Assembly: GCA_963713925.1 (NCBI GenBank)
Contig: OY970212.1
Location: forward strand, 800,001-864,000
Length of the DNA stretch: 64,000 nucleotides
Reading direction: 5' to 3'
From: an uncultured bacterium
GTDB lineage: Bacteria > Babelota > Babeliae > Babelales > Vermiphilaceae
Shown: piece after piece, positions 1 to 64,000 of the stretch
How the letters are laid out: each line of letters begins with the position of its first letter
How positions within the stretch are numbered: position 1 is the first letter of the stretch
The notes under the pieces: generated by a model
What the model was told of the DNA's origin: nothing
Database searches by the model: none
The model's input: the letters and a program-made list of their open reading frames with translations, nothing else
Program-made: the position numbers and the translations under genes

Positions 1-290
1 GCTTTTGATTCCGACAAAGGCTCTTCATCTTTTTGTTCAGAGCCCGTATTTAAAGGAGACTCAAATCCGCTGTCATAAAGAGAGAACATTGATGAATAGA
101 TTTGATCAGAGAGAGTATCATGGGTAAATCGTTCTAGAAATTGTTCTGCTTTATAGCGTTGCCCTCTGAAAAACCCAACTAAGAAACTGGCCGCCATGAG
201 CAGAAGAATGACCGCGACAATCGCGGGTAACGCGCCATAGCGCACAACTATAGCGTTTTGATGTGATTTTTCAGTCTTGTTTTGTGTCAT
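1..290 (-). CDS. Partial CDS running off the window; N-terminal transmembrane helix (MTQNKTEKSHQNAIVVRYGALPAIVAVILLLMAASFLVGFFRG...)
   Basis: ATG at 290 overlaps the miaA stop (ATGA); open reading with a hydrophobic segment. Confidence 0.6.
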   Translation of the reverse strand, partial: MTQNKTEKSHQNAIVVRYGALPAIVAVILLLMAASFLVGFFRGQRYKAEQFLERFTHDTLSDQIYSSMFSLYDSGFESPLNTGSEQKDEEPLSESK

Positions 291-1225
291 GTTATGCTCT
301 TAGACTCACGGTATTGTTCGTACGTACGATTGAGTAACAACAATAATTGTTTTATGTATAAATTAAGATCAGCGAAAGTCAAGTTAATTGAATCTACCGC
401 GACAAAATTATTTTGTAAATTCAGGAGATTTCTTTGTAATCCGTTCCAGAGAGTGATCTGACGTTTTGCATATTGTTTGGTCTTTTGAGAAAGAGCTGCT
501 GTCAGATCTTGATACTGCATCTGATGATTAAGATAGTTCAAAATATCATCATATCCTATCATTTTTTTCTCTCTGATAAACTGCTCCCAGTCAGTTCCTC
601 TCAATGAAGCAACCTCATCAATCCATCCGCTATCAAGCATCTGATGCACACGATCATCGATACGCTGGTGTAGCTGCACGCGATCGCGAAGTAATCCTAC
701 CGCGATAATGGGAAGTTCTACTGGATCAAAGCGTGGTGCAAAATCAGATGCCTTTTGCCCGCTATAGCAAATTTGCAATGCTCTTTTAATTCGGTATGTG
801 TCATGCGGATGGATGAGTGATGCTCGCTCTGGATCACATTTATAGAGCTGTTCCCACGTTATCAATTCAGGGTTCATTTCATCTTTATTTCGAGTTCTGA
901 AGCTCATTGCATATAATAACGCCTTAGCATAAAACCCTGATCCACCGACAAATACGGGAATTGTTCCACGTTTTTTACATGCAGAAACAATCTCAAAAGC
1001 TGTCTGCCGATACTGAGCAACCGTAAAATGAACGGGCGTACTTAAAATATTAAAAAGATGGTGTGGAATGGAAACGTTGCTTAAATCAGGCTTTGCTGTT
1101 CCAATGGTAAGGGGCGTGTAGAAAGAACCGATATCCATATTAATAATTTCAATCGGCAGATGGTCGGCAAGCGTGTAAACGAAATCAGTTTTACCGACGC
1201 CCGTCGGCCCATATATGATGATCAT
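287..1225 (-). CDS. miaA: tRNA dimethylallyltransferase
   Basis: GPTGVGKT P-loop, IGTAKP, VGGSGFY, YAKRQITLW motifs. Confidence 0.95.
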   Translation of the reverse strand: MIIIYGPTGVGKTDFVYTLADHLPIEIINMDIGSFYTPLTIGTAKPDLSNVSIPHHLFNILSTPVHFTVAQYRQTAFEIVSACKKRGTIPVFVGGSGFYAKALLYAMSFRTRNKDEMNPELITWEQLYKCDPERASLIHPHDTYRIKRALQICYSGQKASDFAPRFDPVELPIIAVGLLRDRVQLHQRIDDRVHQMLDSGWIDEVASLRGTDWEQFIREKKMIGYDDILNYLNHQMQYQDLTAALSQKTKQYAKRQITLWNGLQRNLLNLQNNFVAVDSINLTFADLNLYIKQLLLLLNRTYEQYRESKSIT

Positions 1226-1348
1226 AGTAAAAATAGTATAGCATTGCAGAATATTATTGTAATCAATGGCTTTACCATTCGACCATTTGGGAGAAACTAA
1301 AGGAGCTCTTCCTTTATTGTATAAATAAAAGAAGAGCCATAACTTATT

Positions 1349-1891
1349 TTATTTCATGCCGACACTATGATCAACCACAGGCTGAGCCATGAGCCGCACT
1401 TGTATACACAATTGCCGTAAGTGTTCTACCATTGAGGTTTCAGTCATTTTTTTAACGAGAGCAAGTTCTTGCGCAAGTAACAATTCTGTTTGTTGCAAGA
1501 GTGCTTTTTCACCGAATGATAATTCTTTGTGAGTCGAAATTAACTGTAAATCACGATAAATTTTGCCAATGTCTTGCAAATTTCCTGAGCGCAATTTTCC
1601 TTGATATTCTTTATTTCGCTTACTCCAATTACTCGCAACTGGCTCAGAAGGTCCGGTTTTGCATGGCTCAGACAACATTTTAAAAACTTCTTCTGCTGCC
1701 TTTGTATTTGTAAGACTGCGCAATCCGACTGAGGATAAATTATCGACGGGGATAAGAATGGTCATGTCTTTATTAAGGAACTTGAGTTCAAAAAATTGCA
1801 CTATGTGCGTGCCAACTTTTTTTTCGATAATGCGGGCTATTGTTGCAACGCCATGACCGGGATATACAACTTTTTCATCGAGAGCAAACAT
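1349..1891 (-). CDS. carD: CarD family transcription factor
   Basis: KVVYPGHGVA N-terminus, NWSKR, LSFGEK motifs; likely ATG at 1891. Confidence 0.9.
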   Translation of the reverse strand: MFALDEKVVYPGHGVATIARIIEKKVGTHIVQFFELKFLNKDMTILIPVDNLSSVGLRSLTNTKAAEEVFKMLSEPCKTGPSEPVASNWSKRNKEYQGKLRSGNLQDIGKIYRDLQLISTHKELSFGEKALLQQTELLLAQELALVKKMTETSMVEHLRQLCIQVRLMAQPVVDHSVGMK

Positions 1892-2039
1892 AAGGACCAC
1901 CCTTCATATAGATGGTAGTGCCCTAGAAACACACTCATGCAATTTTGATTTTAGCAGAAAAGGTATCACTTTGCTATCCGAGCTTTATCGTTATTGATAC
2001 AATGAGAGTGATCTGTAGTTTTCATACAAGAGTAAAAAA

Positions 2040-3422
2040 ATGATCAAAACAGTACACGATATTATACGACTCTTTAACTATTCAGCTGCGTGGAATGCCC
2101 TTGAAGCACTGATATATCAATCGCTCTTTTTACTCCATTACGGTTTCTTGTTTTACGCAATTGGAGCAACAGACTATGGGGTATTTTCAACGGGAATATC
2201 TATTTTATACGCATGGGTAATGATCGGTAATCTCGGTTTTGATTATACGCTCGCGCCTTTTTTTGTGTATATAAAGGCTGATAGATCCTCATTCATACGC
2301 TATTTTTATCGCCAGTGGGTGGCACAAATTATTCTCATGAGCATGAACAGTCTTCTGTTTTACCTATTCTTTTCACGAATCATGCCTGAACAATTTATAC
2401 ACAACGGCATGCTGCCCATTCTGATGACCATTCTTTTATTTTCCGAATCGATAAAAAAGAGCTTACGCATCTTATTAAATCTTGCACTTTACAACAAGGC
2501 AACCGCTTGTATAGAAATCGCCACGATCTCAACGTATATGATTATTGTCTGGACATACTATTATAGGTATCAACACGTAAGTCTTGACCTTTTGATCATA
2601 CCGCTCCTCATCACATCTGTTCTGAGCGGGGTAGCATTACATGCGTGCGTCCATTGGTGGTATACCCAGCTGCCAACCGATCATCAGAGTTTGACAGAAG
2701 ATGGCCTCACAGGGCGCATTATTAAAAATCGTTTTTACACGACTTTTTATAGTATTACCCAACAGATTTTTTCAAGTAACGTGTTGATTCCAGCAATTGC
2801 CTACAAATCCGGAATGAATACGGCAGGTGTGTTTAATATGCTCAGCACTATTGTGTATAGTATCACTCATGTCTTTTATAAAATAAGCGCGAGTTCAAGT
2901 AGCGCCGCATTCGCTTGGGCAAAAAAACAAACGCTTGCATTTAAACAAGAGATGTTTTCACTTGTGTGGAATGAGTTAAGCAAAGTTGCATCAATGGCAA
3001 CCATTTTACTCATTGTCAATCAGATGCATATAGCAACAAGCTCATTCAATTCATTCTCGAAGGAAACCATTTTGCAAGGATATGCATATATTGGAATTCT
3101 TATTATTGAGTTTTTTGCCGTGACCTATGAAAAATTTTATTTTACCGAGGAGAAAGCAAACAAGCTTGTCCTTCTCCAACTGTTGGTGATAATATCGGCC
3201 GGCATTACTATTGCTTATAGCCACGTCCTCAGCACAACACACATTCTTGAGATTCTTTTTACGATACGCATGATAAGCTTCATTCTTTTAATGATTCAAT
3301 CATTTCGTATATGGAACCTCAAACCGGAATGGCGTCAATCCAAAACTATACTGATATATGGGATCCCCTTTGCGATACTTTTGTATTGGATTCTCAAAAT
3401 AAGCATTGGATCGATCAAATAA
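2040..3422 (+). CDS. Polytopic membrane protein, MOP/flippase (Wzx-like) superfamily candidate
   Basis: About 12 hydrophobic segments; YGVFS...GNLGFD near the N-terminus resembles Wzx-type exporters. Confidence 0.55.
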   Translation: MIKTVHDIIRLFNYSAAWNALEALIYQSLFLLHYGFLFYAIGATDYGVFSTGISILYAWVMIGNLGFDYTLAPFFVYIKADRSSFIRYFYRQWVAQIILMSMNSLLFYLFFSRIMPEQFIHNGMLPILMTILLFSESIKKSLRILLNLALYNKATACIEIATISTYMIIVWTYYYRYQHVSLDLLIIPLLITSVLSGVALHACVHWWYTQLPTDHQSLTEDGLTGRIIKNRFYTTFYSITQQIFSSNVLIPAIAYKSGMNTAGVFNMLSTIVYSITHVFYKISASSSSAAFAWAKKQTLAFKQEMFSLVWNELSKVASMATILLIVNQMHIATSSFNSFSKETILQGYAYIGILIIEFFAVTYEKFYFTEEKANKLVLLQLLVIISAGITIAYSHVLSTTHILEILFTIRMISFILLMIQSFRIWNLKPEWRQSKTILIYGIPFAILLYWILKISIGSIK

Positions 3423-3629
3423 AGCATGCAGATAAAAACGGCTCAAAATTATTTGAAAACAATCCCGGCAATACGTTTTCACACAAAATCAATATATATT
3501 ATTGCACGATGTTTTTAAGCGATTCGACAAAGGCCTTTCGATAAAAATAATCAAATAGAAACAATTTGTATAAATGATTTACTAATTATGCCCGTATGAA
3601 AAAATTAAACTTTTTTCATACATTTCTTC

Positions 3630-4784
3630 TTATGAGCCAAATGATCTGCCCAAACCCAAATGCTCAAGTGCTTGAGTGAGACTAACATCTCGTTGCTGTT
3701 TCGCTCGTCTTGCAATGGTAATGCCATCATTATCTGCATGATTGAGGTCGGCACCTTTTTTGACAAGCATATCAAGTATCGAAAGCCGATCTTCCGGCTG
3801 TTCCACGAGGTAAAGCATATTAAGTGGCGATCGGCCCATTCTGTCAATAGCATTGGGTGATGCTCCCGCCTCAAGAAGAGTTCTGACTGCGGCAACCGGC
3901 TTCATGCTAATCATTGCCATATGGAGCGCGGTCTCTTTCGCGTCATTAGCCGCATATACGACCGCTCCATTTTGTATATATTCTTTTGCCTTTGCAATAT
4001 CTCCCTTATAAATTGCAAACATAAGAGCCGTTGTCCCATGCTGATCGGCATCTTGATAGCCGAGTTGACCAACTCCTACCCGCTTGTATGGCGTTTGAAG
4101 CGAAGTCAATACACTATTCATATCATCATTTCTTCCCAATGCATTAGCAAGATCTTCAGCGGTTTGACCTTCGTTATTTTTAATACTCAAATCTATATAA
4201 TTGCCATAATTACTCATCACCCATTCTATCCACAACCTATCTCTAATTTGCGCCGCATCGTGCAGCATCGTATTTCCAAACTGATTTTGTAAATTCCATT
4301 GCATGCCATATCCAAATAGTAAATCTGCCATGTCACCGCGCAATGGATCATTTGGAAAGTTAAAAATGGCAAGCAGCGTGTGTGATGCCCGTTCGCCCAA
4401 GGTGTTTGGCAACCACAGAGGGACTCCTGCCGTAATTAATATCGGTATCACATTCTTTGCTCCCATCAAAATAGCAAAGTGCCATGCAGTGTTTCCCTTA
4501 TAATCCCGTTCCTGAGCTTTCCTGACGTTGGCTCCCGCGTCAACAAACGCTTGAGCCTGATCCGCATCGTTATGTGCTGCGGCAATCATAAGTCCGGTTT
4601 GCCCATTTTGATTTACCGAATCAAGCTCATCAGCACTTGCGCCGGCTATATCGGAAAGTGTTCCGGAAGAGGAAACAGTAACGTCAAACCAGCTTGGCGC
4701 ATACAAGAAGCTTTTGTAGCCTATAAATAGAATGAATGCAAATGCTATCAATTTTGCCAAAAACCAAATTTTTATTCGTTTCAT
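3630..4784 (-). CDS. Membrane-anchored ankyrin-repeat protein
   Basis: Repeated G-x-T-x-L-[MH]-x-A units (GQTGLMIAA, GNTAWHFA, GNTMLHDA, GTTALMFA, ETALHMA); N-terminal TM segment. Confidence 0.9.
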   Translation of the reverse strand: MKRIKIWFLAKLIAFAFILFIGYKSFLYAPSWFDVTVSSSGTLSDIAGASADELDSVNQNGQTGLMIAAAHNDADQAQAFVDAGANVRKAQERDYKGNTAWHFAILMGAKNVIPILITAGVPLWLPNTLGERASHTLLAIFNFPNDPLRGDMADLLFGYGMQWNLQNQFGNTMLHDAAQIRDRLWIEWVMSNYGNYIDLSIKNNEGQTAEDLANALGRNDDMNSVLTSLQTPYKRVGVGQLGYQDADQHGTTALMFAIYKGDIAKAKEYIQNGAVVYAANDAKETALHMAMISMKPVAAVRTLLEAGASPNAIDRMGRSPLNMLYLVEQPEDRLSILDMLVKKGADLNHADNDGITIARRAKQQRDVSLTQALEHLGLGRSFGS

Positions 4785-5655
4785 AGAAAATCTCCAACTA
4801 TATTTTTGTTAGAAAATATAAAACATAAAAGCAATGCATAAAATTTCACACTAGGATTCAACAAACAGCAACTGTGTTTTCAAAGCCGCTCAAAGTTTCA
4901 CATGTTTCCCAATCTTATCGAGAGCCTCCCTTGGTCGAACCTTCGATATTTTTTGAAATCTTTTCATTGATATATGTTTGCAATTGATCCCTCATATCTT
5001 TATCGCATTCAAACACGCCGAAAGACAGAGAACTGATATAACAATTTTTATTTTCACAAAAAACTCCTATCTTCTATACATAAATTACTAATTTGCATAA
5101 TAAAACTGCAATAATAATCAAAAAGGCAAAGAAATATGTCGTAAAAAAAGAGTTTGAGAAAGGGGTAGTTGCGCGCGCCTTCCCTTTTTTAGTTATTGCG
5201 GGAAAAGTGAATAATGGTTTTTTGATAAAAACAATATAACTACAAAGAGAGAGAGGAAGAATGCATACAAGTAGTACGCGTATATTGGTAGTACGTGTGC
5301 GTTTTGTTATTATGCGTGCGATTGGTAAGAAGATTACTCATGTGACGTGTACTTGGCCTATCATTACCTGTTGATGCTCTTATTAGATCAATTCCTTATC
5401 TTGATCTTGATTTAGTATTAACTTGTCTGAGTTTAAACTTCCTTATCCTTTTCCTTATCCTTAGTCTTTATCTTTATTCTTATACATATGATTTATACGT
5501 AGGTAAGTATTCTTGAGTACTAACTTAATGTAGCGTTAACTCTCTTACTTATGTTGTCATGTTTATTCCTTTATTTGTTCTTTTATATATATCTGTTATT
5601 CGACTCGAAAAGATTATGCTTCGATAGTTTCAGTCTCATGCTCATGTATTTCTAT

Positions 5656-5701
5656 ATATAGAACCTAATATAGAACCTAATATAGAACCTATATAGAACC
5701 T
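5656..5701. repeat. Four tandem copies of ATATAGAACCT (spacing 12, 12, 11 bp)
   Basis: Read directly at 5656, 5668, 5680, 5691. Confidence 0.9.
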
Positions 5702-5851
5702 TATTTAAGACTTCCTTATAAGATCGCCCTTCTATATAAGATCGCTCTCCTCTCCATTACTTAACGCTTTGCATGAAGCATGAATTCACGAAGTCAAGCA
5801 CAGCACCCCTCCATCTTCGTTATACTTCGTCAGTCATGTGGGGTGATGGGT

Positions 5852-5912
5852 GAGGACGGAGTAGGGTTTCGCGAACGCGCCTCCTGCGTGGCGAGAGGCC
5901 TCACTCCGTCCT
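5852..5912. other. GC-rich long hairpin (GAGGACGGAGT...ACTCCGTCCTC)
   Basis: Perfect 11-bp outer stem plus imperfect inner pairing. Confidence 0.7.
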
Positions 5913-6361
5913 CTAAAACCTGGCAGAAATAGCGCTCAGTACGCAGCGGAGAGGCCTCTCGTGCCGTAGCTAAGTCGGGATAACGTGAATAAGACGAACC
6001 TAAGCGAAGCAGAGGCCCGCCTCTGCTTCGTCCTCCGATAAATTAAAAACGACTTGAAATGCACAGATGAAGCAACAAAAAACTGATCCCCCTTTCTTCA
6101 TAACATGAAAATCGGCCAAACAATCGCACGGAGAAAATCCCAAAGACTTTACCACGCATTGAGTATTATCAGACAAAGTTATTCAAAGAAGGTCTTTATT
6201 TCATCAACCTCGCTTCGCAAGATCGCCGATGGAAATATAATCGAAATAAATTGGTACGGGCTTGTGAAAACAAAATTAAGAAAATAGATTCGTCTTCCAT
6301 CCATAGATTTCTACTTCATTAAAATTTCGTAGGGCGTGTAAAATCCGATGGTTTTTACCGA

Positions 6362-6415
6362 GAAATAAGATAAAAAAATTTGAGTCTAATCGGCTAAGAT
6401 TTTTTATCTTATTTC
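6362..6415. terminator. AT-rich inverted repeat downstream of 6431..8074, with an HspR-operator-like core
   Basis: GAAATAAGATAAAAAA...TTTTTTATCTTATTTC 16-bp arms. Confidence 0.55.
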
Positions 6416-6430
6416 AATAGATTAACGACA

Positions 6431-8074
6431 TCAATTCGGATCCGAACTCGGATTCATTTTTCTCAACCAATCGCTCCATGCGTCGTAACTGAACCATGAT
6501 GATGTACCGCCTCCCTGAGGCGCTTGCGAAGGTGCCGCCGGCAACGGCGCCGCCTTAGATAATGGACTTAGACCTAATTCAAATAGAGACGCAAATTCGT
6601 TGTTTCTTGAAAAAGCCGAAGTAATTAACCTCAAACCTTCACGAGTATCATCAAAAACCATTTGAAACGCCCGAGAATCAGATTTAAATTTTATCGTTTT
6701 GCCAAACTCCTTTTCTTGCCCGTCAATTGACATTAATACGAGAGCTCCCGACACTTCCCGCCTATCCCTACCTTCACTGCCGACCTGCTTTAATGCAAAA
6801 AACAGGCTACTATTTCCAGGAATAAAACCGGCAACCGGATAAAAAGTTCCGTCGAAAGATTTAATTTCTTTCGCATTTGTGACATCAAACGCCCTCAACG
6901 TATCACTATTACAAACGATTAAAAACTTTCCATTGGAAGAAAAAGCACAGGGATAATGCATACGTTCAGAAACATTTGTAATATCAATATTTCTTCCGGT
7001 TTTTACATCAAATATGCTTACTCCCCTCATGCTACCATACGCCAACAAGCCGCCATTTGGAGTAATACAACAAGGATTGTGGGTAGCGTTTCCAACTTTT
7101 TTGACCAATTTTTTGTTGATGACATCAAAAACATTCAAGCTTTGATCGTTCATATTATCAAAAAAAAGATATTCTCCTTTGGAAGAAAACATAGAACTTG
7201 TCAAAAAGAAACTTCTACAAGATTCTATCCTTTTTCTTGTTATCTCTTTCTTATCGTGAATGTTATACGTAGCTATATCTCCATTGCTATAAAAAACAGA
7301 TATCAAATGCTCGCCCGGAAATGTAACACAAACAGCTTGCCCATCGCCGCCGTCCTCAGGAACCTCATAATTTTCCAATCTTTCAATCTTTATATTCAAA
7401 TCTTTATCAAAAAGAGCAGTTCCACTCGCATACCACCCCAATCCCGCTATATTTCCATATCCGGTAAAAAACTTCGATCTTCCATTTTTAACGTTTTTTA
7501 CATTTTTCACGGATATGCGATCAATGGTTACGAATTTCTCGTAAATCGGTCGCGATACCAACTGTTGAATATCTGGATTGATTCCATTCTCATCCAATAA
7601 TTTCGTTATATTATCGTGAAGATCTGCAAAGCTCTTTGATTCATCAACTATCTTTTGTCGCGCGCCCAATGCAACAAAGCGATGCGCAATAGGCGTCATC
7701 ACATCTTTCTTTTCTCCAAAGAAAAAATGGGCTGCTTTCAACAGTGATCCCGCTTCCGGAAATGATTTTTTCCCCTTCAAAAATCTTTTCAATCCGGTCG
7801 TGTCTTGGTCGGCCTCTTGAACTATCTTCATCAAATCATCAAACGTCGTTTTATTCAAATCCTGTAAACTAAAATCAAGAGAACCCCCCACTACATTCGG
7901 AGCGTCCTCAATCATACTTGTGATTACTGATGATTTTTTTAAAATTTCGTTGGGATAAAATCCACTTCCATCTGTGAATACAATTTGAGTAGTATTCACA
8001 TCCCGATCTGCCGCATATGCATATGCGAATATACCAAACAACAATAAAAGCTTTTTCACAAAAACCATAATCAT
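6431..8074 (-). CDS. Secreted protein: Skp1/BTB-like N-terminal domain plus WD40-like beta-propeller
   Basis: Signal peptide (KKLLLLFGIFAYAYA); KKSSVITSMIED...LLKAAHFF resembles Skp1; repeated FSSxGxxL...xxFDV blades. Confidence 0.65.
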   Translation of the reverse strand: MIMVFVKKLLLLFGIFAYAYAADRDVNTTQIVFTDGSGFYPNEILKKSSVITSMIEDAPNVVGGSLDFSLQDLNKTTFDDLMKIVQEADQDTTGLKRFLKGKKSFPEAGSLLKAAHFFFGEKKDVMTPIAHRFVALGARQKIVDESKSFADLHDNITKLLDENGINPDIQQLVSRPIYEKFVTIDRISVKNVKNVKNGRSKFFTGYGNIAGLGWYASGTALFDKDLNIKIERLENYEVPEDGGDGQAVCVTFPGEHLISVFYSNGDIATYNIHDKKEITRKRIESCRSFFLTSSMFSSKGEYLFFDNMNDQSLNVFDVINKKLVKKVGNATHNPCCITPNGGLLAYGSMRGVSIFDVKTGRNIDITNVSERMHYPCAFSSNGKFLIVCNSDTLRAFDVTNAKEIKSFDGTFYPVAGFIPGNSSLFFALKQVGSEGRDRREVSGALVLMSIDGQEKEFGKTIKFKSDSRAFQMVFDDTREGLRLITSAFSRNNEFASLFELGLSPLSKAAPLPAAPSQAPQGGGTSSWFSYDAWSDWLRKMNPSSDPN

Positions 8075-8294
8075 TCCTCTGAAGAACCAAAATCCAATTT
8101 TTAATATTTCATATTGAAACCATCATAACATTTCCAATTAGATAAAATCAAAATATTGCACCTTATTCGATTAAGAATGTGTATAATATACGCCATGAAT
8201 CCCCCGCCTGTCCTACTAAGGCCCTATCAATCCACCCGATGATCTTCCAATCAAAACAGGGGTGTCCCCAACCTTCAATGTTGATGAAGAAAAG

Positions 8295-8361
8295 TTGAGC
8301 GAGTTATGCTAAGATTTTTTGAGCATAAAATTTGACACATCATATAAAAACCCCCTATAAT
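8295..8361 (+). promoter_or_regulatory. dnaK sigma70 promoter (TTGACA-N18-TATAAT) with upstream HAIR-like HspR operator
   Basis: TTGACA 8332-8337, TATAAT 8356-8361; TTGAGC-N7-GCTAAG at 8295-8313. Confidence 0.7.
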
Positions 8362-8408
8362 ATAATCGAAATATGAACATAAACAACAATACATAAATGA
8401 GGTATGTT

Positions 8409-10295
8409 ATGGCAAAGAAAATAATCGGTATCGATCTTGGCACCACCAACTCCGTGGTAGCCTTTATGGAGGGCGGGGTTGCAAAAGTCATCCCTAATAA
8501 AGAAGGCTCCAACACCACTCCATCCATCGTAGCATTCACCAAAGATGGCAAACGTTTGGTAGGCGTCTTGGCAAAGCGCCAGGCAATTACCAACCCTGAA
8601 AATACGATCTTCTCCTCAAAGCGTTTTATCGGTATGAAATATGATGAAATGAAAGAAGAAATCAGCCATATGCCCTATAAGGCCGCAAAAAAAGCAAACG
8701 GGGATATCGCAATCTTGGCTCAAGGCGCACAATATACCCCCCAAGAAATCGGGGCTGCCGTTCTTGCTCAACTCAAGCAAACAGCTGAAGACTACTTGGG
8801 AGAAAAAGTCACCGAAGCAGTTATCACTGTTCCTGCCTACTTCAACGATTCCCAGCGCCAAGCAACCAAAGATGCTGGTAAAATAGCTGGTCTTGATGTA
8901 AAACGCATCATCAACGAGCCAACCGCTGCAGCACTTGCCTATGGTTTTGACAAGAAGAAGAGCGGCACGATTGCTGTGTTTGACTTCGGTGGCGGAACAT
9001 TCGACGTTTCTATCCTTGAAATCAGCGAAGGCGTTATTGAAGTAAAATCCACCAATGGAGATACTCACTTAGGCGGTGATGATATTGACCAAGAGTTGAT
9101 CAAATATTTAATCGAAGAATTCAAAAAAGAGCACGGTATCGATTTACGTAAAGATAGCATGGCGCTCCAGCGCTTGAAAGAAGCGGCTGAAAAAGCAAAG
9201 ATCGAGCTCTCGAGCCTTCATGAAACTGAAATCAACCTTCCCTACATCACAGCAGACGCATCGGGGCCGAAACATCTAACCATTAAAATTTCACGCGCGA
9301 AGCTTGAATCGCTCTGTGAATCGATCTTCAGACGCTTGCTTGAACCATGCAAAAAAGCGATGGCCGATGCCGGTATGACCAAAGATCAAATCAATGAAGT
9401 GATTTTGGTCGGTGGATCAACCCGTATTCCAAAAGTACAAACATTAGTCAAAGATTTCTTTGGTAAAGAACCGAATAAATCGGTAAACCCGGATGAAGTC
9501 GTAGCTCTCGGTGCAGCAATTCAAGGTGGTGTGCTCGCCGGTGATGTAACTGACGTATTGTTACTCGATGTCACCCCTCTTTCACTTGGTATTGAAACCA
9601 TGGGTGGTATTATGACAAAACTTATCGAACGTAACACCACGATCCCAACTCGCAAGGCTCAGGTTTTCTCAACAGCTGAAAACAATCAAACTGCCGTTGA
9701 TATTAAAGTCTGCCAAGGTGAGCGCGAATTTGCCAAAGATAATAAAGTGCTTGGCCAATTCAGGCTTGAAGGAATCAACCCTGCTCCGCGCGGCGTTCCT
9801 CAAATTGAAGTTACTTTTGATATCGATGCAAACGGAATCGTAAACGTATCTGCAAAAGATATGAAGACTGGTAAAGAGCATCGAATCACTATCACAAGCA
9901 GCAGTGGATTGAGCAAAGAAGAAATCGATCGCATGGTGCAAGAAGCAAAATCTCACGAAGCTGAAGATAAAAAAGCCCGTGAAGCAGTTGAAAAGCGCAA
10001 CCATCTTGACGGCGTGATCATGCAAATGGAAAAATCCCTTGCAGAGAACAAAGACAAGTTGAGCGCAGACGAAGTAACTTCCGCGCAACAAGCAATTGCC
10101 AAAGCAAAACATGCGCTGATTGAGCATGAAAAAAATGCAGAGGCATTGCAAACAGCGACCGAAGAGCTTTTGAAATCTGCAGGCAAATTGACTGAACTTA
10201 TGTATCAGCAAGCACAACAAGGTGCTGGCTCTGAAACAAACGATCAATCTTCTTCACAAAATGAAGGTCCGATTGACGCCGACATTAATGAGTAA
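8409..10295 (+). CDS. dnaK: Chaperone DnaK (Hsp70)
   Basis: [46 protein letters not shown] before ATG 8409. Confidence 0.99.
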
Positions 10296-10315
10296 TTAAA
10301 GACTTACAATCAATC

Positions 10316-10362
10316 CAAAAAAGAAAGTGGGCTCTTTTATAAAGAGTCCACTTTCTTTTTTG
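10316..10362 (+). terminator. Intrinsic terminator after dnaK
   Basis: AAAAAAGAAAGTGGGCTCTTT...AAAGAGTCCACTTTCTTTTTT. Confidence 0.85.
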
Positions 10363-10380
10363 GCTGTCTCGCCTAAATAC

Positions 10381-10689
10381 CCGTTCGAATAGTTCGACTT
10401 CGTTTACACTTTTACCCAAGCTTATACCCCACACTTACGTGCGGGGGCCCCGAATTAGCATGGGCCCGTAAACTTCGCTCACCACGAACGGGGATATGAT
10501 TTTGCTCATCATGAAATCTGTAAATATGCATTCACATATCTATTCATGGTAAATATGGGAAACCCCTTTCCGTTTTTACCCATACTAACGCACAAGGGGC
10601 TTCCCTTTCCGTTCGTGGTGAGCGGCGCGGAGCAAGTCGAACCATTCGAACGGGCCCCGAATTGTAGCTTTTACGAAACTTGGGTAAAA
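10381..10689. mobile_element. MITE/REP-like element, copy 1, with nested GGGGCCCC-type palindromes
   Basis: Inverted ends CCGTTCGAATAGTTCGAC...GCTCACCACGAACGG and CCGTTCGTGGTGAGC...GTCGAACCATTCGAACGG; homologous to 46878-47067. Confidence 0.7.
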
Positions 10690-10803
10690 ACAAATAGTGA
10701 TGTCCGGATTAATCACGGATGAAAGCTGTTAGTTTTTTTGTTCGCAACAGAATGAATCATGTTATAATCTGAATAAAAAAGACATTACAAAGGATACGCA
10801 GGT

Positions 10804-11544
10804 ATGCCTACCCCTCTTATTTCTATTGAAAAAATACGAAAATCGTATGGCAAAACAGAAGTGCTCAAAGGCATTTCATTCACCATTCAAACGCAAGAAA
10901 TTGTCGGTCTACTTGGTGTCAATGGAGCCGGGAAAACCACCCTTTCATCAATTATTGCATCCCTACATCCGGCCGATGATGGCAGTATTCTGTATCGCGG
11001 TCAATCAATCTATGATGATATTACCGCGTATCGCAGACATATCGGCTACTGTCAACAAAAAGCAAATCTCCACCCTCTTTTGACTATCAAAGAAAATTTG
11101 ATGTATGCGGGTAGATTTTACAATCTCGATGATAATTTCATTATGGAACGCATTGCGTTTCTGGCAAAGGAACTTTCTTTAACAAAATATCTCGATTATC
11201 TTCCCGAACAACTTTCGGGTGGCTATAAACAACGTGTCATGATTGCGCGCAGCCTTATCCATGAGCCGTCACTCGTGATATTTGATGAACCAACTTCAGC
11301 GCTCGATCCACATATCAGACGACAATTGTGGGAATTGATAAAACATCTGAAGTCTTTGGGAATTAGCATATTGCTCACAACGCATTATCTTGATGAAGCA
11401 GAATATTTGTCAGACAGAGTGTGTCTTCTTGATAAAGGAGTAATCCGATTGATCGATACACCAGAGAATCTTAAGCAATCATTTGCAAAAGCAAAACTTG
11501 AAGATGTTTTCATTCATCTTACCCAAGAACAAAATCAGGAGTAA
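10804..11544 (+). CDS. ABC transporter ATP-binding protein (ABC-2/DrrA-like)
   Basis: GVNGAGKTT, LSGG, FDEPT, TTHYLDEAE. Confidence 0.95.
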   Translation: MPTPLISIEKIRKSYGKTEVLKGISFTIQTQEIVGLLGVNGAGKTTLSSIIASLHPADDGSILYRGQSIYDDITAYRRHIGYCQQKANLHPLLTIKENLMYAGRFYNLDDNFIMERIAFLAKELSLTKYLDYLPEQLSGGYKQRVMIARSLIHEPSLVIFDEPTSALDPHIRRQLWELIKHLKSLGISILLTTHYLDEAEYLSDRVCLLDKGVIRLIDTPENLKQSFAKAKLEDVFIHLTQEQNQE

Positions 11545-11549
11545 TTTTT

Positions 11550-12338
11550 ATGAATCGATATACACTCTACGCTCTCACCCTATCGCAAATGGTGCGCGCC
11601 GAGCTTTCTTTAGCGATCAAAGGATTGCCAGACAAGCTCATCGATTTGACGATTTACATTGTCGCGACACTTTCAGTTGCCACCTATCTGCTCCCAAGCC
11701 TTGGTATGAGCGATACTTTTGGAGTATTTTCGCTTGCCGGATTGATCGCATCGGCTGGTCTGTTTGAAGCGTGGCCGGGTGCAATTAATCTTATTAATGA
11801 TTTGACAGGAGAAAACATAACGGCATATTATTTAACGCTTCCCATTCCCTCTGCGCTTGTTTTCGTGCGATTGATCATTATATACGCATTTAATGGATTG
11901 ATGCTCAGTTTAGCAAGCATACCACTTGGCATGCTCGTGTTGTGGGGCAATACAGCCGGACTTGCCATAAGCCCTTTACAACTCGGTATTGCCGTAATCG
12001 CAATGAATATCTTTTTCGGATGCTTCACGCTCTGGGTTGCAAGCTTTATGAAAAATATGATGCAAGCAGGAAACGTGTGGATGCGATTTGTGTTTCCACT
12101 CTGGTTCTTTGGCGGATTTCAATTTTCTTGGAATATGCTCTATAACAAGGCTCCACTTTTTGCATACATTGATCTACTCAACCCGGTTATTTATGCCATG
12201 GAGGCAAGCAAAGGCGCACTTCTTGGACAAACGGGCTATATACCATTTGGGTACTGTATTTGCGCATTAATCATAGGCAGCATCGCTATCGGAACTCATG
12301 CTGTCATGCGGTTAAAAAAAAGATTGAATTGTATTTGA
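11550..12338 (+). CDS. ABC-2 type permease
   Basis: Six TM segments, NPVIYAME motif, adjacent to the ATPase. Confidence 0.85.
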   Translation: MNRYTLYALTLSQMVRAELSLAIKGLPDKLIDLTIYIVATLSVATYLLPSLGMSDTFGVFSLAGLIASAGLFEAWPGAINLINDLTGENITAYYLTLPIPSALVFVRLIIIYAFNGLMLSLASIPLGMLVLWGNTAGLAISPLQLGIAVIAMNIFFGCFTLWVASFMKNMMQAGNVWMRFVFPLWFFGGFQFSWNMLYNKAPLFAYIDLLNPVIYAMEASKGALLGQTGYIPFGYCICALIIGSIAIGTHAVMRLKKRLNCI

Positions 12339-12397
12339 ATTTCAAAAGGGCGCCTTTTCAAGCGCCCTTCAATTTTAGTTAGTCTGAGATGCACGAT

Positions 12398-12658
12398 TTA
12401 TCGACGATCAGTATAACATTCTTCATGTCTAACAAACATGCATTTAAACCAAAAGATCAACACCAGCAAACCTGCGACTCCGATAGCGCCATAGACAACC
12501 GCTGCCACTGTTGGTACCCAAGCAACCGGAAACATCTGAATAAACCAATCAATGATATTAAATTGTCTGAAATACCCCAAGCCCAAGCTGATAGCAGCAA
12601 GAGATGTTAATAATTTTGCAACACAAGCCAACAAGCTCTTTTTGCAATGACATGACAT
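12398..12658 (-). CDS. Small membrane protein, DUF378-like
   Basis: AAISLGLGYFRQFNII...VYGAIGVAGL; AGGAG RBS before ATG 12658. Confidence 0.6.
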   Translation of the reverse strand: MSCHCKKSLLACVAKLLTSLAAISLGLGYFRQFNIIDWFIQMFPVAWVPTVAAVVYGAIGVAGLLVLIFWFKCMFVRHEECYTDRR

Positions 12659-12779
12659 ATACAACTCCTTTTGTAAAAAAATAAACATCATTACCAAATT
12701 TAATATCACAAATCACAGTATACTTGCAATCAGTCAATAGAAAATGACACCATTACTCACTCTTTCTTCTACACATAAA

Positions 12780-13142
12780 TCAACGATCGGGCGTTTCGGC
12801 ATCGATATCGCACTCTCGAAACACACGTAATAATTTGTAGGTATCATAGTTAGTCTTGGGAACAAATTTGAGACACAGGATATCAGGCTCACTTTTTAGA
12901 CGGGCAAACGACGCTCGCGATTGAATCTGAGCCTTCTTTACCTCTACGTATACCCTTTTCAATGAATCGCGATTGATTACCGTTCCGACGAGACGTATGG
13001 AGCCATCCTTTCGGCCAATAATTACTCGATATGATTCGTGTGAACGCAATAGCTCAACCACAATTCTCTTTTTCGTAGGATCGGCCGCAAAGCAAGATCG
13101 CGACCAAGCCAAACCGATTATGATTAACAGCTTCACTCCCAT
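12780..13142 (-). CDS. Hypothetical secreted protein
   Basis: Signal-like MGVKLLIIIGLAWSRSCFA. Confidence 0.5.
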   Translation of the reverse strand: MGVKLLIIIGLAWSRSCFAADPTKKRIVVELLRSHESYRVIIGRKDGSIRLVGTVINRDSLKRVYVEVKKAQIQSRASFARLKSEPDILCLKFVPKTNYDTYKLLRVFRECDIDAETPDR

Positions 13143-13242
13143 ATACCTATTACCTTCGCATATGACATAAAATTTGAAAAATTTCACATTTTAAGCACAC
13201 TACATAGTACAAGAACTTAATCAACAAAGGAATAAATTCATT

Positions 13243-14355
13243 ATGAGTATCCAAGCCGGACTTGTCGGACTACCCAACGTTGGCAAATCAACTCTTTTTA
13301 ATGCACTCACCAAATCAAGCGTACCTGCAGAAAACTATCCCTTTTGCACCATTGACCCCCATGTGGCAATCACGGAAGTCCTTGATGAGCGTCTTGAGAA
13401 GTTAGCGAAGATTTATGGGTCAAAAAAAATAATTCCGGCCACCGTCCAATTTGTCGACATTGCAGGCCTTGTTAAGGGTGCTGCCACCGGTGCCGGGCTT
13501 GGAAACCAGTTTTTAGGCCATATTCGTGATGTACACCTTATTTTGCATGTGCTCCGTTGCTTTGAAAATCCTGACATTATTCGTGAAGCAGCTGCCGTTG
13601 ATCCGGTCGGCGACTACGAAATCATTGTTTCTGAATTGATGCTTAAAGATTTAGAATCAGTCACTAAGCGCATTGAGAGAGTTGAGAAAGCCATCAAAGC
13701 TGCCGCACAAAAGCCAACAGAGAAAAAAGAACTCGAGGCTGAGCTGCATCTTCTGCAAATGCTCATGAAACCTCTCGACGCAGGAGATAATGCTCAAGTG
13801 AGATCGATCGTTGAAAAGAGCGCCGTGCAAACAGTTCCCCTTCTGTCTGCAAAAAATTTTCTCATTATCGCAAATGTTGCTGAACATGAACTTGAGGGAA
13901 ATGCATTTGAACAAAACCCTCATGTACAGGCGCTTATCAAAAAATTTGGTGCCGAGCGCGTCATACCCGTGTGCGCAAAGGTTGAATATGAACTTGCGCA
14001 GTTGAGCGATACTGAGGCTGCTGAATTTATGGAAATGATCGGCATTAAACAGCGTAGTCTTGATCGCATCATCCAAGAAAGTTACAAATATTTAAAAATG
14101 ATCACCTTTTTTACCTGCGGGCCACAAGAAGCTCATGCATGGCCGATTTCAAAAGGTATCACTATTCGCAAAGCTGCCGGAGAAATTCACTCCGATTTGG
14201 AAAAAGGATTCATTTGCGCCGACATTTTTAATGCCGCCGATTTGATTTCCGCCGGCTCTGAATCGAAATTGAAAGAATTAGGGAAAATTCGTATTGAAGG
14301 CCAAGACTATATCGTCAGAGATGGCGATGTGGTGCATGTTAAGTTCAATGTGTAA
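13243..14355 (+). CDS. ychF: Ribosome-binding ATPase YchF
   Basis: GLPNVGKSTLFN, NYPFCTIDP, DIAGLVKGA, TGS-type C-terminus. Confidence 0.97.
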   Translation: MSIQAGLVGLPNVGKSTLFNALTKSSVPAENYPFCTIDPHVAITEVLDERLEKLAKIYGSKKIIPATVQFVDIAGLVKGAATGAGLGNQFLGHIRDVHLILHVLRCFENPDIIREAAAVDPVGDYEIIVSELMLKDLESVTKRIERVEKAIKAAAQKPTEKKELEAELHLLQMLMKPLDAGDNAQVRSIVEKSAVQTVPLLSAKNFLIIANVAEHELEGNAFEQNPHVQALIKKFGAERVIPVCAKVEYELAQLSDTEAAEFMEMIGIKQRSLDRIIQESYKYLKMITFFTCGPQEAHAWPISKGITIRKAAGEIHSDLEKGFICADIFNAADLISAGSESKLKELGKIRIEGQDYIVRDGDVVHVKFNV

Positions 14356-14621
14356 CGATGGTCAATCTAAAAATCACTCAAAAAATGCTTGCCGGTGTCG
14401 TGAGTTGTATTCTTGCTTCAAGCGCCAAAATTGAATTTGAGACGGCAAAAAAATTGTTGCAGAAAACAAGCCTACCTTCACAATCTCGAGTAGCTCGCAT
14501 ACTACACGAGATTAAAAGCGAACACACCAAAAATAACCCATAATTTTTTTCATTTTTTTATATCAGTTGCAAAAAGAGACGTCGTCTTATTAGGCTAAAG
14601 CTCGATAAGAAGGCGTCTTGT

Positions 14622-15725
14622 ATGAAATTATATGTTCTTTTTTTTATTTTAGTCGGAATCTTTGCAGCATGCCATTCTGCTCAAGAATTTAGTGACACAA
14701 TCATTCGTGACAAAATCACACAAACATTTGTCATCGGTGTATATTGCGATCCAATTGCAACAGCACACTATTTCGGAGACACTTTATTTCAAGACTTTTG
14801 CGAACAGATTTTTACTATTGAACAGGCAATCGAGATCGTCAAACAATACAACATCGGTGGCATTATTTTTCTGGGCAAATCAACCTATGCGGCACAAAAA
14901 GAAGCGATGAATCGCTTAAATCAAGCATCGCAAAATCCACTGCTGTACATGCAAGATTTTGAATGTGGCCTTGGCATGAGATTAATCGATAGAGAAAAAA
15001 TTCCATTTGCTTGCGCCCTTGAAAAAGAAACTGTTGAAATGGTCGAATCATATGCGAAAACTATCGCTCGAGAGATGCAACAATTGGGTGTTCACATCAA
15101 TCTTGCTCCCGTCTGTGACGTACGATATGAGAATAGTAACATTACTCACCTGCGCTCCTTTTCATCAGACCCATATATTGTTTCAGCGCTTGCGCTCGCT
15201 TTTAGCAATGGATTACAAAAAAATAATATTGCTGCGTGCGCAAAACATTTTCCCGGCCACGGGCCAACGACCGATGACTCACACTATGGATTGCCCATTA
15301 TTAAGAAATCAATTGCTCAATTAGAAGAGCACGATCTTGTACCCTTTAAGAAAGTTATTGAAAATAGTATTCCATTGATTATGACGGGACACTTGCTTAT
15401 TCCGGCCGGCGATGAAACATATCCGGTATCGCTTTCGCGATTTTGGATTCATGAGTATTTGCGAGGAAAATTGGGATATCAAGGAATTATTATAACTGAC
15501 GCGCTCAATATGAAGGCGCTCGATAGATGGGAACTTGGGGAAAAAGAACTGCTTGCCCTTCAAGCCGGCAATGATTTGTTACTATGTCCCGGAAAAGATT
15601 TACAGCCTGTTGTGGAATATATTCTACAACAGGCTGTAAACAATTATTTTTCAGTGGATGAACTTGATCAAAAAATAGAACGCATACAAAAACTAAAGAA
15701 TATGCTTGTATACTCTGACTTCTAA
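14622..15725 (+). CDS. nagZ: GH3 beta-N-acetylhexosaminidase (NagZ-like), exported
   Basis: KHFPGHG, DSH, IMTGH, ITDALNM motifs; signal peptide. Confidence 0.85.
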   Translation: MKLYVLFFILVGIFAACHSAQEFSDTIIRDKITQTFVIGVYCDPIATAHYFGDTLFQDFCEQIFTIEQAIEIVKQYNIGGIIFLGKSTYAAQKEAMNRLNQASQNPLLYMQDFECGLGMRLIDREKIPFACALEKETVEMVESYAKTIAREMQQLGVHINLAPVCDVRYENSNITHLRSFSSDPYIVSALALAFSNGLQKNNIAACAKHFPGHGPTTDDSHYGLPIIKKSIAQLEEHDLVPFKKVIENSIPLIMTGHLLIPAGDETYPVSLSRFWIHEYLRGKLGYQGIIITDALNMKALDRWELGEKELLALQAGNDLLLCPGKDLQPVVEYILQQAVNNYFSVDELDQKIERIQKLKNMLVYSDF

Positions 15726-15734
15726 CCGAATATC

Positions 15735-16214
15735 TTATTCTGGAAACAATTTTTTTCTATTTCCACTATCAGGTGAGCGTCTGTCTATAAATCGCTTTCG
15801 TGCTCTGGCATTTTCGGCACCATATAGTTCATTTCTCGCTGCTTCCAATCTTCGAATTTCGGCAGCAATAGATGCTTTCATTGAAGTATCAAAATTCGCA
15901 AGATTATGATTCATTTCAAAATATTTCAATGAAGAAAGCGCTTTATTGAGTTCGTCCATAGTAGTTGCACTTCGAGAACGAGCAAACTCTTTTTCAAGCC
16001 CCTGTGCAATTTGAGTTTCTGGATTTATAGCAATTTGGGCATTAGGATGCTCATATAAAAAAGCTTCATTAAAAGAAATAACCGGAGAACCATTTGGTGA
16101 ATAACCAAACAAGGATGGCGGAGTTATAGGAGCATTCGCATAACGATCTGCTCCAAACAGAGCTGAGAAATTACCCACTCCAAAAATGACTAACAATAAT
16201 ACTTTCTTAAACAT
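15735..16214 (-). CDS. Hypothetical secreted protein
   Basis: GGAGG RBS; MFKKVLLLVIFGVGNFSALFG signal. Confidence 0.65.
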   Translation of the reverse strand: MFKKVLLLVIFGVGNFSALFGADRYANAPITPPSLFGYSPNGSPVISFNEAFLYEHPNAQIAINPETQIAQGLEKEFARSRSATTMDELNKALSSLKYFEMNHNLANFDTSMKASIAAEIRRLEAARNELYGAENARARKRFIDRRSPDSGNRKKLFPE

Positions 16215-16445
16215 AGATACCTCCATGAAATATATTCTTTAAAGGGGGCTTATACCTAAGCCCAATCTCTTACTTAACTAGTATACACTAATTGAATAAA
16301 TATTTAAATATTTGGTAACTCTATTTGTCATGCTTATCTGGCCAAACCTGGCAAAAGTTGCCCCCTAAAGATCCGAAGGTGATTTAGTTTATCAGGTATG
16401 CTATAGTGGTAAAAATGATAAAAATTAAGGTATTTATCGATAAAA

Positions 16446-16925
16446 ATGAATATGAAAAGAAAAAAAGGCTTTTATTCTATATCTGCAGTTGCAGAGATGT
16501 TTTCTGTCCACCAGCAAACGATACGACTCTATGAAAAAGAGGGTTTAATCACCCCTAAACGATCTGAGGGCAATACCCGTCTCTTTTCAGAAGAAGATAT
16601 CGATCGACTTGAAGAGGTAATCTATCTGACTCATCAGCTGGGTATTAACTTGGCAGGTGTTGAAATGATTCTCAAGCTCAAGAAACAGATCAAAAAGATG
16701 CAAAAGGATATGAATAAAGTCTTTGATTCTACCCAAAAAGAGCTCGAAAAAGAATCTGAAGAGACTCAAAAGAGGGTCAAGGCGAGCGCTCAAAAGCTTT
16801 TTGATATTAAAAAGGAATCCACTCCCACACGCGCGCAGTCTCATCGGCTTATCGACATGAAAATCACCCAACCAGACGCCGAAGAAGAATCTGATAATCT
16901 GTGGGAAATTGAGTACGACGAATAG
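16446..16925 (+). CDS. hspR: MerR-family heat-shock repressor HspR
   Basis: YSISAVAE..VHQQTIRLYEKEGLITPKRSEGNTRLFS...GINLAGV pattern typical of HspR. Confidence 0.85.
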   Translation: MNMKRKKGFYSISAVAEMFSVHQQTIRLYEKEGLITPKRSEGNTRLFSEEDIDRLEEVIYLTHQLGINLAGVEMILKLKKQIKKMQKDMNKVFDSTQKELEKESEETQKRVKASAQKLFDIKKESTPTRAQSHRLIDMKITQPDAEEESDNLWEIEYDE

Positions 16926-17039
16926 TTTTCGCTTTTTGGTCCTCAAAGAAATCATATTCTTGTCTTTGGATCATTTGTTTATTGTATGCTTTACGCGATG
17001 AAGATTTGTGTCAACCTCGCATACAGGGAGGAAAATCTT

Positions 17040-17912
17040 ATGATTGGTAATAGAATTAAAACCTTTTTGCTTCTGACGGGATTAAGCTTCCTCCTCATGG
17101 GCCTCGGGGCCCTGATTGGCGGATCAACCGGTATACTTCTTGCCTTTATTCTATCGCTCATTATGAACGGAGTTATGTATTTTTACTCTGAGAAAATAGT
17201 GTTATCAATGTATAAGGCTCAACCGCTTGATGAACGAACTCATGGAAATATTTATGCCATTGTTAGAGAGCTTTCAAGCAGCATGAACATACCCATGCCG
17301 AAGCTTTGGATCGTCAACGACCCAATAGCAAACGCCTTTGCAACCGGTAGAAATCCACAAAATGCCTCTGTCGTTGTTTTTTCCGGAATTCTGAATCTTC
17401 TTGATGACCGTGAATTGCGCGGTGTTTTAGCCCATGAGCTTTCCCACGTTCAAAATAGAGATGTATTGGTCGCAACTATTGCGGCTACCATGGCAACAGC
17501 CATCGGATATGTCGGCGATATGATGCAACGTTCAGCAATCTGGGGATCGATGTCCGGAAATCAAGATGAAAGACGATCGAATCCCATCGTTTTACTTGCT
17601 CTGGGCATTATTATGCCCTTTGCTGCCATGCTGATGCAACTGGCAGTTTCGCGATCGCGTGAATATGGTGCCGATGAGACTGGTGCCCATGCCTGCCATG
17701 ACCCTATGGCATTGGCTTCCGCTTTGGAAAAGCTGCAAACGAAAGCCGAACAGCGTCACGTTGATCCCCGCGCAGCAACCCATTTGGCGACAGCTTCCTT
17801 ATTTATTGTTAACCCATTCAGCGGCAAGGCCATAAGCAACCTCTTTTCAACCCACCCTCCGCTTGAAGAACGCATTAAGCGGCTTAGACAAATGCACGAA
17901 AAAATGTTTTAA
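17040..17912 (+). CDS. htpX: Zinc metalloprotease HtpX (M48)
   Basis: NAFATGRNP, HELSH, SRSREYGAD, FSTHP; GGAGG RBS. Confidence 0.95.
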   Translation: MIGNRIKTFLLLTGLSFLLMGLGALIGGSTGILLAFILSLIMNGVMYFYSEKIVLSMYKAQPLDERTHGNIYAIVRELSSSMNIPMPKLWIVNDPIANAFATGRNPQNASVVVFSGILNLLDDRELRGVLAHELSHVQNRDVLVATIAATMATAIGYVGDMMQRSAIWGSMSGNQDERRSNPIVLLALGIIMPFAAMLMQLAVSRSREYGADETGAHACHDPMALASALEKLQTKAEQRHVDPRAATHLATASLFIVNPFSGKAISNLFSTHPPLEERIKRLRQMHEKMF

Positions 17913-17937
17913 TTGGTATTCGGACCCCAGCAGGCTT

Positions 17938-17968
17938 GTCACGCCGTAGCCAATGAGGCGAAGGTGGA
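17938..17968. repeat. REP-like palindrome (GCCGTAGC-loop-GCGAAG family)
   Basis: Related units at about 5963-6012 and 49810-49832. Confidence 0.55.
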
Positions 17969-18041
17969 AACACTGCGGAGCATGGGTTAAATTCAGGCCC
18001 CATACAAGCTGTAGCGCTGTATGGGTTAATTAGGGGATTCC

Positions 18042-18491
18042 ATGGAAAACGATTCACACAACAATCAATTTATTGTTTCTTATGAGCTTCTAGCCCTGTT
18101 GCGCTGGCTCATAGATCACGATATTGATAAGTTGAGAAAAATTATAGCAAAAGCATTTGCTGCCGGACTCAAAGATGAAATCCATCGTCTGCAAACAAAC
18201 CCAGAGATGTCTCTCGAAGAGATTCATTACACCATTATAGAGTTTCTAGGTGTTATCGATTTACTGCTCATCGAACAGGATCAAGAAAATATGGTGCAAA
18301 GAGCTCGAGAGCAAAAACTGCTTCCCGCGATTGATCATATTGATTCAACGGTGTGCGACACTGAAATAGTGCGGGACAGTCTTGAAAAAGCGACTTCACC
18401 CGGGATTAAAACAAAAGAAAATGCCAAGACGGTTTTGTATAAAGAATTGCTTAAGCGATGGAAGCCGGGCAAAAAAATGGAAGTCAACTGA
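18042..18491 (+). CDS. Hypothetical protein
   Basis: GGGGA RBS, 149-aa ORF followed by a terminator. Confidence 0.75.
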   Translation: MENDSHNNQFIVSYELLALLRWLIDHDIDKLRKIIAKAFAAGLKDEIHRLQTNPEMSLEEIHYTIIEFLGVIDLLLIEQDQENMVQRAREQKLLPAIDHIDSTVCDTEIVRDSLEKATSPGIKTKENAKTVLYKELLKRWKPGKKMEVN

Positions 18492-18503
18492 CAAAAAACA
18501 ATT

Positions 18504-18546
18504 GTTAAAAAAGGCAATGCATATATAATGCATTGCCTTTTTTAAC
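18504..18546 (+). terminator. Intrinsic terminator
   Basis: GTTAAAAAAGGCAATGCAT...ATGCATTGCCTTTTTTAAC. Confidence 0.85.
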
Positions 18547-18615
18547 TGATAGACTACGCTTTTAAGCATATGAACCCTTAAAGAATTTTAAAAGATTTTA
18601 TTTGAAGGATCTTAT

Positions 18616-19065
18616 ATGAGTAAAACACTACTAAGTGTAGTTTTTCTTCTTTGTAACCTATCTCTTGATGCACGAGACATAAAATCTGAATTTTATGAAA
18701 CATTACATGATGAAGCCGCTCGAAATATAACTTTGCGTTTTTTCAACAGCTTCTTAGTTGGAGCCGGTCAAGGTACGGTAAACGGATATTTAACAAAACC
18801 GAATGAGAATGCCTTTACTCTTTATGCAACAACACTTGTCAGTGCTCAGGTTGTTAACGGAGTAATTCATAAACAAATTACTCCAAAACCAATTGATTTA
18901 TGGGGCATGGGATGTGGAGAATCCATTGCGCATGTTGCAACAGCTTGGGCAACAGGAAAACCGATCAATGCCTTTACTTTCTTAAATAGTAACATGCTTA
19001 TTGCCGCGGCAGGAACCGGTCTTTGGTTATTTCAAAAGAATATCAAACATCAGAAACAATCTTAA
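18616..19065 (+). CDS. Secreted Gly-rich hydrophobic protein, paralogue 1 of 3
   Basis: Signal peptide; motifs shared with the next two ORFs. Confidence 0.75.
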   Translation: MSKTLLSVVFLLCNLSLDARDIKSEFYETLHDEAARNITLRFFNSFLVGAGQGTVNGYLTKPNENAFTLYATTLVSAQVVNGVIHKQITPKPIDLWGMGCGESIAHVATAWATGKPINAFTFLNSNMLIAAAGTGLWLFQKNIKHQKQS

Positions 19066-19103
19066 TATTCACTTACTTGTAAAGAAATAAGGATTAAGGA
19101 TTG

Positions 19104-19568
19104 ATGATGAACAAATTTCTCGTTGGATTCTTGCTGTGCGCAAGCACAACTGTAGCAAAAGATAAAACGCTCGAATATCTTCGCACGTTCGGCCGGAGTT
19201 CTTTGACTGGGCTTGCTCAAGGATTAGCAGTCGGACACTATAAGCGAGATTTTGTTTTATTTAAGAACGAAGAGAAAATTCGCTCTTGTATGTGGCTCGC
19301 AGGGATAACTGGAGAGGTCGCACTTCACTGGAAAATAAACAAAGAATACTCTTCAGAAAAATTCGCTGTAGGATTTTTAGGACTCGGAGTCGGGCAAATA
19401 GCGGGAGAAGTAGTCGCTGCTCTACAAAATCCTGATCACAACGGTCTAAAACACTCCGATGTGCTCAATGCGCATTTGGTAATGGCAGCCTTCTGTGGTG
19501 CATGGTATGTTATAGAGAAATCATATCGTCGAAAACCTGAAACCGCACAATCGAAAACACAAAAATAG
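19104..19568 (+). CDS. Secreted Gly-rich hydrophobic protein, paralogue 2 of 3
   Basis: Signal peptide; GLAQG, GLGVGQ, LNAHL..AA. Confidence 0.75.
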   Translation: MMNKFLVGFLLCASTTVAKDKTLEYLRTFGRSSLTGLAQGLAVGHYKRDFVLFKNEEKIRSCMWLAGITGEVALHWKINKEYSSEKFAVGFLGLGVGQIAGEVVAALQNPDHNGLKHSDVLNAHLVMAAFCGAWYVIEKSYRRKPETAQSKTQK

Positions 19569-19605
19569 AATCTACATCTTACATCTAACATAAAGGGTTT
19601 CTCAC

Positions 19606-20052
19606 ATGAAACACATCCTCATCTTGTCTTCAGTCATGGCATGCTCCCTTTCGGCTACTTCAGATTGGTTTCGATCTGAACAGAAAACAAACCTTCACGA
19701 CGTTTTCCGCCTCGGAAAAGCCTGTTTCATCGGTGCTTGTATGGGAGCTATCAACGGTGAACTTGGAAAGAAAATGGCGGTAGGAGAAGATGTATTACAC
19801 GCAATGACGTTTGGCGGAGGGCATGCTTTCAATTACAGATTAAATGGTGATAAAATTCCAACAATGTCGGAGCTTTGGGTCTATGGAATTGGACAAACCG
19901 TTGCGCAACACGCGGCATCAACCCCAGCACATATATTCAGTTCAAATCTTGCAGATTACAAAATCAAATTGAATCTAACGCTTGGTTATGCAGCATTTGA
20001 AACATTTTATCGCGTTGTATTCGGAAAATATTGCTTCTGGACGGGTAAATAA
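19606..20052 (+). CDS. Secreted Gly-rich hydrophobic protein, paralogue 3 of 3
   Basis: Signal peptide; GACMG, YGIGQ, LNLTL..AA. Confidence 0.75.
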   Translation: MKHILILSSVMACSLSATSDWFRSEQKTNLHDVFRLGKACFIGACMGAINGELGKKMAVGEDVLHAMTFGGGHAFNYRLNGDKIPTMSELWVYGIGQTVAQHAASTPAHIFSSNLADYKIKLNLTLGYAAFETFYRVVFGKYCFWTGK

Positions 20053-20097
20053 TATATCCATGATTTTTGAGCCTCACTTTTGTGAGGCTCTTTCTTT

Positions 20098-20703
20098 TTA
20101 ATAAAATCCAATCTCTTCCATTGCCTGCCGCAATTCAAACATGGGCAAACCCAGCACTGTTGAATATGAGCCATGCACATATTGCAAAAATTGTGTGCCG
20201 TATAATTCGACGGCAACTGCGCCTGAGCTAATCATGCCAAGAGAATGCTCAAGATACCGCTCAATCCACTCGTCAGGAATATCGAAGCGATAGGTCGCAC
20301 TCACCACTTGCTCGATGCGCTGATCGACAATCCAGGAAGCGCCAACTCGCTTTTTTCTATCCAAGCAAAAAGCCGTGGCGAGCCGATGCTCGATGCCCCG
20401 ATTTCTAACAATTTTTTTAATAGCATCAATTTTATCGATCGGCTTTCCATTGAGGTTGCCATCTGCATCGACGGAAAGCGTGTCAGCTGTGAGAACAAAA
20501 ATCAGATCGTTTTCTTTACGTTGCGGTAGAATAACGTGTTCCATTTTATAGCGTGCAATCGAGGCAACCGCTTGCTCAAGCGGCAGTGTCCAATCACACA
20601 CCGCCTCATCGGCGTCTTGAGAGGCTATCTCAAATGGAATGAGCGCTTGCTCGAGTAATGTTTTTCGCGAGACTGATTTTGAACCGAGATACAGAGTATT
20701 CAT
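20098..20703 (-). CDS. maf: Maf family nucleoside triphosphate pyrophosphatase
   Basis: LYLGSKSVSRKTLL, TADT, GKP, GSYSTVLGLP. Confidence 0.9.
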   Translation of the reverse strand: MNTLYLGSKSVSRKTLLEQALIPFEIASQDADEAVCDWTLPLEQAVASIARYKMEHVILPQRKENDLIFVLTADTLSVDADGNLNGKPIDKIDAIKKIVRNRGIEHRLATAFCLDRKKRVGASWIVDQRIEQVVSATYRFDIPDEWIERYLEHSLGMISSGAVAVELYGTQFLQYVHGSYSTVLGLPMFELRQAMEEIGFY

Positions 20704-21719
20704 TTTTTATATTCCCCAAGTTCACTGTGTTCACTTGGGACCCGAGTATTATGCCCAACCTCACTACGTTCGCTTGGGACCCGAGTATTATACCCAATCT
20801 CACTGCGTTCGCTTGGGACCCGGGTATTGGAGCCCCCGAATGGAACATTCGGAGTATTTGATAGTGACTGTGCGAAATGAGTTGACGAATATGGTGTAAA
20901 CCCAGGAATCTGCTTGAGATTCAAACGATATATATACTCCATTCTCGCCTTCAACGATGGTCGTTTTGAAAATAGTTCATATAAAAACAAAGCAGCTCCG
21001 GACGGTTGCGTTCTGAACGCGGCTGATTTCACATCTGCATGCAAATCGGCACCTGCCGCATAGAGCGCAATGCCCAACTCTGCTCCTTTTGGACAGAGCG
21101 TATGAGCGATCGCGTCGTATGTATGTTCGCAGGCACGCGCGTATGCTTTCCCCAAAAATGGCAGTAGCCGAGCTGGATAAGTAAATATCTTTTTAAAGCG
21201 CAATGCCCGCTTCCTTTGTAAACAAGCAAGTTCTCGCGTTACAACAAATTCTACCGCATCAGCACCTTTCTCATATGCCGCTTCCAACAAACGTGAGCTG
21301 ATAATCAAATAGCGAGTACCAACTAATTTATGAGCTACGATATCGAGCAGTCCACCTTGCTGCAAGATGTAGACAGTAGGAATAGTTGCAAGTCCTAGTT
21401 GCGATGATCGTTGTTGAATTAATTCAATGACATCTGGAAATTGGGCATCATTCACGCGAATACCATTTCCTCGAATGTGCCCTTGCGAAAGCGCTTGTGG
21501 TATCACCGCAAAAAGCACGTAGAAGATAGCTATTATAATAGATGCGATAAATAGCACAGACACGAAAGGAATGAGCTGAACGCGTGGGAGAAAAAAGAAT
21601 AGTAAGCCTCGTAACCTGTAGCTCAAAAAAACAACGAGCAACACATTTAAAGCCACTATAACGCCGAAATAGATTCTTTCTTTTTCATGTATTGGAAAAT
21701 TCATACTGCTCCCACTCAT
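20700..21719 (-). CDS. M48-like membrane protein lacking HExxH (RELAC), with a repeat-derived tail
   Basis: Colinear with 21716..22600 (QFPDV, GG.L, AY..G.DAV.F, AY.RACE.T.DA). Confidence 0.8.
   Translation of the reverse strand: MSGSSMNFPIHEKERIYFGVIVALNVLLVVFLSYRLRGLLFFFLPRVQLIPFVSVLFIASIIIAIFYVLFAVIPQALSQGHIRGNGIRVNDAQFPDVIELIQQRSSQLGLATIPTVYILQQGGLLDIVAHKLVGTRYLIISSRLLEAAYEKGADAVEFVVTRELACLQRKRALRFKKIFTYPARLLPFLGKAYARACEHTYDAIAHTLCPKGAELGIALYAAGADLHADVKSAAFRTQPSGAALFLYELFSKRPSLKARMEYIYRLNLKQIPGFTPYSSTHFAQSLSNTPNVPFGGSNTRVPSERSEIGYNTRVPSERSEVGHNTRVPSEHSELGEYKK
20715..20831. repeat. Three tandem 39-bp palindromic units inside a CDS
   Basis: CCCAA...TTGGGACCCG[AG]GTATT starting at 20715, 20754, 20793. 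Confidence 0.95.
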
Positions 21720-22600
21720 AACAATGGATTTTCATCTTGATTGGAACGATCTTCTTTCAAACCAAAAACCGAATCTGTTTTGGCGACAGGCTGACGATCT
21801 TTCAAAGCTCCGGTAAACATCTGCTGTTCGAATTGCAACTGCTGAATTCTGGTTATTCGACGTATCAAATGAGGATGACTTGCACATTTTTCTGCAAATC
21901 GCACTGCAAATCCATGTTCAGCGTGACCATCTGCAAGTACCGATTGCAGGTTAACTTTTTTATACAATTTACTTCCGGCCGCAAGGATAAGCATACCTTG
22001 CTGTGCCCCTTCGGGACAAAGCGCAAAACCAATTGCGTCAGCGGTATATTCACAAGCGCGTGAATATGCACTTGAAACAAATGGTATCATTCGAGCGGGC
22101 GCCATCAACCATTGCTTCCACCCACCTACATGATTGCGGGCAATATGTCCAAGCTCATGCCCAACAATAAAGGCAACCGCATCTTTTCCTTCTTGATATG
22201 CAAGTGCAAAGAGATCAGAATAAAGAACTACGTGGTTTTTACTCACCAATCGAGTTGCAAACGCATTCAAAATCCCGCCACCCTCTAACAAATAAAATTC
22301 CGGAACTACATTCAAACCGAGTTTTGCAGATTGGTTTTTAATGATTTCGAAAACATCGGGAAACTGTTTTTCACTCACTTTAATGGCATTGCCCTGTAAA
22401 TATCCCATTAAAAAAACGGGGAATACAAAACGAAATATAATAAACAAAAGAACATAGGTTAAAATAGTGGCTGCATCTTTGAATCTCCCTTCCGCAAATC
22501 CGGTCCAGATCATAGAGAAGACCCATGAATATAACCAGACACCGATAATAATCATTATCCACGCATATTTATTTTCGTTATGATGAACTCTCAACAGCAT
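21716..22600 (-). CDS. M48 family zinc metallopeptidase
   Basis: LNAFA, HELGH, SRACEYTAD, SHP. Confidence 0.9.
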   Translation of the reverse strand: MLLRVHHNENKYAWIMIIIGVWLYSWVFSMIWTGFAEGRFKDAATILTYVLLFIIFRFVFPVFLMGYLQGNAIKVSEKQFPDVFEIIKNQSAKLGLNVVPEFYLLEGGGILNAFATRLVSKNHVVLYSDLFALAYQEGKDAVAFIVGHELGHIARNHVGGWKQWLMAPARMIPFVSSAYSRACEYTADAIGFALCPEGAQQGMLILAAGSKLYKKVNLQSVLADGHAEHGFAVRFAEKCASHPHLIRRITRIQQLQFEQQMFTGALKDRQPVAKTDSVFGLKEDRSNQDENPLL

Positions 22601-22792
22601 GAAATCTCCTTTATGAGATATGGTGGCTTATAACATTTTGATCTGATCAGGAGAAATCTAGTAAATTGCTTTGATTTTGTCTATCAAAAATGGATATATG
22701 GAATAAATTCTTTTCATTAAAAAGAGAATCTGTCACAATTACACATAAATAGTAATGAATGCGTATTGCCGAAACGGATTCAAGGAAATATC

Positions 22793-24583
22793 ATGTTATT
22801 CAAGCACATGCTCAACATTTTACCGGTCAATTTTCAAAAGCCATGGTGGCAACTCTTTTGGAACCAAAAGGCTCTTTTTTCAGTCATTCTCGCCATCGTT
22901 TCTTTTCAACACATCCTTTGGACGTTCCTCCCTTTTACCGCAGCCAAGCTTTTTGAATTACACAGCGCTTCCATATGTCTTGCTTTTTTTGCTGTCTGGT
23001 TGTGTCTTGAGTTTCTTTTGACGAGCATTCGCGTCAAGCTTAATAACAAATTCCAGCTCCAATGCATTCATAGTATTTATCAAAATACGCACCAATATTT
23101 ATTGACGGTTGATCCTCATTATCATATCTATCAATCAAGTGGCGCAATGCTGGCAAAGATTGAGCGTGCTGCCCGATCATATGAAGATCTCGCGGATCAC
23201 CTAACCTATGAATTTGTGCCGCTAATCGCAGGAATTATCGCGGTTGCCATCGCCATGTGCAGCTATTCATTTGCTTTGGGCGGCATCACCCTCTTTTTCA
23301 TCACCAGCATTCTTGCTATCGGATATTATTTTTCTCGCTCTTATTCAACAGTTTTAGAAGGTAAATTTATTGTCAGTGATGATCGATTTAAAGCGACTGC
23401 ATCGGAGAACCTGAATCAGATTCCGCTCATTCGAAGCACATTTGCTTCGGAATTTCGTCAGGAAAAATTAAATAAAACAATTGAGAACAATATGAAAACA
23501 GAATCACGGCTCTGGTTTTCATATTCATTCCTCTTTTTAGGGCTCAATCTATTATATCTCGTATCGTTGGCAACGCTCAGCTTCTTTCTCATTTGGAAAA
23601 TGAACACCGCATTTCTGAGCGCTGCAACCGCGCTTGGTCTTTTTCTGGCTTATGTGCAAAGCTCACGAGAAATCACCCGATTTGGGCGCCTACTGAGAAA
23701 AATAACCAAAAGCAAAACTGCCATTGTAGATCTCTTTGAATTCATGTCGACTTTTGGCAAACAAACATTTCCAGTGCTCGGCCCAGCGCTATCGGAAGTG
23801 CCAAAAAACAATGAAACCGTCATTCAGGCAACCAATATTTCATTTGATTATGGCAAAGCAACACTTTTTAATGGTCACACGCTCGCATTGACCTGTTCAA
23901 AGAGCCAGCCTTCAAAATTATATGGCATCATCGGACCATCCGGATCAGGCAAAACGACTATCCTTTCTATTTTGGGTGGTCAACTCAAACCAATTGTCGG
24001 CACCATCACCATTAATGGGATGAATATGTATGAGATCAACGATGCGATGCGCCGACAGCTCGTTGTATTGCAAGGTCAAGTTGCATCAACGCTGGGTGGA
24101 ACACTGAAAGAAAATATGTTGCTTGGTCTTCCTGACGATCATGGATACACCGATCAAAACTTGCTCACTATTCTGGATCAAGTCGGGCTTCTTTCCATTT
24201 TTGCCCAATATGATGGGCTCTCAACGGAACTGGGTGAAGGTGGATTGAGCATGTCGGGCGGCCAACGTCAACGGCTCAACTTTGCAGGGCTCTACCTGCG
24301 CGCACGATTCTACAAGCCGCTTGTCGTTCTTATTGACGAACCAACCAGCAGCCTTGATGAGATAAGTGAGGCTGCAATCACCCTTTTAATTGAAAAATTG
24401 GCACAAGATTCCGTCACGCTTGTGGTCGCTCACCGATTGAAGACCATTGAGAAAGCAGTTGGCATCATCGACTTGTCATTGCTATCTCAAAGCAAGACAA
24501 TCACCACCTACCCACCAAATGTGTTATTGGAGAAATCAGTCTATTATAAAGAGCTCGTGCATGGTATTATAGAAATGCCATAA
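22793..24583 (+). CDS. ABC exporter, fused permease/ATPase
   Basis: N-terminal TM domain; GPSGSGKTT, MSGGQRQRL, IDEPTSSLD, VAHRL. Confidence 0.9.
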   Translation: MLFKHMLNILPVNFQKPWWQLFWNQKALFSVILAIVSFQHILWTFLPFTAAKLFELHSASICLAFFAVWLCLEFLLTSIRVKLNNKFQLQCIHSIYQNTHQYLLTVDPHYHIYQSSGAMLAKIERAARSYEDLADHLTYEFVPLIAGIIAVAIAMCSYSFALGGITLFFITSILAIGYYFSRSYSTVLEGKFIVSDDRFKATASENLNQIPLIRSTFASEFRQEKLNKTIENNMKTESRLWFSYSFLFLGLNLLYLVSLATLSFFLIWKMNTAFLSAATALGLFLAYVQSSREITRFGRLLRKITKSKTAIVDLFEFMSTFGKQTFPVLGPALSEVPKNNETVIQATNISFDYGKATLFNGHTLALTCSKSQPSKLYGIIGPSGSGKTTILSILGGQLKPIVGTITINGMNMYEINDAMRRQLVVLQGQVASTLGGTLKENMLLGLPDDHGYTDQNLLTILDQVGLLSIFAQYDGLSTELGEGGLSMSGGQRQRLNFAGLYLRARFYKPLVVLIDEPTSSLDEISEAAITLLIEKLAQDSVTLVVAHRLKTIEKAVGIIDLSLLSQSKTITTYPPNVLLEKSVYYKELVHGIIEMP

Positions 24584-24628
24584 GCATTTGATAATGCGCA
24601 TTACAATACAATTTCACCAAGGATTTCC

Positions 24629-25702
24629 ATGAAAAAACTTATTTTACTTATTTTTTTGGGCGCATATTCATCTGCAAGCAATAGCCCAGGGAGGTCAAAT
24701 CAATTAAATGAACCGCTCATTCATTATATTATTTCAGAAAAGAATGAAAAAATGTTAGATCTCATTAATCGAGGACAAACGCTACGATTACTCAGTCTTG
24801 CGAGCAAGGAATTTAATAAGGCAATCAACCAAGATACAACAACCGAAAAATTTATAGCTTCAGCAAAACCTCTCCTCAAACAAGGAAGAGTCTCTCAACT
24901 TTTGTTATTGTCTACGAAAAATGCACGAAATCAACTATCCAATCCGGACTTTCACCTGACCGATTACATGCACAGCCTCTCTGTCACAAAAAACTTAGCA
25001 ACTCTTTATCAAACAGATCCGCTTAGAACCATGTATCAAGCTTTGCAAGGTATATGGAGTCACCTTCTGCCAACGAGGCAAGCATATGATAAACAACTGT
25101 TAGACGGAAAATATGCTTTTTTTGAAAAAGGGAAATGTTTACGCATCAGCGATACAAAATCTATTCTTTATATCAATTCTGACAATCAATTTGCGATAGG
25201 CACCTTCCAACCCTGCGAAACAACTTCTTCTAATTTTAAGATAAAAGTATATGAAGTTGATAATGATAACCTTCTTGTGAAAGGTAAAACAGAAGGTGAA
25301 TTCTACCTCGTTTACAGCCAAAAACAAGGTGATAATCTATGGATTGAGGTCTGCCTTTTAAAGCAAACGGCTTCCGATACTTTTATGGAACCTAAAATTT
25401 TAAATGGGAGTACGATGGGTGAGCTCATGTATCAACTTAAGTTGCTCAACGCTCGGATCCATGGAAACGATCTCATCATTCAAGGTACTTGTCTCACAAC
25501 GCTTCGTCCCGGTCGTCACAATGTGATTTTTCCAATAAATCTCGAGAAACCCTGTGAATCCACCGTCACACTGTCTCCAATATCATCCGAAGAAGACGTA
25601 AGCTGCATGGCAATCAATGCCGATGGGAAAATCATTATAGGAAATCCCAATAAGACTTGCTTAAAATATGATCCGAAAACTTGTAAACTTCTCAAAGACT
25701 AA
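24629..25702 (+). CDS. Secreted protein with F-box-like motif, paralogue 1
   Basis: MKKLIL signal; LRLLSLASKEF; C-terminal DVSCMAINA.G...CLKYDP shared with the next gene. Confidence 0.7.
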   Translation: MKKLILLIFLGAYSSASNSPGRSNQLNEPLIHYIISEKNEKMLDLINRGQTLRLLSLASKEFNKAINQDTTTEKFIASAKPLLKQGRVSQLLLLSTKNARNQLSNPDFHLTDYMHSLSVTKNLATLYQTDPLRTMYQALQGIWSHLLPTRQAYDKQLLDGKYAFFEKGKCLRISDTKSILYINSDNQFAIGTFQPCETTSSNFKIKVYEVDNDNLLVKGKTEGEFYLVYSQKQGDNLWIEVCLLKQTASDTFMEPKILNGSTMGELMYQLKLLNARIHGNDLIIQGTCLTTLRPGRHNVIFPINLEKPCESTVTLSPISSEEDVSCMAINADGKIIIGNPNKTCLKYDPKTCKLLKD

Positions 25703-25861
25703 TTCTTTTATCGGGGCTTGACATCACGCCAGGCCCTTCGCTATAAAAATCCTATTCCATGCATTATTAGGAAATATAAAGAACTCGTGCATGGTATTAT
25801 AGAAATGCCGTAAATATTGTTAATACGCATTATATCACAACAACTTCATCAAAGGTTCTCC

Positions 25862-27043
25862 ATGAAAAAACTTATCTTATGTTCTTTTATATTCATATAT
25901 GTACATGCAAGTGATCAGAAGAATCCATTGTCTTTTGACTCACTCGTTCCTGACACAAAAGCCCTCATTATTTCAAAAGCGATCAATCAGCGGCCATCTA
26001 ATCTTTTTGATATTTTTAAAATGGGTGAGGAGCTTACATCGCTGAGTCTTGTGAGCAAAGAATGGCATACGGTCGTGGATCAAGGAGCAACCGATGAAGT
26101 TTTAAAAAACGTCAGTCGCGTCGTAAATCCGTCAAGTTATTTCGCGCTCGCTCTGCTTCATACGCATGCCACGCTCAATAGAATCAACCAAAAAAAGGAA
26201 ATTCTTTTGCACCCGGAACCTTTCAAAAAAGGTCTGAGCCCAAAACTACAAATATCTGAATTAGCTGATCTTTATGCGGGATTCACACAGATAAAAAATT
26301 GTGCGACCTTATATCAAAAAAAGGGAATGAAAGATGCATATAATGCTCTACAAAGCGTATGGAATGAACCGATTCAATTCAGGAAATATCTGGCTTCTTA
26401 TAGAGAAGAGCCACATGGGGTGACTTACGATCTTGCAACGTACAAAATGTTAAAATTAACCGAAGGTTATTTTGTATCTACCTGCATGACATCAAACAAT
26501 TCGTTTGAAGTACTTCCCATGAAATTCGAGAACAGGCAAATAACTGAACCGCCTTCGGCAAATGAATCACATGACTTTAAAGCACATGAATTTCTAAACA
26601 TCACGAGCGGTTTGTTGATCAGAAATAATAAATATCCAAGCGAACCTTATTTAGTTACGACATGCGGAACCATGCTGGAAGTTATAAGCCGCATTGATTT
26701 TTCCTCAAAAAATCGTAATCCGGATGAGACGTTTGATTTTGCCGGTGTTATTGCCGGGTCCGCTGCTGGGACGATGCCCCGCTTACTGAACGGACGTGTT
26801 TATAAAAATGCTTTATTCATCCAAGTGGCCCTTGAAGGCACGCGCCGTGATAATTACATCATGAAAATTGCTGTATTGCCCAACGAGCAACTTCACGTCG
26901 AAAGATTTATGCTCGCAATCCTCGGAAAAAGTGATGACGTTAGCTGCATGGCAATTAATGCCGAAGGACAAATCGTTGTGGGATGCCCCGATAAGATTTG
27001 CTTAAAATATGATCCCGAAACTTTGGCCCCAATCCAAGACTAA
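25862..27043 (+). CDS. Secreted protein with F-box-like motif, paralogue 2
   Basis: MKKLIL signal; FDSLVPDTKALII...LTSLSLVSKEW. Confidence 0.7.
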   Translation: MKKLILCSFIFIYVHASDQKNPLSFDSLVPDTKALIISKAINQRPSNLFDIFKMGEELTSLSLVSKEWHTVVDQGATDEVLKNVSRVVNPSSYFALALLHTHATLNRINQKKEILLHPEPFKKGLSPKLQISELADLYAGFTQIKNCATLYQKKGMKDAYNALQSVWNEPIQFRKYLASYREEPHGVTYDLATYKMLKLTEGYFVSTCMTSNNSFEVLPMKFENRQITEPPSANESHDFKAHEFLNITSGLLIRNNKYPSEPYLVTTCGTMLEVISRIDFSSKNRNPDETFDFAGVIAGSAAGTMPRLLNGRVYKNALFIQVALEGTRRDNYIMKIAVLPNEQLHVERFMLAILGKSDDVSCMAINAEGQIVVGCPDKICLKYDPETLAPIQD

Positions 27044-27518
27044 ACTTTGTGGAATCTTAAATGGAAAAATTATTACGGGTATATTGGAGATTAGGACACC
27101 AAAGAAAAACATCTCTTATCAATATCTCCCCAAAGATTATTTCGAGCATCGTCAGCTCGATTTGGGGATGGCAAAGTTTCTTAAAGTGACCAAAGATGGG
27201 ACTATAGAAGATGACCCAAAAGGCAGTAGGCTCCAAGAGAAACGCGAAAACAGGAGCCGTCAGAAGAATAAGACGATGTGTACGATCTTAGAGACTAAAG
27301 AACAACCCCTCCTTTGCATTGCAGCAATAAGACCCCTTATCCCCCTTTTGTGCCCCTGTAACTTGTTTTTACCTATTTCATTAAAATCGGAACCCTCCAA
27401 TCATTCGATCTCGATATTTTCTATTTGTCAACATGGCCCTTGCGCCACTTATAGCAACCTGTAAAATTAATACAAAATAGTAATACTGTACAAAGGTCCT
27501 ACAATGGAGGTTAGATCT

Positions 27519-29639
27519 GTGAAAAAGTTACTTTATTCTGTGCTCTCGGCACTCTTTTGCTCATTAAATCTTTTGGGACAATCCATAGCCCCCCGTGCGG
27601 CTTCGTTTCCGACGACCGGATATGGCGTGAGTCGTGTTAACCCAAGTTCTACCATAGACCCTGATTTTTGTGGGAATAAACACAAAAACTTGGTTCTTTT
27701 AAAAGATATCGTCCAAGGGACTCCTCGCGTTGTTATACCTGAATTTATGGGAATATCCTCTCGACGAGTCGAAGATTTTTTAAAGCAACACAAAAAATAT
27801 CAAGTAATTGATATTTTGGATGAATACGAGCGTGCAATCAAACTCTTACAGCCAACATCTTCCTTGCTTCCTATGCCTATCATAAGAGCGGCACGGTTCT
27901 TACATTTCATGTCGCCTGATTCATCAGAAAGAGCAGAAGCTATCCTTAAGCAAATACAAAAAGATATCAAATATTGCTTTGCACATAATCCATTTCCTTT
28001 TACCAAAGATGAACGAGAACTTTTCAATCGTATTGCACAACAAAATCAATTCTTCATGGTCAGAAGTACCGGTGTTGAAGATGGTGCAATAGCAAATGCG
28101 GGCGGAAACGCAAGTATTGCTTACGTTAACCCGACGGAAAAAGATATCCAATGTGCGATGGGCGAAGTTATCGCTTCTTATTTTGGAATGCAATCATTGA
28201 AAAACCGTAGTGCCGGTGGCGAAAATTTGACTTGCGAACTCTGTCTGCCGGTCTTAATTCAAGTGCTCATCGGAGAAGCATTTGATGGCGCAGGTAATCA
28301 GCAAGATATTCCTGTTTCCGGGGTTGCATACACAACCAACCAAAGTTTGAGTTCTCAAAACTTTACTGTCACCGAAATCAACGCAGCTTATGGACATGGA
28401 GAAGGCGTTGTCGCCAATCGTGTAACCGCTGATCGTTATTTTGTCACACAATCACGCACTCAAAACGCAAACAATATATATCCGATGCTCTATCATAAAT
28501 CAGAGCGACTGGTGCCACATAAAGACGTGTCAGGAAATCATACGCTTATTACTCACACCAATGATGAAACCCTGGCTACCAAAAGCGCATTATCTCAAGA
28601 GCAAATCAATAATTTGTGTACTATTTTGAAAAAAATTGAAGAATCATACGGTAAGCCGATGGACGTCGAGTTTGTTGTCGTAGATTCTACCATCTATATT
28701 GTGCAAGCACGCCCTGCCATGTATACTCCGGCACAGCCTTCGTATCTTGATCTTAACACAATCAACCCTGATGATATTTCTCAACCATTAGTTGGTAATT
28801 GTATTGTTCCGGGAAAAGCGAATGTTCTGACAATAACAAATCCAAACGATGTTATTATCTGCAAAGCATTAGATGATGCGGATCAAAATCCTCAAAGCAC
28901 AAAGTGCAAAGCCGTTATCGTTGACACCTGGGCTTCGTCGCTCTCGCATGCGGCAGTAAACTTTAAAACATATGGAACACCATGCATTGTCGTTCAAGAT
29001 CTCAGTGAAGCAAAAAAACTTATCAATCAAATCTCAAAAGAGCAACCGCTCCTGTTTGATGTTCAACAACAAACGATCGCCCTCTGGAAAAATACACAAA
29101 AAGATGCTGAATCATGTATCGTCAATGGATGGCTTGAACACCCACTCAACCGAACAATTTCAGTATGGACAGATGCCCTTTCGGTTGCCGACGTGCATAC
29201 AAATCCACTGCCACAAGATGGAAAGCTGGCATCGTTATTTGAAAAAATAAAAAAATCAGTCGATCCGCAGGAGCAAAAAAAGCTCTTAAATGATCTCGTG
29301 ATCTCGATTGGACAAAGAATCTCGCTTACCGATCGCCGCATTGGCCATCTTGGTTGTTGTGGTGATGCATTTAAAAAGAGATTCGAATCATTTAAATCAA
29401 CACTTCAAACGCTTCTTCTTGAATTAACGACCAGCATTGAACAACGGGCTGAACGATTTGAAACGCTTTTTTATCTCAAGCTTTTAGAAGCATTGTTGTA
29501 TCAAAAAAGCGAAAATCAAAAAGTTTTAGGTGGGTATACGTATACCTACTTCCTCAATGAGCTGTATGACAAACAAGCGGGCTTTATGGCCATGTTGAGA
29601 CTCGGCACACAAAACTTACTCTTTGGCAATTTCTTTTAA
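27519..29639 (+). CDS. Exported PEP-synthase/PPDK-like dikinase (ATP-grasp plus phospho-His domain)
   Basis: VRSTG, SGVAYT, GHGEGVV, PMDVEF, IYIVQARP, LSHAAV; GGAGG RBS before GTG 27519; signal-like N-terminus. Confidence 0.8.
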   Translation: MKKLLYSVLSALFCSLNLLGQSIAPRAASFPTTGYGVSRVNPSSTIDPDFCGNKHKNLVLLKDIVQGTPRVVIPEFMGISSRRVEDFLKQHKKYQVIDILDEYERAIKLLQPTSSLLPMPIIRAARFLHFMSPDSSERAEAILKQIQKDIKYCFAHNPFPFTKDERELFNRIAQQNQFFMVRSTGVEDGAIANAGGNASIAYVNPTEKDIQCAMGEVIASYFGMQSLKNRSAGGENLTCELCLPVLIQVLIGEAFDGAGNQQDIPVSGVAYTTNQSLSSQNFTVTEINAAYGHGEGVVANRVTADRYFVTQSRTQNANNIYPMLYHKSERLVPHKDVSGNHTLITHTNDETLATKSALSQEQINNLCTILKKIEESYGKPMDVEFVVVDSTIYIVQARPAMYTPAQPSYLDLNTINPDDISQPLVGNCIVPGKANVLTITNPNDVIICKALDDADQNPQSTKCKAVIVDTWASSLSHAAVNFKTYGTPCIVVQDLSEAKKLINQISKEQPLLFDVQQQTIALWKNTQKDAESCIVNGWLEHPLNRTISVWTDALSVADVHTNPLPQDGKLASLFEKIKKSVDPQEQKKLLNDLVISIGQRISLTDRRIGHLGCCGDAFKKRFESFKSTLQTLLLELTTSIEQRAERFETLFYLKLLEALLYQKSENQKVLGGYTYTYFLNELYDKQAGFMAMLRLGTQNLLFGNFF

Positions 29640-29650
29640 AAGGGATAATC

Positions 29651-31186
29651 ATGAATAAAATGATATATAAAACGCTTCTATTTGCTTTAATCTCGTATAC
29701 GGGAATTCATGCAAACCTGACTCAGCAATGGCGCGATTTTTTAATGGCTTCCGAAGCTGTTGCGCAAGATCGCAACCATCAGCTTGATGCCACACAATTT
29801 AAATTAATGCTTTCAGACCTCCAATCGCTTGACGCATTACCATTATGGAAAGCAACGGTGTTCTTTCAGGACATGCGTAAAAAGAACATTTCAGGCTTGT
29901 TGTCACCTGAAAAGAAAGTTCTCACTCGTACTCTATTGAAAAAATTTACTGCTGATTACACTGCGCAAACACAAAACATCTTCAAGAAATGCCTTACTTA
30001 TAAAAAAATCATTTCGCAGTTACATGCTCAGTGCGATAAGACTTTTACGAAAATAGCATCAGTACAAGAGCTGGAATATAACTTACAAGAAAATATCATC
30101 GATCCGATGACGAGCTCGGAATTTGTTAACGACTTCAAAACTGCGCCCTTCATTGCAAAAATTATTTTGTGCGATGTTATGAAATCGACAATAGATATCG
30201 TTGATAAAACAATAAAAACGGTAAAATCAAGCCACAACCTAAACATGAATGCTCGAATTGCTCATATTAAAAGCATGCTCGGCTTATTTAACCGACTTTT
30301 CAAAACATGGGCATGTGAAATTATGCCTGAATTAGCATTGAAATACCATTCTTCCTGGCCATTAGGATCTTATATCCAAGTGAAGCAGCAATTGTTTGAT
30401 ACCATTATGGCAACGCAAAATGACCAATCTGCGCTTGCGAAATCACCACATTTTTCAGTGAATGCCGCCATGCTTGGAAGCTCAACAGCTTTCGAACGCC
30501 ACTATCCTTCAACCATTGAAGATATGTTTATGTTGATTCACCAAAACAGTCTTGTGGTTGTCGCCGGTACATATAACTCACTTTTTCCTAATGCCGTGGA
30601 TACACTCATAGATATACCACAGCAACTGCAAGAATGCGCATCGTTTTTTGAAAAACAGTTTAGTCCATCACATGCAAGCAGACCGCAGCGCATTGGCATT
30701 AATTATACCGCTGATTCTATAGAATTCCTGTATAACATGGCTTTGAGAAATCATAGCTCAACATTCCAGATTGCTTACAATCAAACCACGCAGCAGTGCT
30801 CTCTTTCTATCCAATTCGTCGGTGAAGCCCGTCAGCGCTGGGAACAAATTGCATTCCTTGCAAATCTCAGTCCTGAGCTTTCAGGCCTAAAACATGCTCA
30901 TCCGGTGGTATTTGATAAAAATGCAGGCATTGTCTCGTGTAGCTGGATTATTAAAAACAAAACTGATTTAGATTGTATCTCGAAGTATGTATCGTACATG
31001 GCAGTCCTTTCTTATGAATCATCGCTCTACATGGAAATGTTAACTGATGTGAATCGAAATGCATTATCGATAACTCAATTAAACGATCTTATTAAGCGAA
31101 CATACCTGAGCGCTCCAGGTGACTACCCCACCGTCTCATATTGTTTTGACGTACTCTCTTCGTATAGGAGACAATTCGGATGGTAA
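29651..31186 (+). CDS. Hypothetical exported protein, coupled to the dikinase
   Basis: 11-nt gap; signal KTLLFALISYTGIHA. Confidence 0.8.
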   Translation: MNKMIYKTLLFALISYTGIHANLTQQWRDFLMASEAVAQDRNHQLDATQFKLMLSDLQSLDALPLWKATVFFQDMRKKNISGLLSPEKKVLTRTLLKKFTADYTAQTQNIFKKCLTYKKIISQLHAQCDKTFTKIASVQELEYNLQENIIDPMTSSEFVNDFKTAPFIAKIILCDVMKSTIDIVDKTIKTVKSSHNLNMNARIAHIKSMLGLFNRLFKTWACEIMPELALKYHSSWPLGSYIQVKQQLFDTIMATQNDQSALAKSPHFSVNAAMLGSSTAFERHYPSTIEDMFMLIHQNSLVVVAGTYNSLFPNAVDTLIDIPQQLQECASFFEKQFSPSHASRPQRIGINYTADSIEFLYNMALRNHSSTFQIAYNQTTQQCSLSIQFVGEARQRWEQIAFLANLSPELSGLKHAHPVVFDKNAGIVSCSWIIKNKTDLDCISKYVSYMAVLSYESSLYMEMLTDVNRNALSITQLNDLIKRTYLSAPGDYPTVSYCFDVLSSYRRQFGW

Positions 31187-31920
31187 TGAAAACACTCTCT
31201 TTTTTATCACTCACTGCATGTCTTTCAAGCAATACTCTCTTGGGAATCGATCCCAAAATGCGAGAATTGCTTCGACCGTTGGTAACATATCAGCGTCCGA
31301 CTCCCCTGAGCTCAGAGATCGAAACAAAAGAAGTTGAAACGACCAGCTCTGAACAATTGCAGGAAGATAAAGCTGACGCCACAACCGAAACACTGAATGT
31401 GATTCCTGCTACGCCTTCTTTGATACCGTCTGCAGTATATAAGTATATTGCTCGCTATTATTATGGCATAAAGCCGCATGTTGTTGTTTTTGATGTTAAT
31501 GGCGTGCTCCTTGATTTCGCTGGAAAACTAATCCCACAGGGAGTGAACCTTTTACAAAAATGTGCACGTGCCGGACATACTATTATGATTTTATCAAATG
31601 GCGGACTCTCCACTCTGGGAGAACTCTATCTTGCGGGTCATGATGAAATCCTCACATTTATTAAGCAAGAACATTTATTGTTTTCAGGAATCACTCGAAA
31701 AATAAAACCTTCAAATGCAGCATATCAACACCTTCGCACGATTGTCGCTCAGGACACAAATGATGCTCACACGAACATTTGTTTCATTGATGACACAAAA
31801 GCAAATATAACAGCTGCTCAGAGAAATGGCATTCATGGTTTGCATCTAGATACGAGTAAAGGTTATGAAGCTGCTTATTCAAACGTAGAAAAACAATTAC
31901 AGCAGTTAGGCGTTTTATAA
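31186..31920 (+). CDS. HAD-family phosphatase with signal peptide
   Basis: VVFDVNGVL, LSN, KP, FIDD motifs; TAATG overlap with the upstream gene. Confidence 0.85.
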   Translation: MKTLSFLSLTACLSSNTLLGIDPKMRELLRPLVTYQRPTPLSSEIETKEVETTSSEQLQEDKADATTETLNVIPATPSLIPSAVYKYIARYYYGIKPHVVVFDVNGVLLDFAGKLIPQGVNLLQKCARAGHTIMILSNGGLSTLGELYLAGHDEILTFIKQEHLLFSGITRKIKPSNAAYQHLRTIVAQDTNDAHTNICFIDDTKANITAAQRNGIHGLHLDTSKGYEAAYSNVEKQLQQLGVL

Positions 31921-31962
31921 ATAAATAAGAAGAGCGGTTTGTAATTTTATACGCCGCTCTTC

Positions 31963-32796
31963 TTATTTTTGATCCTTTGGACAATAATAGGCAGATCTTC
32001 CCCCAATAGTCACCCTTTTGAGCATGTGATTTTTGTTCTTAGGGCACCGCATGTCGGTATGTCGATGAGCTTGTAAATATGATGATTGAAAAAGTCGATT
32101 ATCTTCTTCAGAAAATGCTTGATGTTTTGTTACCTCTGTAAGATTTTTTTTGCGGAGACGAATCGAGTATTTTAAAACTTTTTGCATCTCTTGATATATC
32201 TTTTTCAAATCTTTATTTGAGAGATCCTTTATTTTATGGTGCGGATCGATACCAGATTGAAACAAAATTTCATCTGAATATTCATTCCCAATACCGGAAA
32301 TAATCTTTTGATCCATAAGAAACGATTTACTGTTTTTCGATTTGTTTTCTTCAGCAATTTTCATAAATATGGACAAAGATAATTTCAAAGCTTCCGGGCC
32401 TAATGAGGATATTTCTTTAAGATCTTCAATAGAATCGACAAGCCACAACTTTCCAAATTTTCTGATATCACACCAATGCAAACTACCCTCTTTTGTAAAA
32501 TGAAACGTTACCTGACTAAAGCGGACCGTTTCATCATCTTTTGTCACCACTAAAAATCCAGTGAGCCCAAAATGCATAATCAATTTTTTGTCTGATGGAC
32601 TCAAAGAGATAATGAGATATTTTCCTCTTCTTTCTACCGTAGCAAATTCTTGACCGATCAAACCTTTTTTAAATGAGATGGAACTAATCTTCTTGATGAC
32701 TCTTTTGTCTGCAATATCAATTGAAGTTATCTTTTTTTTGAGGCAGTTCTTCTTAACATAATAAGCAAAGGATTCTACTTCAGGTAATTCCGGCAT
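31963..32796 (-). CDS. mutM: Formamidopyrimidine-DNA glycosylase (Fpg/Nei family)
   Basis: MPELPEVE, RRGKY, HFGLTG, GIGNEY, GGRSAYYCP. Confidence 0.9.
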   Translation of the reverse strand: MPELPEVESFAYYVKKNCLKKKITSIDIADKRVIKKISSISFKKGLIGQEFATVERRGKYLIISLSPSDKKLIMHFGLTGFLVVTKDDETVRFSQVTFHFTKEGSLHWCDIRKFGKLWLVDSIEDLKEISSLGPEALKLSLSIFMKIAEENKSKNSKSFLMDQKIISGIGNEYSDEILFQSGIDPHHKIKDLSNKDLKKIYQEMQKVLKYSIRLRKKNLTEVTKHQAFSEEDNRLFQSSYLQAHRHTDMRCPKNKNHMLKRVTIGGRSAYYCPKDQK

Positions 32797-32863
32797 GACA
32801 TATTCCACTTTTTATTGGGGTATAGTTGCTGGAATTTATCCTAATAATTCTGATCTCGTTCTG

Positions 32864-33958
32864 TCAATAATGAAGCGAGTTATATGGCTCCACCAAGGCT
32901 CTCCCTCGTTGCGCATATGTTGCAATATGCGGTAATCCATACTTCTCATAAAGCGCATGAACAAAACATTGGTATTTGGACGCATCATCTTTGTCGTCAA
33001 ACATATAGCGAGGATGAGAAGACTTTTCTAAGGTGAGAAGATGCACCGATGGATGGCCCGCATCATAAAGCGCTTGTGCAAGATTTTTTGTACATTCTGC
33101 GGGAACTTCGGGGTCAACTTTCGATGTTATAAATGCAATGGGAACCGTTCGTGGAAAATGCTCAACTTCTCTGATGGGAGATGGTCCATCAATTTGATAT
33201 GAAATAACTTTTGAAGCAACTGTTGCCGCACTCTGTAATGCCCAATCGGAATCAAAGAACCGGGGATGCCGTTTGCGCATAACAGTAGGAATATCATCGA
33301 AACACCCTTCCAAAATACAGAGTTTTATCTTGGAAATGTCATGTCCACGCCCTTCTTTAGCCAAAGTTGCCAACGATTGAAAGGTGGTTGCAGCTCCTCT
33401 GGACACTCCGTACGCAATAATGTCGCTCTCAGGATGCTTTTTCACACAACAATCAAATCGTTTTTTATGGTTGTTAATATCGCCATCTTGCGCAATGTTA
33501 ATTTTTGCAAGATCAAGAGAATGGCTTGCAATAGTATAATCGGGATCTTGATCTGCGGTTGGAAGTATCTGGGTTCCATACGAAGCATTTGACCGCTGTA
33601 CTGCGAAATAACAAAGCCTTTTGCCTAAACCATTGATCATACTCATCGGATTCAGTGTAAGATCCGACCATTGTAATGATCTTCTGGGTGCCGGGGTAAC
33701 CTCATCTATTTCAGGTGCAACATGAACATTTTGTATGGTATGTATACCGTTTTTATTTACCACCAACTCACCCGTGGTTGCTATAAATCCATCGGGTCCC
33801 GTATATTTAGCTGCTTGAGTCTGTGAGCTATTCATTCCTTGATAAAATACCGTTCGAACATCAATACCTGTGGGATTAACCCAAGTCAGATCTTGCCCGA
33901 CAAGAGAAACCGTACTCACAAGTAAAAATGAATTAAGAATTCCTGATATGTTCTTCAT
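32864..33958 (-). CDS. Secreted alpha/beta hydrolase
   Basis: GVSRG nucleophile elbow, D..V and H candidates, signal peptide. Confidence 0.75.
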   Translation of the reverse strand: MKNISGILNSFLLVSTVSLVGQDLTWVNPTGIDVRTVFYQGMNSSQTQAAKYTGPDGFIATTGELVVNKNGIHTIQNVHVAPEIDEVTPAPRRSLQWSDLTLNPMSMINGLGKRLCYFAVQRSNASYGTQILPTADQDPDYTIASHSLDLAKINIAQDGDINNHKKRFDCCVKKHPESDIIAYGVSRGAATTFQSLATLAKEGRGHDISKIKLCILEGCFDDIPTVMRKRHPRFFDSDWALQSAATVASKVISYQIDGPSPIREVEHFPRTVPIAFITSKVDPEVPAECTKNLAQALYDAGHPSVHLLTLEKSSHPRYMFDDKDDASKYQCFVHALYEKYGLPHIATYAQRGRALVEPYNSLHY

Positions 33959-34041
33959 CAGAGCAAGCTCCTTGCAAATAAAATCTCTGTTATTGTATCA
34001 TGATTGCCAAACAATAGTAGTAAGAAATCCGGAGAATCAAT

Positions 34042-34794
34042 ATGAACCATTTGTCATACATAATAATTGGAATAATAAGTATCACCGGAAGCTTATTATA
34101 TTCCATACCAAATTATTGGGACCCGAAAAACATAATATCTGCAAAAGATCCTTATTGGTTTTTTCATTATGATGGAGATTTGATATTGCTTGCCCGTTAT
34201 TACCCTGCAGTGCGCGAGCAATTGCTCAAAGAAGCCGCAGAAAAAATAGCTGAATATAAAAAGGGAGCTTATACAAGCGAATCGAAATTGTTTAAAGATA
34301 AAATGCAAGTGGCTGAATCAATAAATGTTTTAGAAAATAATTATCAAGCACTTATTAATGACTTACAAGACCCTGTCGAGAGAGAATTACTTCTCGCACA
34401 AGAACAACTTAAAAAAGCGCAACAAGCTTTTGACGATCAACAAAAAAACAGCTCTTACTTTCCACCATGCAAAGCACCTCTCACTCATGACGATAGGAAA
34501 GAACTCAAAGATCTTATCGATAAACAACCCAAAGATATTTTATTGCTCACACCGGAAGAGCCTGATACCGGGGGGCCCGGCTGGGCCGGTGCAATTTTAC
34601 CAAACATGAACACTTTTGAACGTTGGGCCGACGCAGAGCAACGCTATGATCAACTCAAAAAAATGATTTCCTCATATGCCACGTGCCCGCACCTCTCTAA
34701 AGCCGATAAAACATTAATCGACAATGCACGTAAATCATTAGATGCAGCATATAAAACAGTGGTTAAAGAATTAAAAACCAAACTTTATAAATGA
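34042..34794 (+). CDS. Hypothetical secreted helical protein
   Basis: GGAG RBS, hydrophobic N-terminus. Confidence 0.7.
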   Translation: MNHLSYIIIGIISITGSLLYSIPNYWDPKNIISAKDPYWFFHYDGDLILLARYYPAVREQLLKEAAEKIAEYKKGAYTSESKLFKDKMQVAESINVLENNYQALINDLQDPVERELLLAQEQLKKAQQAFDDQQKNSSYFPPCKAPLTHDDRKELKDLIDKQPKDILLLTPEEPDTGGPGWAGAILPNMNTFERWADAEQRYDQLKKMISSYATCPHLSKADKTLIDNARKSLDAAYKTVVKELKTKLYK

Positions 34795-34798
34795 AAAA

Positions 34799-34824
34799 GG
34801 GCAACTCATTTCTGGATTGCCTTA
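34799..34824. repeat. Hairpin direct repeat, left copy (GGCAACTCATTTCTGGATTGCCTTA)
   Basis: One mismatch to 39993-40017. Confidence 0.85.
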
Positions 34825-34865
34825 AAACGAATTACTTTTTTCCATTAACAATTATATACAGCCGC

Positions 34866-35093
34866 TTATTCATCTTTCTTGAATCGTGGCATCATAACCC
34901 CGTTCACTTCAACTATTTCTGTAAACATTGAAAGCGGCCGGCACCAAATCTGATTTTCCCCATACGTTGGGCAATCGTATAAAGCTTGATATACAACAAA
35001 TAGCGTATCCGGATCTTCACTGAAGCGCGCTACATGTAATACTTTATACATCTTACCTTTATAATGCTTGTAGATCTTGCCTGGTTCAATCAT
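34866..35093 (-). CDS. DUF1653 family protein
   Basis: YKHYKGKMYKV...VVYQALY...WCRPLSMF. Confidence 0.85.
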   Translation of the reverse strand: MIEPGKIYKHYKGKMYKVLHVARFSEDPDTLFVVYQALYDCPTYGENQIWCRPLSMFTEIVEVNGVMMPRFKKDE

Positions 35094-35152
35094 ATTTTGT
35101 GTATTGATTTGATTGCTATTTAATCTATCGAGCAACATAATTTACCTCTTCA

Positions 35153-36106
35153 TTAACGTATGAATTTCACTAAACCAATCATCGCATATGCCTCTTCATA
35201 ATTGAATCCATGGCAATCGATGCCAAAATCGCTAAGGATTCTTTTTTGATATTCCGAGATAGGTTTAACGGAAGCATAAGGCTTTGATGATTGAGATTTT
35301 TGAATGTGCACGGTTGATTTTTTAAACTCTTCCATGAGATTTCTAAAATCTGTTATATATCGCCGAGCAATCTCTACAGACTGAACTCTCATCATGTTTT
35401 CATAATTTTTACTAAAAGCCGTTCCTGTTAAATTTGCTGAACCTACCCATGTAATACTAGCATCGATCACTATAAATTTATGGTGCATGCGTACCGCATC
35501 TACATTTGATTCAGCAAACTTGATTCCACTTTTTATAAATTGTTGTTGCAATAGCGCGACGTTCGGTGTCGACCTATCGAAAATAATCTCAATTTCTACA
35601 TTTCTTTTTCTGGCAACCCTTAGGGCCATGATAATATTCGAATGGGTAAGCCAATACGATGCGATGCATATTTTCTCGTTTGCGCTCATCAAATCTTCAT
35701 AGAGGCGCCCAACGCATTCTTGCCATTCATTCGGCATAAAAAACGGCTCAATTGATGAAGGAGGCAATGAAACGAGCCGTTCCCGTCGAGTAAAAAAAGA
35801 ACGAAACATCATCCCTATTACAAGCACAAAAAAACAAACTATGAGCGCAATGCTCCAATCATAGGGAATCTCTTGTGAAGGCATTTGTGGTGAGATAGTT
35901 GAAATAGGCCTCTGCAACGAAACTTGAGCCGGCTGACGCACCATCGCGCCAGTATCAATTTTTTTCGTTGCCTTGGTTGACTCCGATGCAACGGCTTTTA
36001 CTTTTTTTCCGAAGGGCCAAATTCGACTTAAAAAACTTCTTGGCTGATCAGCCAAATTTTGATTCGTAAAAGCGAATAATACCAAAAACAATACTTTTCT
36101 AGTCAC
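35153..36106 (-). CDS. Phospholipase D-like (single HKD; Nuc/MitoPLD-type) protein with signal and TM segment
   Basis: MHHKFIVID...GSANLT...NYEN. Confidence 0.85.
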   Translation of the reverse strand: MTRKVLFLVLFAFTNQNLADQPRSFLSRIWPFGKKVKAVASESTKATKKIDTGAMVRQPAQVSLQRPISTISPQMPSQEIPYDWSIALIVCFFVLVIGMMFRSFFTRRERLVSLPPSSIEPFFMPNEWQECVGRLYEDLMSANEKICIASYWLTHSNIIMALRVARKRNVEIEIIFDRSTPNVALLQQQFIKSGIKFAESNVDAVRMHHKFIVIDASITWVGSANLTGTAFSKNYENMMRVQSVEIARRYITDFRNLMEEFKKSTVHIQKSQSSKPYASVKPISEYQKRILSDFGIDCHGFNYEEAYAMIGLVKFIR

Positions 36107-36309
36107 AAAAGCCCCCTATCATTACTCTTTTTAGCATACCTCGAATTTCTTTAGCGCGCTAATTCAAAAAACAGATTGACAAAGATGACCGGAGCGATAT
36201 ATGTAAACGCTTCCTTTAAAATCAGATGGATTATTATTCTACATACACACTGTCAGACAACTGATTGTCAATTATCTTACAAACAAGTGATAACAATGGA
36301 ACTACTTGC

Positions 36310-36936
36310 TCATTTTGATTCGATAATGAAAAACCTGTCCATAGTAGATGCAAAATTATTTGTAGCTTCTATCTTTTCAAGATATTCCTGAACATCTTTA
36401 AAAATTACTAAAGGGTAACCTCCTTTTATTAATATTAACTGTAAAAGAATATGTGCAGTTCGACCATTTCCACCTCGAAAAAAATGTAGTACCGTCAATC
36501 GAATATGCGCGAGTACCGCAATTTTAATAACATGCTCATCAGATTTTAAACCCGATATAAAATGATCTATGAATCCATAATCATCTATCATTTTACGAGA
36601 AGGAATACGTATCGGTGGTTTATCACCTTTTAGAATACCGAAACTATCAGACTCAGACCGTAAAACACCGTCACAATCTTCAAGGCTGAGATTAATCTCT
36701 TGAATGTGCTGGAATGTTATCTCTCTTAGAGATAACGACTTGGTCAACTCGCTGATTTTCTGTGTAGCCGCAGAATTGATCATTTTCAATGTGCCATCCG
36801 TCGAAGGATACTGTAATTCACGCACAGAAATTTCGTATTGTGATTTCCGTTTTTTCTCATCAATTTTTTTTAAATTAAAATCGATATCAATCATAGTTTT
36901 CATTGTCCAGTTTTTAAAAATTATTTTGTGCAACAA
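36310..36936 (-). CDS. Fic-domain protein with a degenerate motif
   Basis: HFFRGGNGRTAH versus canonical HPFxDGNGRxxR; start uncertain. Confidence 0.7.
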   Translation of the reverse strand: MLHKIIFKNWTMKTMIDIDFNLKKIDEKKRKSQYEISVRELQYPSTDGTLKMINSAATQKISELTKSLSLREITFQHIQEINLSLEDCDGVLRSESDSFGILKGDKPPIRIPSRKMIDDYGFIDHFISGLKSDEHVIKIAVLAHIRLTVLHFFRGGNGRTAHILLQLILIKGGYPLVIFKDVQEYLEKIEATNNFASTMDRFFIIESK

Positions 36937-37047
36937 AAAAGCCCCGAATTACTCGGAGCCTTTTAATAATTTTAATTAAATCCCTAGCTAAGCAGTGGCG
37001 GCGCTTGAGCCAGGCGAAGCCGAGGCACCCGAAGGATGACTTGGCGA

Positions 37048-37090
37048 GGGTTGGGTCCCAAGTGAAGCAAAGCGAAACTTGGGTAAAAAG
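37048..37090. repeat. Palindromic repeat (GGGTCCCAAGTGAAGCAAAGCGAAACTTGGGTAAAA)
   Basis: Reverse complement matches the 39-bp units at 20715-20831; tail matches 10674-10689. Confidence 0.75.
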
Positions 37091-37202
37091 ACTGGCTGGA
37101 GACGCTGCGCACTCTTCGAACTTTCAACTGGAAAGGCTTGCAGAAAACAATAAACATATTTGCGTTGAATCCGCCCAATTCAGTCCGAATTGCATAAAGT
37201 CA

Positions 37203-37433
37203 TCAATTTTCTTCATCTCTTAAAGAAGAAAATGTTGTTTCTAAAAAATACCCCTGATAATAACTATGTAGGCGTTCTTTTAAACATTTAAAATGACAAA
37301 AAAAATCTTGTGTAGGCTGATATTTTATCTCTTTGCCATAATTTGCCATGATATTCATGTTACACGGGTCAACATCTGAAGGCTCAATTGCTTGATTGCA
37401 AAAACAACAAGAAAACTTTAGTTCATTTGTCAT
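37203..37433 (-). CDS. Small Cys/His protein (CxxC...HxxC), probable second immunity or accessory gene
   Basis: CCFC...FCHFKC; 3-nt gap after 37437..37874. Confidence 0.6.
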   Translation of the reverse strand: MTNELKFSCCFCNQAIEPSDVDPCNMNIMANYGKEIKYQPTQDFFCHFKCLKERLHSYYQGYFLETTFSSLRDEEN

Positions 37434-37436
37434 CCA

Positions 37437-37874
37437 TTATGCCTCGATTTTCAAATCAATTACCCCGACAGTTATATCATCCCCGGGTAATATCTCTATT
37501 ATATATCCTTCTGATGGGTTGAAAATGAATTTATCAAAGGTGACACTTACAACGTAATCATATTGTTGTATTACATCATATATATTTGTCTTTATAGCAG
37601 GGATTGCAGCTGAACCCCACTCTATAAATACGGACGGATCAAAATCATCACCTAAAAATCTCTTCAATGAATCTATTATCATAGTATAATTTGTGCCCAA
37701 ATTCATTTTATGATTAATTTTGTCCCAATCAATTTTCCCCCATTCTGTCATTGGATACAAATCGGTAAAAAGTTGCAATACCCTATCTGATTCTTGCTCA
37801 GGTAGTAGCTCTATTTTTAAAGCTTCAATACACCTTAGAAATGGTGCATTGCGCGTGTGCCTTGTTTGAGACAT
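37437..37874 (-). CDS. Putative cognate immunity protein (CdiI-like)
   Basis: Starts 1 nt after the toxin stop; small, acidic; YPMTEWGKIDW resembles CdiI-type proteins. Confidence 0.7.
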   Translation of the reverse strand: MSQTRHTRNAPFLRCIEALKIELLPEQESDRVLQLFTDLYPMTEWGKIDWDKINHKMNLGTNYTMIIDSLKRFLGDDFDPSVFIEWGSAAIPAIKTNIYDVIQQYDYVVSVTFDKFIFNPSEGYIIEILPGDDITVGVIDLKIEA

Positions 37875-37875
37875 G

Positions 37876-39915
37876 CTATTCCCTTTTGTTTTTATTTAAA
37901 TTCTCAATGGCATTCAAAATGAGCGATAAATATTTATTATCTGTCTGCATAAAAATCGTCTTAGTCATTTCAAGATTAGCACGAGTATTTAAATGTTTTA
38001 TTAAACTTTGCACCGTTGATTCAGTCCCCTCAAATAGAACAGCGTATACATTTCCTTTTACCCCGTTACCTAATCTATAATCTGTGATGTTTATATGTGG
38101 ACCTTTCCCAGGGGCATAGTCGATTCTAAAAGATACATCTCCATCGTGCCAATCGGTTCCTATAATCTTACCTTTAAGCTTACCGAACTTACCGACGTGT
38201 GGAGTAGCCGTATGCGGATCAACCTTACCGATAAGCTCTAAGGCTTTATTTCTTGCTTGCTCATAAGTTTTCATTCTTGGAATAGATTTTTCACGCTTAG
38301 GTATATTTGTATGTGAATCAATAAAAGGAGTCTTTTCGTTCGACAACTTTCCAGCTTTCAGCAACATTCCCTCAGGAGTTGCTAAAAATAATTCCGGTTC
38401 CGCTTGCGGATATTTTTCGATAAACTCGATTGCTTTCATACGAGCTTTACCATAGATTGAATTCAATCCTTTGAGCATTCGGCCTTGAGCATACCAGCCA
38501 ACAGTGACCTGAGTAGCGAGTTCAGCAGCCTGTGCCGCCGAAATTCCTTTTTCAAATTGTGTCAGAAGTGCATCAACAGGCGCCAAATAGGCATCGAGCT
38601 TTTCATATCCAGCCAGCCGATCGTAATAAGATGTAATCGCAATATCCGCTACTGCATAAGCAAGTTTGCACGCTTGATACGCCAATACATATTGTCCGGC
38701 TACAAGGCAAAGTCCCGTATGCAATGGATGAGTTGCCAAATCATACGCAGCATAATACACACCCAGGCATGCCCCTTTTGCCATTGCATGCCCTATATCA
38801 AGAAGCACGAAACAAAAATCGTTGATTGTTGTCGCTTTGTGCGTCAAACCAATTTGGTTAAACTCACGTGACGCATCAACGCAATCCATAAAATCTTTTC
38901 TGTATATATACAGCGAATCAACTGTTTGCAGTCGTGCTGTTCGATCTAAAACATCAATACATTCTTGATGCACCGCTTGCTGGAGTTGGTTGCCATAATG
39001 AGTCGTGAATTGGTTCTGATTATAATTGCATTCGCCGATCAGGCCGATGGAAGGTGCTTCAAGTGTATATTCCAATTGCTTATACTCGGCGCCCGAATTT
39101 TGTGTAGCATTAAGAGCAGCCATTCGCTTCCCAAAATGCTCATTTGATAGTCCATAATGACGGGCAATATCTGATGAATTATTCCACAATAGTGCATCAT
39201 TAGTAATCTGATTCAGACTATTGTAAAAAGTGTTTCTGAGCTTTTCTCGTTCTTCTTCAAGCTTTTTCCGAGCGGCTTCTTCACGCTCTTTTCGCGCTTG
39301 TTCTTCCTTGATTTCTCGATCTCTTTTCTCATGAAACAAGCGTCTGCTTTCTATTTTATCGCACTCTTGTGCTATTGCGTTATGCGCATTCGTCGTTACG
39401 CGTTTTTCGATTTCTTTATTGGAATGTATTAGCTCGTGAAGTGCCTTGACCTTGCTTTCATATCCGGAAAACTGACTAACAGTATCCCGAAATGCTTCAT
39501 ATTCGTACAAATTGATTTGATTGAGTATGTTTTCTTGGTCTTTAAAGCTGATATAAAAATACTTGCTTTCCGTATTGACAAAAAAAGTATATCCACGCTC
39601 AAATGCCCAAAAAACATCAATAGGAAAAGAAGATATTTGGCAACGTAATCGAGCTATTGCGGTATAATAATCTTTTCTGCTCCAATATTTGCATTCATGT
39701 TGTCTTTCAAAAAGAGCCTTATCATGCTCCGCCAACCCAAGCCAATTTCTTTTATTCGACCCAATCCCAAATTGGCTATAAATATCATTGGCGTGTTGAT
39801 TATCGTAACGAGATTTTTCCGGTTTCTCGGGAACAGGTGGTATTTCGGGATTATCGGGATTGTATGAAAAGATGGAACTATAAAAGAATATCGAAAAGAG
39901 AAATGTTATAAACAT
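37876..39915 (-). CDS. Signal-peptide polymorphic toxin with CdiA-CT-like C-terminal nuclease domain
   Basis: C-terminal YEQARNKAL...RIDYAPGKGPHINITDY...FEG; N-terminal signal; central coiled coil and hydrophobic helices. Confidence 0.75.
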   Translation of the reverse strand: MFITFLFSIFFYSSIFSYNPDNPEIPPVPEKPEKSRYDNQHANDIYSQFGIGSNKRNWLGLAEHDKALFERQHECKYWSRKDYYTAIARLRCQISSFPIDVFWAFERGYTFFVNTESKYFYISFKDQENILNQINLYEYEAFRDTVSQFSGYESKVKALHELIHSNKEIEKRVTTNAHNAIAQECDKIESRRLFHEKRDREIKEEQARKEREEAARKKLEEEREKLRNTFYNSLNQITNDALLWNNSSDIARHYGLSNEHFGKRMAALNATQNSGAEYKQLEYTLEAPSIGLIGECNYNQNQFTTHYGNQLQQAVHQECIDVLDRTARLQTVDSLYIYRKDFMDCVDASREFNQIGLTHKATTINDFCFVLLDIGHAMAKGACLGVYYAAYDLATHPLHTGLCLVAGQYVLAYQACKLAYAVADIAITSYYDRLAGYEKLDAYLAPVDALLTQFEKGISAAQAAELATQVTVGWYAQGRMLKGLNSIYGKARMKAIEFIEKYPQAEPELFLATPEGMLLKAGKLSNEKTPFIDSHTNIPKREKSIPRMKTYEQARNKALELIGKVDPHTATPHVGKFGKLKGKIIGTDWHDGDVSFRIDYAPGKGPHINITDYRLGNGVKGNVYAVLFEGTESTVQSLIKHLNTRANLEMTKTIFMQTDNKYLSLILNAIENLNKNKRE

Positions 39916-39990
39916 TGGTGTAACCCTTTTTGGACTCGCATGTTGTTATCTGAGTTTATAACATGGATCGAAATTGATTGCAAAACAAAT

Positions 39991-40017
39991 AAGGCAACTC
40001 ATTTCTGAATTGCCTTA
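39991..40017 (-). terminator. tRNA-Gln terminator hairpin, right copy of the direct repeat
   Basis: AAGGCAA...TTGCCTT stem; T-rich tail on the minus strand. Confidence 0.7.
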
Positions 40018-40073
40018 TAATAATTCCTTAGCTGGCCGTGCCAGCCATTTATCATTTTTTCAAAAATGATAAA

Positions 40074-40148
40074 TGGCTGGGGTGGAAGGATTCGAACCTC
40101 CGGATGCCGGTACCAAAAACCGGTGCCTTACCACTTGGCGACACCCCA
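40074..40148 (-). tRNA. tRNA-Gln (anticodon TTG)
   Basis: TGGGGTG acceptor, CCGGT/ACCGG anticodon stem with loop TTTTGGT, GGTTCGAATCC T-arm, encoded CCA. Confidence 0.97.
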
Positions 40149-40185
40149 CCAAAATTTAATGTCGAAAGATGTGCTTTATTTTAAA

Positions 40186-40479
40186 TTACTCTTCATCTTC
40201 AGCTGATCCGTATGCATCGCCTGAGGCAACCACACGATCATATTCTTTGATGATCATATCTTCAATTTTTTTGCGCATATCCGAGTTGAGCGGATGAACG
40301 ATATCTCTAAACGTTCCATCTTTTCTGCGGCGCGAAGGCATGGAGACAAATAAACCTTTATTTCCTTCGATGACCTTCAAATCTCTCACGATGAAACTGT
40401 TGTCGAACACAACGGTTGCATATGCTTTGAGTCTGCCACTTTCTTTTGCCGGATATACTTTTACTTCAGTTATTTCCAT
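40186..40479 (-). CDS. spoVG: SpoVG family nucleic-acid-binding protein
   Basis: MEITEVKV...LKAYA...GLFVSMPSR...FRDIVHP. Confidence 0.95.
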   Translation of the reverse strand: MEITEVKVYPAKESGRLKAYATVVFDNSFIVRDLKVIEGNKGLFVSMPSRRRKDGTFRDIVHPLNSDMRKKIEDMIIKEYDRVVASGDAYGSAEDEE

Positions 40480-40583
40480 GGTCGCAACCTTTAGAGACTA
40501 CATCCCTTTTTTTTGGGTTTATATTACGCACATATCAATTGTGAGACAATTGTATCTCATGAAGCGCATTTGTCAACACAATT

Positions 40584-41480
40584 TTACAGCTTCAAAGCAG
40601 CTCGTAAACATGCTGATCGTGCGGATGGATTGCGCTCAAGCTCATCTTCGCTTGCAGTCACCACATGGGGGGTAAGTAGTTTAACCCGACCCAGCGATTC
40701 GGCATCCTTGAAATATTGTTTTACCAAACGATCTTCCAAAGAATGGAAACTAATACACACCAAACGACCTCCAGGAACCAATAGATGCTCAGCCGCCGCC
40801 AAAAATGAGCGTATATTCTCAAGCTCATTATTGACATACATACGAAGCGCTTGAAACACTTGGGTTGCCGGGTGAATATTCTTTTTAAAGGGGACCACTG
40901 ATTCGACAATCTGAGCTAATTGAGCAGTGGTAGTTATAGGCTTTAAAATGCGTGCTTGCACGATTGCCTGCGCTATTTGTCTGCCATTTCTCTCTTGGCC
41001 ATACTCCCAAAAAATTTCGGCCAGCTTCTGCTCAGATGCCTTATTGACCAATTCGGCGGCCGTCACCTTATAATGGGAGGGGGACATTCGCATATCTAAA
41101 GGGGTATCGGTATTAAATGAGAAGCCCTTACGCTCACGAAGCTGCATCTGAGATGTTCCAAAATCTGCCAAAATCCCATCAACAGATTTGATGCCTTCTT
41201 TTTTTGCAATTTTATACAAAAGTGCAAAGTTGCCCCATAATAGTCGCAAACGTTCAGGCCCAAATTCCTCAACTAATTGGTCTCCAAAGGTGTCTAATGA
41301 AATCTGATCCCAATCAAGACCAATGACGCGGCACCCGGGTTCTTTTTCCAAAATGGCTCGCGTGTGGCCGCCTGCCCCGAAGGTGACGTCTAAATAAACT
41401 TTACCGGGCTGTGGATCTAAATAAGTAAGCACTTCATCGACCAACACCGATTTGTGTCCCTGTGACGCGGAAAGTGTCAT
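40584..41480 (-). CDS. rsmH: 16S rRNA C1402 N4-methyltransferase
   Basis: HKSVL, DVTFGAGGHT, PLDMRM, FQALR, SFHSLEDR, NPSARSA. Confidence 0.97.
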   Translation of the reverse strand: MTLSASQGHKSVLVDEVLTYLDPQPGKVYLDVTFGAGGHTRAILEKEPGCRVIGLDWDQISLDTFGDQLVEEFGPERLRLLWGNFALLYKIAKKEGIKSVDGILADFGTSQMQLRERKGFSFNTDTPLDMRMSPSHYKVTAAELVNKASEQKLAEIFWEYGQERNGRQIAQAIVQARILKPITTTAQLAQIVESVVPFKKNIHPATQVFQALRMYVNNELENIRSFLAAAEHLLVPGGRLVCISFHSLEDRLVKQYFKDAESLGRVKLLTPHVVTASEDELERNPSARSACLRAALKL

Positions 41481-41495
41481 GAATTTCCTTGTATA

Positions 41496-42944
41496 CTAAA
41501 GCGATGCCGATTGCACAGAACTTGATTGAACCTCGATATGATCACCTGAATCCGGCCGAGTCAGTGCTTCAACAACCTTATCAAGCTGCATCGCGCGCGA
41601 TCCTTTAAAGAGAATCAGTTTTTCCATATGCGCAAATCGATTATTAATACATTGTAAAGCTGATTGCCAATCCGGGACTACATGAGCAGTCACATGAACC
41701 GGCAAAGCTTCCTGTATCCATTCTACCAGGTTTCCTACTAAAATCACCTCTGTGATGGAAGGAGTCTTTCTGAAAAAACGGCCGATCTGCCGGTGCCAAA
41801 ATGGCCCTGAAGCTCCCAACTCAAGCATGTCAGCAATGACCGCTATCTTACGGTGCGCTGTTTTGATCGATTCAAACGCAGTCAATGCTGATTTAACGCT
41901 CTCTGGGTTTGCATTGTACGCATCGTTAATAATAATATCAGCGCCATTGCGCGCGGACACGCGTTCAAACCGACCTTTAACTGATATCGGCTTTTGCACT
42001 CCCCGCGCTATCACAATGGCAGGAATGCCAAGTAAATGGGCTGCCGATGCGGCGGCTAATATATTGTAGACAAGCCCCTCATGACATTTAGAAAGATGTA
42101 TTGGATATTTTTCATGATAGATGCTCAGCACAAAATCAAGACCATCTCCATTTTTTATGATCCTGCGAGCCTGCACTTGGTTGGTCATTTTCAAGCCGAA
42201 TTTCATGACCGGATGACGATATGAGACTGATTGCAGGAGCGATGTATCTCCGTTAATAACTCCAATGCTGGATGCGGCATAATATTTAAAAATATCTCGC
42301 TTTTCTGCCGCAACACTTTGAATTGATCCAAGCCCTTCCATGTGCGCATGGCCAATTGCAGTGATAATCCCAATCGAGGGTTTAACCAATTCTGCCAATT
42401 GCTCCATTTCTCCGCGCTTGCTAATCCCCATTTCAATAACGGCGCATTCATGAGCCTGCGTAATGGCAAGTATATTTAAAGCAACTCCCAAGCGTGTGTT
42501 CTGATTTGCAAAAGAGCCATACACCTGTTTGCCCGCATCTTTCAAAACTGAAACGAGCAGTTCCTTTGTTGTTGTTTTACCCACTGATCCGGTAATACCA
42601 ACCACGGGAATTGACAATTGAGCTCTCCACGCACGCGCTATGGTAAAGAGCGCTTGCAGCGTATCAGGAACTTCTATAATACAGTGAGAAGGTTCTATAA
42701 CATCTTTATGTTCCACGAGCGCACTCTTTTGTGCTCGATTGAAGAAAAAACCGGCAGCTCCCTTTGCAAGTGCATCTGCGATAAAGCGATGTCCATTGTG
42801 CGTATTTCCTATCAGCGGCACAAATATATCACCTTGTTTAATTGTGCGTGAATCAATGCAAAATGAGAGTGGCCTTAAAAAACCGGACTGAATGATAGTA
42901 CAATCAATAAGAGCTGCTTTTAAAAAATTCTGGTCAAGAAGCAT
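41496..42944 (-). CDS. murF: UDP-MurNAc-tripeptide--D-Ala-D-Ala ligase
   Basis: IDSR, GITGSVGKTTTKE, NDAYNANP, DMLELG, FKGSR. Confidence 0.93.
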   Translation of the reverse strand: MLLDQNFLKAALIDCTIIQSGFLRPLSFCIDSRTIKQGDIFVPLIGNTHNGHRFIADALAKGAAGFFFNRAQKSALVEHKDVIEPSHCIIEVPDTLQALFTIARAWRAQLSIPVVGITGSVGKTTTKELLVSVLKDAGKQVYGSFANQNTRLGVALNILAITQAHECAVIEMGISKRGEMEQLAELVKPSIGIITAIGHAHMEGLGSIQSVAAEKRDIFKYYAASSIGVINGDTSLLQSVSYRHPVMKFGLKMTNQVQARRIIKNGDGLDFVLSIYHEKYPIHLSKCHEGLVYNILAAASAAHLLGIPAIVIARGVQKPISVKGRFERVSARNGADIIINDAYNANPESVKSALTAFESIKTAHRKIAVIADMLELGASGPFWHRQIGRFFRKTPSITEVILVGNLVEWIQEALPVHVTAHVVPDWQSALQCINNRFAHMEKLILFKGSRAMQLDKVVEALTRPDSGDHIEVQSSSVQSASL

Positions 42945-43154
42945 GCTAATTCTCCGTTTTCATTGCTGAAAAAATGCTTACTTTTATTTCACATAATTTA
43001 ATACATTACATAATATGTTGCAGAAAAAATGTCTTGTTTTTTTTTATTTGTCAAGCAATCTCATTGCATAAAAACTTTCGTGTTGACAGAAGACATCGTT
43101 ACTTTGTATGATTTTTTTAAAAAAAAGAGATGAAAAATTTCAGGAAACCAATCT

Positions 43155-43700
43155 ATGAAAACTATTTTGTTTTTGATCCTTGCAACATTTTGTTTTAATT
43201 CAAAGTGCGCAGATCAACCGAACGATAGCAGGATACTTACGCACCTCACCTTTGCTCACAGTTTTGATCATTTCAATAAAAAAATATCAGATGATCGCCA
43301 CATTATTGATAACGATGCATCAAATGTAAAAACGCATGCTGTTATCGCTCAGATGAAAGCTCTTGATTTGACAAAAGACCCTCGCTCGCTTGCATTTACT
43401 ATTCTGATTGATTCAAGTGGTGAAAAATTAGAAATAAGAAAGTTTTTCGGCATTGAAACCTTTGAGACTGAGAGCCCTACCATAAATGGAGATTCCAAAC
43501 TTATTTTCTTGCAAAAGCATATCGGAAAAGCTCTTGCAAAAGGAAATTGCAGAATCAAAATTGTAGCAGATAATACGCAAGCTTTTACCTTATTCTCAAC
43601 GGCAGTGCTGAAAGCTATTTTCAATGATATAAATCCAGAAATTGTAGATCTTGCCATGAATATTACTAAGGATATTCGAGAACAACATACACCCAATTAA
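43155..43700 (+). CDS. Hypothetical secreted protein
   Basis: MKTILFLILATFCFNSKC signal. Confidence 0.7.
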   Translation: MKTILFLILATFCFNSKCADQPNDSRILTHLTFAHSFDHFNKKISDDRHIIDNDASNVKTHAVIAQMKALDLTKDPRSLAFTILIDSSGEKLEIRKFFGIETFETESPTINGDSKLIFLQKHIGKALAKGNCRIKIVADNTQAFTLFSTAVLKAIFNDINPEIVDLAMNITKDIREQHTPN

Positions 43701-45976
43701 TGCACAACCTTGCGCATCTTGCCGCCATTGCTTGGTAAAATTCGGCCTTGTTGTTCAAGCTGTTCCATAATGCGAGCAGATCTGTTGTAACCAATTCGGA
43801 ATCTACGCTGGAGCAATGAAATAGAAACTTCGTCAATGGTGGCCAAAAAGCTGGTAATTTCTCCCATCATATCATCGAGCGGTTCATCACTTTCCATTGC
43901 CGCCTGATCGAGAATACTTTCATCAATATACTGCGGTTGCCCTTGAGACCGAATGTGCGAAACAATAGTTTGAATTTCTTTGTCTGATACGTAGGCGCCA
44001 TGCGCGCGTCGTAACCCCGTCCCTGATGCATCTAAAAAGAGCATATCTCCTTTTCCCAATAATTTTTCTGCTCCGGTGACATCCAATATTGTTCGCGAAT
44101 CGACTTTTGAAGTGACGCGAAATGAAATACGGCTTGGGAAGTTAACTTTAATAAGGCCCGTGATAACATCTACCGACGGCCGCTGTGTTGCCACAATCAT
44201 ATGAATACCGGCGGCACGCGCCATCTGAGCAATGCGGGTGATTAAATCTTCAACATCTTTGCCCGCCGTCATCATTAAATCGGCAAGTTCATCAATAATA
44301 ACTACAATAAAAGGAAGCGTTTCTTTGCCATACTGCGCGTGAAAATCAAAAATATTGCGTGCGCCCTTTTTGGCCATCAAATCATATCGTTGTTCCATTT
44401 CATGAATAATGTAACGTAGTATTGGCGCAACTTTTTTAACATCAGTCACAATGGGAAACATGAGATGTCCAATGTCAGCATAGGGCGCAAATTCAAGACG
44501 CTTTGGATCAATGAGCACAAGCCGCATCTCTTGCGGGCTGCAACGACACAACAAGCTGATCAACATTCCGTTTAAAGCGACCGATTTTCCTGACCCGGTT
44601 GATCCAGCAACAAGCAAATGGGGCATCTTACCCAAATCAACTACAATTGGATGCGCTAATGTATCTTGTCCGATCACCAGCGGGAGTTGCAGATTTCCTC
44701 TGGTGAAACTATCAGATCGAATAATAGAACCAAATTGCACTGATTTTCGGGTGCTATTTGCAACTTCAAAACCAACAAAACTGGTGCCCGGAATGGGGGC
44801 AATGATCCGGATACTCAGCGCCTGCAGTGCGAGCGCTAGATCATCTTCGAGTGCAAGAATTTTACTTAATTTTGAATCGATTGACGGCTGGTATTCAAAG
44901 ACGGTAACGACTGGGCCTCGTTTTATCGCGCTCACTTTGCCTGAAACGCCAAATCGTTCAAGCTTTTGTTCAAGCAACCGCGCGCGCATTTCAAGTTCTT
45001 TGGTGATTGTTTTATCGTCAGCTTGATCTTTGTCCGCGACAAAGATATCAAGACTCGGCGCACAGTAGTCATCAGCAGCATGGGATGTTTGCACATTCTT
45101 TTCTTCTGATGGTATAGGCTGTTGAACGGCAGTTAATTTCCTTTTTTCAACATCTAAAACTGCCCCCTTGACATCAATAGCAATCGGCTGTTCTTGATTA
45201 TGAATCCTCATATCACCAAAATTACCATACTCGACTTCAAAGAGGTCTCGCTCTTTATTTTCAAAAAATCTTCCTTTCACCATCGATGACACAGAATGGC
45301 ATATCCATCGTGCGGCATAGAAAATCATCACACAGAGCCGAGCAATGGCACGATAGATTTTTTTCCATATCCTATGCGCAACGAGATATCGCACACATTC
45401 AACGCATTTCTGCACCAAGAAGAGCATTTCTCTGCGCGTAACAATGAGTGCACTCACTGCAAATCCGGTCATAATGAATAGTTTCTCAAATTGTTCGCCA
45501 ATAAAAGCACGAATCATAAAAAGAACACTCTGACCCACGATCCCACCCGGATTTATTTGACTAAAAAGATCCGCTTGAAATGCAGCCGCACAACTGGCAG
45601 TAAAAATAACAAGAAAAATCGAGGCAATGGCGTGATCAAGATCATCAAAAAACCGCTGTTTATGATATTGTTTCCAGCCACAATCAAACAGCAATAAACA
45701 CAGTGGAACTGCTCCTGCCCCGAAGAAAAAGAGGAGAATCGGGCCCGCTTGAAATAAAATAGTTTCGATGATGCTATTGGCACGTATCGCGTCAGTTGCT
45801 TTATAAAAAAAGCTTTGATGATCAGCACGATAGACCAATAAGGAAAGTGTGCAGATCATGCCAAGCAAGAAAAATAAAACTGTTTTAACTACTGCCAAGC
45901 GCGAGCCGCGCTGATATCTAATATCACGTTTTGAAAGCATAAAATTACCCCAAACTACATTTATACTTCGCACCAT
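43697..45976 (-). CDS. ftsK: DNA translocase FtsK/SpoIIIE
   Basis: 4TM N-terminus, MPHLLVAGSTGSGKSV, IDELADLMM, ATQRPSVDV, gamma domain LLQRRFRIGYNRSAR; start may be 45940. Confidence 0.97.
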   Translation of the reverse strand: MVRSINVVWGNFMLSKRDIRYQRGSRLAVVKTVLFFLLGMICTLSLLVYRADHQSFFYKATDAIRANSIIETILFQAGPILLFFFGAGAVPLCLLLFDCGWKQYHKQRFFDDLDHAIASIFLVIFTASCAAAFQADLFSQINPGGIVGQSVLFMIRAFIGEQFEKLFIMTGFAVSALIVTRREMLFLVQKCVECVRYLVAHRIWKKIYRAIARLCVMIFYAARWICHSVSSMVKGRFFENKERDLFEVEYGNFGDMRIHNQEQPIAIDVKGAVLDVEKRKLTAVQQPIPSEEKNVQTSHAADDYCAPSLDIFVADKDQADDKTITKELEMRARLLEQKLERFGVSGKVSAIKRGPVVTVFEYQPSIDSKLSKILALEDDLALALQALSIRIIAPIPGTSFVGFEVANSTRKSVQFGSIIRSDSFTRGNLQLPLVIGQDTLAHPIVVDLGKMPHLLVAGSTGSGKSVALNGMLISLLCRCSPQEMRLVLIDPKRLEFAPYADIGHLMFPIVTDVKKVAPILRYIIHEMEQRYDLMAKKGARNIFDFHAQYGKETLPFIVVIIDELADLMMTAGKDVEDLITRIAQMARAAGIHMIVATQRPSVDVITGLIKVNFPSRISFRVTSKVDSRTILDVTGAEKLLGKGDMLFLDASGTGLRRAHGAYVSDKEIQTIVSHIRSQGQPQYIDESILDQAAMESDEPLDDMMGEITSFLATIDEVSISLLQRRFRIGYNRSARIMEQLEQQGRILPSNGGKMRKVVH

Positions 45977-46067
45977 AATCTACGAAGTTAATTCCGTTCG
46001 GGGGCCCCGGAAAATGGCGGACAAGCCGCCGAACTCAAAAAAATTATGACCGGTTCCCGAACCTTCT

Positions 46068-46853
46068 TTATTTCAGTAGTAGCAAAAAGGAGATACATAT
46101 TGGAATAATCATATAGAAAGCAAATCGTTTCCATTGTTTTTGATACGCCCATTGCTCGCTCAAGCAAAACAATTGATATGAAATGATTGTTGCAAACAAA
46201 CAAACAGATGCCACTGAGGGGTCTAGCAAGGGTTCAATGATAGATACTCCATTCTTTTTATAAAGAATGTGCGCCAACGATCCAATAATGAGCGGGACTT
46301 GAATTGAAAAGCATGTTTCAAATGCTGTGCGATGAGTAGCGCCCAACAAGCGTGCAGTAGCATACGTGGTTGCGAATCGAGAAATGCCGGGCACGAGCGC
46401 AATCGCTTGCGTTAACCCTAACAAAATATAGTAAATCAGCGAGAGCTGTTGCTTTTTTCCTTGCGGAATATAATCAGCTGAAAAAAGAATAATCGCAGTG
46501 AGAACAAATCCATAGGGCAAAAATTGATCAAAATTATATCGCGCAAAAAAAGAAAAATAGAATGCTGCCGTAACAAAACTGGCAAGCCCGTTTTTTATCA
46601 ACAGGCGTAGAATCAATCGATGAGTTCGAATCGGATGCATTAGAAATGTTTTTAATCGATTTCGAAAAAAAAATGCTAGAATGCACAGCTCAAACACATG
46701 CAGCGCGTGGCTCATATCATGTAAAAATCCTCTTTCTGAGGAACGCGCGCGTGAATGATCAAACAGTTTCTCAAACAACAACTGATGCCCGGAACTACTG
46801 AGCGGCAGGGATTCAATACATATTTGAATAATGATCCAAAAAAGATATAACAT
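46068..46853 (-). CDS. uppP: Undecaprenyl-diphosphate phosphatase
   Basis: ESLPLSSSGH and PGISR motifs. Confidence 0.85.
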   Translation of the reverse strand: MLYLFWIIIQICIESLPLSSSGHQLLFEKLFDHSRARSSERGFLHDMSHALHVFELCILAFFFRNRLKTFLMHPIRTHRLILRLLIKNGLASFVTAAFYFSFFARYNFDQFLPYGFVLTAIILFSADYIPQGKKQQLSLIYYILLGLTQAIALVPGISRFATTYATARLLGATHRTAFETCFSIQVPLIIGSLAHILYKKNGVSIIEPLLDPSVASVCLFATIISYQLFCLSEQWAYQKQWKRFAFYMIIPICISFLLLLK

Positions 46854-46877
46854 ATGGCTCCGTTGATTTTTTGCAAA

Positions 46878-47067
46878 CGTTCGAATGGTTCGGCTTCGTT
46901 TCACTCCGCTCACCACGAACGTGGATTTTGCTATGAGCCGATCCTTTTAAATTTTTCCGTTTTACCCAATGCTCACGCATGAGACCTGGTCGTTTCACCC
47001 ATGCTAGCGCACGGGGCCCTGAGTTCGTGGTGAGCGAAGCATCATGAAGTCAAACCATGCGAACGGG
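46878..47067. mobile_element. MITE/REP-like element, copy 2
   Basis: About 45-bp inverted ends and an internal CCGTTTTACCCA...CGCA segment shared with 10381-10653. Confidence 0.7.
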
Positions 47068-47351
47068 CCACGCGCACAGGCGTGTATAAAACAGCTAAGC
47101 GAGAGATTTGGTTGCATGTTGATATGACACAAGTTCTGTGATATCAAAACTTAACGGAATCTAGCATACTGAAAAAGCTTCATTTTTTTAATCAAACCTT
47201 TTCTTTCTAAAGTCGCAACCATTTTAGCCCCAATCTACGCTTTCGCTACGATCGGGGGCCCCGATCGTTAAAAAAAGTGCCAATTTAAAGTTTTTTAGGT
47301 TGCCTGTCCCAGGCGTATTTTTGAAAATCGAAAAAAGTTTAAATATATATA

Positions 47352-47379
47352 TTGACTTCATTCGATCAATGTGTAAGAT
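47352..47379 (+). promoter_or_regulatory. Putative sigma70 promoter of the Cys-rich array (TTGACT-N16-TAAGAT)
   Basis: Near-consensus boxes with a TG extension. Confidence 0.5.
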
Positions 47380-47431
47380 TCATTTTTGAACATTAAATGA
47401 GTAGCCAAGCAATGATCAAGGGAGTACCGCT

Positions 47432-47533
47432 ATGAAGCACATTTCATTCTACACGCCCACACACATAGTACATTCTCACTCACACTCTATTTCCCCATCC
47501 ATTGCACCTCGTTTGCATACTCTTTCTCATTAA
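47432..47533 (+). CDS. Possible 33-aa His/Ser-rich leader peptide
   Basis: GGGAG RBS; MKHISFYTPTHIVHSHSHSISPSIAPRLHTLSH. Confidence 0.35.
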   Translation: MKHISFYTPTHIVHSHSHSISPSIAPRLHTLSH

Positions 47534-47678
47534 ATAACTCGCGATATCTTGTTAGTCATTTAAAAAATTATATAACGATATGAAAGGAGAAAGCTGACCC
47601 CATATATACTATTCAAATAAATTCCAAATTAATGGAGGATGTAAGTGAATGAAAAAATCTTTAAGGAGTTGTTTTATT

Positions 47679-49673
47679 ATGAAACAAATACTCAGAAAAT
47701 TGAGCCTCGTTGCTCTTTTGAGCGTTTGTACATTCGTCGGAGTGACATCCGCTCGAGTAGTACAACGTTCTCAAACCGTTGATGGTGCGCGTAACTTAGC
47801 TGGCTGGACCAATCATATCAACTTGTTTGATATGGGCGGATTCTACGGCAGCTTTGCTATAACCCCCGAATATACTCATTCGTTCCGTGGTGAACGCCTT
47901 GCTGAAAATGTATTCCCGACAAACGGAGCATTAGGCTTCTGCGGACTCACCAGCCCTGCAGTTTGCAACACAGTAAACACCGGAGTCAATAATGGCTGCA
48001 ACACAGACTGTAATAAAAGATGCGGCGAATTTTTGGTACAAGGTAAAAACGTTGTAAATCGTGCGCCAAATGCTCTTCTTGGTGACTACGCTGGGCTTCC
48101 AAGCGATTACAGCTCAGTTGTAACAGTGTGTCCAAAAATCCAAAACTTCTTGGTTGACTTCAACTTGTTCCTCGGACTCGATGAGTGGCTTTGCGGAGCT
48201 TGGTTCCGTATTCATGCACCAGTTGTGTATGCAAAATGGAATCTCGACTACAATGAAACCAAAGTTTCAGGATCAGGCGTAGCTGGCTATCCAGCTGGTT
48301 ATTTTGCACCTGCTGCAGTCCCAGTTGCTCAATTGAACCCAACCTTTGGTGCATACCTTGCAGGCGGAGTTCCAACATTGAACAACGGTGTTGTTTTTGA
48401 ACCACTATCAAACAGCAAATTGTGCGGATTTAACTCATCTGCAACATCATCATGCAAAAATGACTGCTCATCAAACAGCCGTCACAGAACCTTGCTTTCA
48501 GACATTGAGTTCGCTTTTGGCTGGAACTTCTGGCAAGATGAAGACTACCATCTTGGTCTTGGTTTAGTTGTTCGTGCTCCTACAGGAAACCGTATCAATG
48601 ATACATTCTTGTTTGAACCGATCATTGGTAACGGACACCACTGGGAACTTGGTGGCTTGATCACATCCCACTACACTTTCTGGAGAAGCTGTGATTACGA
48701 TCAAAGCTTAGGTCTCTATGTTGATGCGTGGATTACCCACTTGTTCAAAACAACACAATGGCGTTCATTTGATTTGACTGCAAGCCGCGGACTCAACAAC
48801 CGCTATATGCTTGCTGAACAATTCACAACCGCTAACGTTACCGTAGGCGGAGCAGGAGCAGGAAATGTTGCCAGCGCGCAATTTGATGGTATCTACTCTC
48901 CGGTAGCCAATCTTACTTTCCAAGGTGTGAGAGTAAGTGTTCCAGTACAAGCAGATGTAGTTGCTATGTTCAACTACACCAACTGCGCATGGACATGGGA
49001 TCTTGGTTACAACTTCTGGGGCACAAGCTGTGAGAAGATTGAAACCTGCAGAAACAATATCTTGACTGGTCAAAATTGGGCACTCAAAGGTGATGCAAGC
49101 ACATACGGATTCAGCGGAACTTCACCTGTCCTATTCACTGCGCTCAGTGCAACTGAAACAGGAACATGCGCTGCTCCACTCGCAACCATCTGCTCAGGAA
49201 CCAATGGAGTTGCAATAACCAACCCTGGTGTTGACAATGCGGTTCCCGCATTTATACAACCGGCTGGAACTGTTGCATTACTCGCTGCAGCAGGCGGAGC
49301 CGCAATTGATACTTCGCTTAACCCGGTATTATTAACCGATGCTGATATCGATTATTGCAGCAACCGTGCTAAAGGTTTGACCCACAAAATATTCACTCAC
49401 TTCGCATATACATGGGAAGAGTGTGACTGCTATATCCCTTACCTAGGTATCGGTGGATTTGCTGAATTTGCACAAAAGAGCAACCGTTGCGACAACGATT
49501 GCAACACAAACTCTTGCAATACCAACTCCTGTAATACAAATTCATGCAATCTCAACACAAACTCTTGCAATACAGGATCATGTGGCACATCAACCAACAA
49601 TAACAACTCATGCCACAACGGTGCATTCTCTCAATGGGGTATTTGGCTTAAAGGCGGCGTGTCTTTTAACTAA
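47679..49673 (+). CDS. Cys-rich exported putative outer-membrane protein, paralogue 1
   Basis: AGGAG RBS, signal peptide, RSQ start motif, GNGHHWELG, C-terminal QWGIWLKGGVSFN. Confidence 0.85.
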   Translation: MKQILRKLSLVALLSVCTFVGVTSARVVQRSQTVDGARNLAGWTNHINLFDMGGFYGSFAITPEYTHSFRGERLAENVFPTNGALGFCGLTSPAVCNTVNTGVNNGCNTDCNKRCGEFLVQGKNVVNRAPNALLGDYAGLPSDYSSVVTVCPKIQNFLVDFNLFLGLDEWLCGAWFRIHAPVVYAKWNLDYNETKVSGSGVAGYPAGYFAPAAVPVAQLNPTFGAYLAGGVPTLNNGVVFEPLSNSKLCGFNSSATSSCKNDCSSNSRHRTLLSDIEFAFGWNFWQDEDYHLGLGLVVRAPTGNRINDTFLFEPIIGNGHHWELGGLITSHYTFWRSCDYDQSLGLYVDAWITHLFKTTQWRSFDLTASRGLNNRYMLAEQFTTANVTVGGAGAGNVASAQFDGIYSPVANLTFQGVRVSVPVQADVVAMFNYTNCAWTWDLGYNFWGTSCEKIETCRNNILTGQNWALKGDASTYGFSGTSPVLFTALSATETGTCAAPLATICSGTNGVAITNPGVDNAVPAFIQPAGTVALLAAAGGAAIDTSLNPVLLTDADIDYCSNRAKGLTHKIFTHFAYTWEECDCYIPYLGIGGFAEFAQKSNRCDNDCNTNSCNTNSCNTNSCNLNTNSCNTGSCGTSTNNNNSCHNGAFSQWGIWLKGGVSFN

Positions 49674-49745
49674 TCCCAAAGTCGTATAAAAGTCCAAGAC
49701 GTATTCACGTTTTGGGAACAAAAAAACGACAAAACTAGTACTTAA

Positions 49746-49775
49746 AGGCTCGGAGAAATCCGGGCCTTTATTTTT
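49746..49775 (+). terminator. Terminator after paralogue 1
   Basis: AAGGCTCGGA-GAAA-TCCGGGCCTT-ATTTTT. Confidence 0.75.
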
Positions 49776-49985
49776 ACCCCCGCCTACCTTCATAGAACCA
49801 TGGCCGCGTGCGGCGAAGCTTCAGCGAAGACGTACGCAACTGACAAGTTCCACCTCGTACTTCGTACTGCTGCGGCGAGGTAGTATCGTTACACTTGGAG
49901 CCATAAATGCGCCAAAATATCGCCTCTATTTCAGTTTCGGTTTGTCCTGCGGTGAAAATATTTTTCAAAATAATATCACACACAC

Positions 49986-50015
49986 TAGACAAATCATTTT
50001 TAGTTTTTATAGAAT
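49986..50015 (+). promoter_or_regulatory. Putative promoter of paralogue 2 (TAGACA-N18-TAGAAT)
   Basis: Conserved with 52267-52296. Confidence 0.55.
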
Positions 50016-50124
50016 AACCATCAATACGACTTACTATGATTATGTAACAGGGAGGAGAAAGTAAAACAGAACGTAAAAAAAGATAATGATGAAGTTTAAT
50101 AACACCCATAAAAGGAGTGAGTTT

Positions 50125-52191
50125 ATGTTACACAAATTTGTGAAATCAATGAGCCTCGCTGCTCTTGCGAGCGCGTGTACATTCGTCGGAGTTGTCTCCG
50201 CACGAGTGGTACAACGGTCACAAACCGTTGACGCAGCACGTAACTTGGCAGGATGGACCAACCAAATCAATTTATTTGATATGGGCGGATTATATGGCAG
50301 CTTTGCAATAACCCCTGAATATACTCGTTCGTTCCGTGGTGAACGTCTTGCTGAAGATGTGTTACCAACCAATGGACCTTTGGGCTTCTGCGGACTCACC
50401 AGTCCTTTCACAAGCCCAGTTTGCTTTACCGGATGTAACACAGGCTGCAACACCAACAGTTGCAACTCAAACTGCGACAACAACTGTGAATCATTCTTAG
50501 TGCAAGGTAGCACCGTTGCAAGCCGTGCGCCAAATTCACTTCTTGCCGACTATGCTGGTCTTCCAACTGACTACAGCTCAACAGTAAGAATTTGCCCACG
50601 CATCCAAAACTTCTTAGTTGATTTCAACTTATTCCTCGGCCTTGATGAATGGCTTTGTGGCATGTGGTTCCGCGTTCACGCACCAGTTGTGTACGCAAAA
50701 TGGAATTTGAACTACAATGAAACAGCTGCTGCAGGAACCTTCACTGGGGCATACCCAGCTGGTTACTTTGCTCCTGCCGCAGTCCCAGTCAGCCAATTGA
50801 ACACATCATTCGGTTCATATCTTGCTGGCGCAGTGCCAAACTTATCTGTTCCAACATCACCAGCGACAACTGCCGCAACCTTCCAAGCATTGAGCAACAG
50901 CAGACTCTGCGGATTTAACGGACTCTCCTCATCAACCTGCAATGACAGCTGCTCAAACAGCCGTCATACAACTCGCCTTTCAGACATTGAGTTCGCTCTT
51001 GGCTGGAATTTCTGGCAGGATGAAGATTACCATGTTGGTCTTGGCTTAGTTATTCGTGCTCCTACAGGAAATCGTATCAATGATACATTCTTGTTTGAAC
51101 CAATCGTTGGTAACGGACACCATTGGGAACTTGGTGGCTTGTTCACATCACACTACACCTTCTGGAGAAGCTGCGACTACGATCAAAGCTTCGGCCTCTA
51201 TGTTGATGCATGGATCACCCACTTGTTCAAAACAACCCAATGCCGCTCATTCGACTTGTGCTGCTCCCGTGGTTTGAACAACCGTTATATGTTAGCTGAA
51301 CAATTCACAACAAATAATGCAACAGCATTGACAGGAACACCAGTTGGCGGTGTTGCAACTCTTGCAACAGCAGTGTTCTCAGGTGCATATGCTCCCGTTG
51401 CAAACCTCACCTTCCAAAACGTGAAAGTAAGCGTCCCAGTACAAGCGGACGTGGTTGCAATGTTTAACTACACCAACTGCGGATTCACTTGGGATCTTGG
51501 TTACAACTTCTGGGGCACAAGCTGCGAGAAGATTGAAACCTGCGGAACCAATGTGTTGACCGGCAAAAACTGGGCTCTCAAAGGTGATGCTGAAACCTAC
51601 GGCTTCTCATCGATAGCCCCAGCGCTTTCAACACCTCTCAGCGCAACGGAAACTGGCTCATGCACAGCTCCTAAAGCAACGATTTGCTCAGGAACCAATC
51701 ATGGTAGCCTCTTGAATGCGGGAATTGATAATCCTGCTGTTGCTACTGCTACATTAGGAGGAGTGGTTGGTATTCCTCTTGCTAACGGAGCGGGCACTGA
51801 CGGTATCGAAACCTCAATTCAACCAGTATTCTTAACAGATGCTGACATTGATTTCTGCAGCAACCGTAGCAAGGGCTTGACCCACAAAATCTTCACCCAC
51901 TTTGCATGGACATGGGAAGATTGCGACTGCTACGTTCCATTCTTAGGAATTGGTGGATTTGCTGAATTTGCACAAAAGAGCAACCGTTGCGATAACGACT
52001 GTGGAACAAACTTCTGCAACACTAACTCATGCAATACTAACTTCTGCAATACAAATTCATGCAATACCAACTCGTGCAGCACAAACTCATGCAACACCGG
52101 CTCATGCGGTGAAAACAATAACAACTCATGCCGCAATGGTGCATTCTCGCAATGGGGTATTTGGCTTAAAGGCGGAGTGTCTTTTAACTAA
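50125..52191 (+). CDS. Cys-rich exported putative outer-membrane protein, paralogue 2
   Basis: Same motifs; CNTNS/CNTNF repeats; AGGAG RBS. Confidence 0.85.
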   Translation: MLHKFVKSMSLAALASACTFVGVVSARVVQRSQTVDAARNLAGWTNQINLFDMGGLYGSFAITPEYTRSFRGERLAEDVLPTNGPLGFCGLTSPFTSPVCFTGCNTGCNTNSCNSNCDNNCESFLVQGSTVASRAPNSLLADYAGLPTDYSSTVRICPRIQNFLVDFNLFLGLDEWLCGMWFRVHAPVVYAKWNLNYNETAAAGTFTGAYPAGYFAPAAVPVSQLNTSFGSYLAGAVPNLSVPTSPATTAATFQALSNSRLCGFNGLSSSTCNDSCSNSRHTTRLSDIEFALGWNFWQDEDYHVGLGLVIRAPTGNRINDTFLFEPIVGNGHHWELGGLFTSHYTFWRSCDYDQSFGLYVDAWITHLFKTTQCRSFDLCCSRGLNNRYMLAEQFTTNNATALTGTPVGGVATLATAVFSGAYAPVANLTFQNVKVSVPVQADVVAMFNYTNCGFTWDLGYNFWGTSCEKIETCGTNVLTGKNWALKGDAETYGFSSIAPALSTPLSATETGSCTAPKATICSGTNHGSLLNAGIDNPAVATATLGGVVGIPLANGAGTDGIETSIQPVFLTDADIDFCSNRSKGLTHKIFTHFAWTWEDCDCYVPFLGIGGFAEFAQKSNRCDNDCGTNFCNTNSCNTNFCNTNSCNTNSCSTNSCNTGSCGENNNNSCRNGAFSQWGIWLKGGVSFN

Positions 52192-52217
52192 TCCTCTTTT
52201 TGCGTAAAAACACGAAT

Positions 52218-52259
52218 AAAAAAAGCGTGGCTCTGATTTCTCAGAGTCACGCTTTTTTT
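52218..52259 (+). terminator. Terminator after paralogue 2
   Basis: AAAAAAAGCGTGGCTCTGA...TCAGAGTCACGCTTTTTTT. Confidence 0.85.
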
Positions 52260-52266
52260 AAAATGC

Positions 52267-52296
52267 TGGACAAATCAATTTTGAGTCCTATAGACT
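52267..52296 (+). promoter_or_regulatory. Putative promoter of paralogue 3 (TGGACA-N18-TAGACT)
   Basis: Conserved with 49986-50015, including the following CCATCAATA. Confidence 0.55.
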
Positions 52297-52401
52297 AGCC
52301 ATCAATAATGAAGTGATCATGAATGATTGTTCGAGTATGACATTGTGTAACTTGAATAATCATTCGGATATAATCCAATACACAAAAAAAGGAGTGTATG
52401 T

Positions 52402-54351
52402 ATGTTACACAAGTTTGTGAAAGCAATGAGCCTTGCAGCTCTCTGCGCTTGCTTGTTCAACACCAATGCGCACGTTGTTCAGCGTTCGCAAACGGTTGAT
52501 GCCGCACGTAATTTAGTCGGCTGGGAACATGAAATTAACCGCTTTGATGTTGGTGATTCTTATGGTGCTTTTGCCATTACTCCGGAATACACTCAATCAT
52601 TCAACCGTAAAAAAATAGGCCGGGGTATCTTTGGTTCAGCATTCATTTCAAATGATTGCTCAAAAAAGTGTGAATCTGAGTGTGGGACCGTTTCTATACA
52701 GGGTTCAACTGTTCCAAACCGCTCAAGCACTGCTTTACTTGCTGATTACTTTGGCTTGGCTCCTGATTTTGATGGCACGGTTACTGTATGCCCAAAAATT
52801 CAAAACTTCCTTATTGATTTCAACCTCTTTTTAGGGCTTGATAACTGGCTTTGTGGTGCTTGGTTCCGCGTGCAAGCTCCCTTAGTATATGCAAAATGGA
52901 AACTTGATTTCTGCGAAGCGGGAATAGGAACCGATGGATATCCGGCAGGCTATTTTGGGCCGACAGCAGTTGCTAACTCATCGCTCAATCAGTCTTTCTC
53001 CTCATATTTACAAGGCGGAGTACCCAATCTTGGCAGTGTAGTCACCTTTAACCCATTAACAAACAGTAGACTTTGCAGATCTAATTCAAACGGAAACAAT
53101 GGTTCATGTGGAACGAACGGCTCATGTGGCACTTCATGTTTTAATAAAAATGGTGATTGCAAAGATACCTTCCGTCTTTCAGACATTGAATTCGCTCTTG
53201 GCTGGAACTTCTGGCAAGATGAAGATTATCATGTCGGTCTTGGCGTAGTACTTCGTGCTCCGACCGGAAATCGTATTAACGAAACATTCTTGTTCCAACC
53301 AATTGTTGGTAACGGACATCATTGGGAACTTGGTGGCTTGCTTACCACACACTGGACATTCTGGAATGGATGTGATGGTAATCAAAGCTTAGGTATTTAT
53401 GTTGACGCATGGATCACTCACTTATTTAAAGCGAGCCAATGTCGTAGTTTTGACCTCTGCTGCAGAGGGCCATTAAGCCGCTACATGCTTGCAGAAGAAA
53501 TGACCACGAATGTTGTTGATAGCCTTGCCGGAGGAGCAACGACCACTACGCTCACTTCTTCAACCTATCAATTCAATAATATTCTCTCACCAATTGCAAA
53601 CTTCACCTTCCAAAAAGTTGATGTGAGCATTCCGGTGCAAGCAGACGTTGTAGCACTATTGAATTACACTCACTGCGACTTCTCATGGGATATCGGATAC
53701 AACTTCTGGGGCACTTCATGCGAAAAAATCTGCCCATGCAAAAATGTATTTAACAATAACTTAGTTGCACTTAAAGGCGATGCTTCCGTGTATGGATTTG
53801 AACCTGTTGCGGGATCTCCTGCTACCTTTTTCCCTGTTCCATTGGGAGCAACGGAAACAGGCGATTGCTCTGCTCCGCAAGCTACCATCTTTGCCGGAAC
53901 GAACAATGGCAGTGTGGTAAATGCGGGAATTGAGAATGCACAATTGGCCTGGTCGGGTGTTACTGAATTACTGAACACTCCATCATTAGTCACAGGTCTA
54001 CAAACTCACACCTCTATCCAGCCCCAACTGCTTACCAACAACGATGTTGATTATGCCGGTGCTCGTCGCAAGGGCTTAACCCACAAAGTATTTACCAACT
54101 TTAGCTACAGCTGGGAAGATTGTGAATGCTATGTTCCATTCTTGGGAATCGGCGGATTTGCTGAATTTGCGCAAGGTGGAAATGGTTGCTGTGATAATGA
54201 TTGTGAATCATCATGCAATCCATGCATTGTAACATCCCCAAGCTGTGTTCCTGCCTGCAGCAGAAATAATACCTGCGATTTGGGCATTGCTTGCTCAAAC
54301 GGAGCATTCTCACAATGGGGTATCTGGCTTAAGGGTGGATTTGCATTCTAA
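52402..54351 (+). CDS. Cys-rich exported putative outer-membrane protein, paralogue 3
   Basis: Same motifs; ends QWGIWLKGGFAF. Confidence 0.85.
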   Translation: MLHKFVKAMSLAALCACLFNTNAHVVQRSQTVDAARNLVGWEHEINRFDVGDSYGAFAITPEYTQSFNRKKIGRGIFGSAFISNDCSKKCESECGTVSIQGSTVPNRSSTALLADYFGLAPDFDGTVTVCPKIQNFLIDFNLFLGLDNWLCGAWFRVQAPLVYAKWKLDFCEAGIGTDGYPAGYFGPTAVANSSLNQSFSSYLQGGVPNLGSVVTFNPLTNSRLCRSNSNGNNGSCGTNGSCGTSCFNKNGDCKDTFRLSDIEFALGWNFWQDEDYHVGLGVVLRAPTGNRINETFLFQPIVGNGHHWELGGLLTTHWTFWNGCDGNQSLGIYVDAWITHLFKASQCRSFDLCCRGPLSRYMLAEEMTTNVVDSLAGGATTTTLTSSTYQFNNILSPIANFTFQKVDVSIPVQADVVALLNYTHCDFSWDIGYNFWGTSCEKICPCKNVFNNNLVALKGDASVYGFEPVAGSPATFFPVPLGATETGDCSAPQATIFAGTNNGSVVNAGIENAQLAWSGVTELLNTPSLVTGLQTHTSIQPQLLTNNDVDYAGARRKGLTHKVFTNFSYSWEDCECYVPFLGIGGFAEFAQGGNGCCDNDCESSCNPCIVTSPSCVPACSRNNTCDLGIACSNGAFSQWGIWLKGGFAF

Positions 54352-54402
54352 AATAAAGACTTGCAGTCGTTATTTTAGAAAAAATTCGAACTTAACAAAA
54401 TC

Positions 54403-54440
54403 AAAAGGGACTCGAAGAAATTCGAGTCCCTTCTTTTTTT
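54403..54440 (+). terminator. Terminator after paralogue 3
   Basis: AAGGGACTCGAA-GAAA-TTCGAGTCCCTT-CTTTTTT. Confidence 0.85.
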
Positions 54441-54541
54441 AAACTCTTGTGCATTATTTAATACTCTAGCTACAGTTATGCAAAGATAGTATGAACATAC
54501 CCCACATTACACATGGGGGCCCCATATGAAAGGAAATAGCC

Positions 54542-56578
54542 ATGATGCAGCTTGCATACCGCACCTTTAAAAAACTTGTTCTTGTCGGTGCTTTTTGCAT
54601 GACGAGCATAAGTTTTGCTCACATTTTAATGCGTTCACAAAGTGTCGATTCCGCACGTGAGCTTGCTGGTTGGGCACATAAGGTGAATCTTTTTGCCGCT
54701 GATGCATGCGACTGGTATGGCACCTTTGCCGTCACTGCAGAATACGCACAATCATTCAACTCAAAGAAAATCGCGCGCTGTCTTTTTGGGGATAGTTTAA
54801 TAAACAGCTCATGCAGCAATGATTTTTCTTGTGCGCAAGTGAATGTTTCAGGAAGCCGCGTTGCCAACAGAGGAAACAAAGATCTGCTGGCCGATTATTT
54901 CGGATTACCTACCGACTTTCAAAGCGCATTCTCAATCAAACCGACGGTACGAAGCTTTATTGTTGATTTTGATTTTTACTTTGGGCTCGACCGCTGGATG
55001 TCCGGCTCATGGTTCAGAATTCATGCGCCAATCGTATACACTGATTGGAAATTGAATTTACATGAATCAGTCTTGAATGAAGGCGTCAACCCTTATGTTG
55101 AAGGCTATTTCTCACCTGTTGCAGTTGCGCGAGGTAATTTAAACACAAGCTTCTCCAGTTATTTAGCGGGAGCAGCTCCAACATTAACGGGCAATGGAAC
55201 ATTTGATCCAATATTTCTACCACTCGAGCACATGCGTGTTCCGGAAGGCACCGTAACAAACGGACTCAACCATGTTCCTGGGTCGTGTAATGGAAAAGGT
55301 TTACATACAACGAAACTTTCCGATATCCAAGCCGTGCTTGGCTGGAACTTTTGGCAAAATGAAGATTATCATGTTGGAGTAGGGGCTCGCATTTCCATTC
55401 CAACCGGCACACAAATTAAGGATTTTTTCCTTTTCCAGCCAATCGTGGGTAACGGACACCATTTTGAAGCTGGTGGTATGTTCACCTCACACTACACATT
55501 CTGGCGCAGCTGCGATGAAGATAGAAGCATGGGTATCTATGTTGACGCGAACATAACACATCTTTTTGACACAAAACAATGTCGTTCATTTGATCTTTGC
55601 GGACATGGCGACAACAGCCGTTATATGTTGGCAATGCAATTAAACTCTCCGTATCGAGACGCCAATGGTGCCTTTGCCGGATATGCGCTCACCGGAAATC
55701 CTGAAGGAGCGACACCTCCTGCATATATTGCTCCGGCTACTGGTTACACCCGGGCTCAAGCCGCATTTGACGGCATCTTTGCGCCCGTTGCAAATATTGC
55801 CTTCGGCGCTGTGAATGTCAATATTCCGGTGCAGGCAGATGTAACGGTGATGTTTAATTATAAGCAATGTGGCTTTGAATTTGATCTTGGTTACAACCTC
55901 TGGGCGACAACCTGCGAACAAATAAACTTCATCGACAATTGCCCGATCATCTGTCCACAAACATGGGCTCTCAAAGGCGATGCGCATGTGTATGGATTTG
56001 ATGTTTCAGCTTCTCCGGTGGTTGCGGGTGCCGTTCCATTATCAGCAACAGAAAGCGAAGCAACTATTTTCTCGGGTACCAATTATGTTGCCGGAAACAC
56101 CATTGCTCAAGCACAGACCAATATCGGCATCGATCATCCCCAATTTGCCTATGGAGACAGCACCAATATCAACAGTACTTTAATCCCAGGACGCGCCCTG
56201 TTTGCCACAAGCGCAAACCCACAACCAGCAATCTTGGCACAGACAAACACCTCAATCCAACCGATATTTCTTTCCGACTGCGATCTTGACATTGCCGGCG
56301 CACGAGCACGTGGACTTACCAACAAAATTTTCACCCATATAAGCTATACATGGGAAGATTGTTGTCTATCACCCTATTTTGGGATTGGTGGAAAAGCTGA
56401 GTTTGCGCAAAACAATGCAAACAAGTGTGGAAATGGCTGCAACGTCGTTTCAAATGAATCAATCTGCGATCAAGTGAACACCTGTTTTGCTGGATGTAAT
56501 GATGATTGTGGCGCATCCTGTGCGCGATGCAATCTCTCGGAATGGGGTATTTGGTTAAAGGGAGGAATTTCTTTTTAA
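54542..56578 (+). CDS. Cys-rich exported putative outer-membrane protein, paralogue 4
   Basis: Same motifs; ends EWGIWLKGGISF. Confidence 0.85.
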   Translation: MMQLAYRTFKKLVLVGAFCMTSISFAHILMRSQSVDSARELAGWAHKVNLFAADACDWYGTFAVTAEYAQSFNSKKIARCLFGDSLINSSCSNDFSCAQVNVSGSRVANRGNKDLLADYFGLPTDFQSAFSIKPTVRSFIVDFDFYFGLDRWMSGSWFRIHAPIVYTDWKLNLHESVLNEGVNPYVEGYFSPVAVARGNLNTSFSSYLAGAAPTLTGNGTFDPIFLPLEHMRVPEGTVTNGLNHVPGSCNGKGLHTTKLSDIQAVLGWNFWQNEDYHVGVGARISIPTGTQIKDFFLFQPIVGNGHHFEAGGMFTSHYTFWRSCDEDRSMGIYVDANITHLFDTKQCRSFDLCGHGDNSRYMLAMQLNSPYRDANGAFAGYALTGNPEGATPPAYIAPATGYTRAQAAFDGIFAPVANIAFGAVNVNIPVQADVTVMFNYKQCGFEFDLGYNLWATTCEQINFIDNCPIICPQTWALKGDAHVYGFDVSASPVVAGAVPLSATESEATIFSGTNYVAGNTIAQAQTNIGIDHPQFAYGDSTNINSTLIPGRALFATSANPQPAILAQTNTSIQPIFLSDCDLDIAGARARGLTNKIFTHISYTWEDCCLSPYFGIGGKAEFAQNNANKCGNGCNVVSNESICDQVNTCFAGCNDDCGASCARCNLSEWGIWLKGGISF

Positions 56579-56617
56579 ATCGCAATGCGATTTAAAAGAT
56601 ATAATCGGAATTTTATT

Positions 56618-56648
56618 AAGAGGGCTTGCATTGCGAGCCCTCTCTTTT
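56618..56648. terminator. Terminator between paralogue 4 and the convergent gene
   Basis: AGAGGGCTTGCA-TTGCGAGCCCTCT-CTTTT. Confidence 0.75.
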
Positions 56649-57516
56649 AATTCAGTGCGTATGTCTCTAACGATCCTTGCAGCCAGAGCAATCCGCCCAC
56701 TTGCTTGCCCGGAACGAGTTTTATTTTGAGGTTCGTTGAAGCGATAAATGTATCGATGCTGAATTCAGGAGTAAGTGAAATCGTTACGATGAACCCTGCT
56801 ATCGGACCAAGCTTATATTCGTGAACATCCAAAATTTTTCCGATAAAGTTAATCTCATCCGGTTCATCTGCAGGGAAATATCCACAAAAATCTTTGCCAA
56901 ATGATGGCCGCATCTTTTTACCGCCCAAATCAATTTCAGGGGATTGTACTTTGGCATTTATTTCTTCCGCATCAAAATCTTGCAAGGTGTATGCAAAGCC
57001 AACAATGTTGACGAAAATGTTTTCCTCTTTCTTATATCTTTTTTTGTTTTGGGCATAATCGGTTGCAAAAAAGCTCAGTGCGCAACCGCTCTCATGAACA
57101 ACATTCACCACAGCTTCTTTTTTATCCGTGTGTGACCATTGCGTAATAAGCTTTGTTTTCATTTTTTCTACCGAATCATTCTTCCAATAGGGAAATGCCG
57201 GAACAACCTTTTTGCCCGATATAATGGCACGTATAAAAGATCCCTCAACCAAGAATGTGTGATAATCGACTTGTATTTGTTTGCCTGCTTTTAAGTCTTC
57301 ATTTATAAGAGCAGTTCTTTCTTTTTGTGGCATCTCCCGTGAAAACACAACAAGCCAATGTTTCATGTGTGAGCCTTTGTCTGTGCTGACTCTTTTAACT
57401 CTACTTGATGGAAACCAGCCGCGTTCTTCATAAAATTTATAAAATCCGTATAAAACGGCACAGATGACAACCGGCCCAAAAAGAAGGTCTTTAAAATCCT
57501 CAAAACTCACGCTCAC
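56647..57516 (-). CDS. Hypothetical membrane-anchored protein
   Basis: AGGAG RBS, GTG start, N-terminal TM, C-terminal GLLWLQG. Confidence 0.7.
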   Translation of the reverse strand: MSVSFEDFKDLLFGPVVICAVLYGFYKFYEERGWFPSSRVKRVSTDKGSHMKHWLVVFSREMPQKERTALINEDLKAGKQIQVDYHTFLVEGSFIRAIISGKKVVPAFPYWKNDSVEKMKTKLITQWSHTDKKEAVVNVVHESGCALSFFATDYAQNKKRYKKEENIFVNIVGFAYTLQDFDAEEINAKVQSPEIDLGGKKMRPSFGKDFCGYFPADEPDEINFIGKILDVHEYKLGPIAGFIVTISLTPEFSIDTFIASTNLKIKLVPGKQVGGLLWLQGSLETYALN

Positions 57517-57603
57517 TCCTTACAAATACATGATCTGTTACATAAAAGTGATGACAGATTACCATGATGTGCTTGTAAGTCGAGGATTTTGATTATTTCG
57601 CGA

Positions 57604-58008
57604 TTAGCCTAAGGCATCCGCCATCGTTATCGTAAATGTACCTGTATCATCTTGTACGATTGTTACGTATCTCGGTCTTTTTTCACAAACAATCTTCCAT
57701 TGCTTCAACAAGTCGACCAATTGCCCGATAGAGCATTCCATTCCTCCATCATATGGATCATCCATATGCTTACGCCCCATTATTATCCGATTTCCCAGCT
57801 TCTCAAGAATCGTGTAATTGCTCCGCATGGTATGAATTTCGGGATTGAGAAGACTCGAAATGGCATTATCAGGAGATAACCCCCAATCATCATTCAGAAA
57901 AAAATAGACTAAATTCAATCCAGCGTCTCCTGAATCCTTAGAATCGTAGCCTAATACTGATTGTTTTAAATATAAAATTTTCATTGCAAATTCCCGACTC
58001 AAATCCAT
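57604..58008 (-). CDS. Small hypothetical protein (immunity-like size and composition)
   Basis: Clean ORF; start may be 57984. Confidence 0.6.
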   Translation of the reverse strand: MDLSREFAMKILYLKQSVLGYDSKDSGDAGLNLVYFFLNDDWGLSPDNAISSLLNPEIHTMRSNYTILEKLGNRIIMGRKHMDDPYDGGMECSIGQLVDLLKQWKIVCEKRPRYVTIVQDDTGTFTITMADALG

Positions 58009-58184
58009 TAAAAAAAAGAATTGTCGAGATAAAGATGAGTCGCATGCTTTCTCCTTGTATGTATTTATTGCCCAAAATATAACTCGGTTTGAATGAAATG
58101 TCTTTTTCTTGAAACACCGAAATTGAAGTTGTTAGAGTAAACATCGTGCGATCTTAAAATCGCTTTTTTCAGTGAGGGTAAGTT

Positions 58185-60122
58185 ATGATGATGAAAAAAA
58201 TAAAAATAAGCCTTTTTCTTATAAGTTCTTGCATGTTCACGCAGGCATATAGCTCATTGGCCCATCGCTCTCAGACGGTTGATCTCGCGCGTTATATGGT
58301 TGGCTGGGCAAATCAGGTCTATCTTCCTGATGCCGACTATTTTAATTTCAGCTTCGCCGTTATCCCGCAATTTCGACAAACCGTTAGTGAACATCGCGTC
58401 GCGCGCACCCTATTTGGAGACGATTGTCTTACACAGCAGTGCTGTCCGACAATCACGATTTCCGGAAGCACTGTTTCCGGACGTAATGCAACCGATTGGC
58501 TCGCTGATTATTTTGGACTTCCAACCGATTATCAAAGTACGGTAAAGTTTAAGCCGAACATCGATGAATTTATTTTTGATATGTCACTTTATATCGGACT
58601 CGATAGAATTTTATCCGGATTATTTGTGCGCTTACAATCGCCGCTCGTTGCACAACGAACGAAGTTGCATGCTTCTGAAACTATTATAAATTCGGGCGCT
58701 CTACGCTCCAACACGAGCCCAAGCTTATGCCCGCAGTATCCCGCCGGATATTTTGCTCCCGAAGCCGTCGATTGCTTCTACTTAAATAAAACATTCACGC
58801 GATATATTGGCCTTCATCAAGCACCACTGCTCTCGCTTGACGGAGTTCCCGTGTTTGAACCACTCGTCTACGGCAAATGGGGGGTTCCTTGCTTTGAAAA
58901 ACTTGAACGAACTGATTTTAGTGATTTAGAAATCATTCCCGGATGGAATTTTTTACTCTCCGATCATTATCATTTAGGCCTCGGCGCAGTAATTCGAGCA
59001 CCAATTGGCAATAGTTTGACGGGAGAATTCTTGTTTGAAAATGTTGTCGGAAACGGAAGACACTGGGAACTAGGAGGGTTGCTGACAGGTTCATGGAGAT
59101 TCTGGAACGATGACGAACGTGAACGCACCGTTATGTTGTGGGTCGAAGCAACCATCACTCATCTATTTGCTGCGCATCAATGTCGCGTATTTGGTCTCAA
59201 GAATCACGGTTGTTCAAGCCAATACATGCTCGCTCAGCTCATGGAACCAACCACTAATGAATTTTTATTTGCCAACGGTTCAAACACGCCGGGCGGTCCC
59301 ACGATTGCAACCGTACAACCAAATTTTCAAACCGGTGGGCTATTTACCGCCGTTGCTAATTTAACTCGCACGAAAGTGTGCGTTCGCAATGATTTGCAAG
59401 CAGATGTTGCAGCAATGATGTCATTCATCCAAGGCGGCTTTGAATTTGATTGGGGATACGAATTTTGGTGTAAAACGAAAGAAAAATTGTGCGTACAATC
59501 ACAAGCATTTACCACGAAGCAGTGGGCATTAAAAGGTGATGCATTTGTGTATGGATTTGGCGCAACTGATGCAGTGACTGGCGCCAATGCAATTATTCCG
59601 CTTTCGGCAACACAAAGCACTGCCACGATTCACGCAGGCAACAACCGACCAATCGGCGCACCGGTCATCACCTCTGGAACAAACAACCAACAAACAAATC
59701 CGGGCATTGACAATCCGGAATTTGGAGTCACCTCAACAATCATTGCTAACACAACTGATCGCATTGTTTATCAACCGGGGCTCACTGCAACCGATCTCAA
59801 CCAACAAAGAACTTCTTTACAACCCGTTCTTTTGAGCAACGATGATGTTGATTACAGTGGCATTCCGGGAGTTTGCTCGCACAAAGTGTTCGCCAATATT
59901 AGTTATGCACTTGATATGGAATGTGTGCAACCCTATGTTGGCATCGGCGGGTATTATGAATTTGGGCGCAATTTAAAAGAAAAATCAAAAGAAGCCTGTT
60001 TGGAATGTTGCTCACCGGTACTTACCTGTTCGCCGAATATTTTTCAAAACGAGCGCACAAATAAACGCGTAGATGCACTGTCGGCATGGAGCTTGTGGTT
60101 GAAGGCTGGAATTTCATATTAA
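58185..60122 (+). CDS. Cys-rich exported putative outer-membrane protein, paralogue 5 (most divergent)
   Basis: HRSQTVD, LADYFGLP, GNGRHWELGG, WALKGDA; ends AWSLWLKAGISY. Confidence 0.85.
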   Translation: MMMKKIKISLFLISSCMFTQAYSSLAHRSQTVDLARYMVGWANQVYLPDADYFNFSFAVIPQFRQTVSEHRVARTLFGDDCLTQQCCPTITISGSTVSGRNATDWLADYFGLPTDYQSTVKFKPNIDEFIFDMSLYIGLDRILSGLFVRLQSPLVAQRTKLHASETIINSGALRSNTSPSLCPQYPAGYFAPEAVDCFYLNKTFTRYIGLHQAPLLSLDGVPVFEPLVYGKWGVPCFEKLERTDFSDLEIIPGWNFLLSDHYHLGLGAVIRAPIGNSLTGEFLFENVVGNGRHWELGGLLTGSWRFWNDDERERTVMLWVEATITHLFAAHQCRVFGLKNHGCSSQYMLAQLMEPTTNEFLFANGSNTPGGPTIATVQPNFQTGGLFTAVANLTRTKVCVRNDLQADVAAMMSFIQGGFEFDWGYEFWCKTKEKLCVQSQAFTTKQWALKGDAFVYGFGATDAVTGANAIIPLSATQSTATIHAGNNRPIGAPVITSGTNNQQTNPGIDNPEFGVTSTIIANTTDRIVYQPGLTATDLNQQRTSLQPVLLSNDDVDYSGIPGVCSHKVFANISYALDMECVQPYVGIGGYYEFGRNLKEKSKEACLECCSPVLTCSPNIFQNERTNKRVDALSAWSLWLKAGISY

Positions 60123-60178
60123 GTTTTGCGAGCGAAAATGTGGAAGACTATTTTTGAGTAGTAAATAAAGGGCTACAA

Positions 60179-60970
60179 TTAAGCAATACGCTCAATCACT
60201 AATTGGGCTGTTGATATCGGAGATTTATAAAAAAGCAACCCCGGATCCAAGAAAAAAGTAGTTTGCAATTCAATGGATAGCTTATCTCCTGCATTGATCG
60301 CAACTATACATGTCCCAAATGAATTGCTTGGCAATCTCGGAAAAAGGTTGTCATTTAGAACAACAGTGTTATTGACCTGAGTTATTGGCGTACCGTTAAT
60401 TGCTAATATACTACTAAGAATATCTGATGCAGCTGGAATCGAACTACCAGTGAAGGACGTACCAGATACACTCCATGATACAAAGTAAATTCCCGTCTCC
60501 GGACAAATAAGATTACCGTTAGAACCAGATTCAATAACCCAATTTGAAGAGGCATCAAATGGAACAAAGGCTATATCACCGGAGGTCAATGAATAAGCAT
60601 AATTGTCATCTTCTGCAGTTACATCTACACCTGTCGGCCCCGTTAAACCAATTGATCCCGTCGCTCCCTGCGCACCTCTCGCTCCCATTGCTCCGATTGA
60701 TCCATTAGCGCCAGTACTACCCTGCGCACACGGATTTAATCCTGAGTTCGGGGCATCAATAATGTCGCATACTTTCAAATCTCCATGAATGGTTACATTC
60801 CCGGAGACAAGCAATGATGGAGTTTTCAATGATTGTGTAACATATAAGTGTGATATGATTTGAACCGGATCAATTGATTTTTTTTGATTCTCTGAATCAT
60901 CTGCCTGCATGTATACAGAGATAGTCGTCACTAAAAATAATTGCACTACATTTCGTCTTGACATACTCAT
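60179..60970 (-). CDS. Collagen-like protein with BclA/C1q-like C-terminal domain
   Basis: Signal peptide, Gly-X-Y run (GSTGANGSIGAMGARGAQGATG...), TGIYFVSW, ends LVIERIA. Confidence 0.8.
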   Translation of the reverse strand: MSMSRRNVVQLFLVTTISVYMQADDSENQKKSIDPVQIISHLYVTQSLKTPSLLVSGNVTIHGDLKVCDIIDAPNSGLNPCAQGSTGANGSIGAMGARGAQGATGSIGLTGPTGVDVTAEDDNYAYSLTSGDIAFVPFDASSNWVIESGSNGNLICPETGIYFVSWSVSGTSFTGSSIPAASDILSSILAINGTPITQVNNTVVLNDNLFPRLPSNSFGTCIVAINAGDKLSIELQTTFFLDPGLLFYKSPISTAQLVIERIA

Positions 60971-60984
60971 TCCTTTAATTAAAA

Positions 60985-61836
60985 TTATGTGATTTGTTTA
61001 ATCACAAATCCTAAGCAAGTCGCGGAGGCCGCTGCGGGGGGGACAGGAAGTCTATCAACAGCAAATTCAAAAATAAGCGGTTCATTTGCCGTATAAAAAA
61101 TAATAGCTGTCCCTGTTGAAAGACCAATGTTTGCATCTGTTCCATTTCCAGTTACTTGTAATGATGTTGCACTCCCTGGAACCTCGACACCACTCAGCGT
61201 AATTCTGAAGGTACAAATAATAGGATTAGCATCACTACTATCAAGAGTCATAATCCATGAAACCGCATAAACACCCGAGCGAGGCGAAGTAAAAATGCCT
61301 GTCGTAGTATCCAAAGTCCAATCATTTAAAATGGATGGTGTTGTTGTGGGCGAAGGGTAGGAAAATGCATTAAATACAAGTGGCACTGATAGCGTTATTG
61401 AATTACTCGATTGGATGTAAGCATAGCTATCCAAGCCATTAAAAGGCGCCCCGCTCGCTCCATTTGATCCAGTCATACCAACAGACCCAGTTCCTCCCAT
61501 TGCCCCGGTAACTCCTGACGCTCCAGTCATTCCTGCTGAACAATTACAAGTATTTGACAAAATGAAGGTGCCATTGATATTTCCACATACTTTTAAATTA
61601 CCACATACTGTCGCATTTTTTAGAACGAGCAACGAATTTGCACGAAGAGATTGTTTTACCAATAAGTGAGCTATTGTCGAATAGTATATCTTTTTTGATG
61701 AATCAACTTTTTTGTCAGTCGAAGCGCTATAACGAAATTGTGAAAATATGCAGATTAATAATATCTTGAAACAAACAGATTGAAAACACTTCATAATTTT
61801 TATCCAGTTACTCTTAATTTTGGAATATTTTTGCAT
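60985..61836 (-). CDS. Collagen-like protein with BclA/C1q-like C-terminal domain
   Basis: GMTGASGVTGAMGGTG..., SGVYAVSW; start may be 61794. Confidence 0.8.
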   Translation of the reverse strand: MQKYSKIKSNWIKIMKCFQSVCFKILLICIFSQFRYSASTDKKVDSSKKIYYSTIAHLLVKQSLRANSLLVLKNATVCGNLKVCGNINGTFILSNTCNCSAGMTGASGVTGAMGGTGSVGMTGSNGASGAPFNGLDSYAYIQSSNSITLSVPLVFNAFSYPSPTTTPSILNDWTLDTTTGIFTSPRSGVYAVSWIMTLDSSDANPIICTFRITLSGVEVPGSATSLQVTGNGTDANIGLSTGTAIIFYTANEPLIFEFAVDRLPVPPAAASATCLGFVIKQIT

Positions 61837-62655
61837 TTAAGCAACACGTTCGATGGTAAGTTGAACTGACGCATTCGTAACACCTATACCAATGGCACTT
61901 AATAAGGTGTTCGCACCGCTCGATGTCCATTGAAAAACCAATGGCTCACCTGCTGTATAATTAATCAACGATACGGAATATACCTGATAAGGAGTGTTTG
62001 GATCAAGAGTTGAATTGACCATGCCGTTATTTCCTATAACAGAGCCATTAAGTAATAATTGGCTACTGATCACAAGTACTGTGCCACTCACACTTACCAT
62101 ACCCAATAATGCGAAGGTCACTAAATATGTCCCCGATTGGGAGTTGGAAAATGCTCCAGTGATATTATTATAGGTCCATCCATTAAGAATTGGCGTATTG
62201 CTAAACAAAATCGTTTGGTAGGAGTTTGGAGTTATTATTGGATCACTTCCGGTGTGATAGGCAAAAGCATAATTTGCACTGCTCAGATCCTGAGCATTCG
62301 GACCGGTTGCTCCCGTTGCACCCGTTGCTCCCGCTATGCCGATCGCACCAGTTAATCCCGCTGGACCTGTTGGTCCGGTCGCTCCGGTTGCGCATACAGT
62401 TCTACTTAATTGACCATAAATATTTCCGCATACTGTCAAATCACCACAGATGGTAACATTCCCTCCCACAAGCAACGATGCGGTACGAAATGAATTGGTG
62501 ACAAATAGATTGCGGATCACTTCACTATCCTTTCCACGCATAGAACTATGAGCATCATCACTTTGAACTGTGATAACAGTATCTCCAAGATCAATGGCAT
62601 GAAGATATTCAAGGAAGGCTAACAACAAAAAAAATCGATATGACATACGCTTCAT
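61837..62655 (-). CDS. Collagen-like protein with BclA/C1q-like C-terminal domain
   Basis: GATGPTGPAGLTGAIGIAGATGATGATGP, SGTYLVTF, ends ASVQLTIERVA. Confidence 0.85.
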   Translation of the reverse strand: MKRMSYRFFLLLAFLEYLHAIDLGDTVITVQSDDAHSSMRGKDSEVIRNLFVTNSFRTASLLVGGNVTICGDLTVCGNIYGQLSRTVCATGATGPTGPAGLTGAIGIAGATGATGATGPNAQDLSSANYAFAYHTGSDPIITPNSYQTILFSNTPILNGWTYNNITGAFSNSQSGTYLVTFALLGMVSVSGTVLVISSQLLLNGSVIGNNGMVNSTLDPNTPYQVYSVSLINYTAGEPLVFQWTSSGANTLLSAIGIGVTNASVQLTIERVA

Positions 62656-62927
62656 ATATTTTCCTATTTTTCATAATCTTTGTATTATTCATCACTATTT
62701 AGAAAATGTATCAAAGGTATATAAAACGCAATAAAAACAACATCTCTTTTTCTCATTTTTTGATGATATAAAAAAGATCTTGTGATCGTCAAAAAAAATG
62801 AGAGGCGATTTTAAAATCGTCTCTCATAAATAAAAAAATTATTTTTTCAGAAAATTACTGAGAATCTTTTTCAAGATCTGGCTCGTAATCTCCATATCGC
62901 TCGAAGAAATTTCCTTATTTTATACTC

Positions 62928-63485
62928 TCAGCGCCTATAAAGATTACCCGGTTTATTGCTTCGCACCAGAACGGGAACCCCTTGTGGATGGTCTCTTTTA
63001 ACTTCCGTATGAATTTCACTTCTTTTCACATCGGCGCTCTTTGGTATAAAATTCCTAATTTCCCCATAAATATAGGCACTGTCATAAGAGCTGTCATCGT
63101 CATCCACTTTTCCATCAATTTTATAAATGAATTTTTCATGAAGCAAATTTCTTCCCTGTATTTCTTCAAGCCTGGTCCCGTCTATCGTTTCTCTTCCAAC
63201 ATCATCTATGTAACGTAGGTTTACACACTTTCTTTCATACCATTTTTCCAGATCGTTAAATCTATGAGAAAAGGAATCTTTCGGTTTTACTGTAGCAATG
63301 TCAATCAAATCACCATTTGCATCACCAAGTTTTACTATAACCGTTCGATCTGTGTTATTATCAAATTTGACTGTACGAGGATCTTGTACGTTTTTTTTAT
63401 TTTTTGACAATTCGGCCGCACAAACTAAATGTGGACTCGCTATAAAAAAGCCACCTAATAGGCTTAAAACAACTATTTTTTTCAT
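62928..63485 (-). CDS. Hypothetical secreted protein
   Basis: MKKIVVLSLLGGFFIA signal; hairpin at 62798-62827 downstream. Confidence 0.7.
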   Translation of the reverse strand: MKKIVVLSLLGGFFIASPHLVCAAELSKNKKNVQDPRTVKFDNNTDRTVIVKLGDANGDLIDIATVKPKDSFSHRFNDLEKWYERKCVNLRYIDDVGRETIDGTRLEEIQGRNLLHEKFIYKIDGKVDDDDSSYDSAYIYGEIRNFIPKSADVKRSEIHTEVKRDHPQGVPVLVRSNKPGNLYRR

Positions 63486-63615
63486 GCCCTTATCCCTTAC
63501 CTAAATGGACCATATCAATTATTAATTATATAGTAAAAGAACGCATTAAATCAATGAATTTTAAACAATTTGAAATAAACAAAATGGGTCTCTGGCAGCT
63601 TCCCTGGGGAAATAT

Positions 63616-63939
63616 CTATTTCTCTTCGTATGTGCACACATACTCGGCACCGTTCCAGGCTCGATAGGTTAATCGAGGGAGATTGAGTTTTTGGCCTTTT
63701 TCATCTGTTAAGCTGGCAACATTATCTTTTTTTACACATTGGATAAAGCGCAGCACCACCCGGCGGTTAGACATGGGCTCATCATCTTGCAACACAACAC
63801 GTTGGCTACCATCTTCAAAGGTTTCTTGAATATCAACCGTCCATTCTCTCCACTGAGGATGTTCCGTTACCACCGGTTGCAATTGTTTTGCCTGGACAAT
63901 TACGGTTAAAAGACTCAAAAAGAGATAAAAACGTTTCAT
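63616..63939 (-). CDS. Hypothetical secreted protein
   Basis: GAGGA RBS; MKRFYLFLSLLTVIVQA signal. Confidence 0.7.
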   Translation of the reverse strand: MKRFYLFLSLLTVIVQAKQLQPVVTEHPQWREWTVDIQETFEDGSQRVVLQDDEPMSNRRVVLRFIQCVKKDNVASLTDEKGQKLNLPRLTYRAWNGAEYVCTYEEK

Positions 63940-64000
63940 TGCAAGTCCTCATTTATGGGGGTCCCCCATGTGCTGACATGGGGGTAATTTTATTTTAAAT

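Follow-up and report, generated by a model that had tools for sequence, protein, structure and literature searches.

The window, 64,000 nucleotides of a Babelota genome, encodes a member of a Babelota-wide family of probable polymorphic toxins, in which a shared carrier bears exchangeable tips; the tip of this member is a predicted RNase that would be delivered into rival bacteria, with likely CdiI-type protection in the producer. The locus is assigned as a Sec-type polymorphic toxin system with putative export, MafB-like in its working and equipped with a carrier of its own. Babelota (Dependentiae/TM6) are widespread, barely cultured protist parasites with genomes of 1-1.5 Mb. Inspection of the coordinates confirmed the three ORFs of 679, 145 and 76 aa described in the first-pass annotation, separated by 1 nt and 3 nt, respectively (Table 1). 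The toxin gene, designated P0001, is preceded by tRNA-Gln and spoVG, and no secretion-partner gene lies between tRNA-Gln(TTG) and P0001. A Fic-domain gene is located downstream of the locus. The tRNA is the sole Rfam match at the locus, and repeats there were not informative. A tRNA island was considered and rejected, as no duplicated 3' end of tRNA-Gln or tRNA-Asp was found down to 12 nt; a general link of the family to tRNA islands was also rejected, as a tRNA is present in only two of 43 other loci. Small shares of three DNA sequencing runs yielded short scattered contigs, none of which spans the carrier/tip junction.

Table 1. Features of the toxin locus, in positions of the window.
Feature	Positions	Strand	Details
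Polymorphic toxin gene P0001, full-length	37876..39915	-	679 aa
N-terminal hydrophobic stretch (residues 1-17), likely a Sec signal peptide	39865..39915	-	sequence, hydropathy; no lipobox Cys
Variable N-terminal region, residues 18-117	39565..39864	-	Pro-rich start; low-medium model confidence
Helical region, long charged helix/coiled coil, residues 118-232	39220..39564	-	model blocks pLDDT 89-98
Signature helical-bundle domain, residues 233-378	38782..39219	-	conserved residues, model
Helical hairpin, Gly/Ala-rich and marginally hydrophobic, residues 379-430	38626..38781	-	G381xxxG385, H396-P397; low model confidence
Carrier/tip boundary, residues 505-521	38353..38403	-	TPEG at 38368-38379
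Toxin tip, residues 542-643	37987..38292	-	CdiA-CT 5T86 homology; R597, D599, H607
Cognate immunity candidate	37437..37874	-	145 aa, PF24172 CdiI_ImmP
Orphan immunity candidate (ORF3)	37203..37433	-	76 aa, CxxC...C-H-x-x-C
tRNA-Gln(TTG) gene	40074..40148	-	directly upstream of toxin gene

Regarding the carrier, its conserved core of about 300 aa, whose C-terminal limit is the TPEG motif, is found in nine paralogs in this genome, in 135 of the 261 genomes and 17 of the 21 families of the phylum, and in 1,202 protein clusters; a single genome has as many as 15 matches to the toxin carrier, and the named relatives that possess it are Ca. Babeliales. No counterpart of the core was found in Pfam, NCBIfam or PHROGs (35 proteins were checked against NCBIfam and six against PHROGs, with no relevant family) or in phage and plasmid records, and the literature searches yielded no description of the system. 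This spread of an unannotated carrier across one phylum accords with the earlier proposal of a lineage-specific toxin scaffold, and the reported lack of FHA, RHS, LXG and VENN motifs agrees with the absence of any Pfam match to the 679-aa protein at E<=0.1. Comparison with the closest paralog gave dN/dS values of 0.34, 0.14 and 0.09 for three carrier segments; therefore, the carrier is not a chance reading frame. Foldseek searches with residues 18-530 against PDB and BFVD returned no match at E<=0.001, and the best VIA-align hit was a designed bundle (Z 6.6, rmsd 3.3, 106 aligned), whereas the core alone gave no Foldseek match and a best Z of 7.2 (rmsd 3.2, 106 aligned). Helical arrangements of this sort are common, and the hits are evidence of neither a known fold nor a novel one. 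A search of PDB sequences with the core profile, in which designed helices ranked best (E 0.007) and colicin A reached E 1.0, was rejected as a lead, and uS11 matches to P0001 (E>=0.04) were set aside as coiled-coil noise.

The signature helical-bundle domain contains conserved residues (R264, G308-N-x-L-Q-x-x-x-H316-x-E318, N353 and D366-F-C368) and is duplicated in eight long family members. The coiled coil noted earlier is present in the structure model as a long charged helix spanning approximately residues 175-232. The reported signal peptide is a likely one: P0001 has a hydrophobic N-terminus (2.16 in the best 12-residue Kyte-Doolittle window), and of the 173 family members whose N-terminus is plausibly complete, 146 have values of at least 1.8, compared with four of 56 downstream genes, but a basic n-region is missing, so that cleavage is putative. 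Cys is absent from the first 70 residues, so that there is no lipobox. The hydrophobic helices described earlier correspond to two stretches that peak at residues 368-386 and 410-428 but are only marginally hydrophobic, with 19-residue hydropathy peaks of 1.45 and 1.27. As the hairpin is also poorly modelled (pLDDT 37-50), its assignment as a candidate membrane-insertion element is a guess. Residues 18-117 are a candidate for the target-recognition part.

The architecture of the family is modular, with the swap point at the TPEG motif. P0001 and its paralog P0005 share 77-82% identity over residues 361-520 and 5-17% beyond. Protein identity to the closest paralog drops from 82% to 10% immediately behind TPEG, and DNA homology to it stops at the TPEGMLLK codons. 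Conversely, the carriers of P0008 and P0013 are 20-55% identical to that of P0001, while their tips are 52-60% identical. A T[PAS][ED]G boundary motif is present in 128 of 168 scored members. The tips of the nine paralogs include Ntox17 (two copies), Ntox21, EndoU and the 5T86 type, and among 177 tips 33 classes were distinguished (EndoU, Ntox17, Ntox21, Ntox35 and others); the tip class differs in 32 of 45 carrier pairs that are at least 70% identical. The first-pass annotation had named invariant C-termini as one of the results that would speak against it, and this comparison revealed that homologues do carry different tips. Recognised C-terminal families, found in 36 of the 137 scanned members, are all RNase-type toxin domains.

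Tip residues 547-643 of P0001 match the CdiA toxin 5T86_A (E 2.5e-16). Among 23 Babelota tips, the catalytic pattern is conserved at R597 (20/23), D599 (22/23) and H607 (22/23), and the tip is predicted to be a BECR or BECR-like RNase. Tips of the 5T86 type are also attached to CdiA, to Bacillus LXG, PT-TG and S-layer proteins, and to a HINT-type Babelota carrier. Among plasmid records, the tip is matched best by proteins of Bacillus, one of them an LXG toxin (47%), which disagrees with its earlier description as a gammaproteobacterial type. The likeness to CdiA-CT tRNase/CdiI pairs is retained for the 5T86-type tip and its PF24172-type partner, but not for the tRNase label: 5T86 is described in the 2026 Rhs2 preprint as having no mechanistic publication, and SRLase1, a toxin with the same R-x-D...H-x-N pattern, is reported to cleave 23S rRNA, so that the label is not established. 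Thus, tRNA would be an unproven substrate of the tip.

The 145-aa ORF, previously proposed as a CdiI-type immunity gene, matches PF24172 with 85 bits (cut-off 33), which bears out the proposal; a phmmer search of PDB with this ORF gave no match at E<=1. A PF24172 immunity gene follows the same tip in three of three loci, and a small same-strand gene lies at most 40 nt downstream in 56 of 58 loci. The downstream gene family is common to 120 of 139 same-tip pairs, compared with 0 of 1,401 different-tip pairs, although these counts overstate significance because related loci are not independent. A model of the tip-immunity complex scored 0.87, against 0.00 for the best of three controls, a pass that may be memory of 5T86; the mark it passed is reached by 51 of 78 solved pairs and two of 108 mismatched pairs. 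Agreement of contacts between runs is at least 78%, the partner pLDDT is at least 89, and the interface includes residues 597, 599-601 and 609. The 145-aa protein is therefore predicted to be the likely blocker of the tip in the producer.

The 76-aa Cys/His ORF (ORF3) had been described as a further immunity gene for this tip, an assignment that is abandoned here, as its family pairs instead with a DUF4258-like tip: it is the first downstream gene in four of four loci with such a tip, and follows one in nine of 14 other loci. Since no DUF4258-like tip was found in this genome, ORF3 is best read as a candidate orphan immunity gene against another tip class; second cognate immunity gene and accessory factor were both rejected in favour of this reading. 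Tandem immunity arrays of up to five paralogs are located behind other copies of the toxin. It could be that orphan immunity genes are left over from an exchange of tips and are not kept as defences.

As for delivery, the genome contains SecA and two secretins, and VipB, WXG100, VirB4-type, FHIPEP and RHS-repeat proteins were not found in it, although control families were detected. The toxin would be exported by Sec via its N-terminal peptide and may leave the cell in outer-membrane vesicles or by way of the type II secretion channel. Binding to the target cell would then fall to the N-terminal and helical-bundle regions, the Gly-rich hairpin may insert into the membrane, and the tip would be released near TPEG. 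In the target, R597, D599 and H607 are expected to cut RNA, either tRNA or rRNA, leading to a translation stop. The main targets would be other Babelota or other bacteria present in the same protist cell or food vacuole; for the presumed host and lifestyle of this genome, other Babeliales serve as the model. The crossing of the two membranes of a rival inside the host has no explanation in this delivery model.

Alternatively, the toxins might be host-directed effectors whose nuclease is carried into the cytosol or the mitochondrion of the protist to shut the host down or lyse it, with immunity protecting the producer only during synthesis. Babelota isolates are described as obligate intracellular pathogens of protists that encode numerous signal-peptide proteins, and Chromulinavorax as wrapped by the host mitochondrion, with late degradation of the host nucleus (PMC6561590, PMC4378268). 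The nine parallel copies resemble simultaneous deployment, and a precedent in which constant N-termini are combined with varying tips aimed at the host is provided by APD1 and APD2 of Amoebophilus, an amoeba endosymbiont. Like Microscilla-N, these proteins are described as having a conserved domain that follows a signal peptide and precedes polymorphic C-termini (PMC3482391). However, the APD proteins are reported to have a lipobox and host-directed ubiquitin-system domains (PMC3482391), whereas the scan of 137 Babelota members revealed neither ubiquitin-system nor GTPase domains nor any other domain specific to eukaryotes; by these descriptions, P0001 is set apart by the missing lipobox Cys, the RNase-type nature of the recognised family tips and the immunity genes. 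As in APD and Microscilla-N, the conserved N-terminal domain is species- or lineage-specific, but the Babelota carrier extends over 17 of the 21 families of a phylum and is not confined to one species. Orphan immunity genes and arrays would be pointless unless toxins of relatives enter Babelota cells, and fast tip turnover with matched immunity is described as typical of kin conflict (PMC4436062). Host-directed action is thus considered unlikely compared with delivery into rival bacteria.

Among known systems, MafB/MafI of Neisseria is similar in its signal peptide (putative in the case of P0001), lineage-restricted conserved N-terminal region, short boundary motif, variable RNase tips (Ntox17, EndoU, Ntox35 and Ntox21), downstream immunity gene and optional HINT domain, as far as the published descriptions extend (PMC3482391, PMC4436062). 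The carrier might therefore be a remote homologue of MafB-N or PT-TG, that is, a diverged MafB-like family, given the overlap in architecture and tips (Ntox17, EndoU and Ntox35) and the language-model neighbours of the core, which are PT-TG (0.87) and MafB (0.86) clusters, or 0.89 and 0.87, respectively, for P0014. Such an origin is improbable, because the Atlas scores of the carrier are all below 0.9, a level often reached by shuffled proteins, and neither PF06255 (MafB-N, DUF1020) nor PF14449 was matched by 54 cores at E<=0.05 or nine loci at E<=1. Moreover, no conserved MafA-like lipoprotein gene lies upstream; the 52 upstream genes fall into 50 clusters, and a conserved upstream partner of the carrier was rejected on this ground. 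Unlike the islands of orphan tips of MafB, the Babelota copies are dispersed and full-length, with immunity arrays; the HINT domain, found in three of 137 scanned members, is near the N-terminus instead of before the tip; and the producing bacterium comes from a lineage of intracellular protist parasites.

The E. coli CdiA-CT/CdiI pair of 5T86 shares with the locus the tip homology, the aligned R-x-D and H residues and the PF24172 immunity family. In contrast to CDI systems, there is no CdiB gene at the locus, P0001 has no TPS, FHA or VENN element and measures 679 aa instead of several thousand, and its tip has a C-terminal extension of approximately 35 aa relative to 5T86. PF03865 and PF05860 (TpsB/TpsA) had no match in the genome, but their control families gave none either. 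Salmonella Rhs2/SciX is described in the Rhs2 preprint as structurally closest to 5T86, with D192 and H204 needed for toxicity, and SRLase1 (SRLase1/SRLi1) is reported to have R70, D72, H97 and N99 and to cleave 23S rRNA with EF-Tu. The P0001 tip (R597, D599, H607 and N609) is a putative relative of both by the residue pattern and the 5T86 link, although the spacing from D to H is 8 in P0001, 12 in Rhs2 and 25 in SRLase1, and both toxins are T6SS-delivered, which differs from the route proposed for P0001. For the LXG/WXG100 route, PF06013 and PF14449 were not found in the 95.75% complete genome, and for the Rhs/T6SS route, PF05593 (RHS repeats) and PF05943 (sheath) were not found either; control families were detected in both cases.

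Host addiction, in which the host is the site of action of both toxin and antidote and loss of the bacterium therefore kills the protist, has been proposed for polymorphic toxin loci of Ca. Bodocaedibacter, a symbiont of Bodo saltans (PMC8163844), but is very improbable here, as tip diversity would be unneeded and the immunity proteins are unlikely to be exported for host rescue, given the few downstream genes with a hydrophobic N-terminus, a feature absent from the 145-aa protein (1.09). Equally hard to credit is a locus without delivery function, be it a relic in decay or a toxin-antitoxin pair of the cytoplasm, for which the Fic-domain gene and the low GC of the tip, immunity gene and ORF3 (36, 35 and 30%, respectively, vs 41% for the genome; typical of recent acquisition) could speak, since the reading frame is uninterrupted, purifying selection acts on the carrier, the catalytic residues are conserved and the hydrophobic N-terminus is kept family-wide.

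The abundance of the carrier in the phylum implies strong and continuing conflict between protist-dwelling bacteria, and the family provides a testable handle on this side of Babelota biology. As a bolder and rather tentative extension, the carrier might be a self-sufficient translocation device with its own helical bundle, by which about half of Babelota kill co-infecting relatives in a shared protist cell. If so, this would represent toxin-based superinfection exclusion in reduced-genome intracellular parasites without T6SS, T4SS or T3SS, and at least two dozen unannotated tip classes, together with their immunity families, would be new toxins. The family offers an unannotated, putative delivery domain of about 300 aa and a clean recombination boundary that can be used to harvest tips, most of whose 33 classes and matched immunity families have no Pfam name. 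Standalone toxin cassettes are scarce in this genome, comprising a single fragment of Ntox17 and, in addition, one or two short ORFs for tips whose carrier is unclear.

Comparison of the 679-aa protein P0001 with its relatives revealed that a conserved N-terminal carrier is joined, at a TPEG motif, to an exchangeable C-terminal toxin domain (tip). In the genome holding the window (G000; one contig, 1,318,721 bp, 95.75% complete), a profile of the carrier core detects nine paralogs, all at E<=5e-48, the next match being at 0.005; their tips comprise Ntox17 (twice), Ntox21, EndoU, the type of the CdiA toxin in PDB entry 5T86, and four tips that lack a Pfam name. P0001 and its closest paralog are 77-82% identical across residues 361-520 and 5-17% identical past residue 520, and DNA homology ends at the TPEGMLLK codons. 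Two metagenomic proteins display the reverse, with 52-60% identity in the tip and 20-55% in the carrier. T[PAS][ED]G stands at the boundary in 128 of 168 scored members. The first-pass annotation had proposed asking whether homologues carry different C-terminal toxins, and they do: 177 tips (at least 60 aa; 198 distinct members) form 33 BLAST tip classes. Eleven classes consist of a single tip, and a few of these tips seem truncated. Tip classes differ in 32 of 45 carrier pairs of at least 70% identity. A scan of 137 members (122 of 143 new library matches, 21 short ones being left out, plus 15 genome ORFs) recognised a C-terminal family in 36, all RNase-type (EndoU, Ntox17, Ntox21, Ntox35, Cytotoxic, Ribonuclease and DUF4258), five of these matches falling under the curated cut-off. 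Precomputed annotations of family members added PF11429 and PF18451, which we take to be colicin D and CdiA_C. In three TPEG-family members (P0057, P0133 and L060:2025-4595), PT-HINT is located near the N-terminus, not directly before the tip. At one locus of another genome (L039, G013:C1:1006-1017 kb), four full-length toxin-immunity pairs stand in tandem; their carriers are nearly identical, whereas their tips belong to three classes.

Features of the toxin locus, of the rest of the window and of the G000 contig (C1)
Feature	Position	Strand	Remark
Toxin ORF (P0001), 679 aa	window 37876-39915	-	from sequence
PF24172 ORF, 145 aa	window 37437-37874	-	1 nt from 679-aa ORF
Third ORF (ORF3), 76 aa	window 37203-37433	-	3 nt from 145-aa ORF
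Short palindromic repeat element	window 36979-37090		downstream of toxin locus
Fic-domain gene	window 36310-36936	-	PF02661, 35 bits; variant motif HFFRGGNGRTAH; low GC
Standalone homologue of EndoU-tip downstream family	window 57604-58008	-	no toxin tip found close by
Three paralogous ~650-aa Cys-rich proteins, then three collagen-like-repeat proteins	window 52402-60122; 60179-62655	+; -	
Second Babelota toxin carrier	G000:C1:4568-6172; 37366-39213; 74358-76001; 555946-557718		also L112, L088
Class 13 tip on Ala-rich region	G000:C1:545732-547324		core-profile E 0.47

The three minus-strand ORFs of the toxin locus agree in position and spacing with the first-pass annotation. Upstream lie tRNA-Gln and spoVG, and downstream lie the palindromic repeat and the Fic-domain gene. 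A ~38-nt part of the repeat has ~18 more copies in G000, several adjoining tRNA genes, and an 80-nt part has a 91% match directly upstream of the closest paralog. This paralog (L031:5060-9483, G000 ~604-608 kb) is flanked by a tRNA cluster and a serine recombinase, the latter accompanied by other genes that look like parts of mobile elements, and the Ntox17 pair (L032) adjoins a DUF5906/primase-like gene.

The absence of known carrier domains, noticed earlier, was borne out: the 679-aa protein has no Pfam match at E<=0.1, and across 54 cores no Pfam match at E<=0.05 recurs. For residues 18-530, the AlphaFold model reaches a mean pLDDT of 79; a core-only model has a pTM of 0.75. Carrier models start with a variable N-terminal part and a helical region including a ~58-residue charged helix, followed by a helical bundle (~residues 233-378, pLDDT 86-99) that contains the conserved motifs, a poorly modelled Gly/Ala-rich hairpin (residues 379-430) and amphipathic helices up to TPEG. 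As the bundle is present twice in eight long members, the N-terminal copy being without the hairpin, it represents a module; a ninth two-part match is an internal duplication and is set apart from these eight. Purifying selection on the carrier is stronger toward the boundary (dN/dS 0.34, 0.14 and 0.09 in three segments).

Regarding the tip, residues 547-643 match 5T86 chain A (E 2.5e-16), confirming the CdiA-CT likeness that had been suggested earlier. Three residues that align with 5T86 are conserved across 23 Babelota tips: R597 in 20, D599 in 22 and H607 in 22. In one preprint, 5T86 is treated as BECR-fold with no mechanism published, and the structurally similar Rhs2 depends on D192 and H204 (10.64898/2026.05.10.723254). 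SRLase1 (R70/D72/H97/N99) was shown to cleave 23S rRNA with EF-Tu (10.64898/2026.09.18.752725). A classification places DUF4258 among colicin-like BECR proteins; its main text mentions neither 5T86 nor Babelota, and its supplements may name the tip family (10.64898/2026.08.28.747851). The tip is likely an RNase, with tRNA as an unproven substrate.

The 145-aa protein, previously described as a CdiI-like partner, indeed matches the CdiI-type immunity family PF24172 (85 bits); phmmer gave no match to the PDB. At 56 of 58 loci, a small gene on the toxin's strand starts no more than 40 nt from the toxin stop, and the downstream-gene family is common to 120/139 same-tip-class pairs and 0/1,401 different-class pairs, these loci being related, not independent. 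At all three of these loci that carry a 5T86-type tip, a PF24172 gene follows it, and of 30 PF24172 loci retrieved across the phylum, 19 have such a tip alongside. Modelled as a complex, residues 535-679 and the 145-aa protein scored 0.87, compared with 0.00 for the best control, with contact agreement of at least 78% and partner pLDDT of at least 89; the mark is passed by 51/78 solved and 2/108 mismatched pairs. Because 5T86 is already solved, this pass indicates likeness, not binding. Large immunity expansions were seen in two other genomes, G058 and G070, with 11 and 6 PF24172 matches, many tandem or double-domain.

The ORF3 family provides the first downstream gene in 4/4 loci with a DUF4258-like tip; at 14 other fetched loci it follows such a tip in nine and has no tip nearby in four. 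As this family pairs with a DUF4258-like tip and none was found in G000 at E<=1e-3, ORF3 is a candidate orphan immunity gene, and two origins are compatible with the data. It may have been left behind by a former tip: the near relative P0006 has a 58%-identical carrier and a DUF4258-like tip, and an ORF3 homologue of 79% identity stems from a contig of equal length. Alternatively, it may travel as a cassette, the order tip, CdiI, ORF3 being repeated on a distant carrier of a different genus (L090). The standalone homologue of the EndoU-tip downstream family is another orphan immunity candidate.

The core profile matched 1,202 clusters (50% identity), 912 at E<=1e-10, and in the phylum 135/261 genomes (99/189 of high quality), 85/145 genera and 17/21 families, with up to 15 matches in one genome (single-protein query). 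Seven members have a named source, in every case 'Candidatus Babeliales bacterium'. One of the seven, P0016, agrees in length, match coordinates and C-terminus with an ORF of G034, a genome placed in the same family as G000, and G000 is accordingly assigned to Babeliales (Babelota/Dependentiae/TM6). Judged from the best 150 library matches, the carrier family is likely restricted to Babelota. It resembles those Sec/T2SS polymorphic toxins whose N-terminal domains are specific to a lineage (MafB-N, Microscilla-N, APD1/2); Zhang et al. predicted a wider spread of this class (PMC3482391). Features tested as marks of MafB, CDI, Rhs/T6SS, LXG and APD are absent from it. Full-text searches, with most subscription papers outside their scope, found no polymorphic toxin together with Babelota, Dependentiae or TM6; those on Babeliales/Babeliae and toxin gave only microbiome surveys, judged by their listings, and Babeliae/Dependentiae were absent among the best 30 of 448 results of a broader search. 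A term search of PMC12172432 gave no mention of toxin, and PMC12700104 deals with a different family. The Babelota TPEG family is a variant of a known polymorphic-toxin kind with its own carrier, and its description was not found in the literature searched. Remote kinship of this carrier with MafB-N or PT-TG is doubtful, the leads toward it being all from the Atlas and below 0.9.

For export, SecA and two secretins in G000 agree with the type II system reported for the phylum (PMC4378268, PMC4776705). Searches of G000 whose controls matched gave no VipB, WXG100, VirB4-type, FHIPEP or RHS repeats; in TpsA/TpsB searches, the controls gave no match either. Family loci show no conserved gene partner upstream. 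Vesicles are a plausible route, since Chromulinavorax seems to release outer-membrane vesicles in the food vacuole (PMC6561590) and MafB was detected in vesicles (PMC4436062). Cultured Babeliales live inside protist cells, as parasites or symbionts (PMC6561590). The toxin would probably be delivered against bacteria, kin in particular, since the tips show no eukaryote-specific effector domain and since orphan immunity and immunity arrays pay only if relatives' toxins enter the Babelota cytoplasm. The same two points weigh against host-directed use, which appears unlikely, though less so for mitochondria as the target. Host addiction by toxin and antidote has a precedent (PMC8163844) but is highly improbable, as only 4/56 immunity proteins have a hydrophobic N-terminus.

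Besides the TPEG family, a second Babelota toxin carrier was observed, consisting of a hydrophobic N-terminus, a putative HINT-like domain, a hydrophobic segment, a variable linker and a tip of kinds common to the TPEG family; two copies bear different tips despite 87% identity over 402 aa. The protein with the restriction-endonuclease-like class 13 tip may have a third kind of carrier, or it may be a member that has diverged strongly. Elsewhere in the window, the Cys-rich paralogs have a hydrophobic N-terminus each and, in the manner of outer-membrane proteins, aromatic residues at the C-terminus.
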